Part shown: piece by piece, positions 1 to 64,000 of the stretch
How positions within the stretch are numbered: the stretch's first letter is position 1
Layout: each line of letters starts with the position of its first letter
Source of the DNA: an uncultured Eubacteriales bacterium
GTDB taxonomy: Bacteria; Bacillota_I; Bacilli_A; RF39; UBA660
NCBI GenBank assembly: GCA_963545265.1
Contig: CAUUHY010000002.1
Location: forward strand, 12,953-76,952
Length of the DNA stretch: 64,000 bases
Direction: 5' to 3'
The notes under the pieces: generated by a model
Database searches by the model: none
Told to the model about the DNA's origin: nothing
The model's input: only the letters and a program-made list of their open reading frames with translations
Position numbers and translations under genes: made by a program

Positions 1-2
1 TA

Positions 3-1439
3 GAATATAATAAATCTAATTTATTTTATGGACTTAAAAAAATAAGTAAAATGCTTCAAGATGATAAAAAAGCAATAGATAGATTTGAAACATTGAAAGA
101 AGCTTTATATATAGATAAATATGTTATTTTAAATAAAGATAAAGACTTTGAACTTGAAATAGAAAACGTTAAATATAAAGAAAAAATATTAGCTTTATTT
201 GAATTTATAAATTTAAAAGAAGAATATTTTAAAAAAATATGTGAGAGCGATGATATAAAAACTATCAATGATATGCCAAAAGATAGGTTTTTATATATGG
301 TTAAAACATTTCTAGAAAAAAATAAAATATTAGAAAATCACATAGTAACAGATTCTATTCAATCTAATTATCTGCTTTTAAAACAAGGACAAATTATAGA
401 TATAGAAGCACTTAATAAACATTTAAATACAGTAGATAAAAAGTATAAATATGTAAAGTTAGATAAACAATTAGAACAAGAAATAATATCAAATATGCCT
501 AGTGATTTAAATAATTTGGAGAAATCTATGTATATTTATATGAAAATGTGTAAAACATTAAGTTATGATGATGAATATTATGCAGTAGATCAAAAGGGAG
601 ACGCAGTAGAAAAGCATCAAAATATTGATTATATAACTAATATTACTTTAGATAATCCTAAGGCAGTATGTTTTGAATTTAATGTTATTTATACTAAATT
701 TTTAAATGATTTAGGAATAAATTTTGAAAGTAATTATAAAAATATGTATGGAGAAGCATATGGAGATGCTCATGTAGAACTTGGTTTTAGAGTAGATAAA
801 TTTTTAGTAAATGCTGATTCTGTAACTACGATTTTAGGAGGAGATTTAGTTCGTTCAAAGTTAAATCAACCAGTTATTGGATTAACTTGTGTTAATAAAA
901 ATAATAAAACAAAAGAAGAATTTAATAAGTATTTAAATCATGTTAATAGTATAATTTTAAAAGAGTATAAAATAAAAGAAACTAATAAAGAAGAAAGTTT
1001 GGATGACTTATTAAAAGAATATGAGACTCTTACAAATAATATAAAGGAAGTAAAAATTCAAGATAAGTTCGATTTACTTCTTGAAAAAATAAATTTAAGT
1101 AATATGAGAGGAATTGACTCATATTATTATATAATGCAAATGAAAAAAATTCTTTTTACAGATGAAGAATTAGTTGAAAATTTTGCTTTTAATCTTATAA
1201 GAACGAATCTTCCTCAAGATGAAGAAAAAACTGCTGGTATAGTAGGAATATTTACAGTTAATGATTATAATATAAACGAATATGCTGATTTAAATAAATA
1301 TTATCTTTTAACTGAAAATAACGAAGTTAAAGCTATAAATAAAGAGTTAATAGAAAATAAATTTGAAAGTGGCGAATATGACTTTATAAAGAAAACTGAT
1401 TATGGAATTCCTGGTGTAGTATCTAATAGGAGACGATGA
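3..1439 (+). CDS. transglutaminase-like (Cys-His-Asp fold) protein, probably 5'-truncated by the window edge
   Basis: The reading frame stays open upstream of the ATG at 51 to the window start, and that ATG has no Shine-Dalgarno. Motifs KAVCFEFNVIY...GDAHVELGF...VNADS match the Cys/His/Asp spacing of transglutaminase-like cysteine proteinases. The preceding LEKSMYIYMKMCK helix is typical of that family. Confidence 0.5.
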   Translation, partial: EYNKSNLFYGLKKISKMLQDDKKAIDRFETLKEALYIDKYVILNKDKDFELEIENVKYKEKILALFEFINLKEEYFKKICESDDIKTINDMPKDRFLYMVKTFLEKNKILENHIVTDSIQSNYLLLKQGQIIDIEALNKHLNTVDKKYKYVKLDKQLEQEIISNMPSDLNNLEKSMYIYMKMCKTLSYDDEYYAVDQKGDAVEKHQNIDYITNITLDNPKAVCFEFNVIYTKFLNDLGINFESNYKNMYGEAYGDAHVELGFRVDKFLVNADSVTTILGGDLVRSKLNQPVIGLTCVNKNNKTKEEFNKYLNHVNSIILKEYKIKETNKEESLDDLLKEYETLTNNIKEVKIQDKFDLLLEKINLSNMRGIDSYYYIMQMKKILFTDEELVENFAFNLIRTNLPQDEEKTAGIVGIFTVNDYNINEYADLNKYYLLTENNEVKAINKELIENKFESGEYDFIKKTDYGIPGVVSNRRR

Positions 1440-1669
1440 TGATAGAAAGATTAAAACTATTAAATGAAAATTTAATTTTATTAAATAAAGATAATTTTAA
1501 AGAGAAGGAAAAATATTTAGTTATTAGAAAAATATTAAATAAAAAAGATTTTCTTTTAAATACTAATATAAAATATGTTTATGCTATACTTAGAGATTTA
1601 AAATTTGAAGAAAAAGATCTTAAAAATATTTATCTTAAATTATTGGAAGAAATAAGTGATATAAAATAA
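1436..1669 (+). CDS. hypothetical small protein (77 aa)
   Basis: The start overlaps the upstream stop (ATGATGA), which suggests translational coupling. A terminator follows. No recognisable motif. Confidence 0.4.
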   Translation: MMIERLKLLNENLILLNKDNFKEKEKYLVIRKILNKKDFLLNTNIKYVYAILRDLKFEEKDLKNIYLKLLEEISDIK

Positions 1670-1674
1670 AAAAG

Positions 1675-1709
1675 AACAATAGCTTATAAAACTATTGTTT
1701 TTTGTTTTT
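1675..1709. terminator. bidirectional rho-independent terminator
   Basis: Stem AACAATAG / CTATTGTT with a 9-nt loop. A T-run follows on + and an A-run precedes, giving a T-run on -. It lies between the + strand 77-aa ORF and the 3' end of the - strand tRNA. Confidence 0.6.
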
Positions 1710-1715
1710 ATATAA

Positions 1716-1790
1716 TGGTGTCCTCAGCAAGAATCGAACTTGCATCTAATCCTTAGGAGGGATTTGTTCTATCCATTAAACTATGGGGAC
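1716..1790 (-). tRNA. tRNA-Arg (anticodon CCT), CCA encoded
   Basis: The reverse complement GTCCCCATAGTTTAATGGATAGAACAAATCCCTCCTAAGGATTAGATGCAAGTTCGATTCTTGCTGAGGACACCA folds as a cloverleaf. It has a 7-bp acceptor stem (one C-A mismatch), D arm GTTT/AGAC-type, anticodon stem AATCC/GGATT with loop CTCCTAA, T arm GCAAG-TTCGATT-CTTGC, discriminator A and CCA. Confidence 0.9.
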
Positions 1791-1849
1791 GTTTTCCTAA
1801 ATAAAATTATAACATAAATTTATTTTAATAAAAATATTAGCTTGTTTTA

Positions 1850-1858
1850 TGATATACT
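1850..1858 (+). promoter_or_regulatory. extended -10 promoter element (TGATATACT) upstream of eno
   Basis: TGnTATACT lies 19 nt upstream of the eno ATG, followed by RBS AGGAGAG. No clear -35. Confidence 0.35.
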
Positions 1859-1876
1859 TTATTATAGGAGAGTAAT

Positions 1877-3112
1877 ATGAAAATAGTAGATATTAAAGCA
1901 AGAGAAATATTAGATTCTAGAGGGAATCCAACAGTAGCTGTAAAAGTCTTTTTAGAAGATGGAGCAATTGGAGAATTTAAAGTTCCTTCAGGAGCATCAA
2001 CTGGGGAAAAAGAAGCTTTAGAATTAAGAGATAATGATAAAAATAGATACCTTGGAAAAGGAGTTTTAATAGCAGTTAATAATGTTAATACTGTAATAAG
2101 AGAAAATTTAATTGGAATGGATGCTTACAATCAAATATTGATTGATGAAACAATGATATCCTTAGATGGAACAATGGATAAAAGTAAATTGGGAGCAAAT
2201 GCTATATTAGGAGTATCTGTTGCAAACTTAAAAGCAGCAGCAGCATCTTTAAAACTTCCAATTTATAAATATATTGGTGGAATAAATGCGACTGTTTTAC
2301 CAGTTCCTATGTTAAATGTAATAAATGGTGGAAGTCATGCAGATTCAACAGTAGATTTTCAAGAATATATGATAGTACCTGTAAAAAACGTTAATTTTCA
2401 TGAAAAAATAAGAATAGCTTCAGAAGTATTTCACAGTTTGAAATCTTTATTAAAAAAGAATAATTTATCAACAGGAGTTGGTGATGAAGGTGGTTTTGCA
2501 CCAAACTTTAGTAATAATGAAGAAGCTTTAATATATATAGTAGAAGCTATTAAAAATGCTGGATATCAACCAGGTATTGATGTTGCTATAGCACTTGATG
2601 TTGCAGCTAGTGAATTCTTTGATAAAGAAAAAAGTAAATACGTCTTTAAATCAAAAGAAGAAAAAACATCTTTAGAAATGATTAATTATTTAAAAGAATT
2701 AGTTGAAAAATATCCAATTATATCTATAGAAGATGGACTTGATGAAAACGATATAGACAATTGGATTATTTACAGTAAAGAAGTAAATAATATGATTCAA
2801 AATGTAGGAGATGATTTATTTGTTACTAATAAGAAAATATTAGCAGAAGGTATTAGAAATAATATAGCTAACTCAATACTTATTAAGTTAAATCAAATTG
2901 GAACAGTAACAGAAACTTTAGAAACTATAGAACTTGCTAAAACATATGGGTATACAACAATAATTTCTCATAGATCTGGAGAAACAGAAGATACATTTAT
3001 TGCAGATCTAGCAGTAGGAGTAAATGCTGGTCAAATTAAAACAGGTTCTATGTCTAGAAGTGAAAGAATAGCAAAATATAATAGATTAATGGAAATTGAA
3101 GAAGAACTATAG
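1877..3112 (+). CDS. eno: enolase (phosphopyruvate hydratase)
   Basis: Full-length similarity to bacterial enolases: [67 protein letters not shown]. It ends right after the ..IEEEL motif and lacks the usual ~18-aa C-terminal tail. Confidence 0.97.
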
Positions 3113-3120
3113 GAGACATT

Positions 3121-4158
3121 ATGTTAAGAAGATGCAATACTTGTGGAAATTATTTTGAATCAAATACAGGTATATGTTCTATATGTGGTGCTAATAATTT
3201 AGCTCCAGGTGAAAGACTTGTACCACCTAAAAGACCTGTAAAAAAAGTAGTAGCTAAAAAGAAAAGCGTATGGCCTTTTGTTATAGTTATGTTTTTAATT
3301 GTAGTAATTGCAGCTGGTATTATTTTATATAATATAAATAATCCAAAATACGCAAATGATAATATAGTGAAATTAACAGGAGATGTTATTTCAAAACCAA
3401 CTAGTGTTTTACCAAAAACAAAAGGAACTTTAGAAAGTTCAAAAAATAGTAAAAACACTAACGAAGTTATAATTACTTATAAAAATGCTGATCAAGTTGA
3501 TATTAATAGATATGGAGAATATTTAAAAGAAAGAGGGTTTATTCCTTTTAGTCAACAAAAGGGGCTAGGTTATATAAAAACTAGTTCTGTTGATGTAAAT
3601 AAAGTTATAGTAGTTTCACTAGGATGTAGCAATGAAAATACTTGCTTTGCTAGTTTTAAGAAAACTATAGGAAAAATAGATCACTATGTAGCTGGTAGTA
3701 GTTTTACTAGAGTTGGAAATTCAACAGTTGGATATATTACTTTAAGTGATAGATTCTCTCATGTTGATAATTCTACAAATCCTTTAATTTATAAAGAAAA
3801 AGAAAATAGAGCTGTAATTGCTCTTGCAGTTATTAGAAATGCAGATACCAAAAACTTTCAAACTTACCAAAATAAAATAGTAGTAGATTTAAATAATCAA
3901 TTAAGAAAAAATCAAATAAAAGATTTAGCTACTAAGGGAATAGCTCTAGGAGATAACGAAGGATTTATGGTAAGTTACCATAAATTACCAAGTAAAGAAT
4001 TAAATATGGAATATTATATTTATATAGAAGCAACAAAAGAAGTTAGAAAAATAGTTATAAAAACAGCAGATGATTTATCTAAATATAAAGATTTAATATC
4101 AAGTTATTATACAGAATATAATAATAACAAGAATCAATCAATTCAAATAAATGGTTAA
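3121..4158 (+). CDS. zinc-ribbon membrane protein, function unknown
   Basis: N-terminal CxxC-x12-CxxC (CNTCGN..CSICG) is followed by one TM helix (WPFVIVMFLIVVIAAGIILY) and a ~270-aa extracytoplasmic region. Confidence 0.55.
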   Translation: MLRRCNTCGNYFESNTGICSICGANNLAPGERLVPPKRPVKKVVAKKKSVWPFVIVMFLIVVIAAGIILYNINNPKYANDNIVKLTGDVISKPTSVLPKTKGTLESSKNSKNTNEVIITYKNADQVDINRYGEYLKERGFIPFSQQKGLGYIKTSSVDVNKVIVVSLGCSNENTCFASFKKTIGKIDHYVAGSSFTRVGNSTVGYITLSDRFSHVDNSTNPLIYKEKENRAVIALAVIRNADTKNFQTYQNKIVVDLNNQLRKNQIKDLATKGIALGDNEGFMVSYHKLPSKELNMEYYIYIEATKEVRKIVIKTADDLSKYKDLISSYYTEYNNNKNQSIQING

Positions 4159-4161
4159 AAT

Positions 4162-5259
4162 ATGAAGAGAATATTAAAAATTATATTAGCTTTTATTGCG
4201 CTTGTTATATTTATAACATTTACATATGTTCTTTATGTAAGTTTGCAATATTATAGAATTAAAGATAATACAAAATTAAATGTAGAAAATAATACAACTA
4301 ATAACTTTGAATTTGATAAAGAATATAAAGTATTGACATACAACATCGGTTTTGGTGCTTATGACCATGGTTTTTCATTCTTTTTAGATGAAGCATATAC
4401 AAGGGATAATAAATTTATTGTTGGTAAATACGCTAAAGCTATATCTAAAAAAAATGTAATAAATAATACTAACAAAGTAATAGATATATTAAAAGAAAAT
4501 AAATCAGATGTTTATTTAATTCAAGAAATAGATAAAAGAGCTAATAGAAGCTATTTTATCAATCAAGTAAATGAAATAACTAACAATTTTAAAGATTATT
4601 CTTCAGTTTATACTTCTAATTTTCATTCAGCATACTTGGCATATCCAATCCACGATATGATAGGTAAAAGCGAATCGGGATTACTTACGCTTTCTAAGTA
4701 TAATTTTTATAGTAATATTAGAAGAAGTTATCCTGTAACTAAAGAATTTTTTAAGAAGTTTTTCGATTTAGATAGAGCATTTAGCGTACACAGATCAAAA
4801 CTGAAAAATAATAAAGATTTAGTGATTGTTAATTCTCATATGTCTGCTTATGATAAAGGTGGAAATATCAGAAGAAAGCAACTAGAAATACTAAAAGTCT
4901 TTATGAAAGAAGAAAAAAATAAAGGCAATTATGTTATAATAGGTGGTGATTTTAATCACGATTATGCTAATACCAAAACTCTATATATGGGAGACAAAAA
5001 AGTTCCTGACTGGGTATTTGATTTAAGTGATAAAGATTTAATAGATGGATATAATTTTGTAATACCAAGTAACAAAAATTTATTTGGAACTTGTAGAGGA
5101 GCAGAAAGTCCTTACGATAAAGAAAAAACATATCAAGTAGTAATTGACGGTTTTATAGTTAGTGATAATATAGAAGCAACAAGTACTATAATAGATACCG
5201 AATATATAGCAAGTGATCATCAACCGGTTATGTTAAAATTTAGGTTAAAAGAGAAGTAA
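4162..5259 (+). CDS. endonuclease/exonuclease/phosphatase (EEP) family protein with N-terminal membrane anchor
   Basis: EEP motifs DVYLIQEID, NSHMSA, GGDFNHD and SDHQPV. N-terminal TM helix. Confidence 0.75.
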   Translation: MKRILKIILAFIALVIFITFTYVLYVSLQYYRIKDNTKLNVENNTTNNFEFDKEYKVLTYNIGFGAYDHGFSFFLDEAYTRDNKFIVGKYAKAISKKNVINNTNKVIDILKENKSDVYLIQEIDKRANRSYFINQVNEITNNFKDYSSVYTSNFHSAYLAYPIHDMIGKSESGLLTLSKYNFYSNIRRSYPVTKEFFKKFFDLDRAFSVHRSKLKNNKDLVIVNSHMSAYDKGGNIRRKQLEILKVFMKEEKNKGNYVIIGGDFNHDYANTKTLYMGDKKVPDWVFDLSDKDLIDGYNFVIPSNKNLFGTCRGAESPYDKEKTYQVVIDGFIVSDNIEATSTIIDTEYIASDHQPVMLKFRLKEK

Positions 5260-5260
5260 T

Positions 5261-5797
5261 ATGAGAATTATTAGTGGAAAATATAAAAACAAACTTATTA
5301 TAGGTCATGACGTTTTAGGAACAAGACCAACGATGTCAAAAATAAGAGAAGCTTTAATGTCTCTTATTTTTGAATATCTAAATGATAGTGTTTTTTTAGA
5401 TTTATTTGCTGGAAGTGGTATTATTGCTTTCGAAGCATTAAGTAATGGAGCTAAAAAAATAATTTTAAACGACATGAATTATAAGTGTATTAAAAACATT
5501 AAGATTAATAAAAAAAATTTAAAGTTAACAGATGAAGAATGTGTAGTAGAAAATAAATTTTATGATAAATTCTTAAAAAAAAATGAAGAAAAAGTAGATA
5601 TTATATATTTGGATCCACCTTATTTAAAGGTTTCATTTAAAGATATAATAAAAAATATTAAAAATAGTGATATATTAAAAGAAAATACTATTATTATTAT
5701 AGAAACAAATAAAGAAGAAGAATTAGAAGATTTAGAAAAAATAAAATCTAAAAAATATGGAGATAAATATATATTTATATATAAAATAAAAAGGTGA
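5261..5797 (+). CDS. rsmD: 16S rRNA (guanine966-N2)-methyltransferase RsmD family
   Basis: MRIISG..RPT start, SAM-binding DLFAGSG and DPPY catalytic motif. Size is typical (178 aa). Confidence 0.8.
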   Translation: MRIISGKYKNKLIIGHDVLGTRPTMSKIREALMSLIFEYLNDSVFLDLFAGSGIIAFEALSNGAKKIILNDMNYKCIKNIKINKKNLKLTDEECVVENKFYDKFLKKNEEKVDIIYLDPPYLKVSFKDIIKNIKNSDILKENTIIIIETNKEEELEDLEKIKSKKYGDKYIFIYKIKR

Positions 5798-5801
5798 AAA
5801 A

Positions 5802-6854
5802 ATGAATAACAATAAAGGATTTGCTGTTTCAACTTTATTATATGGAATGCTTGCAATATTAATTATAATAATGGCATTTTTAGTTTCTAGTCTTAGAACA
5901 AAGAGAAACATATCAAAAAGTATAACTGATAATATTGTTTTAAACTTAAATAATTGCGCTGAAAAATTAGCTCAATATAGAATATGTTTAACTGAAGAAG
6001 CAAAAAATAAAAATTGTTCTATAGAAGAAAGTCAATATAACTTATGCTTAAATATTGAGTCATTTGAATCAGCAGAAGGAATTAGTGTTCAACGACTAAG
6101 AACAGAACTTGAAAAATCAGGTCAAATAGAGAAGATTAATAATAGATATATGCTTATTAAGCCTCTATATGTTTTTAGGGGAGAAAATATAAACAATAAT
6201 CATGTTATGTATGAAAATAAAAGAGGTAGAATAATATATTTTACTAATAATAATATTATGAAGGTGTTATTTGATGATGGTGGACATAACAAATATACAG
6301 ATGTAATATTAAATACTAATTTAGCAAATATTTCAGATGTAAACTTCTGGACTTCATCTTTTGTATATAATTATTTAAATACTGATTATAAATTAACTTT
6401 TAATAACATTAATTTATTTCATGATAGTATAACGATTGGAGTAGGAAGTTTATATAATAAAAATTACAATATATTTTTTACATTAGATGAAAAATCTACA
6501 GAAGATAGTTTATATTCTTTAATTTATGGTTATTATGGGAAGAAAACAAATAAAAATTCTCAAAGTTCAGATTCACTTTTTTCACTTTTTTCTGTAGCAG
6601 ATTTATTTTTAACTAGTAGATGTGATTTAAATAACTATATATCAAATTCATGTATTAATACTAGTTGGCTTAATAAACTTGAAAAATCTTGGACTATTAA
6701 TAAAGTTCATAATGAATATAGCTTATTTACTAATAAAATGGATATTTCACAAAGTAATCAAATTCTAAGAATATATCCAGTAGTTCACTTTAGATCTGTT
6801 ACTAAAATAATAGGTGGAACTGGAAGTGAATCGGATCCTTATATTTTAGGATAA
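5802..6854 (+). CDS. hypothetical exported/membrane protein with prepilin-like N-terminus
   Basis: MNNNKG|FAVSTLLYGMLAILIIIMAFLV resembles a class III (type IV pilin/pseudopilin) signal but lacks Glu+5. The rest has no recognised motif. Confidence 0.45.
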   Translation: MNNNKGFAVSTLLYGMLAILIIIMAFLVSSLRTKRNISKSITDNIVLNLNNCAEKLAQYRICLTEEAKNKNCSIEESQYNLCLNIESFESAEGISVQRLRTELEKSGQIEKINNRYMLIKPLYVFRGENINNNHVMYENKRGRIIYFTNNNIMKVLFDDGGHNKYTDVILNTNLANISDVNFWTSSFVYNYLNTDYKLTFNNINLFHDSITIGVGSLYNKNYNIFFTLDEKSTEDSLYSLIYGYYGKKTNKNSQSSDSLFSLFSVADLFLTSRCDLNNYISNSCINTSWLNKLEKSWTINKVHNEYSLFTNKMDISQSNQILRIYPVVHFRSVTKIIGGTGSESDPYILG

Positions 6855-6883
6855 AAAATAATATAATTATTTAGGAGTCGTAT

Positions 6884-8092
6884 ATGAAAAATAATAATAA
6901 TATATATAATCAAGCTTATGAAAAGTCTTTAGAAATTGCAGTTTCTGAATTTTATGAAGGGAACTATTTAAAAAAATATAAAGTTAACTCTGATTATCTA
7001 TCGTTAAAAGATATAGTCAAAAATATAATAAGTCCTAATTTGCCTAGCAACTTCGACGAAAAATTTTTAGAACTTTTTTTAATACCAAATGAAGAAACAG
7101 AAGATTTAGATGAAGAAACTAGTAAAAAACTTTTTAATGCAGCAAAAGCTTCTAATTTTCTTAGTATATTAATCAATGATTATTTACTAAAAGATAATGC
7201 TTTTATAGAAAAATTTGAATCTGAATTAAAAAAATCAGTAGTTAGAGAAAAACTAGAAGAAAAAGAATTTTTTGAATATTTAGATAAAAATGTTATTTAT
7301 TCTCCTTCCAAAATAAGAGATTTAAAAGCTAGTAATTTAGAAAGAGAAGTAAGAGATACTAAAATGGGACAAGATACAGAGTTAGAAAAATTGCTTTTTA
7401 AAACATTAAGTTCTAAATATGCTAAAAAACAACCTGTTATATTACCTAAAATAGTAGTTCCTCAAAAGACAGACGAACAGATACAAGAAGATATAAAAGA
7501 AGATTTAGAGGATTTAAAAGATATATCTAGATTAGAAAAGATGATAGCTGATAGATTTTATGCTTATGTTTTAATAAGATATGGTAAAACAAAAAGAGAT
7601 TTATTAAATTATTTAAACGATGGTATAAATCATAGTAATTTATATAGGGAAGAGTATAATAAAGAAATAGATAAAGCATTAGTTATAAAAGATAAGATTC
7701 ATCAAAGAGATTATGTATACGATGAAAGAGGTACTTTAGAAAGAAAATTACCAATACTTCCTAATTTAGAAGAACTTCCAAGAGATTATTATCGTAACTC
7801 TATTTATTCAGAAGATTTTTTTGCTACACATGAAAGAGAAAAACACTTAGTAGAACAAATAGATCAAATAAAAATAGAAGAAGAGAAAAAAGTGGAAAGA
7901 GAAAAATTTTTAACTAACAAATTACATACTTATAAGCTAATTTTAAGACATAGATTAGGATTTTCAAATGAACAAGTAAGTGATATGGACGATCAAACAG
8001 TAATTTCTATTGTTAATCAAGCTAGAGAACATGGCATTTTAGATAAAGAAAAAGATAAAGAAGAAAATACTCAAGAAAGAAAAAGAAGTTAA
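6884..8092 (+). CDS. hypothetical acidic, Lys/Glu-rich protein (402 aa)
   Basis: Long ORF with RBS AGGAG 8 nt upstream and a terminator at its end. No motif recognised. Confidence 0.5.
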   Translation: MKNNNNIYNQAYEKSLEIAVSEFYEGNYLKKYKVNSDYLSLKDIVKNIISPNLPSNFDEKFLELFLIPNEETEDLDEETSKKLFNAAKASNFLSILINDYLLKDNAFIEKFESELKKSVVREKLEEKEFFEYLDKNVIYSPSKIRDLKASNLEREVRDTKMGQDTELEKLLFKTLSSKYAKKQPVILPKIVVPQKTDEQIQEDIKEDLEDLKDISRLEKMIADRFYAYVLIRYGKTKRDLLNYLNDGINHSNLYREEYNKEIDKALVIKDKIHQRDYVYDERGTLERKLPILPNLEELPRDYYRNSIYSEDFFATHEREKHLVEQIDQIKIEEEKKVEREKFLTNKLHTYKLILRHRLGFSNEQVSDMDDQTVISIVNQAREHGILDKEKDKEENTQERKRS

Positions 8093-8111
8093 TATATATT
8101 AACTTCTTTTT
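8084..8111 (+). terminator. rho-independent terminator
   Basis: Perfect palindrome AGAAGTTAATAT/ATATTAACTTCT followed by TTTT. It overlaps the stop codon of the 402-aa ORF. Confidence 0.55.
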
Positions 8112-8114
8112 AAA

Positions 8115-8123
8115 TGGTATAAT
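8115..8123 (+). promoter_or_regulatory. extended -10 element TGGTATAAT upstream of rlmN
   Basis: Perfect TGnTATAAT 19 nt upstream of the ATG at 8142. Confidence 0.4.
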
Positions 8124-8141
8124 TATTAAAGGGTGTATAAT

Positions 8142-9161
8142 ATGCAAGCAATATATGATTTAACAATAGAAGAATTAGAAAATTATTTTGAAGCAAAAAA
8201 TGAAAAAATATATAAAGCTAAATATTTATATAATTTTTTGTATAAAGAAAAAATAAAAGATTTTGATGAAATAACAACTTTAAAAAAAGCACTTAGGGAA
8301 GAGTTAAAAAAAGATTTTTATTTTCCATCTCTTAAAAAATTAAAACATGAAAAAGAAACAGACGTTGAAAAATTTTTATTTGTTTTAGAAGATGATCTTT
8401 TAATAGAAGCTGTACTGATGAGACATGATTATGGTTTGAGTTTATGTATGTCTTCTCAAGTAGGATGTAACATGGGATGTAAGTTTTGTGAATCTGGAAG
8501 ACTTAAGAAAAGAAGAAATTTAGCAGCTTATGAAATGGTTGAACAAATATTAAAAGTAGAAGAATTAATAGGTGAAAAAATAACTAGAATAGTAGTTATG
8601 GGAATAGGTGAACCTTTTGATAATTATGATAATTTTACAAAATTTGTAAAGATTATTAATTCAGATTTAGGTCTTAGTATAGGAAGTCGTCATATCACAG
8701 TTTCTACTTGTGGAATAGTACCTAAAATAAAAGAATTTGCAGATTTTCCTTACCAAGTAAATCTTGCTATTTCTCTTCATTCTGCAATTGAGGAAAAAAG
8801 AAAAGAAATGATGCCTATAGCAAATGCTTATGATTTAAAAGCTTTAAAAGATTCTCTTATCTATTATTTTAATAAGACACATAGAAGAATAACTATAGAA
8901 TATATAATGTTAAATAAAATAAATGATAGTTTAACAGATGCTAAGGCATTAGTTGAGTATGTTAAAGATTTAAATTGTTATATAAATTTAATACCATATA
9001 ATAGTACAAATGCTAGTGATTTTAAAAGAAGTAGCGATGAAGATATAAAGAAGTTCTATGACTATTTAATTAAGAATAATTTAACTGCTACAGTAAGAAA
9101 AGAATTTGGAAGTAAAATAAGTGCTGCATGTGGACAACTAAGTAGTATGGCTGAAAAATAA
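8142..9161 (+). CDS. rlmN: 23S rRNA/tRNA (adenine-C2)-methyltransferase RlmN (radical SAM)
   Basis: Radical-SAM CNMGCKFC, GIGEP and the C-terminal catalytic Cys context SAACGQL. The ATG at 8142, with AAAGGG upstream, is preferred over the GTG at 8133 used by the ORF track. Confidence 0.92.
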   Translation: MQAIYDLTIEELENYFEAKNEKIYKAKYLYNFLYKEKIKDFDEITTLKKALREELKKDFYFPSLKKLKHEKETDVEKFLFVLEDDLLIEAVLMRHDYGLSLCMSSQVGCNMGCKFCESGRLKKRRNLAAYEMVEQILKVEELIGEKITRIVVMGIGEPFDNYDNFTKFVKIINSDLGLSIGSRHITVSTCGIVPKIKEFADFPYQVNLAISLHSAIEEKRKEMMPIANAYDLKALKDSLIYYFNKTHRRITIEYIMLNKINDSLTDAKALVEYVKDLNCYINLIPYNSTNASDFKRSSDEDIKKFYDYLIKNNLTATVRKEFGSKISAACGQLSSMAEK

Positions 9162-9186
9162 ATCTATTTAAAAATAGTAAATAAAA

Positions 9187-9195
9187 TGTTAAAAT
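9187..9195 (+). promoter_or_regulatory. extended -10-like element TGTTAAAAT upstream of stp
   Basis: TGnTAAAAT lies 33 nt upstream of the stp ATG, and RBS AAAGGAG precedes the start. Confidence 0.3.
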
Positions 9196-9227
9196 CAATA
9201 TAGATTATAAATAATAAAGGAGACGTA

Positions 9228-9971
9228 ATGATATCATATTTTCTAACTGATACTGGAAGAATAAGAACACATAATGAAGATAGTGTAACGATAGTAAAAA
9301 ATAAAAAAGGTGAAATGTTAGCGTGTGTTGCTGATGGAGTTGGTGGACATAAAGCTGGTGAAATTGCAAGTCAAATAGCTATTAATACAATTACAGAAGC
9401 ATTTAAAGAAACATTTAAAGATTTAGATAAATTATCTGCAATTAATTGGTTAAGACAAGCTACAACAGAAGTTAATAATAAAATATTTAGTTATGTTGAT
9501 AAACATGAAGAAGCTAAAGGTATGGGAACAACTTTAGTTTGTGCTTTAATTACTAAAGATTATATATTAATTGGTAATGTTGGAGATTCATCTGGTTTTG
9601 CAGTAAAAAAAGAAAAATTATATAAAATAACATATGATCATACATTAGTTAATCTTTTATTAAAAGCAGGAGAAATAACAGAGGAAGAAGCTAAAAATCA
9701 TCCTAAGAAAAATGTCCTTATGAAAGCTCTTGGAACTAACAATCCAATTGAAATAGATATATTTGATTGTGATTTAGATGTAGATGGTATTCTTCTTGCA
9801 AGTGATGGTTTAACTAATATGTTAGATAAAGAAAAAATAATGACAGTATTAAATAGTAACGAACCTATTCAAGATAAAGTTATTAAACTAATTGCTAAAG
9901 CAAATAATAGAGGTGGAACAGACAATATTTCTGTAGCATATGTTGATTTTAAAGAAGGTGTTAAAAAGTGA
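9228..9971 (+). CDS. stp: PP2C-family Ser/Thr protein phosphatase (Stp/PrpC)
   Basis: Motifs NEDS, DGVGGH, GTTLV, SDGL and GGTDNIS. It overlaps the downstream kinase gene by 4 nt, as in the conserved stp-prkC pair. Confidence 0.9.
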   Translation: MISYFLTDTGRIRTHNEDSVTIVKNKKGEMLACVADGVGGHKAGEIASQIAINTITEAFKETFKDLDKLSAINWLRQATTEVNNKIFSYVDKHEEAKGMGTTLVCALITKDYILIGNVGDSSGFAVKKEKLYKITYDHTLVNLLLKAGEITEEEAKNHPKKNVLMKALGTNNPIEIDIFDCDLDVDGILLASDGLTNMLDKEKIMTVLNSNEPIQDKVIKLIAKANNRGGTDNISVAYVDFKEGVKK

Positions 9972-11692
9972 TATCAAAAGGAACAATAATAGGGGATAGA
10001 TACGAAATAATAAAATCTTTAGGAGAAGGTGGAATGGCTAACGTTTATTTAGCTAATGATATCCTTCTTAATAGAGAAGTTGCTATAAAAATGTTACGAG
10101 GAGAACTTTCTAATGAAGACAAATTTATTAAACGTTTTCAAAGAGAAGCCTTGGCTTTATCATCTTCTTCAATTTCTCATCCTAACATAGTACAAATGTA
10201 TGATTTAGGAGAAGAAAACAATAATCATTACATCGTTATGGAATATGTAAGAGGAAATACTTTAAAACATTTACTTAATAAAAGAGGTCATTTAACTTTG
10301 ACTGAGGCAGTAGATATTATGCTTCAATTAACTGAAGGAATATCACATGCTCATAAATCTTACATAATTCATAGAGATTTAAAACCTCAAAATATAATGA
10401 TAGAAGATAATGGTTTGGTTAAAATAGCTGATTTTGGTATAGCAATAGCACTTAATGCAGCTCAACTTACTCAAACTAATTCAGTTATGGGATCAGTCCA
10501 CTATCTTCCACCAGAACAAGCTAGTGGACATAAAGCAACCATCAAGTCAGATATATATTCTTTAGGTATTATGTTTTATGAATTAATAACAGGAGTTCTT
10601 CCTTTTAGAGGAGAAAATGCAGTAGAAATTGCATTAAAACATATGAAAACTCCTATAGAATCAGTAAAAAAATATAATGAAAATATTCCTCAAAGCATTG
10701 AAAATATTATATTAAAAGCAACAGCTAAAAATCCAAAAAACAGATATAATGATGTTAATGAAATGCATCAAGATTTAATGTATTGTTTAAATGATGATAT
10801 TAAAAATCAAGCAAAAGTTGTATTTAAATATCCAGAATTTAACTTCGAAGAAGCTCCAAGAATGATTATCGCTAATCCAGATAAAAAAGTTAGTAATACA
10901 GAAGAAAGATTAATAAATAAAAGTTATATATCAGAAGATAATTCAGTTAATCAGGAAGAAATAAAAGAAGAGAAAAAAGAAAAGAACTTATTAAAGATTT
11001 TAGCTTTGATATTAATTTTAATTTTTATTACTTTAGTTACTGTATTTTTATTCACAAAATTAACTGCTAATAAAAATATTAAAATTCCAAATATATCTAA
11101 TCTTTCTAGGGAAGATGCAGAAAGCGTTTTAAAAGAAAGTGGAATTTCAGTAAGTACTGAAATAAAAGAAGTAGAAAGTGATACTATAGAAAAAGGTAAA
11201 GTTGTTAAGACTGAACCAAGTATTGGATCAACTGTAAAACAAGGTAGAACTATTACAATATATATATCTTCTGGAGAAAATAAATTTATTGTAGAAAATT
11301 ATAAAAATTTAAATTTTTTAACTGTAAAAACAAAACTAGAAGAAGTATATAAAATGAAAGTAATAGAAAAGAAAAAAGAAGTTGAAAGTCTTGACTCTAT
11401 AGATCAATATACAATTTTAGACCAAGAACCAAAAGAAGGATCAAAACTTAGTATAGGTGATACTATAACTTTATATACACCAGATATTTATGATAAATAT
11501 CCAGATTTTGTTAAAGATAAATGGACAATTGAAAGAGTAAGAGATTTTGCAAGAAAATATAATATCAACTTACAAGAATCAGCAGTAGATTCAGAAAAAT
11601 CTAAAGATATTATTATCAGACAAAATAGAGAAGCAGGAACAAAGATAGAAGCTAATGCTACTTTATCAGTTAGTTATTCTAAAGGTAAATAA
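9968..11692 (+). CDS. prkC: Ser/Thr protein kinase with three PASTA domains (PrkC/StkP type)
   Basis: Hanks kinase motifs GEGGMANVY, AIK, HRDLKPQN, DFG and SDIYSLG. A TM helix (ILALILILIFITLVTVFLF) is followed by three ~65-aa PASTA-like repeats. Confidence 0.93.
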   Translation: MISKGTIIGDRYEIIKSLGEGGMANVYLANDILLNREVAIKMLRGELSNEDKFIKRFQREALALSSSSISHPNIVQMYDLGEENNNHYIVMEYVRGNTLKHLLNKRGHLTLTEAVDIMLQLTEGISHAHKSYIIHRDLKPQNIMIEDNGLVKIADFGIAIALNAAQLTQTNSVMGSVHYLPPEQASGHKATIKSDIYSLGIMFYELITGVLPFRGENAVEIALKHMKTPIESVKKYNENIPQSIENIILKATAKNPKNRYNDVNEMHQDLMYCLNDDIKNQAKVVFKYPEFNFEEAPRMIIANPDKKVSNTEERLINKSYISEDNSVNQEEIKEEKKEKNLLKILALILILIFITLVTVFLFTKLTANKNIKIPNISNLSREDAESVLKESGISVSTEIKEVESDTIEKGKVVKTEPSIGSTVKQGRTITIYISSGENKFIVENYKNLNFLTVKTKLEEVYKMKVIEKKKEVESLDSIDQYTILDQEPKEGSKLSIGDTITLYTPDIYDKYPDFVKDKWTIERVRDFARKYNINLQESAVDSEKSKDIIIRQNREAGTKIEANATLSVSYSKGK

Positions 11693-11694
11693 TT

Positions 11695-12312
11695 ATGAAA
11701 GTAGCTGTTTCAATACTTAATTCTACTAATATAAAAAGAGATTTAGAATTACTTAATAATACAAGTTGTGATTATTTACATATAGATGTTATGGATAATA
11801 AGTTTGTTACTAATCAAAATGATCCGTATGATAACTTAAAATATTATGAAAATTTATATAATAAAAGATTAGATGTGCATCTTATGTGTGAAAAACCTAT
11901 TCCTTATATAAATAAATATATAAATTTAAATACTGAATATATTACTATTCATGTTGAATTAAAAGAAGATATAGAAAAAATAATAAAATATATAAAAGAA
12001 TATGCTATTAAAGTTGGACTTGCGATAAAACCATCTACTGATGTAAGATTTATAGAACCTTTTTTGGATGATATAGATTTAGTATTACTTATGTCAGTAG
12101 AACCTGGTTATGGTGGTCAAAAATTTATACCTACTACTAATTTAAAAATAAAAGAGTTAAAAGAACTAATTAAAGATAAAAATATTTTGATATCAGTTGA
12201 TGGTGGAATAGATAATATTACAAAATCTATGGTAGAAGAAGCTGATATATTAGTTAGTGGTAGTTATATATTAAAAGGAAATTATGAAGAAAGGATAGAA
12301 ACATTAAAATGA
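11695..12312 (+). CDS. rpe: ribulose-phosphate 3-epimerase
   Basis: HIDVMD, DVHLM, HVE, MSVEPGYGGQKF and VDGGI motifs in the expected order. Confidence 0.85.
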   Translation: MKVAVSILNSTNIKRDLELLNNTSCDYLHIDVMDNKFVTNQNDPYDNLKYYENLYNKRLDVHLMCEKPIPYINKYINLNTEYITIHVELKEDIEKIIKYIKEYAIKVGLAIKPSTDVRFIEPFLDDIDLVLLMSVEPGYGGQKFIPTTNLKIKELKELIKDKNILISVDGGIDNITKSMVEEADILVSGSYILKGNYEERIETLK

Positions 12313-12857
12313 AAAAAACATTATTAGTTATGTTGTTAGTATTAATGCTTACATCTTGTAATAAACTTAAAATAGATATATCAAAAGATGGTGATACTAT
12401 AGATTATATAAAATCAGAAAATAAAAAAGAAAAAGTAACATCTATTGATAAACCTGCAAATTTAAATGAATATATAAAAGCTAAAAAATATAATAAAGTT
12501 ACACAAAAAGAAGAAGATGTATATGTAAAAATAAATACTATTAAAGAAGCTGATTTAGAAGATTTAGAATTATATAATAAAACTCATGATAAAAAATTAG
12601 TTGTTCCAACTGGATATAAATTATATAAACTAAACTATGATATTAAGTTACTTAATTATAAAACTAATGAAGATATGGAAAACGGTAGTATAGATATTAA
12701 AATAATAGATAAAAATAGTAAAGTATTAACTGAAATCTATTATTTAAAAGAATCTGAAGGTCTTAAAACTAATGATATAGGTAATGTTTCTGTTTTATTT
12801 ACATTAAATGCTTCAGAAGAATTTATAGTAAATATTGGAGGAAGTTATATAAGATGA
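12309..12857 (+). CDS. lipoprotein, function unknown
   Basis: Signal peptide with lipobox LMLTSC. 4-nt overlaps with both neighbours. Confidence 0.6.
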   Translation: MKKTLLVMLLVLMLTSCNKLKIDISKDGDTIDYIKSENKKEKVTSIDKPANLNEYIKAKKYNKVTQKEEDVYVKINTIKEADLEDLELYNKTHDKKLVVPTGYKLYKLNYDIKLLNYKTNEDMENGSIDIKIIDKNSKVLTEIYYLKESEGLKTNDIGNVSVLFTLNASEEFIVNIGGSYIR

Positions 12858-13981
12858 TTTATTTAGATTATTCTGCTACTACAAAGTGCGATGAAAATAT
12901 ATTAGATACTTATGTAAAGGTTAGTAGAGATTATTTTGCAAATAGTTCATCAGAATATTCTATAGCTTATCAAGTTAAAGAATTAATAGATACTGCTACA
13001 CAACAAATAGCAGATCTTTTTTCTGTAAAGAAAAGTGAAATAATTTATACATCTTCTGCTACTGAATCAAATAATACTGCTATAAAAGGTATGAGTTTTT
13101 ATGAAAATAGAGATAAGTTAATTATAACTTCTACTAAGATACATTCTAGTATAAAAGAAACTTTAAAATATATGGAAAGTTTAGGTTATAAAGTGTATTT
13201 TTTAAAAAATGATAATAGTGGACGAATAGATATTGATGATTTGAAAAATAATATTTTTAATGCTTCTTTAGTAACTATTCCTTTAATATCAAGTGAAGTA
13301 GGTGTAATAGAAAATCTAGAGGAAATTAAAAAGATAGTTAAATTAAATCCTAGATGTTTATTACATGTAGATGCTACTCAAGCAGTAGGTAAAATAAATT
13401 TTAATATGGAAGATATAGATATGCTTAGTTTATCTGCTCATAAACTTTTTGGTATAAAAAATAGTGCTTTACTTATTAAAAAAGAAAAAGTTAATTTAAT
13501 ACCTTTAATTCATGGAGGTATTTCAACTACTCGTTTTAGAAGTGGAACAGCTGATCAAGCAAGTATCGTTTGCATGGCTAAAACACTTAGAAAAGCATTA
13601 GAAAATATAGATGAAAAATATAAATATGTAGAAGAGTTAAAACTTGATTTAATAAAATTCTTTAAAAAATATGATAGAGTAGTTTTAAATTCGAAAGAGT
13701 ACACTAGTCCATATATATTAAATTTATCTTTTTTAGGAGTTAAAATAGAAAGTTTTATCCATAAAATGGAAGAAAACAAAGTATATTTATCTACAAAAAG
13801 TGCTTGTAGTAATGATAAATTATTAAGTGATGAAGTATACTCTTTATATAATGATGAACAAAGAGCTAAAACATCATTTAGAATATCTCTTTCATATAAA
13901 ACTACTAGAGAAGAAATAGAGGAATTTAAAAATATATTTGATAAAGTATATAAAAGTTTTATTAATATAATAAATATTTAA
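12854..13981 (+). CDS. cysteine desulfurase (class V aminotransferase, NifS/IscS-like)
   Basis: YLDYSATT start, SATESNN, HVDATQAVG, PLP-lysine motif SLSAHKLFG, active-site Cys context STKSACS and C-terminal RISLS. Confidence 0.8.
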   Translation: MIYLDYSATTKCDENILDTYVKVSRDYFANSSSEYSIAYQVKELIDTATQQIADLFSVKKSEIIYTSSATESNNTAIKGMSFYENRDKLIITSTKIHSSIKETLKYMESLGYKVYFLKNDNSGRIDIDDLKNNIFNASLVTIPLISSEVGVIENLEEIKKIVKLNPRCLLHVDATQAVGKINFNMEDIDMLSLSAHKLFGIKNSALLIKKEKVNLIPLIHGGISTTRFRSGTADQASIVCMAKTLRKALENIDEKYKYVEELKLDLIKFFKKYDRVVLNSKEYTSPYILNLSFLGVKIESFIHKMEENKVYLSTKSACSNDKLLSDEVYSLYNDEQRAKTSFRISLSYKTTREEIEEFKNIFDKVYKSFINIINI

Positions 13982-14154
13982 AGTAATACTGAATACTGTT
14001 AAAATAACATATTTATATATCGTTTTTTTGTTAGTATATTTATTCACACTATTAATATTTTTATTTTATTTTTGAGATTTATAAAAAGTTTAAAATATTT
14101 AATGCAAGTTATAATTAATTTATGTTATACTTTAAAAGTAGAAAAGAGGTTGTT

Positions 14155-14472
14155 ATGGAGTTATTTATTATAATAATTTTATTATTAATAGTTATATTTT
14201 ATTTTAGAAGATTTTCATCTTTTGTATATGCATTTGCATTGATTGATATCTTATTAAGAATGCTTAATTTTATTAGAATTTATACTGCAAGATCAGTTCC
14301 AGAATTAAGTCATTTACTATACAGATATTTTCCAAGTGATTTACTTAGTGTAGTTGCTAAATATATTCCATCTAATACAATTTTGTTTGTTATAATTGCT
14401 TGGGCTTGCTTAGTATTATATATTTGTTTTTGGTTTTATAACTTTAAATTTTTCTTAAAGAAAGGTAAATAA
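14155..14472 (+). CDS. small integral membrane protein (about 105 aa)
   Basis: Three predicted hydrophobic helices. The ATG at 14155, preceded by AAGAGG, is preferred over the ORF-track start at 14122. Confidence 0.45.
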   Translation: MELFIIIILLLIVIFYFRRFSSFVYAFALIDILLRMLNFIRIYTARSVPELSHLLYRYFPSDLLSVVAKYIPSNTILFVIIAWACLVLYICFWFYNFKFFLKKGK

Positions 14473-14473
14473 G

Positions 14474-15265
14474 ATGATAGAAGCAATAATATTAGGAATA
14501 GTACAAGGAATAACAGAATTTTTACCGGTTTCTTCATCAGCTCATTTAATAATATTTAGGGAAGTATTTAACATAGGAGCTTCTATTTCAAAGTATGGAC
14601 TTGCTTTTGATTTAGCTCTTCATGTTGGAACATTACTTGCAGTTATTATATTTTTCTTTAATGACTTATGGAAAATTTTTATAAATGGAGTTACAAAACC
14701 AAAAGAAAATAAATTGTTTTTCTATCTTATAGTTGCAACTATACCTGCAGCACTTGCTGGTATATTACTTGAAGATGTTATAGATTCTATTTTTAGAAAT
14801 AATTTAATTATTATAGGTTTTGGTTTAATAATTATGGGTATAGTACTTTTTATTGCTGATACTTATAGTAAAGAAAATAAAAGTCTTGAAAAAATCACTT
14901 TAAAAGATGCTATATTAATTGGTATTATGCAAACTTTTGCACTTATTCCAGGGTTTTCAAGAAGTGGTACTACAATATCAACAGCAAGAATATTAAAAAT
15001 AAGTAGAGAAGATGCAACTAAATTTTCCTTTTTCTTATCTATTCCTGTTATAGCAGGAGGAGCTTTATTAAAGCTTTTAAAACATTCTAAAGAGGTAATA
15101 AATCATTTAAGTATCTTTAGTATAGGAACTATAACATCGTTTATTGTTGGTATTTTAACTATAAAATTCTTATTAAAATATTTAAAGAAAAATGACTTTA
15201 GTTTATTTATGATTTGGAGAATCTTACTTGGATTATTTATAATTTTCTTTGTTATTTTTAAATAA
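14474..15265 (+). CDS. uppP: undecaprenyl-diphosphate phosphatase
   Basis: BacA/UppP motifs GIVQGITEFLPVSSSAHL and PGFSRSG. Polytopic membrane protein of typical length. Confidence 0.9.
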   Translation: MIEAIILGIVQGITEFLPVSSSAHLIIFREVFNIGASISKYGLAFDLALHVGTLLAVIIFFFNDLWKIFINGVTKPKENKLFFYLIVATIPAALAGILLEDVIDSIFRNNLIIIGFGLIIMGIVLFIADTYSKENKSLEKITLKDAILIGIMQTFALIPGFSRSGTTISTARILKISREDATKFSFFLSIPVIAGGALLKLLKHSKEVINHLSIFSIGTITSFIVGILTIKFLLKYLKKNDFSLFMIWRILLGLFIIFFVIFK

Positions 15266-15276
15266 TAAATTCTAAA

Positions 15277-15310
15277 ATAAAGAGACACTATAAAAGTGTC
15301 TCTTTATTTA
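15277..15310. terminator. rho-independent terminator after uppP
   Basis: Stem ATAAAGAGACAC / GTGTCTCTTTAT with a 7-nt loop, flanked by A/T runs. Confidence 0.65.
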
Positions 15311-15386
15311 TATGATAATTGAAGAAAAAATATAGTAGAATTTATATTTAATGTATTATATAATTATTTTAAGGAGGATTGAAAAT

Positions 15387-15956
15387 ATGGGTACTGGATT
15401 AATAGTTATTTTAGTTATAGTAGGTATAATTGTTCTTATAGCAGGATGGTTTATCTTAACTTATAATGGATTAACTGTAGCATTTTCTAGAGTTGAAGAA
15501 GCTTTCTCACATATGGATATATATCTTAAGAAAAGATTTGATTTAATACCTAATTTAGTGGAAACTACTAAGGGTATGGCTAAACATGAAGAAGCAATAT
15601 TTACAAGAGTAGCTGCTGCTAGAAGTGGAGTATTAAATGCTAAATCTTTAGAAGATAAAGTAGAAGCTGAAAATAATTTTGGTGCTGCAATTAGAGGACT
15701 TGTAGCAACTTACGAAAATTATCCACAAATTACTGCAACACCAGGATTTCAAGAATTAATGAGTAGTTTAAAAGAAATTGAAGCTGAAATTTCATCTACA
15801 AGAGAATTTTATAATGGTGCAGTTAGAGTATTTAACAATAAAGTGTTAGTATTTCCAACTGTATTAATTGCAAATATGTTTGGATTTAAGAAACAACCTT
15901 ACTTTGAAGTTAAAGACGAAAAAGAAAGAGAAAACGTTAAAGTAAGTTTTGAATAA
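15387..15956 (+). CDS. lemA: LemA family membrane protein
   Basis: N-terminal TM helix, then YNGL..V..A.S..D..LKKRFDLIPNLVET, typical of LemA. The ATG at 15387, 10 nt after AAGGAGG, is preferred over the ORF-track start. Confidence 0.88.
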   Translation: MGTGLIVILVIVGIIVLIAGWFILTYNGLTVAFSRVEEAFSHMDIYLKKRFDLIPNLVETTKGMAKHEEAIFTRVAAARSGVLNAKSLEDKVEAENNFGAAIRGLVATYENYPQITATPGFQELMSSLKEIEAEISSTREFYNGAVRVFNNKVLVFPTVLIANMFGFKKQPYFEVKDEKERENVKVSFE

Positions 15957-15970
15957 AATCGTTAATAAAA

Positions 15971-16002
15971 AGGAAAATAATTTATGTTATTTTTCTTTTT
16001 TT
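15971..16002 (+). terminator. putative rho-independent terminator after lemA
   Basis: Stem AGGAAAATAA / TTATTTTTCT (one G-T pair) followed by a T-run. Confidence 0.4.
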
Positions 16003-16039
16003 GTGTTATTATTTAATTAAATATAATTGGGAGATATTT

Positions 16040-17923
16040 ATGAAAAGTATAAAAAAAATATTCTTGTTAATGGTTTTATTTTTATCTTCAATAACTGTTT
16101 TAGCTTATGGTAATGAAACAGAAGCTTTTTATTATGACAGTATAAATGTAGATATAGAAATAAAAGAAAAAGGAATTTTAGAAGTAACGGAGACTAGAAA
16201 TACCGTCTTTAATCAATCTAGAAGAGGAATTTATTTTAATTTATCTGAAAATTTTATATTAAATTTTTCTGGAGAAGAAATTAAAAGAAAGTTTGACATT
16301 TATGATGTTAATGTATTATCTGGGCACAGTTATAAAGTAACTAGAAACAGTTCTGGTACTATTAATATTAGACTTGGTAATCCTAATTATTATGCTAATA
16401 CTAATGAAAGCTATGTAATAAATTACAAAATATTAACTAAAGATTTGGGGTTAGATAGCGAAATTCTTTATTATAATTTACTTGGTAGAGAATCAACAAT
16501 TACTAAAAAATTAACTTTTAAAATAACCAGTTATAAAGATACTGATTTTTCTAAGTTAAAATTTTATAAAGGAAATAATAATATAGAATTTAAAAATGTA
16601 AAAACTACAATTACATCTAATTCTATAGAAGGAGAAGTATTAGAAGAATTTTCTCAATATGAACCTTTTACAACTATAATTACTTTTGATAAAGGATATT
16701 ATGGATATCCAAATTTAAAAAGTATTAGTGGATCAATGACATTTATAATAATTGCTTGTTTTGTTTTAGCGATATTGTTTTTAGTACACAATACTAAAGG
16801 TAAAGATGAAGAAATAATAGAACAAATCACTATGAAAATACCAGAAGGATTAAATTCTGCTGATATCGCTTATTTATATGAAAACAACACTAGTCAAAGA
16901 GCAGTTATGTCTTTATTATTTCAATTAGCAAATGAAAAGTATATAAAAATTGAAGCAGAAAAAAATAAATTTTTAATTACAAAATTAAAAGAATATAATG
17001 ATAATGATCAAGCTAAAGATAAAGTAATGAAAATGATTTTTTATAATAATCAAAATCAAATAGATTTAGCTAATTCAAATACCACATTAGGAAAAGAATT
17101 ATATGATGGATTTGCTCGTATAGCAATAATTACAGAGAATAAATTTCAAAAAGAGAAAAAATTATATAATCACAACCATGGGTTATTAGTATTATTTTCC
17201 TTAATAATTTCCTTGTTACAAATAACATATTTAATATTTGCTACATATTCTGTATCTAATTCGTTATTTTTTTCAAACGATTGGTCATTATATTTAATAA
17301 TTTTTATTTATAATATTTTGCTAGTATTTATATTAGAAAAATCATACTTAACTTTAAAGGGAAAAACAAACTCTAAATTTGGGTTTATATTTACTGTTTT
17401 TATTTCTGGAATAGTATATTTATATTTAATATATTATATGCAAAAGAATGTTTTATCTATTTCAATATTTGATATATTATTTACAGTTATTTGTGTTATA
17501 ATTAGTCTTTTAATTCCTTATTTAGGTCAAAGAACAGAATATGGTAATAAATTATTAGGTAAAGTTAAAGGACTTCATACATTTATAACATATACTAAAG
17601 AAGATAAATTAAAAATGTATTTAGATCAGAATCCTAATTTATTTTTTGATATTTTACCAGTAGCATTTGCTTTTGGACTTACTAAAAAATGGTTAAATCT
17701 ATTTAAAAATTATAATATAGAAGAAATGAATAATTCCTATTTATATAATTATTCAACAATTAATTATTTATCAAACTATAATAACAATATATCTTCTATA
17801 ATGCCTTCATATAATGAATATAAATCCGAAATAAGTAGATCATCTTCATCTGGAGGTTCTTCTGGATATAGTGGATTTGGTGGAGGAGGATTTGGTGGTT
17901 CTACTTCGTCAGGTTCTTGGTAA
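16040..17923 (+). CDS. DUF2207-type membrane protein (copy 1) with Gly/Ser-rich C-terminal tail
   Basis: Signal peptide, an extracellular ~230-aa domain, multiple TM helices, the conserved RTEYGNK..VKGLHTFI..TKEDK..FFDILPVAFAFGLTKKW block and the tail SSSSGGSSGYSGFGGGGFGGSTSSGSW. LemA-DUF2207 adjacency is a known pairing. The ATG at 16040 is preferred. Confidence 0.8.
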   Translation: MKSIKKIFLLMVLFLSSITVLAYGNETEAFYYDSINVDIEIKEKGILEVTETRNTVFNQSRRGIYFNLSENFILNFSGEEIKRKFDIYDVNVLSGHSYKVTRNSSGTINIRLGNPNYYANTNESYVINYKILTKDLGLDSEILYYNLLGRESTITKKLTFKITSYKDTDFSKLKFYKGNNNIEFKNVKTTITSNSIEGEVLEEFSQYEPFTTIITFDKGYYGYPNLKSISGSMTFIIIACFVLAILFLVHNTKGKDEEIIEQITMKIPEGLNSADIAYLYENNTSQRAVMSLLFQLANEKYIKIEAEKNKFLITKLKEYNDNDQAKDKVMKMIFYNNQNQIDLANSNTTLGKELYDGFARIAIITENKFQKEKKLYNHNHGLLVLFSLIISLLQITYLIFATYSVSNSLFFSNDWSLYLIIFIYNILLVFILEKSYLTLKGKTNSKFGFIFTVFISGIVYLYLIYYMQKNVLSISIFDILFTVICVIISLLIPYLGQRTEYGNKLLGKVKGLHTFITYTKEDKLKMYLDQNPNLFFDILPVAFAFGLTKKWLNLFKNYNIEEMNNSYLYNYSTINYLSNYNNNISSIMPSYNEYKSEISRSSSSGGSSGYSGFGGGGFGGSTSSGSW

Positions 17924-17979
17924 AATTAAAAAAATTACTTTACTTTTAAAATAATTTTAGTAATAAAAGGAGTTTTAGA

Positions 17980-19869
17980 ATGAAAAAAAATATACAAAAA
18001 TTATTAATGTTAATTGTTTTAATATTAATATCAGGAAATGTATACGCATATAATAATGATTATTTATATAAAAACGAAGATTTTTATTATGAAAATATTC
18101 ATTATGATATAGAAATATATGAAAAAGGTATTATTAAAATTACTCAAAGAAGAATAGTTCATTATAATAAACCACTACATGGAATAATTGTTAATTTAGG
18201 GGAACGAGTTAATTATAATGATAATAATAATAAAATAACATTAATAAATAATGTATATGATTTTAATATGATATCAGAACACAATTATAAAACTACAAGA
18301 GATCATGATACTTTAAGAGTAAAAATAGGTAGTCCTAATTATTATGCCAATATGGAAGAAGAATATATTTTTAATTATAAAGTTCTTATAAAAGATATTA
18401 ATAAATCTTATGAATTACTAAATTTTAAATTTAAGGATGGTGATACTAATTCAATAAAAAAACTTACTTTTAAAATTACTAGTTATAAAGATACTGATTT
18501 TACTAAGATGAAATTCTATAAAGGAATACATAGCACGTTAGAATTTAAAAATATAAGGCTAAATTTTACATCTAATTCTATAGAAGGAGAAGTAAGAGAA
18601 CCAATATTAAATAATGAAAGCTTTTCTTGTAATATGATGTTTGAAAAAGGATATTTTAATTATATAAAAAAGAAAGATAATTTTTTAAATGTTTTATTTA
18701 TTATAATAGCTTTATTTAGTAGTATTATTTTTTATTTAATATATTATTTTATTGGAAAAGATAAAAATTTAATAAGTCCAATTACTATGTCTATTCCAAA
18801 TGATATTACTTCTTTAGATGTTTCTTATATTTATAACGGATATATTGATTCTACTAGTATAATGTCTTTATTATTTGAGTTAGCAAACAAAAAATATATA
18901 AAAATTGAAGCTCATAAAAATAAGTTTTTAGTAAGTAAGATAAAGGATTATGATGGAGATGATAAATCAGTTAAAGAGTTATTAAGTTGTTTATTTCACG
19001 ATGGATTAAAAATTGTTAATCTAAAAACAAAAAATAAAAAATTTGGAGAAAATTTATATAATACTTTTAAAAAAATTAAAAAATATACTAAAACAAAATT
19101 TTTAAAAGATAAAAAGTTATATAATAATAATATTATATCTATATTAATTTTTACATTAATTATATCTATCGTTCAAATTTTATATTTAGTATTTTGTTCT
19201 TTTTCTATAATGGAATATTTTGGTGGAATAAATGATGAAGAAAATATAATGATTGTAACTTGTTTAATGATTTTTAATTTTTTAATTGGAATTCTTGCTA
19301 ATAAATTTTATAGTAATGTAAATAATAAATATAAAATTGTATTAGGTAGTTTTATTACATTTATATATTTTATACTTTATTTGATAACAATAAATCATAT
19401 ACAAAAGGGCGTAATTCCTCTAACATTTTTAGATGTTTTATTTAGCTTAATTTGTTATTTTAATATATTTTTAATACAATTTTTATCTAAAAGAACAGAA
19501 TATGGAAATAAAATTTCAGGAGAAGTAAAAGGACTTCATACTTTTATAAAATATACAAAAGAAGATAAAATAAAAATGTTGTTAGATGACAATCCTAAGT
19601 TATTCTTTGATATATTACCAGTAGCATTTGCATTTGGACTTACTAAAAAATGGTTGGAAGTATTTAAAGAACTAGATTATAAATATTCTGATATAGATAA
19701 TTTTGATTATTTATATTCTTTAGATACCCTTTTTTCTATAGCTGATTTTAATAACGAAGGAATCAATTATATATCTTCTTATGGTGAATATGTTAGTGAA
19801 ATATCAGATTCTGGATTTAGTGGGTCAAGTGATAGTGGATTTGGTGATGGAGGAGATAGTGGATGGTAA
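17980..19869 (+). CDS. DUF2207-type membrane protein (copy 2)
   Basis: Collinear paralogue of the preceding gene with the same conserved blocks. Its tail is SDSGFSGSSDSGFGDGGDSGW. Confidence 0.8.
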   Translation: MKKNIQKLLMLIVLILISGNVYAYNNDYLYKNEDFYYENIHYDIEIYEKGIIKITQRRIVHYNKPLHGIIVNLGERVNYNDNNNKITLINNVYDFNMISEHNYKTTRDHDTLRVKIGSPNYYANMEEEYIFNYKVLIKDINKSYELLNFKFKDGDTNSIKKLTFKITSYKDTDFTKMKFYKGIHSTLEFKNIRLNFTSNSIEGEVREPILNNESFSCNMMFEKGYFNYIKKKDNFLNVLFIIIALFSSIIFYLIYYFIGKDKNLISPITMSIPNDITSLDVSYIYNGYIDSTSIMSLLFELANKKYIKIEAHKNKFLVSKIKDYDGDDKSVKELLSCLFHDGLKIVNLKTKNKKFGENLYNTFKKIKKYTKTKFLKDKKLYNNNIISILIFTLIISIVQILYLVFCSFSIMEYFGGINDEENIMIVTCLMIFNFLIGILANKFYSNVNNKYKIVLGSFITFIYFILYLITINHIQKGVIPLTFLDVLFSLICYFNIFLIQFLSKRTEYGNKISGEVKGLHTFIKYTKEDKIKMLLDDNPKLFFDILPVAFAFGLTKKWLEVFKELDYKYSDIDNFDYLYSLDTLFSIADFNNEGINYISSYGEYVSEISDSGFSGSSDSGFGDGGDSGW

Positions 19870-19899
19870 AAGCAATCATATATTGCTTTTTCTTTTTTT
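19869..19899 (+). terminator. rho-independent terminator
   Basis: Stem AAAGCAAT / ATTGCTTT followed by TTCTTTTTTT. Confidence 0.6.
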
Positions 19900-19912
19900 A
19901 AACATTTAAAAA

Positions 19913-19921
19913 TGATATAAT
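19913..19921 (+). promoter_or_regulatory. extended -10 element TGATATAAT immediately upstream of xerD
   Basis: Perfect TGnTATAAT. Only 6 nt separate its last base from the A of the ATG at 19928. Confidence 0.45.
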
Positions 19922-19927
19922 TAACTT

Positions 19928-20821
19928 ATGAGACAAGAAATGGATGACTTTTTAGAGTTTATAAAAATCGAAAAAGGACTTAGTAAAAATACTTATATAT
20001 CATATCAAAATGATTTAGATATATATTATAAATATTTAACTAACAATAAAATATTTGATATAAAAGATGTTAAAGCAAAAAATATAATAAATTTTATTGA
20101 AAAATATAAAGATAATAACAAAACTACAACTATAGCACATAAATTGACTGTTATTAAGTCTTTACATAATTATTTATATGAAACTAAAAAAATTAAAGAA
20201 AATGTAGCTGAAAATATTAAAAGACCTAAATTAGAAAAAATTCTTCCCAAAGCTTTATCTCATGAAGAAATAAATAAACTTTTAGATATAGAACTTGATA
20301 CTATTCAAAATATAAGGCTGAAAGCTATGATGGAAATGCTATATGCTACAGGTTTTAGATCAAGTGAATTACTTAATTTAAAAATGCATGATATAGATAC
20401 AGTTAATTACATAATTAGATGTAAAGGTAAAGGTAATAAAGAAAGAATAGTTCCTATGAGTGAAATAACTTTAAAATACTTAAATAAGTACTTAGAAATT
20501 AGACATATGTTTTTTAAGAAAGAAAAACCATCAGATTTTGTGTTTTTATCTATGAGAGGGAAAAATATTAATAGAACTACTTTTTTTAAAGAAATAAAGG
20601 ATTTACTTATAAAAAAAGGTATAAATTATAATATATCTCCTCATAGTTTAAGACATTCGTTTGCTACACATTTATTAGAGGGTGGAGCTGACTTAAAGAG
20701 TATTCAATTTATGATGGGACATTCTGATATTTCAACTACAAAAATATATACTAAAATAGCAAATACTAAATTAAAAGATGAATATAATATTACACATCCT
20801 AGAAGTAAAAGAGGTAATTAG
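19928..20821 (+). CDS. xerD: tyrosine recombinase XerD-type
   Basis: N-terminal SAM-like domain (FLEFIKIEKGLSKNTYISY) and catalytic residues in ATGFRSSEL, HSLRHSFATHLL and GHSDISTTKIYT. It sits upstream of a deoB homologue, as ripX-drm does in B. subtilis. Confidence 0.85.
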   Translation: MRQEMDDFLEFIKIEKGLSKNTYISYQNDLDIYYKYLTNNKIFDIKDVKAKNIINFIEKYKDNNKTTTIAHKLTVIKSLHNYLYETKKIKENVAENIKRPKLEKILPKALSHEEINKLLDIELDTIQNIRLKAMMEMLYATGFRSSELLNLKMHDIDTVNYIIRCKGKGNKERIVPMSEITLKYLNKYLEIRHMFFKKEKPSDFVFLSMRGKNINRTTFFKEIKDLLIKKGINYNISPHSLRHSFATHLLEGGADLKSIQFMMGHSDISTTKIYTKIANTKLKDEYNITHPRSKRGN

Positions 20822-20824
20822 AAA

Positions 20825-22000
20825 ATGAAATTTAAAAGAATATTTTTAATGATTATTGAAGGAATAGGAGTAGGGGAAGCAAGTGATGCATTAACCTATT
20901 CAGATAATGGAGTAAATACTCTAAAACATGTTTTAGATGAAAATAAATTAGTATTACCAAATTTATCTAAATTAGGCTTTTTAAATACTTTAAATATGAA
21001 TGAAAACAATAATGTAACAGCTTACTATACAATAGCAAGACCTACTAATTATGGAAAAGATGATTTAAGTAATTATTATGAGTTATTTGGTATAGCAAAT
21101 CTAAATGAATTTAAAGATTTTTCCAAATTACAAACTTTTCCTGTTGAATTGATTGAAAATTTAGAACAAATAACTAATTATAGAATAATTGGGAATAGAA
21201 TATTACAAAATAAAAATGAAATAATAAACGAATTAGGGGAAAGACATTTAAATTATGGTTCTCTTATACTATATTCAACTAGTAATTCTACTATAGAAAT
21301 ATCTGCTCATGAAGATATTATGCCAATATCAAAATTATTTGCTTATGCTGAAAAAATAAGAAATTTTACTGATAAAGATTCAAGATTTGCAGTTTCAAGA
21401 GTAATAGCTAGAAGTTTTAGTGGATACAAAAAAGGGGAATTTAAATTTACTGATGAAAAAACATTTATAAATAATATACCTAACTCTTATACAAAAAACA
21501 TTATAAAACAAGGAAAAGAGGTTATTTCAATAGGTAAGTTAAATGATTATCTATCAAAAGATTCTGTAACAAAAATAATAAAATCATCTTCTAATAACAT
21601 AAATACAATAAATAAGCTAATTGATATAATAGATAAAAAATTTGAAGGTCTTTGTATAGCATCACTTACTGAATTAAAAGATGCAGCTAGTAGAAAAGAT
21701 ATAGAAGCCTATTCTTATTTATTAGAGGAATTAGATGTAGAAATTCCACTATTATTGAATAAACTTGATAAAGATGATTTATTAATTATAACTTCAGATA
21801 CAGGAATAGATTTAAGAAAAGAAGAAGTAGGTAATACTAGAGAAAATGTTCCAATTATCATTTACAGCAGAAATTTAAAAGAGAGTACTATACTCCCTAT
21901 CTTAGATACAAAATCAGATATAGCTGCTACTATAGCAAATAATTTTGATATAGAAGATTACACTACTTTTGGAAAAAGTTTTTTAGATAAATTAAAATAA
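20825..22000 (+). CDS. deoB: phosphopentomutase (DeoB/Drm) homologue with degenerate catalytic motifs
   Basis: Collinear with DeoB over the full length (KRIFLMII.GIGVGEASDA, SAHE, SRVIARSF, DDLLIIT, TRENVPIIIYS, GKSFLDKLK), but the metal and nucleophile motifs are replaced (see findings). Confidence 0.8.
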   Translation: MKFKRIFLMIIEGIGVGEASDALTYSDNGVNTLKHVLDENKLVLPNLSKLGFLNTLNMNENNNVTAYYTIARPTNYGKDDLSNYYELFGIANLNEFKDFSKLQTFPVELIENLEQITNYRIIGNRILQNKNEIINELGERHLNYGSLILYSTSNSTIEISAHEDIMPISKLFAYAEKIRNFTDKDSRFAVSRVIARSFSGYKKGEFKFTDEKTFINNIPNSYTKNIIKQGKEVISIGKLNDYLSKDSVTKIIKSSSNNINTINKLIDIIDKKFEGLCIASLTELKDAASRKDIEAYSYLLEELDVEIPLLLNKLDKDDLLIITSDTGIDLRKEEVGNTRENVPIIIYSRNLKESTILPILDTKSDIAATIANNFDIEDYTTFGKSFLDKLK

Positions 22001-22257
22001 TATTATTTATATATACTATTAATATAAATAATATATATCCTTATTATATATATAATATAAGGATAATGATTATAATAATAACATTATATTTAATAATGTA
22101 TTATTTTATTAAATTTATAATTTATAATTTTGTTTTATAACTTTATGTGTATGTGTTTTATATATTTTCTCCAGATAATAAAATTATACTTAGAGGTATA
22201 TTTAAAATAAATATTAGCTTATATATAATAAAAAAATACAAAAATAAAATATAATCA

Positions 22258-22285
22258 ATTCAACATAATATCAATTATGCGAAGT
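22258..22285 (-). other. dif: candidate dif site (XerC/XerD chromosome dimer resolution site)
   Basis: The minus strand reads ACTTCGCATAA-TTGATA-TTATGTTGAAT with 11-6-11 architecture. The XerD arm matches E. coli dif 10/11. The XerC arm matches E. coli and B. subtilis dif 8/11 each. It lies in the non-coding gap between convergent gene blocks. Confidence 0.7.
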
Positions 22286-22302
22286 TAAATTTTTGAAAGA
22301 GA

Positions 22303-22330
22303 AAACCATAATATTTAATTATTATGGTTT
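22303..22330 (-). terminator. putative terminator hairpin at the 3' end of lepB
   Basis: Stem AAACCATAAT / ATTATGGTTT with an 8-nt loop, overlapping the lepB stop. The downstream U-tract is poor (TTTTCTCTTTC). Confidence 0.4.
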
Positions 22331-22823
22331 ATCTTTTATCAAATGGAAAGATTCTAAATTCAACCCGACCTATAATATTATTCTTCATTATAGTTCCAAA
22401 GTTTCTACTATCATAAGAGTTATATCGATTATCTCCCATAACAAAGTATTCATTATCTTTTAAAGTTATTTCATCAAAATCATATGATGCTGTATATGAA
22501 TTAATATAATTTTCTTTTACTTCTTTGTTATTAATATATAATTTACCATTTTCTACTTTTATTTTATCATTTGGAAGTCCAATAACTCTTTTGATAAGAT
22601 CATTATTTCTATATTTTAATACTATCACTTCTCCCCTTCTAATAGGTTTAAAACTGTATATAATTTTATTTAAAAACATAAAATCATTATTTTTATATTT
22701 AGGATTCATACTATCCCCTTTTACCAAAATAAAATTAAAAACAAATATTTTTAATATAATAATAATAATAACTATTGTTATAAATTTTTTTTCTTTTTTT
22801 ATTAATTCTAATAATTTTTTCAT
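22329..22823 (-). CDS. lepB: signal peptidase I
   Basis: N-terminal TM helix, catalytic Ser motif GDSMNP, Lys motif KRVIGLPND and GDNRYNSYDSR. Confidence 0.88.
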   Translation of the reverse strand: MKKLLELIKKEKKFITIVIIIIILKIFVFNFILVKGDSMNPKYKNNDFMFLNKIIYSFKPIRRGEVIVLKYRNNDLIKRVIGLPNDKIKVENGKLYINNKEVKENYINSYTASYDFDEITLKDNEYFVMGDNRYNSYDSRNFGTIMKNNIIGRVEFRIFPFDKR

Positions 22824-22847
22824 ATAATTAAAAAATTAGACCTAAGC

Positions 22848-23195
22848 CTAATTTCTTCCTCTTTCTTTAATTTTATAAGTACCTACGTATGAATCTAAGA
22901 AATTAAGTTTAACTCTTCTAACTTTACCTTTCTTAACAACTTCAAGGCTTTCTATTTTAGGTGTATTTAAAGGTAACACTCTTTTAACACCAATACCTGC
23001 AGATTCTTTTCTTACTGTAAATGTTTCTGATATTCCAGATCCTTTACGAGCTACTACAACACCTTCAAAATTTTGAATTCTTTCTTTATTACCTTCTTTA
23101 ATCTTTAATGCTACTTTAACAGTATCACCAACTCTGAATTCAGGTAAATCAGTTCTTCTTTGTCTTGCAGTAATTCTATCTATTACGTTTGTCAT
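22848..23195 (-). CDS. rplS: 50S ribosomal protein L19
   Basis: [31 protein letters not shown].. is characteristic of L19. 115 aa. Confidence 0.97.
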
Positions 23196-23298
23196 AATTT
23201 TCTCCTTTCAATTTGTATTTATGTAATCATAATTAATATACCAGCGGATTACTACGTCTATAATTATAACAAAGCTTGCTGTTTATTTCAATATTTTT

Positions 23299-23307
23299 TG
23301 GTATAAT
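23299..23307 (+). promoter_or_regulatory. extended -10 element TGGTATAAT upstream of rarA
   Basis: Perfect TGnTATAAT 23 nt upstream of the ATG at 23330, with RBS GAGG between. Confidence 0.45.
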
Positions 23308-23329
23308 ATTGATACTGAGGTACTTATTA

Positions 23330-24541
23330 ATGAAAGAATTATTATCTAATTTATTAAAGCCAAAGACATTAAGTGATATTGTAGGTCAAAAACATTTAGT
23401 TGGAGAAAACAAGATATTAAATAATATGGTTAAAAATCAAAAGTTATTTTCCTTTATTTTAACTGGTAAAAGTGGTAATGGAAAAAACTCTATTGCCAAC
23501 GCTTTAGTAAATGATTTGAATCAGAATTATCGATATTTTAATGCTGTAATTCATAGTAAAAAAGATTTGGATATTATATTTGAAGAAGCAAAACTTTATA
23601 GAAATTTAATTGTTATAGCAGATGAATTTCATAGATTGAATAAAGCTAAACAAGATTTGTTTTTACCTTATATTGAAAACAATTTAATAACTATAATTAT
23701 TTTAACTAGTCAAAATCCCTACTTTGCTGTTAATCCTGCTATTAGAAGTAGATGTCAAATATTTAAATTACAAGATTTAAAAGAAGAAGATATTTATGAA
23801 GGTATTAATAAAGCTATAACTAAGTTAGAAAATATAAAAATAACAGAAGAAGCTAAAAAAATGATTAGTAAACTATCTAATGGAGATTTAAGATTTGCAT
23901 ATAATCTTCTTGAGGTAGCATATTATTATAACGAAGAACACTTAATTGATGAAAATGTAATAAAAGAAATAAATCCAGAATCTAATAAGTTTTTAGATAA
24001 TCTTGAAGATTCATATTATGATTTACTTTCTGCTCTTCAAAAATCTATTAGAGGAAGTGATGTTGATGCTTCTTTATATTATTTAGCTCTTTTAATTGAA
24101 AGAGGAGATATTGAAAGTATACTTAGAAGATTAATTGTTATTGCTTATGAAGATATATCTTTAGCTAATCCTACCATGGGAATTAAAGTTAATGCTGCTT
24201 ATCAAAATGCTATTACTGTAGGTCTACCTGAGGCTAGAATTATACTTTCTCAAATAGTTATAGAAATGGCTTTATCAGTTAAATCTAACTCAAGTTATAA
24301 AGCAATTGATGAGGTGTTAAACTTAATAAAATTAAAAGATTATGGAGTTAATCCTAATATAAAAATACATACAACTACTTATAAATATCCACACGATTAT
24401 AAGAATAACTTTGTTAATCAAGAATATTTACCAAAAGAAATTAAAGATAAGAAGTTTTATATTCCTAAAACCTCTGGTTTTGAAAAGAATATTAAAGAAT
24501 ATTACGACTTTATAAATGAACTTAAAAAACATCCTAAATAA
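23330..24541 (+). CDS. rarA: replication-associated recombination protein A (RarA/MgsA AAA+ ATPase)
   Basis: LKPKTLSDIVGQKHL start, Walker B IADEFHRLNKAKQD, sensor region QNPYFAVNPAIRSRC, and the C-terminal YYDLLSALQKSIRGSD and YKYPHDY motifs. The ATG at 23330 is preferred over the upstream TTG. Walker A is atypical (GKSGNGKNS). Confidence 0.85.
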   Translation: MKELLSNLLKPKTLSDIVGQKHLVGENKILNNMVKNQKLFSFILTGKSGNGKNSIANALVNDLNQNYRYFNAVIHSKKDLDIIFEEAKLYRNLIVIADEFHRLNKAKQDLFLPYIENNLITIIILTSQNPYFAVNPAIRSRCQIFKLQDLKEEDIYEGINKAITKLENIKITEEAKKMISKLSNGDLRFAYNLLEVAYYYNEEHLIDENVIKEINPESNKFLDNLEDSYYDLLSALQKSIRGSDVDASLYYLALLIERGDIESILRRLIVIAYEDISLANPTMGIKVNAAYQNAITVGLPEARIILSQIVIEMALSVKSNSSYKAIDEVLNLIKLKDYGVNPNIKIHTTTYKYPHDYKNNFVNQEYLPKEIKDKKFYIPKTSGFEKNIKEYYDFINELKKHPK

Positions 24542-24551
24542 GGATGTTTTT
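24525..24551. terminator. bidirectional terminator between rarA and lon
   Basis: Stem AAAAACATCCT / AGGATGTTTTT with a 5-nt loop. It overlaps both stop codons. Confidence 0.6.
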
Positions 24552-26859
24552 ATTTGAATATATTTTTATATATTTCAGAATATAATGATACTGGAATTAT
24601 CTCTAAGTTTTTCTTTATTTCATTAGGAACTTCTTCTAAATCTTTAATATTATCTTTTGGGATAAATACTTTTTTCATTCTTGATCTATATGCACCAATT
24701 AGTTTTTCTTTTAATCCACCTATTGGAAGAACATGACCTCTTAAAGTAATTTCTCCTGTCATACATATATCACTATCTACTTCTTTGTTTTTAATTAAAC
24801 TAATAAGTGTTGTAGTAAGTGCTGTTCCTGCGCTTGGTCCATCTTTTGGAGTTGCAGCTTCTGGTACATTTATATGTATTACCATTTCATCTAATTTATC
24901 TAAATTAATTTTAAATTCTTTAGCATTAGATTTTATATAAGATAATGCAATTCTTGCTGATTCTTTTAAGACATCTCCAAGAGATCCTGTAAGAATTAAA
25001 CTGTCTTTAGATTTATACATATTAGCCTCAATAGGTAATATATCTCCACCAAATACTGTATATGCTAAACCATTTACTACCCCTACTCTTTTCTTATTTT
25101 CATTTTCGTTATATGAGTATTTAGCAACTCCTAAATATTTTTCTATTTCTTTTTTATTTAATTTATAACTAGTTGTTTTCTTTTTATCAAATATTATCTC
25201 TTTAACTATTTTTCTAAATATACTAGCTATTAATCTATCTAATTCTCTAACGCCAGATTCTTTAGTATAATTTCTAATTATTTGTAGTATCGCTTCATCT
25301 GGTAAATTTACTTCTTTACTAGTTAAACCATGTTCTTTAAGTAAATTGGGAACTAAATAATTCTTAGCTATATCTAATTTTTCATATTCAGTATAACTAG
25401 ATATATCTACTATTTCTAATCTGTCTTTTAGTTCATTTGGAATTTGTTCTATATAGTTTGCGGTTGCTATAAACATAACTTCACTTAAATCAAATTCTTC
25501 TTCTATATAGTGATCTACGAATGAAGAGTTTTGTTCTTTATCAAGTACTTCAAGTAATGCAGATGCCGGATCTCCTTTTATATCTTTTGTCATTTTATCT
25601 ATTTCATCTATGATAAATACCGGATTTTTACTCCCTGCTTTTTTCATACCTTGAATTATAAGTCCTGGCAAAGATCCAACATATGTTCTTCTATGTCCAA
25701 CTATTTCTGCTTCATCTCTAACTCCACCTAAAGATATTTTAGTTTGTTTTCTATTTAAAGCTTTTGCTATACTTTTTGCCATCGTAGTTTTTCCAACACC
25801 AGGAGGACCTACTAAACACAATATTGGACTTCTTAGAGAATTTTTCTTTTGTTTAACAGCTAAATATTCAATAATCCTCTCTTTTACTAAAGTTAGTCCA
25901 TAATGTGTTTCATCAAGCTTTTTAGCTACCTTTTTTAAGTCTTTTTCATCTTCTGTAGTTTTATCCCAAGGAAGAGTTAATAACCAATCTATATATGAAG
26001 CAATCATTGTCATTTCAGGAGATAATTGATTTCCTGCTTCATATTTATTAATTTCTTTTTCGAGTCTCTCTTTTATCTTTTTAGGAGCTTTTAATTTTTT
26101 AGCTTTTTCTTTTAGTTCATCAATTTCTTGATCAGAATTAAAACCTTCTCCTAATTCTTCTTTTATTATTTTTATTTTTTCTTTTAATATAAATTCTTTT
26201 TGACTTTTTTCTAAAGAAGACGTTACTTTTGATTCAATATCTTGTTCTAACTCCAATATTTCTAAATCATTATTAATATCTTCCAGAATCATAGAAACTC
26301 TTTTTTTAACACTAATTTCTCTAATGTATTCTAATTTTCTTTCGTAATCTAAAGGTAAAAATATAGCTATTATATCAGTTAATATTTCTATATCAGTAAT
26401 ACCTGTAATTTTAGATAATATACCATTAGATATATATGGAACGTTTTCTATATAGTTTTCTGTTTTTTTGATTAATGTTTTTACATAAGCGTTGTTTTCT
26501 TTAATAGTTAATTCATCTTCTTGAATATTTTTCATATTACCAATAATAATGTCAGATTCTTTTAAGTAATTTGTAATTAACACTCTTCTTAAACCTTCTA
26601 TTACTACTCTACTTTTTCCATTAGGCATTTCAATTTTCATTTTAATTTTACCTAAAATACCATAGTTAGATAATTCGTTTATACTTGGTTCTTGTTCTAA
26701 TTTATCATCTAAATTAACAATAAGTATTTCGTTGTCATAAAAATTAGACGCTATTTTAATGATATCTTTATCTTTTTTTTCAACTAATTCTATTCTTGCT
26801 TCACTAGATGGAAAAATCATCATATTTCTCATTATAAGTATTGGTTTATAATTGGTCAT
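24550..26859 (-). CDS. lon: ATP-dependent Lon protease
   Basis: Lon N-domain, Walker A GPPGVGKTT, and the proteolytic Ser motif PKDGPSAG with downstream catalytic Lys region. 769 aa. Confidence 0.95.
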   Translation of the reverse strand: MTNYKPILIMRNMMIFPSSEARIELVEKKDKDIIKIASNFYDNEILIVNLDDKLEQEPSINELSNYGILGKIKMKIEMPNGKSRVVIEGLRRVLITNYLKESDIIIGNMKNIQEDELTIKENNAYVKTLIKKTENYIENVPYISNGILSKITGITDIEILTDIIAIFLPLDYERKLEYIREISVKKRVSMILEDINNDLEILELEQDIESKVTSSLEKSQKEFILKEKIKIIKEELGEGFNSDQEIDELKEKAKKLKAPKKIKERLEKEINKYEAGNQLSPEMTMIASYIDWLLTLPWDKTTEDEKDLKKVAKKLDETHYGLTLVKERIIEYLAVKQKKNSLRSPILCLVGPPGVGKTTMAKSIAKALNRKQTKISLGGVRDEAEIVGHRRTYVGSLPGLIIQGMKKAGSKNPVFIIDEIDKMTKDIKGDPASALLEVLDKEQNSSFVDHYIEEEFDLSEVMFIATANYIEQIPNELKDRLEIVDISSYTEYEKLDIAKNYLVPNLLKEHGLTSKEVNLPDEAILQIIRNYTKESGVRELDRLIASIFRKIVKEIIFDKKKTTSYKLNKKEIEKYLGVAKYSYNENENKKRVGVVNGLAYTVFGGDILPIEANMYKSKDSLILTGSLGDVLKESARIALSYIKSNAKEFKINLDKLDEMVIHINVPEAATPKDGPSAGTALTTTLISLIKNKEVDSDICMTGEITLRGHVLPIGGLKEKLIGAYRSRMKKVFIPKDNIKDLEEVPNEIKKNLEIIPVSLYSEIYKNIFK

Positions 26860-26882
26860 TTTCTCTCCTTAATATGAATATT

Positions 26883-26910
26883 ATTATAACTGTATTTTTT
26901 TTATTTTCAA
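26883..26910 (-). promoter_or_regulatory. sigma-A-type promoter of lon (TTGAAA-16 nt-TATAAT) with overlapping 13-bp palindrome
   Basis: On the minus strand, TTGAAA (26905-26910) and TATAAT (26883-26888) are 16 nt apart. The palindrome AAGAAT-A-ATTCTT (26909-26921) overlaps the -35. Confidence 0.5.
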
Positions 26911-26952
26911 GAATAATTCTTAAAAATGAAATAAAAAAATAAGATTATTTTC

Positions 26953-28323
26953 TTATTTTTTCTTTTTCTTTTTGTGCTTCTTATTACTACTTTTTTTGTT
27001 TTTTGTTTTACTTTTTTCTCTTGTTTGATTATGTAGTTTTGTATGAATTTTATTAGATTTTATTTTTGCTTTTTTAAAAAATTTAATATTACTAATTCTA
27101 TTGTAATATATAAATATTACAGCAATTAAAACTATTAGTATTAAAATTAATATATAATTTATAATATTTTCTATTATAAATAATTTATTATAATTATCTA
27201 TACTTTTTTCACTTACTATAGTAATAGAGTTTTGGTTGATTATTAATTTTATAATCTTTTTTATATTTTTGATATTTAAATAGCTAGTCTTTAAGTTATT
27301 ATTCATTTTATATAGTTTGTTGTTAGTAGATATATAAAATTCATTATTTTCTTTTAAAACATATGGTTCGATATCAGAACTAATATATTTTTTAGCCATT
27401 AATGTAAAATTTTTATATTTTGATATTTCTAAACTTCGTTTATCTTTTAAATATGTAAAAATAATTATTTCTTTATTTTTTTCATTTACATTTATTACTT
27501 TTCCTATTAGATTTTTATCTTTGTCTTTTTGAAATAATATTCTTTCTTTATTAGAATATTGTGTAAGTATTCCACCTTGATTATTTTCACCAAGTAAAAA
27601 ATAACTATTTTCTTTTAATGATAATATTTTATTAAATTCTTTATATCCCAAAGACATAGTAACTACTTTGTTTAAAGATAAATCGTATTTTATCATTAAA
27701 GATTCTTTTGTTATAAAATTTTCACCAACCATTAAAAAAGCATCTTTATTTTGTAAAAAATCATTAAATATTGATGAATATTCCTCAACTAATTTTTGAA
27801 CTTCTTCACCACTATTTTTATTTATTTTTAATATAAAAGCAGGACTTCCTCCAATTATAATTAATTCACTATCATTAATAGACTTTATATTAGTAGCTGT
27901 ACCAGAAAAACTTTTTGTATATTCAATTTTTCCATTTTTTGAAATTTTAGTAACTGAAAAAAAGTTATTATCTGTATTTTCTAATACATAATAAAATTCA
28001 TTATCAATATATATTAAAGATTTAGGCATTTCATATATAGATTTTTTATTTGATTTTATACTTTTAGGAGATAAATTTAACTTAAAAACTTCTTTATTAT
28101 CAGTATACTTTATTAATATATTTTTATAATTTCTAATATATGTTTCATTTTCATAAGTTTCATTAACAATTTCAGATTTTAACACTAAAATATTATTGCT
28201 TTTTTTTATAACATCTATATTAATTTCGTTATTTAACGTTTTAATATTCAAAGCAAAACTACTAAAGTTAGCTAAAAATATTGTCATAAATAAAATAACT
28301 GATATTTTAATTGTTTTTTTCAT
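26953..28323 (-). CDS. exported protein with C-terminal membrane anchor and poly-lysine tail, function unknown
   Basis: N-terminal signal peptide, ~370-aa repetitive beta-rich ectodomain, TM helix IINYILILILIVLIAVIFIYY and a basic tail ending KKHKKKKKK. Confidence 0.5.
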   Translation of the reverse strand: MKKTIKISVILFMTIFLANFSSFALNIKTLNNEINIDVIKKSNNILVLKSEIVNETYENETYIRNYKNILIKYTDNKEVFKLNLSPKSIKSNKKSIYEMPKSLIYIDNEFYYVLENTDNNFFSVTKISKNGKIEYTKSFSGTATNIKSINDSELIIIGGSPAFILKINKNSGEEVQKLVEEYSSIFNDFLQNKDAFLMVGENFITKESLMIKYDLSLNKVVTMSLGYKEFNKILSLKENSYFLLGENNQGGILTQYSNKERILFQKDKDKNLIGKVINVNEKNKEIIIFTYLKDKRSLEISKYKNFTLMAKKYISSDIEPYVLKENNEFYISTNNKLYKMNNNLKTSYLNIKNIKKIIKLIINQNSITIVSEKSIDNYNKLFIIENIINYILILILIVLIAVIFIYYNRISNIKFFKKAKIKSNKIHTKLHNQTREKSKTKNKKSSNKKHKKKKKK

Positions 28324-28343
28324 TTTTACTCCTTTTTATTAAA

Positions 28344-29735
28344 TTAGCTTAAATTTTTTCTTACTTCTTCTTCATCATTCATTACTATTGGACCAGTAAT
28401 ACATTTATGACTTTTTTCGTTTCCTTTTCCTAAAATAAATATAATATCATCTTTTTTAGCAATTTTCATAGCTTTTTTTATAGCTTTCTTCCTATCTACT
28501 TCAATTATATAATGATCATTTTTAAAACCAGTTATTATTTCATTAATTATATCTAGTGGATCTTCATTTGCTGGGTCATCAAAACATAGAATTGATATAT
28601 CAGCTTTTTCACTAAGTAATTCCCCTACTATTGGTCTTTTTCCTTTATCTCTACTACCTGCCATACCTGTAACTACTATTTTTCTATTTACTTTTAAATT
28701 ATCTGCAAGACTTAAAATATTTTTAATAGCATTAACTGTATGAGCATAATCTATTACTATTTTATAATCTTGTCCCATATCAATAAAATTAACTCTACCA
28801 GGAATAGATATATTCTTTATATTATCTTTATACTCAATATTTAATTTTTCACATAATAATATTGCTGCTGATAAATTATATACATTAAAACTTCCAATAA
28901 GTGGTGAATTTATATTAATTCTCTTATCATCATAAATAATATCAAACTTAGTAGAATGATCAAAATATTCTATGTTTTTAAAACTTAAATCCGCATCTTT
29001 TCCATAACTATAATTAATTTTATTAATCTTCTTAAAATCTTCATATAATTTATCATCTTTATTTAAAATAGCAATTCCATCTTCTTTTAAATGATGAAAT
29101 ATTTCTTTTTTACATTCAATATAATTTTCTATTGTTTTATGTACATTTAAATGATCTCTTGTAACATTAGTTAAAATAAGAGCATCAAAATATAAATTTC
29201 TAAGTCTTTTCCTAAATGATGCTTCACTTGATACTTCCATAACTATATATTTACATCCAGCATCTTTTAATTCTTTAAAATATTTATACATTAAATCAGC
29301 ATCAGGTGTTGTGTTATTTGTTTCTTTATGAAATTTACTACAAGAATATCCATTTGTACCAATATATCCACATATATCATTACCTATTAATGTAGATAAA
29401 ATCATTGCCGTACTTGTTTTTCCATCAGTTCCAGTAACTCCAAATAATTTAAAGTCCCCTTCATGATAATCATATAACTTTCTAGCAATTTTAGGCATTT
29501 CTTCATCACAATCATCTACTTTTATAACTAATACATCATCTCTTTTAATGTCTTTACTTACAACTATAACTGATGCACCATTATTTACTGCTTCATCAAT
29601 AAATTCATGTCTGTCAAAATTAACTCCACTAACACATACAAATATATCTTTAGGTTTAACTGCTTTTGAATTTATTTTTATATCCTTTACTTCTATATCA
29701 CTATTTATATTAAATATATCTTTTACTGTTTTCAT
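28344..29735 (-). CDS. murE: UDP-N-acetylmuramoyl-L-alanyl-D-glutamate--diamino acid ligase (MurE)
   Basis: Mur ligase P-loop GVTGTDGKTST, a DSR-equivalent N-domain and C-terminal GKGNE. Its specificity motif is DDPA rather than DNPR. Confidence 0.9.
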   Translation of the reverse strand: MKTVKDIFNINSDIEVKDIKINSKAVKPKDIFVCVSGVNFDRHEFIDEAVNNGASVIVVSKDIKRDDVLVIKVDDCDEEMPKIARKLYDYHEGDFKLFGVTGTDGKTSTAMILSTLIGNDICGYIGTNGYSCSKFHKETNNTTPDADLMYKYFKELKDAGCKYIVMEVSSEASFRKRLRNLYFDALILTNVTRDHLNVHKTIENYIECKKEIFHHLKEDGIAILNKDDKLYEDFKKINKINYSYGKDADLSFKNIEYFDHSTKFDIIYDDKRININSPLIGSFNVYNLSAAILLCEKLNIEYKDNIKNISIPGRVNFIDMGQDYKIVIDYAHTVNAIKNILSLADNLKVNRKIVVTGMAGSRDKGKRPIVGELLSEKADISILCFDDPANEDPLDIINEIITGFKNDHYIIEVDRKKAIKKAMKIAKKDDIIFILGKGNEKSHKCITGPIVMNDEEEVRKNLS

Positions 29736-30613
29736 AAGTTCTTTATTATTACCTCCAACTCTGCTTCGTAACTTTTACCAGTTTTTAATTTTATTTCTAT
29801 ATCTGCTAATTTATTTAATAAATTAATTAATTCTTCTTGTTCATATAAATAATCATTTTCAATTATCTTATCAAATCTATATTTATTTATTCCAAGTTCT
29901 TTTAATATTTCACTATTACTTAAATTTTGTTCTTTATATAATTTATATTTTAATAAGATTCTAAACTGTTCTGCTATTTGATAAATTATATGTAAAAGTT
30001 CCATATCTTTATTATTTTTTAAATCATCTAATATTTCTAATGCTTTATCAGTATTCTTTTTACCTATCATATCAAGTAAAGTAAATATATTGATATTTAA
30101 ATCTTTAACTGCTATTTTCTTTATATCATCAATAGTTATTTTACTATTATCATTTTTATAATCTTTAATATTTTTTAAAGCATTTATAACCTTATAATTT
30201 TCATTTCCAACATAATCTATTAAAAATCTTTTTGTACTATTATCTATATTATAATTTTCATCTATATATGAATATATATTTATTTTTTCATCCATTACTT
30301 TACTATATTTTTTTAAACTAGTATCTTCTTTATCTGCTAGTATCAATAATATATTATTAGGATTAGGATTTTCTAAATACTTAATAAATTTGGCAGAATT
30401 TTTTAAATCTTTAGTTTTAAAATTATAAAGAATTACAAGTTTATTAGGAACTAAAAAATTATATGAATCTAATACAACAATTAAATCTTCAATACTTCTT
30501 GTATTATAATCAAACTTTTCTATTTCATAATCTTTATATTTATCTTTTAATATATCTAAATTATAATCTATTACTATTTTATCTTCACTTACTAAAGAAT
30601 ATACATAATCCAT
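29732..30613 (-). CDS. holA: DNA polymerase III delta subunit
   Basis: Size, helical C-terminal domain and N-terminal pattern (..SLVSEDKIVID.., LDSYNFLVPNKLVILYN) resemble HolA. The assignment rests on weak similarity only. Confidence 0.6.
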   Translation of the reverse strand: MDYVYSLVSEDKIVIDYNLDILKDKYKDYEIEKFDYNTRSIEDLIVVLDSYNFLVPNKLVILYNFKTKDLKNSAKFIKYLENPNPNNILLILADKEDTSLKKYSKVMDEKINIYSYIDENYNIDNSTKRFLIDYVGNENYKVINALKNIKDYKNDNSKITIDDIKKIAVKDLNINIFTLLDMIGKKNTDKALEILDDLKNNKDMELLHIIYQIAEQFRILLKYKLYKEQNLSNSEILKELGINKYRFDKIIENDYLYEQEELINLLNKLADIEIKLKTGKSYEAELEVIIKNL

Positions 30614-30651
30614 TATCTCACCACTTCCATTATAACAAAAAAATGATATAT

Positions 30652-31047
30652 TTATATATCATTTTTATATTTTCTATCTTTTTTATAATTATGATTTATT
30701 TCATATTCTCTTAAAAGTATTAATCCCAAAATCCAATAACCTAATTCAATTATTTCAATATATTTTTCATAACTTACATCTTCTGGAAATACAATAACAT
30801 TATATCGAATTTTTTGTAATTCTAAATGATTTATATATATTAAAGATTTATATTTTATATAAATTTTTAACCATTTTCTTATGTAATTTAATTTTTCTTT
30901 TATTTTTTTATCAATATCATTTTCATTTAAAGAACTATCTAATAACAAAATATATGTAGCATGATATAAAAGTCTAGCAAAACAATATTCAATATTTTCT
31001 TCAGTAGGATTACTAGAAGTATAAACTTTGTTTTTATCAATTTTCAT
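30652..31047 (-). CDS. small helical protein, paralogue A of a three-member family (unknown function)
   Basis: Shares NIEYCF.RLLY...YL and NYI(K/R)KWLKIYIK..SL.YI(N/D)H blocks with the ORFs at 31700-32089 and 32099-32440. Confidence 0.55.
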   Translation of the reverse strand: MKIDKNKVYTSSNPTEENIEYCFARLLYHATYILLLDSSLNENDIDKKIKEKLNYIRKWLKIYIKYKSLIYINHLELQKIRYNVIVFPEDVSYEKYIEIIELGYWILGLILLREYEINHNYKKDRKYKNDI

Positions 31048-31143
31048 AGTTTATATTTACTAAACCATCCTTCTTTTATTTCCCTTTGATTTTTGAAAAA
31101 ATAATTTATACGTAATGTGCCACTAATATCAAAAGAGACTACC

Positions 31144-31671
31144 TTAATCATCGTATTCCTCTTTAGCTAGGCGAATAACTTCAGATATAAATTCATTTTT
31201 TCCTTGAGTATATTTAGGTCTTTCGTCAGCATATTTTTTTGCTAAATCTTGCTTTAAATCACAATATTTTTTAATATATTTTGGGTGTTCTATTAAATAT
31301 TTTTTAAAATAAATTTGATTATAATATGTATTACTTTTTGGATAAGTAAAATGTATATAATGACTTCTTGCTTTTTCAGGTCCTTTTGCAAAGAAAAATC
31401 TATCACTAACTCCTTGTGGTCCTCTATTTTCATAATCATAATCTTTTAATAATTCTTCAATTGCGTTTATTTTATTAAGATCATCAATTACAATTAAAAT
31501 ATCTATTACTGGTTTAGCCATTAATCCTTCAATAGATGTACTACCAATATGATGAATTTCTATAATTCTATCACCTAATACTTTTTTTAGTAGTTCTTCC
31601 TCCTTTTTATAATCTTCTTTCCATTTTTCACTATAAGTTTCTAATTCAACAATACCTCTTTGTAATGCCAT
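31144..31671 (-). CDS. grpB: GrpB family (UPF0157) nucleotidyltransferase-fold protein
   Basis: HIGSTSIEGLMAKPVIDILIV (NTase G[ST]..D.D core), RFFF.KG, HYIHF and ERPKYT.GK are characteristic of GrpB. Confidence 0.85.
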   Translation of the reverse strand: MALQRGIVELETYSEKWKEDYKKEEELLKKVLGDRIIEIHHIGSTSIEGLMAKPVIDILIVIDDLNKINAIEELLKDYDYENRGPQGVSDRFFFAKGPEKARSHYIHFTYPKSNTYYNQIYFKKYLIEHPKYIKKYCDLKQDLAKKYADERPKYTQGKNEFISEVIRLAKEEYDD

Positions 31672-31699
31672 AATTTTTTCCTCCTTTTTTATAAACAGA

Positions 31700-32089
31700 T
31701 TATATCTCTTTGATATTATCGATTTCTGTTTTTCTAAGGCATATTATAGCCCAAATCCAATCTATTGTAATACGTATTTTTACTGGATAACTATCTTCTT
31801 TTGTATAATATAATTCTTGTGTATTATTATATACTTTAATTAATTCTTTATGATCTATATATACTAAAGTTCTTTGTTTAATATATATTTTTAACCATTT
31901 TTTTACGTAATTTAGTATTATTTTAATATCTTGTTTTAAATAACTATATTCTTCATCTAAAATTAAATATTCTAAATAAAATATTGCTTGAGAAAAAGCA
32001 TATTCTATATTTTGGTGATTAACTAGCTTAATATTAAAATTTTTCTCATAGAATATTTGACTTTTAAGTTTATGATTATTATTTTTCAT
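31700..32089 (-). CDS. small helical protein, paralogue B
   Basis: NIEYAFSQAIFYLEYL and NYVKKWLKIYIKQRTLVYIDH blocks. Confidence 0.55.
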   Translation of the reverse strand: MKNNNHKLKSQIFYEKNFNIKLVNHQNIEYAFSQAIFYLEYLILDEEYSYLKQDIKIILNYVKKWLKIYIKQRTLVYIDHKELIKVYNNTQELYYTKEDSYPVKIRITIDWIWAIICLRKTEIDNIKEI

Positions 32090-32098
32090 ATTTTTTTC

Positions 32099-32440
32099 CT
32101 AGTTATTTTTCAATATAATTAATTCTTTTACACAATTATATAATTCTAATATTTCTACACATTTTTTGTTTATTTTCTTAGTTTCAAATAAATCATCTAT
32201 AATCTTTAAAACTTTATCTATATCGCTATTATCAATATCTTTTAAAGATTTAAATTTTATATAAGTTTTCAACCATTTTTTTATATAAATTAAAATAATA
32301 GATATTTCATAATTTATATGTTTATATTCTAGATTAATATTTAAATATTCTGTATAATACAAAAGTCTAGTAAAACAATATTCTATTTTATTTTCTTTTT
32401 CATTAAAAATATTAAAATTTGAATCTTTTTTCATACGCAA
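32099..32440 (-). CDS. small helical protein, paralogue C
   Basis: KIEYCFTRLLYYTEYL and IYIKKWLKTYIKFKSL blocks. It starts 13 nt after the alaS stop. Confidence 0.55.
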   Translation of the reverse strand: MRMKKDSNFNIFNEKENKIEYCFTRLLYYTEYLNINLEYKHINYEISIILIYIKKWLKTYIKFKSLKDIDNSDIDKVLKIIDDLFETKKINKKCVEILELYNCVKELIILKNN

Positions 32441-32453
32441 TTCTTCTTTTTGA

Positions 32454-35108
32454 TTAATTATTTATATCTTCTATTAATTTTTCTTCTAATTGTTTTATTA
32501 CTTCTTCAGTATTTATATCTTCTTTAGTACCACCTGTTGCAAGTAAATTATTTCCTCCACCATTTCCATTTGTAAGTGAAGAGAAGTATTTTATATAATC
32601 TACTGCAGATAGCTTGTTAGTTGATTTAGCAACATATGCTAAAGAATCTTCATTTTTAATTAAAGTAAATATAAATATTTCTTTTTCTTTATTAGAAATA
32701 TTATCTAAAAGTTCTTTTGCAGTTTTAACATCTATTTCTTTAACTCCAAATATTAAGTATTTAGTATTATTTACTTCTTTTATATTAGATAAATATTTAT
32801 CAGTTTGATCAAGTACTTTTTCTTTAACTTTTTCTTTATACTCTTTTTCTAATTCAATAACATCATTTTTTAAAGATTCTGTTATATTTTTATAATATAC
32901 TATAGATTCATAAGAATTTAATTCTTTTTCTTCAAAATATAACTTAAAATCTAAATTAATATTTTTACTATTAGCACTATCTATAATATTTCTAGATTTA
33001 TTAATTATCTTATCTATTTCTGTTAAATAATTACTTACTTTTTCTTTTACTTTATCTTTAATAAATCCTTCGTGAGTTGCTTCTATTCTATAAATATTAC
33101 TTCCTTTTGATTCAATAGATAAAATAGCGCATTTTCCTATTAAAGAAGTGTTTTCTACGTGACATCCACCACATAGTTCAATAGACTCATTAAAACTTAC
33201 TACTCTTACTATATCTGAATATTTTTCACCAAATAAGTGCATTGAATTAAGTTTAAATGCTTCTTCTTTAGGTAAATATTTAATATCTCTTTTGATACTT
33301 TCTTTAATTCTTTCATTTACTCTTTTTTCTACTTCGATGATTTCTTCATCTCCAATTTTCTTAATATAAGTAAAATCAAATCTTAAATAATCTTCATCTA
33401 CATAACTACCTGCTTGTTTAACATCTCCTAAAACATTTTGTAATTCTTTTTGAAGTAAATGTGTTAATGTATGATTCTTTGTAACATTTTCTCTTCTTGT
33501 TTTATTAATTTTTTGTATTAATTTATCTCCAACATTAATATTTCCTTCAATATTGTCTAATATAAGTAAGTTTTGTTTAAATGGAGCTTTTTTACAATCT
33601 ATTACATCTGCTTTAAAGTTAGAATTTTCTACTGTTCCAGTGTCTCCTACTTGACCACCAGACTCAGCATAAAAACATGTTTCTTTTAAGATTATGCTAT
33701 TATCAAATACTCCTATTACTTCACTTTCAAGTTCATAAGTATCTTCTATAAACTTACTTTCTTCTTGAAAGTTTAATAATTGATCATTTTGAATATTCAT
33801 AGATGTAGATTGATTAAAGTTTCTTGATTTTTCTCTATGTTCTTTGATAAGTTCATTTACTTTATCTATATCTGTAGTAATATTTTCTTCATCTAAATAT
33901 TCTAAAGTAAAATCTATTGGAAAACCATAAGTATCATATAGTCTATATACATCTAAAGCATCGATATTCTTATCAGAATTATTTGCTTGTTTTATTAATT
34001 CTTCTAACTTTTTAAATCCTGTTTCTAAAGTATCTTTGAATAATTTTTCTTCTCTATATATACTTTCTTGAATATTAGGTAAATTTTCTTCAAGTTCAGG
34101 ATAACTTTCTTTCATTACATCAACCACTTCATTAACTATTCTATATAAAAATGGCTCATTAATTCCTAATTTTTTACCCATTCTAACACTTCTTCTAAGT
34201 AATCTTCTTAATACATAATCTCTTCCAGTATTACCAAAATTAGCTTTATCAGAAAGCGCCATAGTAATACATCTAATATGATCTGCTATTACTTTAAATG
34301 GTGTTGAATTATCATATTTTTTATTTGCTATTTTTTCTATTTCTTTAATAATTGGTTGAAATAAGTCTGTATCAAATATTGAATTAACATTTTGAAACAT
34401 TAAACACCATCTCTCAAGTCCTGCTCCAGTATCTATATTTTTAGATGGTAATTCTTCATAATCTTCTCTTTTTACACCTTTTTTAGCATTATATTGAGAA
34501 AAAACATTATTCCATATTTCTACAAATCTTTCTTGTTCTTCATCTTTAAAGAAAGCTTCTTTTGCTTCTTCTCCTCCAAACTCTTCTCCTCTATCAAAGA
34601 ATATTTCAGTATCAGGTCCACTTGGTCCTTCTCCTATTTCCCAGTAATTTCCATCAAGTAAAACTAAATGCGATTCATCTATTCCAAGAGACATCCATTT
34701 ATTTTTAGTTTCAGTATCGTGAGTATAAACAGTCATATAAAGTTTTTCTTTTGGTATATCCATATAATCTATTAAAAATTCATAAGCAAATTCTATAGCT
34801 TCATTCTTAAAATAATCTCCAATTGAGAAATTTCCCATCATTTCAAAGAAAGTTAAATGTCTTTTAGTAACTCCTACATTTTCTATATCATTAGTTCTAA
34901 TACATTTTTGAATATTTACTATTCTTCTAGATTCTGGAATTTTTGATCCATCTAAATATTTTTTAAGTGGTGTAACTCCCGCATTATTAAATAGTAAACT
35001 ATCATCATCAAGTGGAACAAGAGACGCACTAGGCATCTTTAAATGTCCCTTACTTTCAAAAAAATTATACCATTTTTCTCTTATTTCATTGTGTGTTAAG
35101 TAATTCAT
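32454..35108 (-). CDS. alaS: alanine--tRNA ligase
   Basis: FFESKGH..PSASLVP..D.SLLFNNAGV, FEMMGNFSIGDYFK, editing-domain HTLTHLL and CGGCHV, and a C-terminal DHHA1-like GGG region. 884 aa. Confidence 0.97.
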   Translation of the reverse strand: MNYLTHNEIREKWYNFFESKGHLKMPSASLVPLDDDSLLFNNAGVTPLKKYLDGSKIPESRRIVNIQKCIRTNDIENVGVTKRHLTFFEMMGNFSIGDYFKNEAIEFAYEFLIDYMDIPKEKLYMTVYTHDTETKNKWMSLGIDESHLVLLDGNYWEIGEGPSGPDTEIFFDRGEEFGGEEAKEAFFKDEEQERFVEIWNNVFSQYNAKKGVKREDYEELPSKNIDTGAGLERWCLMFQNVNSIFDTDLFQPIIKEIEKIANKKYDNSTPFKVIADHIRCITMALSDKANFGNTGRDYVLRRLLRRSVRMGKKLGINEPFLYRIVNEVVDVMKESYPELEENLPNIQESIYREEKLFKDTLETGFKKLEELIKQANNSDKNIDALDVYRLYDTYGFPIDFTLEYLDEENITTDIDKVNELIKEHREKSRNFNQSTSMNIQNDQLLNFQEESKFIEDTYELESEVIGVFDNSIILKETCFYAESGGQVGDTGTVENSNFKADVIDCKKAPFKQNLLILDNIEGNINVGDKLIQKINKTRRENVTKNHTLTHLLQKELQNVLGDVKQAGSYVDEDYLRFDFTYIKKIGDEEIIEVEKRVNERIKESIKRDIKYLPKEEAFKLNSMHLFGEKYSDIVRVVSFNESIELCGGCHVENTSLIGKCAILSIESKGSNIYRIEATHEGFIKDKVKEKVSNYLTEIDKIINKSRNIIDSANSKNINLDFKLYFEEKELNSYESIVYYKNITESLKNDVIELEKEYKEKVKEKVLDQTDKYLSNIKEVNNTKYLIFGVKEIDVKTAKELLDNISNKEKEIFIFTLIKNEDSLAYVAKSTNKLSAVDYIKYFSSLTNGNGGGNNLLATGGTKEDINTEEVIKQLEEKLIEDINN

Positions 35109-35637
35109 TATAATGCTCCTTTATTATATTAATAGTATCTTCTTTAAGTTTTTCTAATGTAGTATTTTCTATTACATAATCAAATTTATCATAATTATCA
35201 AGTTCTACTTCAGTTCTATGTTTTTTTTGTTCATCACTAAATCCATTATCAAAATCTTTTCTAATTATTTTTAATTTCAATGGTTTTGTCACTTTAGAGA
35301 TTTTTTCTATCTCTAATATAAGCCTTATATCTGTAATGATTAAAAAATCAAAAAAGTATGATAATACATCTATATCTTCTATCATTCTATTTACAAAAAA
35401 TTCTTCTTTACCAAGTTTTTCTCTAATTATTTCTGTACCTAGTTTTTGTAATAAATCTCTAGGTTTTGTTTCTTCTCTTCCGTCCCATCCAAAATAATAT
35501 TTTGCATATTCTTTTAATGGTCTTGAGATTTGACTTCTTGCTACTTTATAACCTTTTTCTTTTAAATACTCTTCTATTATATTTCCTGTAGTATCTTTAC
35601 CATGTCTTCCTTTTCCTGCAATTAAAATAACTTCCAT
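35086..35637 (-). CDS. P-loop kinase, deoxynucleoside monophosphate kinase-like family
   Basis: Walker A AGKGRHGKDT, LQKLGTEIIRE and ITDIRLILEIE resemble the dNMP-kinase family pattern (GSGKDT ... lGte..R ... itDvRf.nE). It overlaps both neighbouring genes. Confidence 0.55.
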   Translation of the reverse strand: MEVILIAGKGRHGKDTTGNIIEEYLKEKGYKVARSQISRPLKEYAKYYFGWDGREETKPRDLLQKLGTEIIREKLGKEEFFVNRMIEDIDVLSYFFDFLIITDIRLILEIEKISKVTKPLKLKIIRKDFDNGFSDEQKKHRTEVELDNYDKFDYVIENTTLEKLKEDTINIIKEHYNELLNTQ

Positions 35638-36719
35638 TTAAATTCTCCTTTTATACTTAAATATATAACTCTCAAACATGCCATTATAGGTGTTGCAAAT
35701 ATCATTCCTGCTATACCAAAGCTAGCACCTATAGATAAACCTAAAATAATTAAAACCGGGTGTAGTTTCATAGTTTTACTCATTATATTAGGTGTAATTA
35801 AATAACTTTCTATAAATTGACATAAAATAACACTGATTAAAGTTGCAACTCCAATTGAAGGAGATATAGTAAATCCTACAACAACTGCCGGAATTCCTCC
35901 AATATATGGTCCAATATATGGAATCATATTAGTAAATGCACAAAAGAATCCAAATGCTAAAGGTGAAGGTAATCCAGATATTTTAAATGCTAAAGTTTGA
36001 CATATACATAGTAATATGACAACTATAAATGTACTTTTTACATATTGTCTAAATGTATCTTCTAATTCTTTAATAGTTTTTACTAAAAATACAGCTTTTT
36101 CTCCTTTAATTAGTCTTCTAGCTTTTAATCTAATATTAGGAAGATCGATTAATATATAAAATCCTATAATAAATGATAAGAAACTTTCTATACTAGTTTT
36201 AAGTAAAGATTTAATTATATTTAAAACAAAATCAGGATTAAAATCAGATATTTTTTCAAAATTGGCCATTATATTTTTATAAATAATATTTTTAATAGTA
36301 TCAAAATCCAAATGGAATCTTACTGAAAAATGTTGAATAATCATATCTAAATTGTTTTTCCCTGTATCGAGTAATTTAGGTGACATATTAGCGAAATCTT
36401 TTATTTGATCATATAAAACTGGTAAAAAGATATTTATTACAAATATAAAAAATAAAACTATAAGTAAATAAACTATAATAGTTGCTAGAAATCTTGAAAT
36501 CTTTTTATTTGTTAAAAATGTAACTACAGGATCAAATAACCAAGCTATTAAAAATCCAAAAAATACAGGTGAAATAATACCAATAATATATTGAATAATA
36601 TTAAATAATTTTATTTCTTTAGCTATATAAATAATTATTAGTGCAATAGCAACACAAAGTATAATAAATAATGCTTTTAAGCATTTAATTCCTAAACTAA
36701 TTAACTTTTCTTTTTCCAT
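35622..36719 (-). CDS. AI-2E (PerM/UPF0118) family transporter
   Basis: Polytopic (about 8 TM) protein with an IPYIGPYIGGIPA motif typical of the family. Confidence 0.78.
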   Translation of the reverse strand: MEKEKLISLGIKCLKALFIILCVAIALIIIYIAKEIKLFNIIQYIIGIISPVFFGFLIAWLFDPVVTFLTNKKISRFLATIIVYLLIVLFFIFVINIFLPVLYDQIKDFANMSPKLLDTGKNNLDMIIQHFSVRFHLDFDTIKNIIYKNIMANFEKISDFNPDFVLNIIKSLLKTSIESFLSFIIGFYILIDLPNIRLKARRLIKGEKAVFLVKTIKELEDTFRQYVKSTFIVVILLCICQTLAFKISGLPSPLAFGFFCAFTNMIPYIGPYIGGIPAVVVGFTISPSIGVATLISVILCQFIESYLITPNIMSKTMKLHPVLIILGLSIGASFGIAGMIFATPIMACLRVIYLSIKGEFKWKLF

Positions 36720-36776
36720 TAAATACCTCCTCTTAAGTTTAACACAAAACCAATATCTTTTTTTATATTTAGTAAA

Positions 36777-38942
36777 TTAATAATTATTACTCTTTTCTTT
36801 TAGTTTTTTTATTTCTTCTTTTAAATAAGTATTTCTTATACTAGATGTATTATTTTTAGCAGCTGTTTTTAAAATATTTTTATTACCTAATAAATATAGT
36901 TTTTTCTTAGCTCTAGTTATAGCTGTATAATAAAGCTTTCTATAAAGCATAATGCTATATGAAGTACTTAAAGGTATTATACAAGTTTTAAATTCACTAC
37001 CTTGAGATTTATGAATAGATATTGCATATGCTAAAGCAAACGAATTATAAGTACTTGATGTATATTTAACTTTATTACCATCAAAATCAATTATTATTTC
37101 TTTATCAGTAATTTTCTCTATTATTCCAATATCTCCATTAAAAACATTATTATCTGGCATATTAACCAGTTGTATTACCTTATCTTTTTCTCTATAAATA
37201 ACATCGTTTATTGTCTTTTCATTCTTTAAAATATCTTTTTTATTAAATACTTCTTGCAATACTTTATTTATGTTATTTATTCCATAACTTCCTTTATAAA
37301 GTGGAACTAATACTTGAAATTCTTTATAATCATCATTTATATGCTTGATTGCTATTTCTTTTAAAGAGTCTAATATATCTAAATCTTCAATAATGCTAAG
37401 TTCTTCATCACTTGTAAAATCATAATCTTTATTTTCATTAACTAGATATGCAAGTTTAACTATCGAAGATTCTTTAGCTTGACGATAAAGTTCTTTTAAA
37501 TAAACTACATTATCAACAGAAGATATAATATCAGCAAGTAAATTACCACTTCCAACACTTGGTAACTGGTCTTTGTCCCCTACTAAGATAATCTTTGTAT
37601 TATCTCTTAAAGCTTTAAGTAAAGATGCAAATAAACTATTATTGACCATAGAAAACTCATCTACTATGACAATAGATGCATCAGATTTATTATTTTCATT
37701 TAAACTAAATGTATTGCTATCTTTATTCCATTCTAAAAATCTATGAATAGTAGATGCTTCTTCTAGTGTTAATTCACTAAGTCTTTTACTTGCTCTTCCA
37801 GTAGGTGCTAATAATTTTATTTTACTCTTAGGATTTTCTTTTTTTAAAGCTCTATATATTCCGTATATTACTGTAGTTTTACCTGTACCTGGTCCTCCAG
37901 TTATAACTAAGAAGTTACTTTTTAAACTCTTTAAAATAGCATCTTTTTGATAAATATTATAAGAAATGTTTAACTTTTCTTCTATCTCTTCTACTATTTT
38001 TATATCTTTTTCTGTTATTTTTTTATTTTTTAGACGATTAACAACTTCTTTAGCAATATATACTTCATCTAAATAATCATTTGTTAAATAATATCTTTTA
38101 TCTTCTTTAATAATTAGTTTTTCATCTATTAAAATACTCATAATGGATAAAAATAACTTAATATCTATATCTTCTTTATTTATTTTTATAACATATTTAT
38201 ATAACTCATCTAAATATAAGAATATATGTCCTATACTTTCTGTTACTAATTTAAAAGTATAGATAATAAGAGATTTTAAACGAAGTTTGTCTGTTTTAGA
38301 ATATTTATTCATAAGTGCTATTTTATCTATCGTATTAAAAGAAATATCTAAATTAAAATATAAGTCATATAAATTTCTGCTTATTAGTTCATCTATATTT
38401 GATAAATATAAATTTGTTATTTTTAAAGCATCTGACATAGAAAAACCAATATCAGTCAGTTTTAATATATTGTTATATGTATTTTCATAAGATATTAAAG
38501 TATCGTGAAGAACATTAACATCTTTTATACTTATTCCTTTTACTTCAAAAAGTTTTTCACTATTATTTTTTATTATATCTAAAGATTCATCTTTAAATTT
38601 CTTATAAATATTAACTGCTTTTGTTATACCTATACCTTTAAATAAATCAGAAGATAAAAAGTTTACAATATTTTCTTTACCTTCTTTTTTTAATTTTTCA
38701 TACTTTACAACATTAAACTGTTCGCCAAACTTATTATGTTCAACTAAATGTCCATAAAGTTTAAATGTATCAAATTCTCTATTTTCAAGAAAATTACCAA
38801 CTACTGTAATAGTTTTATTTTTGTATTCTAATAAATCTGTGTCTTTAACTTTAAAAAGTGCTACTAAATAACCATTAGTACCACAAAATATATCTTTTCT
38901 AAATTCTCCAGTTACAAAATTCATATCTATATTATAGTACAA
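36777..38942 (-). CDS. recD2: ATP-dependent RecD2-like DNA helicase
   Basis: N-terminal OB/HhH region, GGPGTGKTT, VDEFSMV, VGDKDQLPSVG, ISIHKSQGSEF and YTAITRAKKKL. Confidence 0.88.
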   Translation of the reverse strand: MYYNIDMNFVTGEFRKDIFCGTNGYLVALFKVKDTDLLEYKNKTITVVGNFLENREFDTFKLYGHLVEHNKFGEQFNVVKYEKLKKEGKENIVNFLSSDLFKGIGITKAVNIYKKFKDESLDIIKNNSEKLFEVKGISIKDVNVLHDTLISYENTYNNILKLTDIGFSMSDALKITNLYLSNIDELISRNLYDLYFNLDISFNTIDKIALMNKYSKTDKLRLKSLIIYTFKLVTESIGHIFLYLDELYKYVIKINKEDIDIKLFLSIMSILIDEKLIIKEDKRYYLTNDYLDEVYIAKEVVNRLKNKKITEKDIKIVEEIEEKLNISYNIYQKDAILKSLKSNFLVITGGPGTGKTTVIYGIYRALKKENPKSKIKLLAPTGRASKRLSELTLEEASTIHRFLEWNKDSNTFSLNENNKSDASIVIVDEFSMVNNSLFASLLKALRDNTKIILVGDKDQLPSVGSGNLLADIISSVDNVVYLKELYRQAKESSIVKLAYLVNENKDYDFTSDEELSIIEDLDILDSLKEIAIKHINDDYKEFQVLVPLYKGSYGINNINKVLQEVFNKKDILKNEKTINDVIYREKDKVIQLVNMPDNNVFNGDIGIIEKITDKEIIIDFDGNKVKYTSSTYNSFALAYAISIHKSQGSEFKTCIIPLSTSYSIMLYRKLYYTAITRAKKKLYLLGNKNILKTAAKNNTSSIRNTYLKEEIKKLKEKSNNY

Positions 38943-38990
38943 GTTTTTAAAAATGAAAATTTATATTATAATATATTTAGGAGAAAAAAT

Positions 38991-39524
38991 ATGAAAATAA
39001 TAGATGGAGACAAATTCCAAAAAGAATATATAAAACAAGAAAAGAAAAATAATATTACTGAGATAATAATTGGTTTATTATTAATAATTCTAGGACTTGT
39101 TGGTTTAATATTAAAAACTAATATTTTATACACTGTAATTTCTATAGTTGTTCCTATAATTTTATTAGTATATGCTTATGAAAATTATATACATTATAAA
39201 GAATATAAAACTGTAGCAACAATAAAGATGATAATCTATATATCATTAGCTATTTTAATAGCATTTAATCCAGGATTAATTCCTACTCTTGGTATAAAAC
39301 TACTAGGAAGCTATTTGATTGTTAGATCAATATTTAGGATGTTAATATTGATAAATTACTCAGATATTATTAACAGATTAGATTTAATTAATTTAATACT
39401 TGGTATCCTAATAATTATACTTTCATCAGTTATATTTAATTTTATAAATATAATTATATTAATTACATGTATTGTAATGGGGATTAATTTAATAATTAAA
39501 AATATCGAAAAAGAAGAAAAATAA
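38991..39524 (+). CDS. small polytopic membrane protein (HdeD/DUF308-like)
   Basis: Five to six hydrophobic helices with GLLLIILGLVGL-type repeats. Weak family assignment. Confidence 0.4.
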   Translation: MKIIDGDKFQKEYIKQEKKNNITEIIIGLLLIILGLVGLILKTNILYTVISIVVPIILLVYAYENYIHYKEYKTVATIKMIIYISLAILIAFNPGLIPTLGIKLLGSYLIVRSIFRMLILINYSDIINRLDLINLILGILIIILSSVIFNFINIIILITCIVMGINLIIKNIEKEEK

Positions 39525-39540
39525 TTCTTCTTTTTATTTT
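39508..39540. terminator. bidirectional terminator between convergent genes
   Basis: Stem AAAAAGAAGAA / TTCTTCTTTTT with loop AAATAA. It overlaps both stop codons. Confidence 0.55.
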
Positions 39541-40424
39541 TCTTCTCTTGCTCTTGGATGAGCTTTAAAATATATTTCTTTTATTCTATCATCTGTTACA
39601 TGAGTATAAATTGCAGTAGCAGATATATTTTCATGACCTAACATTTCTTGAACCGATTCTAAGTCACATCCTTCATTTAATAAATGAGTTGCAAATGAAT
39701 GTCTTATCATATGGGGAGATATCTTTTTATCAATTGAAGTTTTCTTAATAAGTTTAGTTAATATATCCTCTATTCCTCTTCTAGTTATCTTATTTCCTAA
39801 ATGATTTAAAAATACATAATCTAAGTTATATTTATTTAAAAACAAATAACCATCATTTAAATAATCTTCTAAAGCATCAACTGCATATTCACCTAAGAAT
39901 ACTATTCTTTCTTTATTACCCTTACCTAATACTTTTATTTGTTTTTCACTAAAATTAATATCTTCTAATTTTATATTAATAAGTTCACTAACTCTTGTTC
40001 CAGTAGCATATAATACTTCTAAAATAGCTAAATTTCTTTGGCCTAAAGATGTCGATGTATCACATGCAGCAAATAATTCTTCAAGTTCATTATAATAAAA
40101 AAATCTAGGTAACTTTTGTTCTTTTTTAGGTAAATTTATCAATTTAAAGGGATTGTTTTTTATTTTTTCATTAAGTCTTAAATAAGAATAAAATCCTCTA
40201 AGTGAGCTTATCTTTCTAGATATAGTACTATTAGTATCTTTTTTATCATTTAAATAAGATAAGTATTTTCTAATAGAATCATAATCAATAGATAAATAAT
40301 TTTTGTTATTATTTTTTAAATATGAAAAATATTCATTTAAATCTCTTTTATATGCTTCTATAGTATTTTCTGAATAATTTTTATTTATTGATAATTCTCT
40401 TATATATTCATTTAAATCTTCCAT
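39534..40424 (-). CDS. xerC: tyrosine recombinase XerC-type
   Basis: ELSINKNYSENTIEAYKRDL N-domain, and catalytic residues in ATGTRVSEL, HMIRHSFATHLL and GHENISATAIYTHV. Confidence 0.82.
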   Translation of the reverse strand: MEDLNEYIRELSINKNYSENTIEAYKRDLNEYFSYLKNNNKNYLSIDYDSIRKYLSYLNDKKDTNSTISRKISSLRGFYSYLRLNEKIKNNPFKLINLPKKEQKLPRFFYYNELEELFAACDTSTSLGQRNLAILEVLYATGTRVSELINIKLEDINFSEKQIKVLGKGNKERIVFLGEYAVDALEDYLNDGYLFLNKYNLDYVFLNHLGNKITRRGIEDILTKLIKKTSIDKKISPHMIRHSFATHLLNEGCDLESVQEMLGHENISATAIYTHVTDDRIKEIYFKAHPRAREEK

Positions 40425-40436
40425 ATTTTTATTATA

Positions 40437-41219
40437 TCAAAAAAATACACTGTTTTTTATAACATATGTATTTTTAAGTGTAGTTAAATTATATAGTTGT
40501 AAATTTTTAATCTTAAAAGATTTTTCAGCTCTTTTTAAATAATTTTTATATTCTTCATATAAAAACTTTAATTCTCTTCCATAATAATATTTATTATCTA
40601 AACTCATATTATCATCTTCTAAATATTTTCTCCAAGATTCTAATGTTTCTTCATAAATTTCTCTCATATAAGTAACATTATGTAGAATTAATTTTAATCT
40701 TAAAATATCGATTACGCTTGTATACAAAGAATTTTGGTACAATTTAATCATCATTCCATGATCTTTTAATAATTTATATTCTTTTTTATTTTGAATTTTT
40801 ATCATGAAATTAAGAGTATCTTTTAATCTATCATTTTTTAAAAATAATTTTAAATATTTATTGTTTTTAGATGACCATAATAACTTTCTAGCTTTTTCAA
40901 ATTCAGTTATAGTTTCATTAGTTATATCTTTATTAATTTTTAAAGAGTTCTTTTCATTTAACAATATTTTTAATTCTTCTTTATAATCTTTATTTTCAAT
41001 ATAAAATAATTTTATTTCCCCACTATCAATCTTTTGCTTTTGTTTTAGAAAACGATCAATTTGTTCTTTATATTTAGGTATATTTTTAAGCTCATCTATA
41101 GAGGCATACTTCGACGTTAGTTTATCTATTGTATGTAAATTACTATCTTCTAAATTAATATAATCCATAGTATTATCATCATTTTTAATACTATAAATCA
41201 AAATTGCTTTAGATTTCAT
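40437..41219 (-). CDS. hypothetical protein (260 aa), distant paralogue of 47747-48532
   Basis: Collinear motif matches with the other copy (see findings). It ends 12 nt upstream of xerC. Confidence 0.5.
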   Translation of the reverse strand: MKSKAILIYSIKNDDNTMDYINLEDSNLHTIDKLTSKYASIDELKNIPKYKEQIDRFLKQKQKIDSGEIKLFYIENKDYKEELKILLNEKNSLKINKDITNETITEFEKARKLLWSSKNNKYLKLFLKNDRLKDTLNFMIKIQNKKEYKLLKDHGMMIKLYQNSLYTSVIDILRLKLILHNVTYMREIYEETLESWRKYLEDDNMSLDNKYYYGRELKFLYEEYKNYLKRAEKSFKIKNLQLYNLTTLKNTYVIKNSVFF

Positions 41220-41296
41220 CTTTTCCTCCTAGAAAATATGAAAATTATAGCATATTTTTAAAAAATATTCAAGTTTTATTCTTTTATCCCAAAATA

Positions 41297-41929
41297 TTAT
41301 TCATAAGTAGTCAATATTAATGAATTATCAACATATTCTCCAAGAAATACTTCACTATAGTTATTTATTTTTTTCTTATTTAATTCTTTCATAAGCCACT
41401 GTTCATCCTTACCTATTATATCTAATATATCAGTTTGGACTTGTCCGTCTGTAATAATTGGAAACTTTGGATTTTCTTCTCCTGAATGAATTATAATTAG
41501 TTGTCCGTTTTGTTCTATAACAGCTCTTTTAACAGTTTTAGTTGAGTAAATTCCATTAGTACGTAATTTAAAAGCTACATCATGAGCAGATAATCCTGAC
41601 TTTTTACAATTTTCAACATTTATTTTTCCATGATCAATTATAATTAATGCTTTACCATCTATTAACTGCTTAGCTTTTATACTACGTTTCTTTAGAAACT
41701 TTAAAGCTAATAAAAGTATTAACCAAATTATTAATATTACAACAAATTCATATATTTTTATATTATTGTTATATATAACTCCACCAATAATACCACCCAA
41801 AACATAATTTATAATTTGATCAGTAGCAGAATTAGGAGCTAAATTACCTTTGCCAGATATATTTATTATTATAACCATAGCAAAGAAACCAATTAATAAT
41901 TTTACTGTTATTAAAATAAATTGATTCAT
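41297..41929 (-). CDS. DUF421 (YetF-like) membrane protein
   Basis: Three N-terminal TM helices (ISGKGNLAPNSATDQIINYVLGG) plus a soluble C-terminal domain, as in YetF/YdfS family proteins. Confidence 0.68.
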   Translation of the reverse strand: MNQFILITVKLLIGFFAMVIIINISGKGNLAPNSATDQIINYVLGGIIGGVIYNNNIKIYEFVVILIIWLILLLALKFLKKRSIKAKQLIDGKALIIIDHGKINVENCKKSGLSAHDVAFKLRTNGIYSTKTVKRAVIEQNGQLIIIHSGEENPKFPIITDGQVQTDILDIIGKDEQWLMKELNKKKINNYSEVFLGEYVDNSLILTTYE

Positions 41930-42007
41930 GATTCTTATCTCCTTATTATATCAACTATTTATATTATAGTTTATAGTTTTAACATTATCAATTATTAAAA
42001 AACATAA

Positions 42008-42625
42008 CTAATAGTTATGTTTTTTGTTTTTAATTTTTATTCTTTTTTCTAATTCTTCTTCGTGTTTTTTAATTCTTAAAAACATTATTGCATTTTGATT
42101 TATTAAATCATGAGCTATAGATACAAAATTATAATAATCTTCATTAACTTTCGAATAATTTTTTCTTAAATATTCTTCATCTAATTCTAAACTTAATAGT
42201 TTTCTATTAGTATTTAATACATCTTCATATAATCTTAAATCCTCTTTATCAGAAGAATAATAATAAAGTTTTTTATATTTTATATCTCTTTTTTTTAGAT
42301 TATATATCTTTTCTTTTATAACTCTTAAATAAGCTTCGTAACTTAATTCAGATAAACATATATTATTTTTATTTAAAGTTTCAAAAGTTTTATTAAATGC
42401 ATATAAAAATGCAAGACTATTAACTCTTTCTTTTTCTTCATATATATTTTCTTCTCCAATTTTAGGAACTGTTCTTCTTATACCGCCGATTGCATTATAA
42501 GCAAACAATTTAAATAATTTTCTAAAATTTTTATCACCATCTTTATCTATATATTCAGCTTCTTGTTCTGATTCTTCTACATGAAATCCTGCTTCATCAT
42601 TAAAATTTTTCAATATCTCTTTCAT
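42008..42625 (-). CDS. hypothetical protein (205 aa)
   Basis: ORF lying 57 nt downstream of the AbiEi-like gene. No motif recognised. Confidence 0.45.
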   Translation of the reverse strand: MKEILKNFNDEAGFHVEESEQEAEYIDKDGDKNFRKLFKLFAYNAIGGIRRTVPKIGEENIYEEKERVNSLAFLYAFNKTFETLNKNNICLSELSYEAYLRVIKEKIYNLKKRDIKYKKLYYYSSDKEDLRLYEDVLNTNRKLLSLELDEEYLRKNYSKVNEDYYNFVSIAHDLINQNAIMFLRIKKHEEELEKRIKIKNKKHNY

Positions 42626-42682
42626 ATTTTGCTCCTAAAAAGTAAGAGTTATTATATAAAAAGGAATATTTATTGTCAAATT

Positions 42683-43243
42683 TTAAATACTTACATTTAT
42701 TGTTTTAAAGAAATCTCTTATTTCTTCTTTTTTGCTTTCTTCTAAATTTGCTATTATTTTCTTTAAAATTTTAGTATTTTTATCTCTATTATATATATCA
42801 AAACAAGATTTTTTTAAAGAATATGCAATAACTTTGTTATTTTTTTTAGTAGTAACTTCTTCTTTATCGTTATCAAAATTATTAATATTAACATAATGAA
42901 ATTTTAAATTCTTAGCTTTCTTCTTAATTCTATTAACATTATAACCTTGTGGTACTGTAATAGATATTTCTTTAGGTTCTACTTTTATATAATTATTTAA
43001 GTAAAGTGCAGTTTCATAAGAAAAAATTACCTTATTAGTATTTAAAGAAAGTAAATAATATATATCAATTAAATTATCATTTTTTGTATATATACCTTGC
43101 TTAACTCTTTTAATTCTTTTATCTTTAGCCATTAACGATAATATATGACGACTTATTCCCATAGACTCAGCTTGCTTAGTAGTAATAAAAGAATTGTTTT
43201 CAAGATATTCATTTATAATAATATTTTCTATTTGCATAACCAT
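42683..43243 (-). CDS. AbiEi-family antitoxin/transcriptional regulator-like protein
   Basis: N-terminal wHTH pattern ITTKQAESMGISRHILSLMAKDKRIKRVKQGIYT, then IFSYETALYLNNYI..EPKEISITVPQGYN. Both match the AbiEi N- and C-domain consensus as I recall it. Confidence 0.6.
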   Translation of the reverse strand: MVMQIENIIINEYLENNSFITTKQAESMGISRHILSLMAKDKRIKRVKQGIYTKNDNLIDIYYLLSLNTNKVIFSYETALYLNNYIKVEPKEISITVPQGYNVNRIKKKAKNLKFHYVNINNFDNDKEEVTTKKNNKVIAYSLKKSCFDIYNRDKNTKILKKIIANLEESKKEEIRDFFKTINVSI

Positions 43244-43289
43244 CTCTTTATTTGACTTATATCATACTCCATTAACTATATAAACTCAA

Positions 43290-43313
43290 GAAAAAAAGTT
43301 ACTTATGTAACTT
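43290..43313 (-). terminator. rho-independent terminator after parC
   Basis: On the minus strand, AAGTTAC-ATAA-GTAACTT is followed by TTTTTTT. It overlaps the parC stop. Confidence 0.6.
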
Positions 43314-45762
43314 ATATTTCTTTTAACATATTATCTATATTTTTAAGTTTTAAATCTAACTGTTCAAAATCAACTTCTTTTACTTCTATCTCTTCTTTTT
43401 CTTCTTTATACATATCTTTTAATTCTTTTGTAAATGAAGTTCCAGCTTGATCTAAATCTTTAATTGCAATATCACTTACTTTAATAGTTTTTATATCTTC
43501 ATCTATTAAAGAAATATTATCTTTATTAGTAACAAGTAAAGCTTTAATAGTATTATATTTATTAGTTTTAATTGTTCTTATTATCTTAGTACCTTTATTA
43601 GTTCTTTTAGCTTCTTTTATATCATCTAGTTTAATTCTTTTTAAAGTACCATTGTTAAACCCTATAACTATATAATTTTCTTCATTTATTGTATTACTAC
43701 TTACTACATAATCATCTTTTTCTAGTTTTATAGCTTTAACACCTTGAGATTTTAAACCTAAAAGAGGTATTTCTTCTGTATTAAATCTTAAAGCATAATT
43801 ATTAAATGTACTTAATATTATTTCTTCTTCAAGATTATTAACATCAACTAAGTTATCATTACTTCCTAATTTAATAGCAGTAAATGATTTAGAGTTTCTC
43901 TTAACCTCTAGATCTTTAACATTAATTTTCTTTATCATACCCTTTTTAGTAGTTAATACTAAGTATTTATCTTCTTTAAAATCATCTACTAAATAAGTTC
44001 TTACTACTTTTTCATTAACTTCTAAAGTTATAATATTACTTACATGTTTTCCTAATTCTTTATATGAAAAGTTTGGTATTTCATGAACTGGTAAATATAA
44101 GTAATTACCTAGATTTGTAAAGACGATAAGTGTTGATAAAGTTGTAGTTTTATAGATATTTAAGAAGTAATCATTATCTTTTAAATTTGGTTTATCAGTA
44201 GCGTTATAACTTCTAGTACTACTTCTTTTTATATATCCATCTTTTGTAACAGATACCACTACATCTTCTTCTGAAATCATATCTTTAGTATCTATTTTTA
44301 TCTCTTGAACTTCTTCTTCTATAAGAGTTTTTCTATGATGTCCGAATTCTTTTTTAATTCTTTTTAATTCTTCAATCATCACTTTTCTTAAAGTCTCTTC
44401 TTCATTTAATATCTTATTTAGTGCTGCTATAGTTAAATTTAATTTCTTTAATTCTTCTTCAAGTTCAACTACATCTGTATTAGTTAACTTATAAAGTTGT
44501 AACATAACGATAGTTTCTGCTTGATCTATTGAAAAATCAAATTCTTTTACTAAGTTATTCTTAGCATCACTTTTATTTTTAGATGCTCTTATTACTTTTA
44601 TAACTTCATCTAAAATAGAAATACATTTTACTAATCCTTCTACTCTATGAAGTTTAATTGAAGCATAATTTAAATCAAATTTAGTTCTTCTTATTACTAC
44701 TTCTTTATAATGAGTAATATATGCATCTAACATTTCAGTAATCGATAATAGTTTTGGTGTTCTATTAACTATTGCTACTGCATTATAATGAAATGTTGTT
44801 TGTAACTCAGTATTTTTATATAAATAATTTAAGATAAGTTCACTACTAGCATTTGCTTTTAATTCGATAACTATTCTTAAACCATCTTTATCAGTTTCAT
44901 CTCTTACTTCTGATATTCCATCTATTACTTTACTAAGTCTTATAGTATCTATTTTTTTTACTAAATTAGCTTTATTTACTTCAAAAGGAATCTCATTAAT
45001 AATTATTTTATTCTTTTCAACTTCTACTTTAGCTTTTACTACTATCTTACCTTTTCCAGTTCTATATGCTTTTTTAATCTCTTCTATTCCACATGCTATA
45101 GCTCCTGTTGGAAAATCTGGTCCTTTTATATATTTTAATAAATCTTCAAGTGTTGCAGATGGTTTTTCTATCTTCTTAATAGTTGCATCAATTACTTCTG
45201 ATAAGTTATGTGGTGCAATATTAGTAGCGTAACCTGCAGAAATACCATTAGATCCATTTACTAATAAGTTTGGATACTTAGCTGGTAAAACAGTTGGTTC
45301 TAAGTTAGAATCATCAAAAGTTAAAATCATTTCAACTGTATCTCTATCTAAATCTTTTAATAACTCCTCACTTATTTTTGAAAGTCTTGCTTCTGTATAA
45401 CGATATGCAGCTGGTGGATCACCATCTATTGACCCATTGTTTCCTTGCATATCAATATATAAAACATTTTGTTTCCAATCTTGACTCATTCTAGCCATTG
45501 CTTCATATATTGGAGTATCCCCATGAGGATGAAATTTTCCCATGACATTACCTACTGCAGCAGCGGACTTTTTATAAGCTTTATCATAAGTATTCTTATC
45601 TTTATACATTGAAAATAAAATTCTTCTTTGAACTGGCTTTAAACCATCTCTTGCATCAGGTATTGCTCTATCTTGAATAATATATTTAGAATAAGCCCCA
45701 AATCTTTCTCCCATGATATCGGATAAGGAATATTCATATATTTTTTTAAGTACTTCTTGCAT
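43312..45762 (-). CDS. parC: DNA topoisomerase IV subunit A
   Basis: GyrA/ParC N-domain (DGLKPVQRRIL, HPHGD, AAYRYTEARL). The position where GyrA carries the QRRGGKG box reads STRSYNATD, so there is no GyrA box. It is encoded directly after the B subunit. Confidence 0.82.
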   Translation of the reverse strand: MQEVLKKIYEYSLSDIMGERFGAYSKYIIQDRAIPDARDGLKPVQRRILFSMYKDKNTYDKAYKKSAAAVGNVMGKFHPHGDTPIYEAMARMSQDWKQNVLYIDMQGNNGSIDGDPPAAYRYTEARLSKISEELLKDLDRDTVEMILTFDDSNLEPTVLPAKYPNLLVNGSNGISAGYATNIAPHNLSEVIDATIKKIEKPSATLEDLLKYIKGPDFPTGAIACGIEEIKKAYRTGKGKIVVKAKVEVEKNKIIINEIPFEVNKANLVKKIDTIRLSKVIDGISEVRDETDKDGLRIVIELKANASSELILNYLYKNTELQTTFHYNAVAIVNRTPKLLSITEMLDAYITHYKEVVIRRTKFDLNYASIKLHRVEGLVKCISILDEVIKVIRASKNKSDAKNNLVKEFDFSIDQAETIVMLQLYKLTNTDVVELEEELKKLNLTIAALNKILNEEETLRKVMIEELKRIKKEFGHHRKTLIEEEVQEIKIDTKDMISEEDVVVSVTKDGYIKRSSTRSYNATDKPNLKDNDYFLNIYKTTTLSTLIVFTNLGNYLYLPVHEIPNFSYKELGKHVSNIITLEVNEKVVRTYLVDDFKEDKYLVLTTKKGMIKKINVKDLEVKRNSKSFTAIKLGSNDNLVDVNNLEEEIILSTFNNYALRFNTEEIPLLGLKSQGVKAIKLEKDDYVVSSNTINEENYIVIGFNNGTLKRIKLDDIKEAKRTNKGTKIIRTIKTNKYNTIKALLVTNKDNISLIDEDIKTIKVSDIAIKDLDQAGTSFTKELKDMYKEEKEEIEVKEVDFEQLDLKLKNIDNMLKEI

Positions 45763-47678
45763 TATTTAAGATTCTCCTTTCCAAAATCATCTTCCATAGT
45801 AAAATCGACGTTTTCTTCTATCCAAGCTTTTCTTGGTTCTACATCTTCTCCCATTAATACAGATATTCTCTTATCTGATAATAATTTATCTTCATTTACT
45901 ACTTTAATTAAAGATCTAGTTTCAACATTCATTGTCGTCTCAGCAAGTTCTGAAGCATTCATTTCCCCAAGCCCTTTATATCTTTGTATATTTACTACTT
46001 CGTTCTTTTCAGATAAATCTGCTTTTTCTTGATCTGTATATACATAAACACTCTTCTTATTAGAAAAAGTCATCTTATAAAGAGGTGGCATAGCTATATA
46101 AAGCTTTCCATTATCTACTAAATCTTTCATAAAACGATAGAAAAATGTAAGTAACAAACACTGTATATGACTTCCATCAAAGTCAGCATCGGTCATTATA
46201 ATTATCTTATCGTATTCCATTTCATTAACGTCGAAGTTAGATCCATATCCTGCTCCAATTGTATTAATGATTGTCGCTATTTCTTCATTAGCTAAGATAT
46301 CAGACTCTTTTGCTTTTTCAGTATTTATTATTTTACCTCTTAAAGGTAGTATAGCTTGATATTTCCTATCTCTTCCACCTTTTGCTGAACCTCCAGCTGA
46401 GTTTCCTTCAACTAAAAATAATTCTTTTTTAGTTTTATCTTTAGATTGAGCAGGTACTAATTTACCAGATAAAGTAAGTGATTTAGATTGAGTATTTCCT
46501 GATCTAATATTTTCTCTTGCTTTTCTAGCAGCTTCTCTTGCTTGTTTACTTTTTTGTATCTTATCAATTAAGATAGTAGCTATTTTATTATTTTCTTCTA
46601 AGTAAAAAGGTAATTTTTCACTAACGACTGTATCTACTGCACTTCTTGCAATAGGGGTTCCAAGTTTTGATTTAGTTTGACTTTCAAATTGTAAGATAGA
46701 TTCAGGTATCTTAACTGATATAATTGCAGTTAAACCTTCTCTAACATCACTTCCTTCAAAAGTTTTATCTTTAGATTTTAAAATGTTATTCTTTTTAGCA
46801 TATTCATTTAATATTCTAGTAAGGGAAGATTTAAAACCAAGCTCATGAGTTCCACCATCTACTGTTTTAACATTATTAACAAAAGAGATGATGTTTTCAG
46901 AATAGTTCGTAGTATATTGCATTGCTATTTCTACTTCTATATCATTTTTAGTACCACTAAAGTATAAAGTATCACAAAGTCCTTCTAAATCTTCATTAAC
47001 AAAATTTACAAATTCTTTTAATCCATCTTCATAGTGATATAAGTTTTTCTTATCTCCATCTTCATCTATTACTTCGATAGTTATATTTTTAATTAAAAAT
47101 GCTACTTCTTGCATTCTTTCAGATATAGCTGTAAAAGAAAACTTAGCATCTTTAAATATTTCTTTATCTGGAAGAAAAGTTACTGTCGTACCTGTTCTAT
47201 TCGTCTTATCAAGTTTAGTTAATGGAGATAAAACTTTACCACCGTTATTAAACTCTATTTCATATTTATAACCATCTCTTTTTATTTCTACTTTTAAATA
47301 ACTACTTAAGGCATTAACAACTGATGCTCCAACCCCGTGAAGTCCACCACTAGTCTTATATCCGCCTTCTTCAAACTTCCCACCAGCATGTAAAATAGTA
47401 TAAATAACTTCAGGTGTTGAGATACCTGATGCATGCATTCCAACTGGTACTCCTCTTCCATTATCTGAAACAGTTAATGAATTATCTTTATGAATAATAA
47501 TTTTTATATAATCACCATATCCATTAGATATTTCATCTATCGAGTTATCTATTATTTCCCATGCTAAATGATGAAGGCCTCTTTTATCAGTAGAACCTAT
47601 ATACATACCAGGTCTTTTTCTAACCGCATCAAGACCTTCCATTATCTTTATAGAATTTTCATCGTAACTATTATTCAT
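45762..47678 (-). CDS. parE: DNA topoisomerase IV subunit B
   Basis: GHKL ATPase motifs (LEGLDAVRKRPGMYIG, EIIDNSIDE, GGLHGVGASVVNA) and Toprim EGNSAGGS plus IMTDADFDGSHI. Called parE because of its partner. Confidence 0.85.
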   Translation of the reverse strand: MNNSYDENSIKIMEGLDAVRKRPGMYIGSTDKRGLHHLAWEIIDNSIDEISNGYGDYIKIIIHKDNSLTVSDNGRGVPVGMHASGISTPEVIYTILHAGGKFEEGGYKTSGGLHGVGASVVNALSSYLKVEIKRDGYKYEIEFNNGGKVLSPLTKLDKTNRTGTTVTFLPDKEIFKDAKFSFTAISERMQEVAFLIKNITIEVIDEDGDKKNLYHYEDGLKEFVNFVNEDLEGLCDTLYFSGTKNDIEVEIAMQYTTNYSENIISFVNNVKTVDGGTHELGFKSSLTRILNEYAKKNNILKSKDKTFEGSDVREGLTAIISVKIPESILQFESQTKSKLGTPIARSAVDTVVSEKLPFYLEENNKIATILIDKIQKSKQAREAARKARENIRSGNTQSKSLTLSGKLVPAQSKDKTKKELFLVEGNSAGGSAKGGRDRKYQAILPLRGKIINTEKAKESDILANEEIATIINTIGAGYGSNFDVNEMEYDKIIIMTDADFDGSHIQCLLLTFFYRFMKDLVDNGKLYIAMPPLYKMTFSNKKSVYVYTDQEKADLSEKNEVVNIQRYKGLGEMNASELAETTMNVETRSLIKVVNEDKLLSDKRISVLMGEDVEPRKAWIEENVDFTMEDDFGKENLK

Positions 47679-47695
47679 ATTTAATCTCCAACAAG

Positions 47696-47704
47696 ATTAT
47701 AACA
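47696..47704 (-). promoter_or_regulatory. extended -10 element TGTTATAAT upstream of parE
   Basis: The minus strand reads TGTTATAAT-CTTGTT-GGAG-ATTAAAT-ATG. Confidence 0.45.
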
Positions 47705-47746
47705 TAATTATCAAGTAAAATCATACTTAGAAAAAAGAAAAGAGAA

Positions 47747-48532
47747 TTAATGTTTCTTAATAATTCTCTTTTTGGATTTTTCTAATTCATCACTTTGAAA
47801 ATCTATTTCTTTAATTTTTTCTAGGATAGATTCTTTTACTCTTTGATATGTTTCTTTATCCATATTTTCAAACAAACAATTTTCTTCTAACTCTTTTAAC
47901 TCTTCTTCTTTCCTCTTATATTCAATTTGTAATTTTTTTGGATCTGTTTTAGAAATAAATTTTTTATCTTCAAAATCTCTATATGCAGCATAAAAATCTC
48001 TATATTTTGAATATGTACTTAAACCTTTTATAAAACTCTTTTTTAAATATCTAAGTTCTTCTATTTCTTCTCTTCTTGGAGATTCTTTTCTGGAAAAATT
48101 TCTTATTAAATATAAAACATCATCTCTATATGAAACATTATAGAAAAGAAAATTCTTATTTATATATTCTAAAAAATCTATATCATCTAATATAGTACCT
48201 ATTTGTAAAATTTTTGGATCATCACCATCTAAAATACTATCTGTAATATAAGAAATATTTTCATCCAAAAATAAGACATGTCTTTTACGAAAAGTATTGT
48301 TAATTTTACTAATTACTACAAAGTAACCTTCTTCTTCAATATTTAATCCTTTTTTTAATTCTTCTTCTGAATAAAAAGACGTTAAATTATCTATTTCTTC
48401 TAAGTGATATCTTTCACAATTTATTGAATTTTTTGCAATTTTTACAGTCTTAGCTTTTAAATCGTCTATTTGAATATATCTAAGTCCTGTTTCTTTTCCA
48501 AAAAATATTAAATTATATATTTTTTTTGTCAT
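47747..48532 (-). CDS. hypothetical protein (261 aa), distant paralogue of 40437-41219
   Basis: The ATG at 48532, preceded by GAAGGGG, is preferred over the ORF-track start at 48580. Motif matches are given in findings. Confidence 0.5.
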   Translation of the reverse strand: MTKKIYNLIFFGKETGLRYIQIDDLKAKTVKIAKNSINCERYHLEEIDNLTSFYSEEELKKGLNIEEEGYFVVISKINNTFRKRHVLFLDENISYITDSILDGDDPKILQIGTILDDIDFLEYINKNFLFYNVSYRDDVLYLIRNFSRKESPRREEIEELRYLKKSFIKGLSTYSKYRDFYAAYRDFEDKKFISKTDPKKLQIEYKRKEEELKELEENCLFENMDKETYQRVKESILEKIKEIDFQSDELEKSKKRIIKKH

Positions 48533-48608
48533 TTTAGACCCCTTCAATAAAAATCGAATTATATTATACACTTTTGACAAAAAAATGCAAACAATGTAAT
48601 ATTAAATT

Positions 48609-49568
48609 ATGAAAAAATTATCTATTTTGATACCAGCATACAATGTAGAAAATTATATTGAAGAGTGTATCAACAGTATTTTAAATTTAAACATAGACTA
48701 CGAAATAATAATTATTAATGATGGATCTACTGATAAAACTTTAAAAAAGATTCAAAAATATAAGAAATATAACTATATAAAAATTATAAGTCAAGAAAAT
48801 ATGGGAATATCAAAAACTAGAAATAATTTATTAAAATTAGCAACTGGTAAATATATATTTTTTCTTGATGCAGATGATTATATAAATAAAGAAAATTTTA
48901 TCAAATTATTAAATAATCTAGACAATCAAGATTTGATACTATTTAACTATAATATATATAACAATAATACTAAAAAATTTAAAAAAAATATTTTTAAAAG
49001 TGAATTTAATTTAATAAAAAATAATAAAGAAAAATTTATAGAATTAATTTGTAAAAGAAACGATTTATACTTATGGACTTTTTTAATAAAAAAAGAAATT
49101 ATAACCAAAAAACAAATAGACTTCTTACCATATTTATTTGAAGATTTAGAATTTCTTTTAAAAATTATTTATCATACTAATACTATAGAATTTATAGATT
49201 TAAATATAGTTAATTATAGAATAAATAGAGATAATCAAATAACTAAAATACATAGTTATGAAAATATATCTCATAGAATTATTATGTCAGATATTGTTAT
49301 AAAACAAGTACAAACGTATAATTTACCAAAAAATATAAAAGAAAAATTATATTCTAGAATTGCTAATATATTCTACTCTGCTATACCTTTAATAAAAACT
49401 AAGAATAAAGAAGAACAAGAGTTATTAATGGACTTAATTGATAACTATAGTTACATTTTAAAATATGCCTCAATAAAAACAATTATATTAAAAATTTTAA
49501 TGAAGATAAATAAAAATTTCACATATAACTCTATGAATTATTTATTAAAATTATTTAAACTATATTAA
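48609..49568 (+). CDS. family 2 glycosyltransferase
   Basis: LSILIPAYNVENYIEECINSI, NDGSTD and FLDADD (DxD) motifs. Confidence 0.8.
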   Translation: MKKLSILIPAYNVENYIEECINSILNLNIDYEIIIINDGSTDKTLKKIQKYKKYNYIKIISQENMGISKTRNNLLKLATGKYIFFLDADDYINKENFIKLLNNLDNQDLILFNYNIYNNNTKKFKKNIFKSEFNLIKNNKEKFIELICKRNDLYLWTFLIKKEIITKKQIDFLPYLFEDLEFLLKIIYHTNTIEFIDLNIVNYRINRDNQITKIHSYENISHRIIMSDIVIKQVQTYNLPKNIKEKLYSRIANIFYSAIPLIKTKNKEEQELLMDLIDNYSYILKYASIKTIILKILMKINKNFTYNSMNYLLKLFKLY

Positions 49569-49570
49569 AA

Positions 49571-49600
49571 AATATCAATAGTAATATTGATATTTTATTT
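49571..49600. terminator. bidirectional terminator between the GT2 gene and sodA
   Basis: Stem AATATCAAT / ATTGATATT with a 6-nt loop, flanked by A and T runs. Confidence 0.55.
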
Positions 49601-50191
49601 TGTATATATTTCTTCAGCAATAGTCCAATTAACTAAATCAAACCATTTTTCTAAATATTCTTTTCTTCTATTTTGATATTGTAAATAGTATGCATGTTCC
49701 CATACATCATTTCCAAATATTATTTTAAATCCATCTGTAATAGGACAGTCTTGATTAGAAGTCGGTATTATTTTTAACCCAGTACTATCTTTTACTAACC
49801 AAATCCAACCTGATCCAAATACTTTAAGTCCTTCTTCTACAAATTTTTCTTTAAAAGCATCAAAACTTCCAAAAGTATTATTAATGGCTTTTTCTAATTC
49901 TCCATGTAGTTCTTTCTTATTTGTTGGATTTATAATAGCCCAGTATAAATCGTGGTTATATGCTCCTCCAGCTTGATTTTTTAATTTAGTTCTAATACTT
50001 TCATCTGCTTCTTCTAAATGAGTTAAAATATATTCTAAACTCTTGTCTTCTAAAGAAGTACCTTTTATTAAATTATTAGTATTATCATAATAAGTTTGAT
50101 GATGTTTATCATGATGAAAACTAATTGTTTCACTATTTATAACTGGATTTAAATCATCATATCCATATTCTAATTTTTTAAGTTCTAACAT
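49595..50191 (-). CDS. sodA: Fe/Mn superoxide dismutase
   Basis: LEYGYD.L.P.I, HHDKHHQTY and DVWEHAYYLQYQNRR. Confidence 0.93.
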   Translation of the reverse strand: MLELKKLEYGYDDLNPVINSETISFHHDKHHQTYYDNTNNLIKGTSLEDKSLEYILTHLEEADESIRTKLKNQAGGAYNHDLYWAIINPTNKKELHGELEKAINNTFGSFDAFKEKFVEEGLKVFGSGWIWLVKDSTGLKIIPTSNQDCPITDGFKIIFGNDVWEHAYYLQYQNRRKEYLEKWFDLVNWTIAEEIYTK

Positions 50192-50412
50192 TATTCCTCC
50201 TCTTTAAATTCTTTTAATTCACCATCTTTTAATATTAAATTAATATTATCTTCGGCTTTTTTTAAACTTTCATCACATAATTTAGCAAGTTTCATTGCTT
50301 CATTAAATTTAGTCATAGCTTCATCAAGTGATACTTCACCATTTTCTAATTTTTCTACTATTTCTTCTAAATTTTTTAAATTATCTTCAAAACTTTGTTT
50401 CTTTTCTGCCAT
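50191..50412 (-). CDS. xseB: exodeoxyribonuclease VII small subunit
   Basis: SFEDNLKNLEEIVEKLENGEVSLDEAM..F.EAMKL. 73 aa, directly downstream of xseA. Confidence 0.87.
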   Translation of the reverse strand: MAEKKQSFEDNLKNLEEIVEKLENGEVSLDEAMTKFNEAMKLAKLCDESLKKAEDNINLILKDGELKEFKEEE

Positions 50413-51747
50413 TTATTTCTCCTTTACATCTATTACTTTAGCGTCTATTTTTACTTTTTCTAATTCTATATTTATTAAATCATCTTTATTTATTTTTTTA
50501 TTATCATTTACTATCTCATTATTAAATCTTGTTATAGAATAACCTCTAGTTAACGTCTTAAGAGGTGACAAAGCATCTAATTTAGATACTGATAACATAT
50601 AGTTATTTATAAGTTTATTAATATACGTTTTATAACTAATAACTAAATTGTTTTTTATTTCTTTATAACTACTCTTCTTTTTATCTATTAAAAACATAGG
50701 ATTTTTAAAGATAAAAGATGATTTTAATTTAGATAATTTATTATTATTTATTTCTATTAAATGTTTTATACCAATATTTAATCTATCTAGTATTAAAGAA
50801 AATTTTTCTTCTTTATCTAAATATAAATTTCTTGGATTTTGAAGTATTCTACTCTTCTTTATTTTTAATATTTTATCTTGTAAATTTTTAATCTTATGAT
50901 TAACATTTACAAAACTTCTTTTCTTTAATGAATCAATATAAGTTAATACTTCTTTATAATCTGGCACTGCCATTTCTGCTGCTGCTGTTGGAGTTGGTGC
51001 TCTTAAATCAGCTACAAAATCAGCTATAGTAAAGTCTATTTCATGTCCTACTGCAGATATAACAGGTACTTCTAAATCATATATTGCTCTTGCAACTATT
51101 TCCTCATTAAAACACCACATATCTTCAATAGATCCACCACCTCTACCTACAATTAATAAATCTAAATCATAATTTTTACTTAAATTAATATTCTTAACTA
51201 TATCTTCTGCAGCATATTCTCCTTGAACAAGGGATGGAAAAAGTATTGTTTTAACTAAAGGATATCTTCTTTTTATTGTAGTTAAAATATCTCTTATTGC
51301 TGCACCAGTTGAGGCTGTTATAATTCCAATAGTATTTGGATATCTTGGTATTTTCTTTTTATGAGATTCATCGAATAATCCTTCTTCAGAAAGTTTTTTC
51401 TTTAATTTTTCAAACTCTAAATAAAGATTACCTATTCCATCTTCTTCCATAGAATTAACATATATTTGTAAAGATCCACTTTGTTCATAAACAGATATTT
51501 TACCAGTTATTAATACTTTCATACCATCAGTTGGTAAAAACTTAACATTTTTTGCACTTGATGCAAACATAATTGCACTTATTCTTGCAGTTTCATCTTT
51601 TAATGTGAAATAAAAATGTCCTCTAGTATGTGCTTTAAAGTTACTAATTTCTCCTCTTAAACAAATACTTTGTAAATTAGTATCATTATCAACTTTATAC
51701 TTTAAATACCTAGTAATCTGTGTAGGAGTTAAAATTTCTTTATCCAT
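50413..51747 (-). CDS. xseA: exodeoxyribonuclease VII large subunit
   Basis: N-terminal OB fold (ISNFKAHTRGHFYFTLKD), GIITASTGAAIRDI, GRGGGSIEDMWCFNEE, SAVGHEIDFTIADFVAD.RAPTPTAAAE and a coiled-coil C-terminus. Confidence 0.92.
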   Translation of the reverse strand: MDKEILTPTQITRYLKYKVDNDTNLQSICLRGEISNFKAHTRGHFYFTLKDETARISAIMFASSAKNVKFLPTDGMKVLITGKISVYEQSGSLQIYVNSMEEDGIGNLYLEFEKLKKKLSEEGLFDESHKKKIPRYPNTIGIITASTGAAIRDILTTIKRRYPLVKTILFPSLVQGEYAAEDIVKNINLSKNYDLDLLIVGRGGGSIEDMWCFNEEIVARAIYDLEVPVISAVGHEIDFTIADFVADLRAPTPTAAAEMAVPDYKEVLTYIDSLKKRSFVNVNHKIKNLQDKILKIKKSRILQNPRNLYLDKEEKFSLILDRLNIGIKHLIEINNNKLSKLKSSFIFKNPMFLIDKKKSSYKEIKNNLVISYKTYINKLINNYMLSVSKLDALSPLKTLTRGYSITRFNNEIVNDNKKINKDDLINIELEKVKIDAKVIDVKEK

Positions 51748-52102
51748 TAATTTTTTCCTTTGCTATCTTATCTAAACAAGCATTTATCATAGATTTAACT
51801 TTATCATCACTATATTTTTTAGATAGTTCAACTGCTTCATTTATTGCTATTTTTATATCGATATCAGTATAAATTATTTCATAAGTAGCTACTTCAAGTA
51901 TTGCTTGATCAACTAAACTTAGTCTATCTAGTGTCCAGTTACTTAAATATTTATTGATAATTAAATCTATATCTTTTTGATTTTTATTAACTCCATCTAT
52001 TAAAATATTTGTATATTCACCACTAGACTTTTCTATTTCACTTTTTACTTTTAATTGATATAACTTAATAACCGCTTCTTCTCTTTGTTCTGTTCTTTTC
52101 AT
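51740..52102 (-). CDS. nusB: transcription antitermination factor NusB
   Basis: REEAV..LYQ, W.LDRLSLVDQAILEVATYE and INEAVELSKKY..DK....INA.LDKI. Confidence 0.85.
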   Translation of the reverse strand: MKRTEQREEAVIKLYQLKVKSEIEKSSGEYTNILIDGVNKNQKDIDLIINKYLSNWTLDRLSLVDQAILEVATYEIIYTDIDIKIAINEAVELSKKYSDDKVKSMINACLDKIAKEKING

Positions 52103-52105
52103 ATT

Positions 52106-53380
52106 TTAATCCTTATAAGTAAATTCCATTCCATATATATTAATTTTATCGTCTTCTTTAATACCAGCTTCTTTTAACACTTTATCTATATCCATTTTCT
52201 TAAGTTTTAACATAAATCTCTTATGAGCTTCATATGTATTAAAGTTAGTCATCTTAAATAATTTTTCTAATTTTCTACCTGTTACTACAAATGTATCATT
52301 TACTCTATTTACATATAATTTGTCAAAATCATCTTCTTTAAATTCATAAATCACATGATCTATCGCCTCTTCTTTTTGTTCAAGTTCTTCTTTCTTAAGA
52401 ATTTCTAAAGTATCAGCTAAATAATTCATAACTTTATCTAAACCAATATTCTTAATAGCAGATATTTCAAATATTGGTAAATCTACTTTTTCTTTAAACT
52501 TCTTTAAATTTTCTTCTGCATTAGGTAAATCCATTTTATTAGCAATAATAACTTGAGGTTTTAAAGCTAACTTTTCGTTATAATTTTTAAGTTCTTTATT
52601 AATAAGTAGATAATCTTCATATGGGTCTCTATCATAAGAATCCATATCAATTACATGAGCTATAATTCTACATCTTTCAACATGTTTTAAGAATCTATCT
52701 CCAAGTCCTACTCCTAGACTTGCTCCTTCTATTAAACCTGGTAAATCTGTTAAAACAAAACTCTTACCACTACTTACTCTTACTACTCCAAGATTTGGAA
52801 TAAGTGTAGTAAATGGATAATCAGCAATTTTTGGACGAGATGCAGATACCTTAGATATGATTGTTGATTTACCAACACTAGGAAGACCTACTAAACCAAC
52901 ATCTGCAAGAAGTTTAAGTTCTACTTTTAAAAGTTTTTCTTCACCTTCTTCACCATTTTCTGCAAAATTTGGAGCAGGATTAGCATGAGTTTTAAAAGCT
53001 GTATTTCCTCTTCCACCTCTTCCACCTTCTGCTACTATAAACTCTTTATTATGTTTATCTAAATCACAAATAACTTGATTAGTATCTAAATCTGTAACTA
53101 TTGTTCCAACAGGTACTTTAATATAAACATCTTTAGCATCTTCTCCATGTTGATTTTTACCAAGACCGTTTTCTCCCTTATCTGCTTTAATTAATTTTTG
53201 ATATCTTAAATCAATTAAAGTAGATAATCCTTCATCTGCATAGAAAATAATATCTCCACCTCTTCCACCGTTTCCTCCATATGGTCCTCCCATAGGAACA
53301 TATTTTTCACGACGAAAAGCAAGACATCCGTCTCCTCCATTACCAGCTTTTACTTTTATTTCAACTTCATCTACAAACAT
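52106..53380 (-). CDS. obg: GTPase Obg/CgtA
   Basis: MFVDEV.I.VKAGNGGDG Obg fold with glycine-rich repeats, G domain (GLPSVGKST, DLPGLIEGA, NKMD) and a C-terminal OCT domain. Confidence 0.95.
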   Translation of the reverse strand: MFVDEVEIKVKAGNGGDGCLAFRREKYVPMGGPYGGNGGRGGDIIFYADEGLSTLIDLRYQKLIKADKGENGLGKNQHGEDAKDVYIKVPVGTIVTDLDTNQVICDLDKHNKEFIVAEGGRGGRGNTAFKTHANPAPNFAENGEEGEEKLLKVELKLLADVGLVGLPSVGKSTIISKVSASRPKIADYPFTTLIPNLGVVRVSSGKSFVLTDLPGLIEGASLGVGLGDRFLKHVERCRIIAHVIDMDSYDRDPYEDYLLINKELKNYNEKLALKPQVIIANKMDLPNAEENLKKFKEKVDLPIFEISAIKNIGLDKVMNYLADTLEILKKEELEQKEEAIDHVIYEFKEDDFDKLYVNRVNDTFVVTGRKLEKLFKMTNFNTYEAHKRFMLKLKKMDIDKVLKEAGIKEDDKINIYGMEFTYKD

Positions 53381-53487
53381 AATAACTCCTATAAGAAGTA
53401 TAGCATAAAGAAGCTATAACTTCTATTAATCTATTTATAAATTTTAATTATTTTCTTATATAAAAAATAAAAAGCACAATTGTGCCT

Positions 53488-54327
53488 TTATAATATATTT
53501 AAGATTTCTCTTTTTTTTACTTCTTCTATTATTTTACCAGTTGATGATTTTATACTAATCTCATTTATAATAAAATATTCTTCTTTTGATAACATAAAAT
53601 TACTATACTTTAATGCTTTAGAAATGTTTGATATTTTAAAATTATCTAAATCTAAAAAAGGATTAAACAAATAATATCCATCTACGCCATATTTTTTATC
53701 ATCTATATAAATATATGTAACATAATGTTCTCTTTTCTTTATAATTTCTGACTTTATATCAAAATACATCAATATATACTTAAAAAGTCTATTTAAAGAT
53801 TTCATATTAGCTTTTCTTTCAATAAAGACATCATCAAGATTTTCTATATTGTCTTCTTTAAATTTAGTTAAAAAATCATATATTACTCTAATTTTATCAA
53901 TTACAGAAAAATTATCTTTAAATTTACTTTCAATAATATTTAAATTTTCTATTATAATTTTATATTTCACTAAAGTTGTTACTTTATAATTATTATTTTT
54001 TTCTAAATAAGATATATTCCACGTATTAGGATTTAAATAATTTAGTTTAGTTAATTCTCTTTTTATAAATTTATTATTAGTTAATATATTTTTTTCTACT
54101 CTAGAATCAACTATATATGGAGAAAGTTCTAAATAATATTTTATTTTTGCTACATCATCTATAGATATATTATCTTTAAATTCAATATGTTTTATTGTAT
54201 TTGGAGAAAATAAAATTTCTTTTATTTCAGATAATTTTGATGATGAAAGCTCTTTATTAAATTCTAAATTTACTAGTCCTACATATTTAAAATAATCATC
54301 AGAATTTTCATTCATTTTCTCCCCCAA
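53488..54327 (-). CDS. hypothetical protein, possibly a degenerate transglutaminase-like fold
   Basis: IDKIRVIYDFLTKF .. KANMKSLNRLFKYILMYFDIKSE .. HYVTYIYIDDKKYGVDG is collinear with the Cys/His/Asp core of the ORF at 3-1439, but Met replaces the Cys. Confidence 0.45.
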   Translation of the reverse strand: MGEKMNENSDDYFKYVGLVNLEFNKELSSSKLSEIKEILFSPNTIKHIEFKDNISIDDVAKIKYYLELSPYIVDSRVEKNILTNNKFIKRELTKLNYLNPNTWNISYLEKNNNYKVTTLVKYKIIIENLNIIESKFKDNFSVIDKIRVIYDFLTKFKEDNIENLDDVFIERKANMKSLNRLFKYILMYFDIKSEIIKKREHYVTYIYIDDKKYGVDGYYLFNPFLDLDNFKISNISKALKYSNFMLSKEEYFIINEISIKSSTGKIIEEVKKREILNIL

Positions 54328-54333
54328 ACAATT

Positions 54334-55500
54334 TTATTTTTTAATTCCTTTAAGTCCTTTTAAACCACTAAATCCTTCTAATATATTAGTTTTAAATGTT
54401 CTAATTTTTTTGCTTTCTTTTTTATATTCTCTAATACTAGTACTTATCATTTCATCAAGTTCTTCTGTATAAGTCTTATTAGTCTTATCCCATAAGTAAA
54501 ATGATAATGATCCAGGTATTGTATTTACTTCATTCATATATACTTTTTCTTCTTTTTCATCTATTAAAAAGTCAAGTCTTACAACTCCAGAAAGACCTAT
54601 AACTTTATATACTTCTTTAGCAAGTCTTCTTACTTCGTTAGCTAATTTTTCAGATATATTAGCAGGAATAATTCTAGAAGAACTAGCCATACCTTTTCTT
54701 GATTTAGAACCATTTACATATTTATCTTCATAAGTAAGAAAATCATTTTTACCACCAACTTCTTCAATAACTGATAATTCAAAACTTTCTTGACTACCAA
54801 GAATAGAAATATTAACTTCTTTTAAGTTTTTAATCATTTCTTCTACAATTATTTTTTTATCGTATTCTATCGCTTGATTAATCGCATCTACTATTTCATC
54901 TTCAGTTTTAACAACTTTAATTCCTACTGAAGAACCAAGTGTTGCAGGTTTTACGATAACAGGATATTTTAATTTTTTTATCTTTTCTAAAAGAATATCT
55001 TTTTTATCAATAAATTCAAAGTCGTAAAACCAAATAAAGTCACTTGTTGAAATATCACTTGCTTTATACATAAGTTTTTGAACTACTTTATCTTGTCCAA
55101 TAGCAGATGCTAACTGATCACTTGATACACAAGGTATATCTAATAGTTTTACCATACCTTGAAGTGCTCCGTCTTCTAAATAACTACCATGTCCTATTGG
55201 AAAGATTACATCTACTTCTTTAATTAATCTTTTAAATAACCCTAAAGTTTGTAAATATACTTGATTATTAATTCTTACTATTTGTACTTTTTTAGTATTT
55301 TTCTTCAATAAAGCTAAATCTTTATAGTTATCTATTTCTCTTAGTGGATAACCAGTAAAAAACTCTAATTCTTTAGTAACATAAATTGGTATTATTTCAT
55401 ATTTATTACTATCTATTTTATTCATAGCTTGAACAGCAGTAATAACACTTACTTCATGTTCAACACTTTTTCCCCCAAATATAACTGCTAACCTAATCAT
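54334..55500 (-). CDS. ddl: D-alanine--D-alanine ligase
   Basis: IFGGKSVEHEVS, ATP-grasp motifs (KPATLGSSVGI, EVNTIPG). 4-nt overlap with murF. Confidence 0.9.
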   Translation of the reverse strand: MIRLAVIFGGKSVEHEVSVITAVQAMNKIDSNKYEIIPIYVTKELEFFTGYPLREIDNYKDLALLKKNTKKVQIVRINNQVYLQTLGLFKRLIKEVDVIFPIGHGSYLEDGALQGMVKLLDIPCVSSDQLASAIGQDKVVQKLMYKASDISTSDFIWFYDFEFIDKKDILLEKIKKLKYPVIVKPATLGSSVGIKVVKTEDEIVDAINQAIEYDKKIIVEEMIKNLKEVNISILGSQESFELSVIEEVGGKNDFLTYEDKYVNGSKSRKGMASSSRIIPANISEKLANEVRRLAKEVYKVIGLSGVVRLDFLIDEKEEKVYMNEVNTIPGSLSFYLWDKTNKTYTEELDEMISTSIREYKKESKKIRTFKTNILEGFSGLKGLKGIKK

Positions 55501-57092
55501 TTTTTATCTCCCTTTTCTACATAACTATCTGGCAAATCATTTTCATATAAAGCATAAATATCACTTTTTTCTTTAAAATTTTGAATCATTTTATAACTAT
55601 CTTTTACATCGTTAATTATGTATAAATTATCTTTATTAAATCCTTCTTCTTCTAATCCATCTTTTATCGCTTTAGTAATTTTTTCTCCAACTAAAATTAC
55701 TTTATCTGCCACTTTAGCAATATGCTTACCAAACTTTTTATTTTCTTCATATTGTTTGTCCCCCAATTCGATCATTCCAGGTGTAACTACTATTTTTACT
55801 CCAGGCATACTATCAAGTACATCAAGAGCATTGCTTGCACCTACAGGATTAGAATTAAAAGCATCATCTATTTGATAAAAATTACCAATTTTCTTAAGTT
55901 CTAATCTATGTTCTATAGGTTTAATTCGAGATACACTTTCAACTAATTTCTTTTTATCTATCTTGAAACTATTAGCAAGCGCTAATGAAGATAAAATATT
56001 ATATACATTATGTACTCCTAATAATTTTGTTTTAAAACTATAAGTATTTTCATCATCTTTAAACTTAACATCAAATGTAATACCTTGTTTAGTGCTTTTT
56101 ATATTACTAGCTTTAACATCTACTTCATCTTCTGTATCTATTCCTATCCAAAGAACTTTACAATTATTTTTAATGTGATAACTCACTTGTTTAGGATCGT
56201 CTCTATTTAAAACAGCTACCCCATCTCTTGGCAAAGACTCAACTAATTCCATCTTTCCTTCTAAGATATTTTCTTCACTTCCAAATGTATATAAATGAGC
56301 AAGTCCAATTCTAGTTATAATTGCATATTTAGGCTTAACTAAATTAGCAAGATCTTTTATATCTCCTTTAGCATATGCACCCATTTCGGCAATAAAAACT
56401 TCATCAAATTTAGATAAAGTATTATTGATAACTATCATAAGACCATTTAATGTATTAACTGATCTAGGAGTTTCTAAAGTATTATATGCTCCACTTAATA
56501 TATCTCTTAAAATATTTTTACAACTTGTCTTACCATAACTTCCTGTAATACCAATTATTTTTAAATTATCCATATCTCTAAGTTTAGTTCTTGCTTTATT
56601 TTTATAATATAAAAAGACTAATTTTTCAACAGGATAATTAATAACATTTATAATACCAATTAAATAGAAGTTAAGACTTGCTATAGCTGCTAAAACTATT
56701 AAAAAGTAATTATTTAAATATATAGTTAAAATTAATAATATGAAATTAATTATAACTAAAGTAGTAATAAATCTTTTTATTCTTGCAGTAACTACTAATG
56801 GTTTTTTATTTTGTTCAAATTTTTTTAAATATCTATAATAACAAACACTAACTATATAAAAAATTAAAGATATAATTAATATATATTTATTTTTTAATAA
56901 TAAAGAAATTATTACAAATATTAAAGAAACTAAATCAAATCTAAATGTTTCTTTAATATTTTTAAATATCCATTTAAAATATCTATTATTTTCATTATAC
57001 ATATTTTGTTGAAGCATGTGTATCGATCTTTTTGAAATATATAAATTGTATATTAATATTAATATACCAATTAAAATTATGTATGTTTTCAT
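55497..57092 (-). CDS. murF: UDP-MurNAc-tripeptide--D-alanyl-D-alanine ligase (MurF) with membrane-spanning N-terminal region
   Basis: Mur ligase central and C-terminal domains (GITGSYGKTS, EMGA, DDAFNSNP, PGMIELG). It is coupled to ddl. The first ~165 aa are 4-5 hydrophobic helices. Confidence 0.85.
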   Translation of the reverse strand: MKTYIILIGILILIYNLYISKRSIHMLQQNMYNENNRYFKWIFKNIKETFRFDLVSLIFVIISLLLKNKYILIISLIFYIVSVCYYRYLKKFEQNKKPLVVTARIKRFITTLVIINFILLILTIYLNNYFLIVLAAIASLNFYLIGIINVINYPVEKLVFLYYKNKARTKLRDMDNLKIIGITGSYGKTSCKNILRDILSGAYNTLETPRSVNTLNGLMIVINNTLSKFDEVFIAEMGAYAKGDIKDLANLVKPKYAIITRIGLAHLYTFGSEENILEGKMELVESLPRDGVAVLNRDDPKQVSYHIKNNCKVLWIGIDTEDEVDVKASNIKSTKQGITFDVKFKDDENTYSFKTKLLGVHNVYNILSSLALANSFKIDKKKLVESVSRIKPIEHRLELKKIGNFYQIDDAFNSNPVGASNALDVLDSMPGVKIVVTPGMIELGDKQYEENKKFGKHIAKVADKVILVGEKITKAIKDGLEEEGFNKDNLYIINDVKDSYKMIQNFKEKSDIYALYENDLPDSYVEKGDKK

Positions 57093-57102
57093 CTTTCACC
57101 TC

Positions 57103-57822
57103 TTAAATAAAATTTTTAATAATATTAACTACTTGAGTTAAATTTTCCAAATAAGCATAATGTGTTAAATTTTCAAACTCAATTAAAGCTGCATCATGCA
57201 TCTTTTCTACTACTTTTCTCGCATCTTCTACATCAACTGCCTCATCTTTTGTCCCCCATATAAGAAGCGTAGGTACTTTTACCTTTAACATATCGTTTTC
57301 TACATCTGTATTTATAGTAGAAACTAATATTTTTCTCATAATTTCACTACTATTTTTATAATCACTTGATCCTATAACTTTTTTAAACCACTCTTTTATT
57401 GGACTTAAAAAAGATACTTTAGCTAGAAATTTTAATGTTTTAACTTTTAATGTCTTAGCTGCTTCACTTTTATATATCGGTCCAGCTAAAGATATTACTT
57501 TATTAACTTGATATATACTTGCATAAACTAAAGAAAGTCTTGCCCCAAAAGAATGCCCTATAAGAGAAATATCTTTTAAATTAAGTTTTTCTATTAACTT
57601 ATGTAAAAAATTAACATAATCATATACGCTCATAACTTCTTGCGGTTCATCACTCTTACCAAAACCTGGTAAATCAATAGCAGTTATTTTATAACCATCT
57701 AGATGTTTTCCAAGTAAATCCATCATTTCTTTATTTTGTCCCCATCCATGAAGTAAAACTAAATTTTTACCTTCTCCATATTGATTATAAGAGACTTTTA
57801 AATTGTCAATTATTATTTCCAT
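57103..57822 (-). CDS. alpha/beta-fold hydrolase
   Basis: LLHGWGQN oxyanion region, nucleophile elbow GHSFGA, and a C-terminal D..H (GTKDEAV ... LTHYAYLE). Confidence 0.75.
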   Translation of the reverse strand: MEIIIDNLKVSYNQYGEGKNLVLLHGWGQNKEMMDLLGKHLDGYKITAIDLPGFGKSDEPQEVMSVYDYVNFLHKLIEKLNLKDISLIGHSFGARLSLVYASIYQVNKVISLAGPIYKSEAAKTLKVKTLKFLAKVSFLSPIKEWFKKVIGSSDYKNSSEIMRKILVSTINTDVENDMLKVKVPTLLIWGTKDEAVDVEDARKVVEKMHDAALIEFENLTHYAYLENLTQVVNIIKNFI

Positions 57823-57911
57823 TTTTGTTTATTCACCTAAAAAAAGTATAACATAAAAATTATATTATAAAAAGGTGTAATTTACTATGTTTCATAAATA
57901 AAAAACTTACT

Positions 57912-59141
57912 TTATAAGCAAGTTTTTTTCTTTTTTAAGTATTTAAATATTAAAAAACTAATTATAGATATTAAAACCAATATAAGAGAAAAAGTTTTAA
58001 TTCCTGTTTTTGGATTTTTAATAATATTATTACTTCCTACATCTAAAATAGTATTATCTTTTTCTATATTTATTTCCAACGTAGCATTATATTTTATATT
58101 TGTAGTTGGATCTTCTTTTTCGATATTAAAAACATTTTTACCTAAATTTAAAGAATTAAAAGTATAATTATAATTCCCATCATTTGTAACATCATTAGTA
58201 CTAGGATTAATATAATATTTATAAGTATTTCCCATATTTTCTACTTTAGTTACAAAAGGCAAATTTAATTTTATAGGAAGTTCTTTATCAGCGTTTACTT
58301 TTATAGTCATTTTAAATTTTTGATTATTTAAAGCCACATTATTTAAATTTGTTTTTGGTGGTATTAAAATATTAGAAAGACTATTTAATTGCAAAGAAAC
58401 ATTTGTTAAAACTGCATTGTCATAAAATTTAATATCAGTTAAATTAGAGTCATTTATTATTACTTCTTTTAAGTTATTTAAATCAGATAAATCTATAGTG
58501 TTTTCTTTATTTTTATTTAAAGTTAACATTAAACCTTCTAAATTTTTTAATCCTTTAATATTAACTTTTTCTAAAGTTGCAGTATCTAATTCTCCTCCTG
58601 GACTTTCTTGATAAGAATGATAATAATTTAAAAATTCAGAAGTTAGTGATACATGAACCAAATTTTTATTTTGACTTAAATCAACTTCTTTAGTACCTAT
58701 TTTTTCAAATGCTAATTGTTTTAAATTAGTAAGGTATTCTATACCTTTTAAACTCTTCATATTTTGTGGATTACCACCTGTTGAATTCATTAAATAAGTG
58801 ATTCTATCCAACTGTGCTTTATTTAAAACTTCTGTCTTTTTACTTTCTATTAAATTTTCATCAATATTAACATTTACAGTTTCATTATCATTTACACACT
58901 TTTTAGAAGCATTGTATTTAATTAAATTCTGGAAATGCCAATTAACTATCAAATAAGTATTTGTACTATAATCACATAAATTATAATTAACACAAATAAG
59001 TATTAATCTTCTAAATTCTTTATCAGGAAATGCTTCTTCATATGTTTTAGAATAATCAAGTGCATCTACTTTCATTGTATTAAAATTTAATAATATAAAT
59101 AAAGTTAATATACATACTAATAACTTATTGATTTTTTTCAT
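57912..59141 (-). CDS. leucine-rich-repeat surface protein with NPKTG cell-wall sorting signal
   Basis: Signal peptide, several ~22-aa LRR units (LKNLEGLMLTLN.., LNNLKEVIINDSNLTDI.., AVLTNVSLQLNSLSNI), and a C-terminal NPKTG + hydrophobic stretch + KYLKKKK tail. Confidence 0.75.
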   Translation of the reverse strand: MKKINKLLVCILTLFILLNFNTMKVDALDYSKTYEEAFPDKEFRRLILICVNYNLCDYSTNTYLIVNWHFQNLIKYNASKKCVNDNETVNVNIDENLIESKKTEVLNKAQLDRITYLMNSTGGNPQNMKSLKGIEYLTNLKQLAFEKIGTKEVDLSQNKNLVHVSLTSEFLNYYHSYQESPGGELDTATLEKVNIKGLKNLEGLMLTLNKNKENTIDLSDLNNLKEVIINDSNLTDIKFYDNAVLTNVSLQLNSLSNILIPPKTNLNNVALNNQKFKMTIKVNADKELPIKLNLPFVTKVENMGNTYKYYINPSTNDVTNDGNYNYTFNSLNLGKNVFNIEKEDPTTNIKYNATLEINIEKDNTILDVGSNNIIKNPKTGIKTFSLILVLISIISFLIFKYLKKKKTCL

Positions 59142-59252
59142 ATTATTTCTCCTATTATTATATTTATTTTATAATATCATAACTAAATAAATTAGAGTTT
59201 ATTATAGATATAAAAAATAATATTATTGTAAATATTGATTAGTTATTTTTAG

Positions 59253-60773
59253 TTATTTAATTCTTTCAAACAAAATATATGGAGTTAAATCTTTATATAA
59301 ATCATCTTCATTAAATAATACATTATCTATATTAAGATCTTTTTTATTTAACATATTTTTAATTTTTAAAGAAGTTTCAGGAATAAAAACTTCAAGTAAA
59401 ATAGAGGCTACTTTAATATTTTCAAGTATTATATATATAACATCTTCAAGTCTTTCTAACTTATTATTTTTATATAAATTCCATGGTTCATTTTCATCTA
59501 TATATTTATTACACTTATCTAATAATTTAAATATTTCTTCTAATGCTTCATTTATTTTTAAATCATTAACAAAATTATTAACTTTATCAAATAAATCATT
59601 AGTATTTAAAATTAACTCTTGATCTACTTGATTATAATTTTTACTAAATTTAATTTCTTTATCAAAATATTTATTAGCCATAACAATAGTTCTATTAACT
59701 AAGTTACCTAAGTTATTAACTAAATCAGAATTTGTTCTACTGATAAGTAAATCTTCACTAAAATTACCATCTTTTCCAAGTATTATTTCTCTTAATAAGA
59801 AATATCTAATAGCATCTTTTCCATATTTTTCTATATATTCTTTAGGACTCTTATAATTACCTAAAGATTTAGATATCTTTTCATTATTAATTACTAACCA
59901 TCCATGAGCAAATACTTTTTTAGGTAGTTCAATACCTAAACTCATAAGTATAGCTGGCCAAATAATAGCATGAAATCTAACTATTTCTTTACCTACTAAA
60001 TGAAGATCACAAGGCCAGTATTTATTAAACATTTCTTTACTACTAGGATAATTTAAAGAAGTTAAATAATTAGATAAAGCATCTATCCATACATAAATAA
60101 CATGTTTTTTATCAAAACTAACAGGAATACCCCAATTAAATGAAGTTCTAGAAACACATAAATCTTTTAAACCTGGTTTTAAAAAGTTATTAATCATTTC
60201 ATTTTTTCTAGAAAGAGGTTCTAAAAAGAAAGGATTTTCTTCATAAAACTTTAATAATTTATCTTGATATTTAGAAAGTCTAAAAAAGTAAGCTTCTTCT
60301 TTAACTAAAGATACTTCTCTATGACAATCTGGACAGTTATTATTTTCATCTAATTCTTCAGGCGAAAAGAAAGATTCACAAGGAGTACAGTATAATCCTT
60401 CATAATTACCTTTATATATATCACCATTTTCATATAATTTATTAAATATTAAAGTAACATTTTTTATATGTTCTTCATCAGTTGTTCTAATAAATTTATC
60501 GTAAGATATATCTAAACTATTCCAAAGTTCTTTAGTGTTTTCTACTATTTTATCTACATATTCTTTTGGTTCTTTATTTTGTTCTTTAGCTATTTTTTCT
60601 ATCTTTTGACCATGTTCATCAGTTCCTGTTTGGAATATTACATCAATTTTCTTAAGTCTATTAAATCTAGCCAAACTATCTGCTATTACAGTTGTATAAC
60701 AATGTCCTATATGAAATTCTTTACTAGGATAATATATCGGCGTTGTTATATAAAATGTATTTTTATCTTTCAT
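59253..60773 (-). CDS. metG: methionine--tRNA ligase (short form, no C-terminal tRNA-binding domain)
   Basis: HIGH motif (FHIGHCYT), zinc knuckle CTPCE..CPDCH and KISKS (KMSKS) motif. 506 aa. Confidence 0.95.
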   Translation of the reverse strand: MKDKNTFYITTPIYYPSKEFHIGHCYTTVIADSLARFNRLKKIDVIFQTGTDEHGQKIEKIAKEQNKEPKEYVDKIVENTKELWNSLDISYDKFIRTTDEEHIKNVTLIFNKLYENGDIYKGNYEGLYCTPCESFFSPEELDENNNCPDCHREVSLVKEEAYFFRLSKYQDKLLKFYEENPFFLEPLSRKNEMINNFLKPGLKDLCVSRTSFNWGIPVSFDKKHVIYVWIDALSNYLTSLNYPSSKEMFNKYWPCDLHLVGKEIVRFHAIIWPAILMSLGIELPKKVFAHGWLVINNEKISKSLGNYKSPKEYIEKYGKDAIRYFLLREIILGKDGNFSEDLLISRTNSDLVNNLGNLVNRTIVMANKYFDKEIKFSKNYNQVDQELILNTNDLFDKVNNFVNDLKINEALEEIFKLLDKCNKYIDENEPWNLYKNNKLERLEDVIYIILENIKVASILLEVFIPETSLKIKNMLNKKDLNIDNVLFNEDDLYKDLTPYILFERIK

Positions 60774-60785
60774 TTTCCTCTCCTA

Positions 60786-62918
60786 TCAATAAATAAACTC
60801 TATATCAAAAGAAACATATCTATCTTTATTATAATAAGTTTTTAGAAATTTTATAATCTTTTCTAAATTTTCATCTTTATTATATTTTAATGTAATACTA
60901 CATTCATATTTCTTATCTAATTTTCTAATATTTAAAATATTAGGTCCTAAAATAGATGTAGTTTCTTCTAAGTTTAATTTTAAATATTTATATATTTTTA
61001 TTATATGTTCTTTTACTAAATCAATATTAATACTTTTTACTTTTAAAGTTAACATATTAGAAAATGGTGGATATAATAGTTTTTTTCTTATATCTATTTC
61101 CTTTTTATAAAAACTTTCATAATCTTGATTTACTACTTCTAAAATACCATAATTATCTGGATTATATGTTTGAATAATAACTTCACCTTGTTTACTACTT
61201 CTTCCACTTCTTCCTGATACTTGAGAAAGAAGTGAATATGTATTTTCTATAGCATTATAAGTTGGTATCATTAAAGATTGATCAGCATTTATTACTCCTA
61301 CTAAAGTAACATTTTCAAAATCAAGTCCTTTAGCTATCATCTGTGTACCTACTAAAATATCATATACATGATTTTTAAAATCATTTATTATTTTCTCATA
61401 ACTTCCTTTTTTTCTAGTAGTATCCATATCCATTCTAAGTACTTTATAATCTTTAAATAAAGTATTTAATTCTTCTTCTAACTTTTCAGTACCTACTCCC
61501 ATAATATTTAAATCTTTTTCATGACATTTATCACAAGAATTTATATATTTTTCACTATGTTCACAGTAACTACATCTTAATTGATTATCATTTTTATAAT
61601 AAGTTAAACTAATATCACAATTTGGACATTTTTTAACTTCTCCACAACTTGCACACATCACATAATTAGCATAACCTTTTCTATTTAAAAATAAGATTAC
61701 TTGTTCATGTTTTTTTAATTTTTCTAATATTTTTTCTTTTAATTCTTTACTAAAATAAGATAAAGTTTTATTTTCCTTTAAATCTATTATTTTAATATTT
61801 AGTTTTAAATCATTATACTTATTTAAAAGTTTAAGCAATTTATATTCTTTGGTTTTTTCTGCTAAATAATAATCTTTAACAAGTGGAGTTGCACTAGCAA
61901 GAACTAACTTAGCATTATTATATTCACTTCTAAATATAGCTATATCTTTTGTAGAATACTTAGGATTCTTACTATATTCATTATAAGTATCTGAATGTTC
62001 TTCATCGATGATAATTACTCCAAGATTTTCAAGAGGAGCAAATATAGCACTTCTTACTCCTATTACTACTCTTACATCTTTTCTTTTAATCTTTAAATAT
62101 TCATTATACTTTTCTCTATCAGATAAAGATGAATGTAATATAGCAATATTTTCTTTAAAATAGTTTTTAAAAAAATTCATCGTTTGAATTGTTAAAGATA
62201 TCTCGGGTACTAAAAGTAATGCTGTTTTACCTTCTGATAAATAATAATTTATTAGATGTAAATAAATTAAAGTCTTACCACTTCCTGTAACTCCATATAA
62301 TAAGTATTTACTTTCTTTAGACTTAATTATTTCATCATATATCTCTTGTTGTTTAACAGATAAAGATATCTCTTTAAACTCTTTTTTATCTTCAATAATA
62401 GTAGATAATAAAACTTTCTTTTCTTTTAAAACATTTTTATTAACTAAAGCTTTAATTATAGCTTTTGAAAAGTTTTCTAATCTATCTAGTTTTTTATCCT
62501 TTAAATAATCTACTATTTCTTGTTGCTTAACAGTTAGTTTTACATTTTCTTTATCTAAAAAATAATATGTTATTTTTTTATCTTGAAGTTTTTCTTGTGT
62601 TCCAAGTTTAAATGGTTTAGGTAACATAGTTTGATAACAAGACATTAAAGATGTAAAGTATTTTTTTTCCATAAATCTACCTAATTTTAAAAGTTCTAAT
62701 GTTAAAATACTTTCTTCATCTATTACTTCAATTACATCTTTTAATTTTTTTAATTCTGTTTCTTTAGGAAAACTAACTATTAAAGCTTCACTTAATTTAT
62801 TATTAAAATCAACTAATACTCTAGATCCTATAGATATCTTTTTATCTAGATTATAGTTATAATGATAAACTTTATTTACGCTTAAGTTAGTTCTATCAAC
62901 AAGTACACCTACTACCAT
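60786..62918 (-). CDS. priA: primosomal protein N' (replication restart helicase PriA)
   Basis: GVTGSGKT, DEEH, the Cys-rich zinc module CASCGE..CPNCD..CSYCEH..CDKCH, and SGRSGRS. The ATG at 62918, preceded by GAAGGAG, is preferred over the ORF-track start at 62963. Confidence 0.92.
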   Translation of the reverse strand: MVVGVLVDRTNLSVNKVYHYNYNLDKKISIGSRVLVDFNNKLSEALIVSFPKETELKKLKDVIEVIDEESILTLELLKLGRFMEKKYFTSLMSCYQTMLPKPFKLGTQEKLQDKKITYYFLDKENVKLTVKQQEIVDYLKDKKLDRLENFSKAIIKALVNKNVLKEKKVLLSTIIEDKKEFKEISLSVKQQEIYDEIIKSKESKYLLYGVTGSGKTLIYLHLINYYLSEGKTALLLVPEISLTIQTMNFFKNYFKENIAILHSSLSDREKYNEYLKIKRKDVRVVIGVRSAIFAPLENLGVIIIDEEHSDTYNEYSKNPKYSTKDIAIFRSEYNNAKLVLASATPLVKDYYLAEKTKEYKLLKLLNKYNDLKLNIKIIDLKENKTLSYFSKELKEKILEKLKKHEQVILFLNRKGYANYVMCASCGEVKKCPNCDISLTYYKNDNQLRCSYCEHSEKYINSCDKCHEKDLNIMGVGTEKLEEELNTLFKDYKVLRMDMDTTRKKGSYEKIINDFKNHVYDILVGTQMIAKGLDFENVTLVGVINADQSLMIPTYNAIENTYSLLSQVSGRSGRSSKQGEVIIQTYNPDNYGILEVVNQDYESFYKKEIDIRKKLLYPPFSNMLTLKVKSINIDLVKEHIIKIYKYLKLNLEETTSILGPNILNIRKLDKKYECSITLKYNKDENLEKIIKFLKTYYNKDRYVSFDIEFIY

Positions 62919-62957
62919 CTTTTCTCCTTCAATATGTAGTATAACATAAAGTATTAC

Positions 62958-62985
62958 TTGCAAAATAAATAATAATTATCATAAT
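62958..62985 (+). promoter_or_regulatory. sigma-A-type promoter of rnhC (TTGCAA-16 nt-CATAAT)
   Basis: TTGCAA at 62958-62963 and CATAAT at 62980-62985. RBS AGAGGAAG precedes the ATG at 63016. Confidence 0.4.
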
Positions 62986-63015
62986 ATATAAATAAATATA
63001 AAAGAGGAAGAAAAA

Positions 63016-63906
63016 ATGAATATTGTTATAAAAGTTGATGAAGAAACAAAACAAAAGATGATAGCTTATTATAAAGATAAAATAAGAGATAAAAAAATAC
63101 CTTATGCTATTTTTCAAGCACAGGAAGAAGATACAGTAATTACTTTATATGAATCAGGTAAAGCTATGTTTCAAGGTATATCTGCAGATGTAGATGCATC
63201 AATGTGGGCTATGCTTCAAGATAAAAAAGAAGAAACAAATAATGAAGAAGATTTATATCATATTACATCTATTGGAAGTGATGAAGTTGGAACTGGAGAC
63301 TATTTTGGACCAGTTGTTGTTTGTGCAGCATATGTAAATATAGAAGATATTAAATTTTTAGAAGAATTAAAAGTAAAAGATTCTAAGCAAATAACAGATG
63401 ATTACATAAGAAAAATCGCACCTACTATAGCTAAAAAGATAGATTATGAGTTACTAGTATTATCAAACAAAGAATATAATGAAAAATATAAGACAATAAA
63501 AAATATTAATAAAATAAAAGCTATAATGCATAATAAGGTTTTATATACATTACACCAAAGACATAGTGATTGTAATAAAATAATAATCGATGAATTTGCA
63601 AAAGAAAATTCTTACTTTAATTATTTAAAAGAAGTTAATAATGTAGAAAGAAACTTAATATTTACTCCTAAAGCTGAAAATAAAAATATGGCAGTAGCAA
63701 CAGCAGCGATACTTGCAAGATTTACCTTTTTAGAAATAATAGATAAACTTAGTGATAAATATCACGAACCATTATTAAAAGGAGCAAGTAGCGAAGTTGA
63801 TAAACAAGCTGAAAGATTAATAGAAAAATATGGTAAAGAAGTATTAGAAGATATAGCTAAATTACACTTTATTAATACAGAAAGAATATTAAAAACCAGA
63901 ATATAA
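63016..63906 (+). CDS. rnhC: ribonuclease HIII
   Basis: N-terminal TBP-like domain (ITLYESGKAMFQG) plus RNase H type 2 core GSDEVGTGDYFGP, DSK and IIDEF. Confidence 0.9.
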   Translation: MNIVIKVDEETKQKMIAYYKDKIRDKKIPYAIFQAQEEDTVITLYESGKAMFQGISADVDASMWAMLQDKKEETNNEEDLYHITSIGSDEVGTGDYFGPVVVCAAYVNIEDIKFLEELKVKDSKQITDDYIRKIAPTIAKKIDYELLVLSNKEYNEKYKTIKNINKIKAIMHNKVLYTLHQRHSDCNKIIIDEFAKENSYFNYLKEVNNVERNLIFTPKAENKNMAVATAAILARFTFLEIIDKLSDKYHEPLLKGASSEVDKQAERLIEKYGKEVLEDIAKLHFINTERILKTRI

Positions 63907-63933
63907 AAACACTAGAAAATCTAGTGTTTTTTA
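63906..63933. terminator. bidirectional terminator after rnhC
   Basis: Stem AAAACACTAG / CTAGTGTTTT with loop AAAAT, followed by a T-run. Confidence 0.65.
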
Positions 63934-64000
63934 TTCAATAACTTTTTCAAGAAAGATTTTTTCTTCAAAATCTTCTATTATTTCAGTGTCTACAATTACT
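63931..64000 (-). CDS. 3' end of an unidentified minus-strand gene running off the window
   Basis: The reverse complement reads ..VIVDTEIIEDFEEKIFLEKVIE-stop in an open frame to the window edge, convergent with rnhC. Too short to identify. Confidence 0.3.
   Translation of the reverse strand, partial: VIVDTEIIEDFEEKIFLEKVIE

Follow-up and report, generated by a model that had tools for sequence, protein, structure and literature searches.

Three small helical paralogues around a GrpB gene are probably leftover partner genes of a cysteine-rich protein

The gap between alaS and holA in a reduced-genome Firmicute (22% G+C) contains a GrpB gene set among three genes for small proteins, which raises the question whether these proteins are partners of GrpB or belong to something else. 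ORF calling in the 64,000-nucleotide stretch analysed here (the window) gives the order alaS, C, B, GrpB, A and holA, all on the minus strand. The upstream edge of the variable region is formed by alaS (884 aa, 32454-35108), an orthologue with the domains tRNA-synt_2c, tRNA_SAD and DHHA1, which flanks the region in all related loci compared. At the downstream edge lies holA (DNA polymerase III delta, 29732-30613), matching DNA_pol3_delta and DNA_pol3_delta_C in a Pfam scan. The genes in between encode copy C (113 aa from a TTG start, 32099-32440), copy B (129 aa, 31700-32089), GrpB (175 aa, 31144-31671) and copy A (131 aa, 30652-31047), and the positions which a first-pass annotation of this DNA had given for the three small ORFs were confirmed. 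The same holds for the sizes of the gaps, put there at 9-96 nt: from holA to alaS they measure 38, 96, 28, 9 and 13 nt. However, the 96-nt gap between GrpB and A is not empty, as 35 codons left over from a HAD hydrolase gene lie in it.

Folding of the region at the end of copy A gives an A/U-rich hairpin which spans the stop codon, is followed by a U run and resembles a terminator (30634-30671, minus strand; -10.8 kcal/mol, z=-2.87). In the related locus L001 the hairpin sequence is kept unaltered although the remainder of A is deleted. A promoter-like TGTTATAAT motif (30629-30637) overlaps the 3' side of this hairpin, and a promoter role is doubtful because the motif is located only about 15 nt from the ATG of holA. 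Scanning for promoter and terminator consensus sequences was uninformative at 22% G+C, with fewer promoter-like sites than in shuffled sequences and no G+C-rich terminators.

The three small proteins are paralogues, as had been proposed. They share 34-37% pairwise identity and 22 invariant alignment columns, including IEY.F and KWLK.YIK, and a profile built on them retrieves genuine relatives with E-values down to 1e-45; their paralogy is therefore not a matter of chance. Copy C, which belongs to type 1 of this family (SHP), matches the family profile with E=1.6e-34 in hmmsearch, and would have 111 aa if translated from the ATG at 32434, in agreement with P0004. The block KKWLKIYIK is the best-conserved stretch of the DNA alignment and also the crossover point of two chimeras (P0015, P0016). 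We dropped its interpretation as a DNA or RNA element or gene-conversion tract, because in distant members the motif is kept at the protein level and is therefore a feature of the protein. SHP profiles retrieve only 17-41 protein clusters, and the distant members are encoded between rpsG and fusA or elsewhere, with GrpB absent.

No match of A, B or C above chance level was obtained in Pfam, NCBIfam, PADLOC and PHROGs, and the earlier suspicion that the family may be undescribed is borne out by its absence from these curated libraries. The proteins had also been taken to be helical, and two AF2 models of SHP proteins indeed predict a four-helix bundle (pLDDT 85 and 89); in the model of copy A (pLDDT 84.8, pTM 0.80) the helices comprise residues 16-35, 40-66, 74-82 and 93-120. 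When the two confident models were compared by Foldseek with the PDB, and one of them with BFVD, only generic four-helix bundles such as ROP, PA2107, Avd and Csp were found (E>=0.37, the best PDB match having E=0.37), and a profile search of the PDB sequences gave no match below E=0.085. Judged from these models, SHP is an undescribed family of predicted four-helix bundles. The Avd and 23S rRNA IVS proteins (PF05635) are likewise up-down four-helix bundles of about 120 aa, and Foldseek aligns SHP to them with TM 0.43-0.56 and E=2.9-3.2. An assignment to PF05635 was rejected: a Pfam and NCBIfam match is lacking (Pfam E<=1), as is a reverse transcriptase or rRNA context, and the likeness of the modelled fold is that of generic bundles.

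GrpB itself is clearly assigned. It matches PF04229 (E=4e-44, 151 bits against a gathering cut-off of 25.5) over profile positions 2-157 of 159, and the nucleotidyltransferase-fold core named by the first-pass annotation can be read from the translation (HIGSTSIEGLMAKPVIDILIV), with hG[GS] and after it an acidic strand. The family is very large, with hundreds of close homologues, the nearest of which (77-84% identity) are abundant in MAGs of Bacilli and Mycoplasmatota. In the loci of these nearest homologues a HAD hydrolase gene overlaps GrpB by 8 nt, and in related genomes the pair is part of a PHP-GrpB-HAD-UvrD block from which the small helical gene is absent. A genome of the same species group (L029) encodes a GrpB 97.7% identical to that of the window within an intact PHP-GrpB-HAD-helicase block. 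Surveying the neighbourhoods of GrpB homologues for the small family thus yielded HAD and no SHP, an outcome which the first-pass annotation had itself named as speaking against a link. A search of the literature on the function of GrpB gave nothing useful.

The window retains a trace of this pairing. The remnant downstream of GrpB (31044-31151, minus strand; MIKVVSFDISGTL...) matches at its N-terminus the HAD proteins encoded intact in L025, L027 and L029 (MIKVVSFDIGGTL...). It begins with an ATG overlapping the stop codon of GrpB (ATGATTAA), just as in the GrpB-HAD pairs from MAGs of low-G+C Bacilli and Mycoplasmatota, and ends with a TGA that overlaps the start codon of A (ATGA). The window differs from these pairs in that HAD is cut down to 35 codons and that the genes are set among SHP genes instead of following PHP genes. 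A longer, decayed HAD remnant is found in L005/L006, and positions 338-1050 of L029 are 98.5% identical in nucleotide sequence to positions 8290-9000 of L005. The idea that GrpB is foreign, horizontally transferred cargo was dropped, because related genomes, and L029 as well, have this GrpB-HAD block as a native locus.

A comparison with a near-identical strain (L014) reveals what else can occupy the place of GrpB. While the window has the order C-B-GrpB-A-holA, L014 has C-B-X210-A-holA, with 98.5% identity for A, 94.5% for B and 95% for holA. X210, a cysteine-rich protein of about 200-210 aa, is the usual partner of SHP in other genomes; its gene takes the GrpB slot also in L001, and B lies directly upstream of it in L001-L004 and L014. 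Both breakpoints of the swap are located at ribosome-binding sites, the identity between window and L014 extending to ...AAGGAGGA on the left and restarting at AAATAAAAGAAGG... on the right. The left breakpoint directly follows a common spacer with ribosome-binding site, TCTGTTTATAAAAAAGGAGGA (31679-31699, minus strand), which is identical through GGAGGA and then leads into GrpB in the window or into X210 in L014. A similar stretch, TTTATAAAAAGAGGAGGA, precedes GrpB in the native locus of L029. The right breakpoint lies at the 5' edge of the conserved leader of A, AAATAAAAGAAGGATGGTTTAGTAAATATAAACT (31048-31081, minus strand), a sequence which follows GrpB and the HAD stub in the window and represents the end of X210 in L014. 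X210 was not found in the 64-kb window, and A, B and C are therefore orphans within this stretch, although the strain may encode an X210 elsewhere in its genome.

The region has decayed and been reshuffled among the strains: there are C/B and C/A chimeras, copies of A are frameshifted, a deletion has fused B to X210, and some X210 genes are split. In sister strains (P0016, L015/L005) C has recombined with B to a chimera with a truncated N-terminus, and in L014 C is fused in frame with B. Copy A is frameshifted in L005/L007, and in the L001 type it is deleted except for the last 15 nt or so.

SHP and X210 form a conserved gene pair, whose synteny is found in three unrelated contexts (L001/L014, L017 and L013). 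A metagenome search started from X210 left 80 loci, in 50 of which SHP is encoded immediately upstream of X210 on the same strand, usually with an overlap. The remaining 30 include eight without upstream sequence and several with a different small helical ORF at this position. GrpB was found within 4 kb in none of the 50 SHP-bearing loci. Of the X210 genes 83 are intact, and a small helical ORF directly precedes at least 59 of these and mostly overlaps them (type 1, 48; type 3, seven; types 2 and 4, two each). The stop codon of the partner mostly overlaps the ATG of X210, the spacing having its mode at -11 nt. The small partner comprises at least three sequence types, and types 3 and 4 are unrelated small proteins in the position of SHP, including the slot between rpsG and fusA (L106/L107, L017).

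The two partners also differ in their evolution. Mean identity is 42% for SHP versus 59% for X210, which means that SHP evolves faster, and for 165 of 296 pairs no alignment of the SHPs is possible though the X210 proteins are about 56% identical. In X210 a Ser/Gly-rich linker connects a variable, histidine-containing N-terminal domain to a conserved C-terminal domain with four cysteines. The N-terminal domains are 50% identical among proteins that share a partner type, against 35% among those with different types, a comparison in which phylogeny is only partly controlled, while for the C-terminal domain the values are 64% and 63%. The type of the partner therefore co-varies with the N-terminal domain of X210 and not with the C-terminal domain.

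Searching Pfam, NCBIfam, PADLOC and PHROG with the SHP types and X210 gave nothing beyond one match below the threshold: the C-terminal half of X210 aligns to NF041770 (CFI-box-CTERM) with 26.3-29.6 bits (E=5e-7 to 5e-6), the curated cut-off being 40. X210 has the same motif series, C-[YF]-[IL]-T-T-A...LR.FRD...YY..AP, and a relative on a Lysinibacillus plasmid is annotated by that name. However, it differs by four invariant cysteines, an extra helical tail and the score below the cut-off. These sequence comparisons make X210 a probable distant relative of CFI-box-CTERM and not a curated member; no literature on the CFI-box domain was found. Family scans detected neither toxin, antitoxin DNA-binding or defence domains in SHP and X210, nor LXG, RHS, PAAR or other trafficking domains in X210, and in our own reading of the sequences X210 lacks both a signal peptide and a membrane segment.

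A single scan of metagenomes yielded at least 167 relatives, the majority from human gut assemblies. Large serine recombinases adjoin the SHP-X210 module in at least seven clusters, cell-wall hydrolases (M23, LysM, VanY) are encoded close by, and three proviral contigs of IMG/VR bear the module. With these neighbours the modules look like prophage cargo. Among GenBank phages and PLSDB plasmids X210 is nearly absent (one and two matches, respectively, all weak and covering about half of the query, the C-terminal part). Other modules sit between rpsG and fusA, and certain intergenic sites have received modules again and again, among them this gap in the str operon and the one between alaS and holA.

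The explanation which we favour, and regard as rather probable, is that A, B and C have been left over at a recombination hot spot as genes for partners of X210, and that GrpB is replacement cargo. The alaS-holA gap would be the hot spot and a two-gene SHP-X210 module its resident element. In the window strain X210 has been replaced by a fragment from the PHP-GrpB-HAD-helicase locus of the lineage itself, duplicated or relocated, which consists of GrpB and the 35-codon HAD stub, and the swap probably used the short similarity between two ribosome-binding-site spacers. It would have left A, B and C as orphaned partner genes and GrpB as a functionally unrelated neighbour. The comparisons directly show the swap with its breakpoints, the pairing of GrpB with HAD, the synteny of SHP and X210, the faster evolution of SHP and the way in which partner type varies together with the N-terminal domain of X210. 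As to the module, we infer that SHP may bind its cognate X210 at the N-terminal domain and control or neutralise it in the manner of an antitoxin, an immunity protein or a chaperone. Going further, the module could be a mobile accessory, often borne by prophages, with a logic like that of toxin-antitoxin systems, and orphan SHP copies might persist as leftover or cross-protective genes.

How probable are other explanations for the three copies? The first-pass annotation saw in them possible substrate-binding, regulatory or immunity partners of GrpB, triplicated and diverged, comparable to MNT-HEPN pairs (HI0073/HI0074-type) or the C-terminal domain of KNTases. The window does contain a minimal nucleotidyltransferase-fold protein beside small helical proteins, on the same strand, this adjacency recurs in several sister strains, and the helical fold of SHP would suit HEPN. 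However, Foldseek matched neither HEPN nor KNTase_C, and a conserved Rx4-6H motif is missing, as Rx5H (LREYEINH) is found in copy A but not in B, C or the wider family. The co-occurrence of SHP and GrpB is absent outside the strain group of the window, where the slot may as well hold X210 (L014, L001), and the metagenome loci with SHP lack GrpB. The conserved partner of GrpB is HAD, of which the window keeps the stub, and hundreds of close GrpB homologues contrast with the few SHP clusters. A partnership of the small proteins with GrpB, and with it the analogy to MNT-HEPN and KNTase_C, therefore seems highly improbable. The copies could also be functionless relics drifting to loss after their partner gene was removed, which we consider doubtful. 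Their dN/dS of 0.4-0.7 exceeds the 0.09-0.15 of alaS and murE, and the frameshifted, truncated and fused copies of sister strains point in the same direction; these ratios, however, derive from few substitutions, and holA itself has 0.37-0.55 in the closest comparisons. For copy B dN/dS is 0.66-0.73, with a dS of 0.10 versus 0.38-0.57 for the flanking genes. Moreover, the window and L014 have each of the three ORFs intact, and the copies are still recognisable by their identity and conserved family motifs. It is unlikely, too, that SHP acts autonomously, for instance as a translation- or replication-associated factor from housekeeping operons, with the adjacency of X210 being secondary. Stand-alone SHP genes between rpsG and fusA, with no X210 adjacent, occur in several gut Bacilli species and have dN/dS of 0.11-0.19, like rpsG, and this strong purifying selection suggests a role that does not need a neighbouring X210. 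One of them, HJJ20589.1, is present on at least 1000 contigs, and in the window the array starts only 13 nt after alaS. Against such autonomy, most members found overlap an X210 gene directly downstream, unrelated types 3 and 4 fill the same position, also between rpsG and fusA, the sister-strain copies are truncated, chimeric or frameshifted while the flanking genes are kept, and the distribution of the family is very narrow.

What kind of system the SHP-X210 pair might be is best discussed by comparison with known ones. Type II toxin-antitoxin modules are known for 'mix and match' of antitoxin families and for orphan antitoxins. SHP-X210 likewise consists of two co-directional, usually overlapping genes with the small one first, and this tight pair recurs across contexts, although in the window, which lacks X210, it is not found. 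The small partner evolves faster, and a single conserved large family is paired with several unrelated small ones. The modules are found dispersed, some between housekeeping genes and others in prophage-like regions; there are orphan and chimeric small genes, and X210 is often inactivated. On the other hand SHP and X210 have no homology to known toxins or antitoxins, SHP lacks a DNA-binding domain (HTH, RHH, AbrB), and the type of the partner follows the variable N-terminal domain of X210 instead of the conserved one. In polymorphic toxins a conserved N-terminal trafficking region is combined with a variable C-terminal toxin domain, and the immunity gene lies downstream. This model, with A, B and C as an orphan immunity array, was rejected because the polarity of the domains is reversed in X210 (variable N-terminal, conserved C-terminal domain); in addition the small partner is upstream. 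The resemblance to orphan immunity genes seen by the first-pass annotation agrees with the copies being orphaned partner genes.

A toxin-antitoxin-like cognate pair is our leading, unproven guess for SHP-X210. The more specific proposal that it represents an undescribed mobile toxin-antitoxin or phage-exclusion pair, often borne by prophages, in which the fast-evolving SHP would restrain a Cys4/His effector through binding to the variable N-terminal domain and orphan arrays would provide anti-addiction or cross-immunity against incoming X210 variants, is possible and no more than tentative. The hosts in that reading are reduced-genome Bacilli and Clostridia of the human gut and mouth.

For the annotation of the window our results guard against mistaking the helical 'partners' for functional associates of GrpB. 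The better lead to the function of GrpB is the HAD hydrolase, its conserved partner in this lineage, which pairs a nucleotidyltransferase-fold enzyme with a phosphatase. What is new is an uncharacterised conserved pair of a four-helix-bundle protein and a cysteine-rich protein akin to the unstudied CFI-box domain, which with its swapped partner types, orphan arrays and chimeras behaves at the population level like cognate binding pairs. If it is indeed a toxin-antitoxin-like or defence system, the pair would represent a new family, carried by uncultured and poorly studied small-genome members of the human microbiota.

Between alaS (32454-35108) and holA (29732-30613, with both DNA polymerase III delta domains matched) the minus strand of the window carries three small genes, A, B and C, together with a GrpB gene. 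In reading direction these are C (32099-32440; 113 aa from a TTG; starting at the ATG of position 32434 gives 111 aa, in agreement with the related protein P0004), B (31700-32089, 129 aa), GrpB (31144-31671, 175 aa, PF04229 match with E=4e-44) and A (30652-31047, 131 aa), all on the same strand as alaS and holA. The G+C content is 15-24% throughout, and no composition break separates the A/B/C/GrpB region from its flanks. Because TGA is the stop codon in 10 of the 51 long ORFs of the window, the standard bacterial code applies. A 12-bp A/U hairpin at 30634-30671 (-10.8 kcal/mol, z=-2.9), with a U run behind it, covers the A stop codon and is unchanged in strains where the rest of A is lost. 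With this hairpin a transcript begun at alaS or earlier may end at the island, in which case a single alaS-holA unit around it is not a given. Consensus scans say little at such a low G+C, giving fewer promoter-like sites than shuffled sequence and no G+C-rich terminators.

The window and the related contigs L001-L009 come from an uncultured human-associated Firmicute of about 22% G+C that goes by the label 'Clostridiales/Eubacteriales bacterium', in which murE is present and TGA is used as stop; contigs of 825-829 kb suggest a genome below 1 Mb for this lineage. The start of alaS is overlapped by 23 nt by a gene for a 183-aa deoxynucleotide-monophosphate-kinase-like protein (35086-35637, minus strand; PF21448, E=1e-10), found at the same position in all sister genomes. 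The PF21448 family is best known from phages. On the other side of the island a 456-aa protein (26953-28323, minus strand), which no family matches confidently, combines a single C-terminal hydrophobic segment with a tail that is rich in lysine and finishes in KKKKKK; its synteny between murE and lon is kept in all related loci.

The first-pass annotation had taken A, B and C for paralogues of a family that may be undescribed, and both points hold: pairwise identity is 34-37% with 22 invariant columns, and none of the three matches a Pfam, NCBIfam, PADLOC or PHROG model. The family, here called SHP, is real and narrow. A profile of A, B and C found 24 protein clusters among 5.8 billion proteins, an exhaustive HMMER scan with it 17 representatives among 1.8 billion, and a wider SHP profile 41 clusters. 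Distant members, at 20-35% identity, have in common the motifs F-N-x-x-N-P-T-x-x-N-I-E-Y-x-F, KKW-x-x-I-Y, S-L-x-x-I-[ND]-x-x-E-L and W...L-R-K-x-[QE]-I. AlphaFold2 models of A (pLDDT 84.8, pTM 0.80) and of a distant 126-aa member (pLDDT 89.2, pTM 0.82) both give an up-down four-helix bundle. The suspected likeness to HEPN or KNTase_C proteins did not materialise, as Foldseek searches of PDB and BFVD returned generic bundles only (E>=0.37). Recombination within the family is visible in the chimeras P0015 (C/A) and P0016 (C/B), both joined at the KKWLK block. In the related contig L014 (757-1500) a single 247-aa ORF joins C and B, and P0029 (241 aa, at another location) is a natural fusion of an SHP with another small partner, type 2 below; these fusions suggest that the small proteins may function as dimers or tandem bundles.

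Comparison with L014, the species representative in the genome collection, reveals a different occupant of the GrpB slot. A is 98.5%, B 94.5% and holA 95% identical to the window, and the order is C-B-X210-A-holA, where X210 is a cysteine-rich protein of 213 aa, unrelated to GrpB, at the position of GrpB. Identity runs as far as the spacer TCTGTTTATAAAAAAGGAGGA downstream of B and resumes upstream of A, at AAATAAAAGAAGGATGGTTTAG.AAATATAAACT. Other strains of the group have B-X210 with A deleted, B joined to X210 by deletion, or a C/B chimera that lacks part of its N-terminus and precedes GrpB, A being intact in some cases and frameshifted in others. The end of the L014 contig immediately before the array (1-600) contains both an extra fragment of C and an N-terminal fragment of an ISNCY-family transposase (116 aa, minus strand; NF033594, E=2e-19), so that an insertion sequence breaks the alaS side in this strain.

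A probable source for the GrpB gene is present in L029, a contig of the same species group, where GrpB is 97.7% identical to that of the window and belongs to an intact PHP-GrpB-HAD-helicase block (HAD 212 aa, helicase 682 aa); over nucleotides 338-1050 this contig and the island version agree at 98.5%. The spacer 5' of GrpB in L029, TTTATAAAAAGAGGAGGA, resembles the one downstream of B and is a plausible crossover site. The 96-nt 'gap' between GrpB and A opens with the GrpB-HAD overlap ATGATTAA and encodes MIKVVSFDISGTL..., the HAD N-terminus with motif I. It forms a stub ORF of 35 codons (31044-31151, minus strand) whose ATG lies in this overlap with the GrpB stop and whose TGA overlaps the ATG of A (ATGA), so translation of A could be coupled to GrpB through it. 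L005 and L006 keep a longer, decayed HAD remnant with in-frame stops; in the window's strain an internal deletion restored one continuous small ORF. In L029 itself (3767-4020) the helicase end of the native block meets X210 exactly where its start codon would be, and X210 has lost this codon. This second rearrangement, again broken at the RBS/start position, may reflect a large inversion or deletion, or the junction may stem from a chimeric assembly. Very probably the alaS-holA gap is a hot spot occupied by an SHP-X210 module and additional copies of SHP, and in the window's strain X210 gave way to a piece of GrpB-HAD DNA that came from another part of the genome. X210 was sought across the 64-kb window and is absent; the only SHP genes there are A, B and C.

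The gene following SHP is a homologous X210 in three unrelated settings: the alaS-holA slot (L001, L014), the stretch separating rpsG from fusA in 'Bacilli bacterium' MAGs of the gut (L017) and a spore-former contig (L013), where it is split into two ORFs. The N-terminal 70-95 or so residues are variable, although Tyr and His residues in them are conserved, and lead through a Ser/Gly/Thr-rich linker to a conserved C-terminal domain with four invariant cysteines (C-Y-L-T-T-A-C-M...F-D-D-N-C-Y-E-L..L-R-x-F-R-D...Y-Y..A-P...C...), which resembles NCBIfam NF041770 (CFI-box-CTERM) at E about 1e-6, under the curated cut-off. A metagenome scan seeded with X210 alone gave 167 relatives, with 80 loci retained. 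An SHP-profile match lies immediately upstream on the same strand in 50 of them; among the other 30, eight lack upstream sequence and several have another small helical ORF there. Sorted by upstream partner, 83 intact X210 genes comprise 48 with SHP (type 1), seven with type 3, two each with types 2 and 4, and 16 with none or another; for eight no upstream sequence is available. Remote homology to SHP is probable for type 2 (hhalign probability 71%, E=4e-5); for type 3 no sequence relationship to SHP was found. In most cases the stop codon of the partner overlaps the ATG of X210 (mode -11 nt). In serine-recombinase-associated loci (L071, L038, L091, L108, L092) a conserved 130-aa ORF without family match follows X210 and may represent either a third component or a further orphan partner.

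Across 41 X210 clusters SHP is consistently more divergent than X210: alignable pairs average 42% versus 59% identity, and in 165 of 296 pairs the SHPs are unalignable while the X210s are about 56% identical. The N-domain of X210 tracks the partner type (50% identity with the same type, 35% with a different one) whereas the C-domain does not (64% and 63%), from which we infer, with phylogeny partly controlled, that the partner recognises the N-domain. We consider it reasonably likely from these sequence patterns that SHP is the cognate binding partner of X210. An autonomous, X210-independent role of SHP is nevertheless kept in play because the stand-alone copies in the str operon, between rpsG and fusA, are strongly constrained (dN/dS 0.11-0.19, like rpsG), including those of species in which X210 is not adjacent. 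The dN/dS values of A, B and C in the lineage of the window are 0.4-0.7, versus 0.09-0.15 for alaS and murE; the much lower dS of B (0.10, flanks 0.38-0.57) suggests its recent exchange between lineages. The counts behind these values are small.

The surroundings of the module vary. At least seven clusters have a large serine recombinase beside it, cell-wall hydrolases (M23, LysM, VanY) are frequent in the vicinity, and it also occurs on three IMG/VR proviral contigs; such surroundings resemble accessory positions in prophages. Elsewhere its neighbours include Cas9, Fic, IS200, RecG, a MiaB-like enzyme, DivIC, holA once more, and rpsG/fusA, and some loci have two modules or extra orphan partners. 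The rpsG-fusA gap of the gut MAGs (L010, L017-L022, L106-L107), which lies within a core ribosomal operon and is unusual as an insertion site, repeatedly contains SHP alone, or X210 accompanied either by SHP and a type-4 partner or by a type-3 partner. The small upstream gene that evolves fast and overlaps a conserved gene downstream, the interchangeable partner families, the orphans, chimeras and frequent inactivation, and the association with prophages are all reminiscent of toxin-antitoxin-like accessory modules. Searches for toxin, antitoxin or defence homology found none for SHP or X210, and by this analogy a toxin-antitoxin-like function is a tentative and rather doubtful proposal.

The earlier suggestion that the small proteins are partners of GrpB is not borne out, because X210 replaces GrpB in L014 and the conserved neighbour of GrpB is the HAD gene. 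Moreover, no GrpB-family gene lies within 4 kb in any of the 50 metagenome loci with SHP, and GrpB is a very large family compared to the tiny SHP family. The closest GrpB homologues (77-84% identity, in Bacilli and Mycoplasmatota MAGs) sit in XFP-PHP-PHP-GrpB-HAD-UvrD blocks, in which the next gene consistently encodes a HAD-IA-type hydrolase and shares 8 nt with GrpB at the stop codon; such GrpB-HAD pairs are found in L025 (5001-6162), L027 (5001-6210) and L029 (363-1521). This pairing of a phosphatase with a nucleotidyltransferase-fold protein is a conserved lead on the function of the uncharacterised GrpB.
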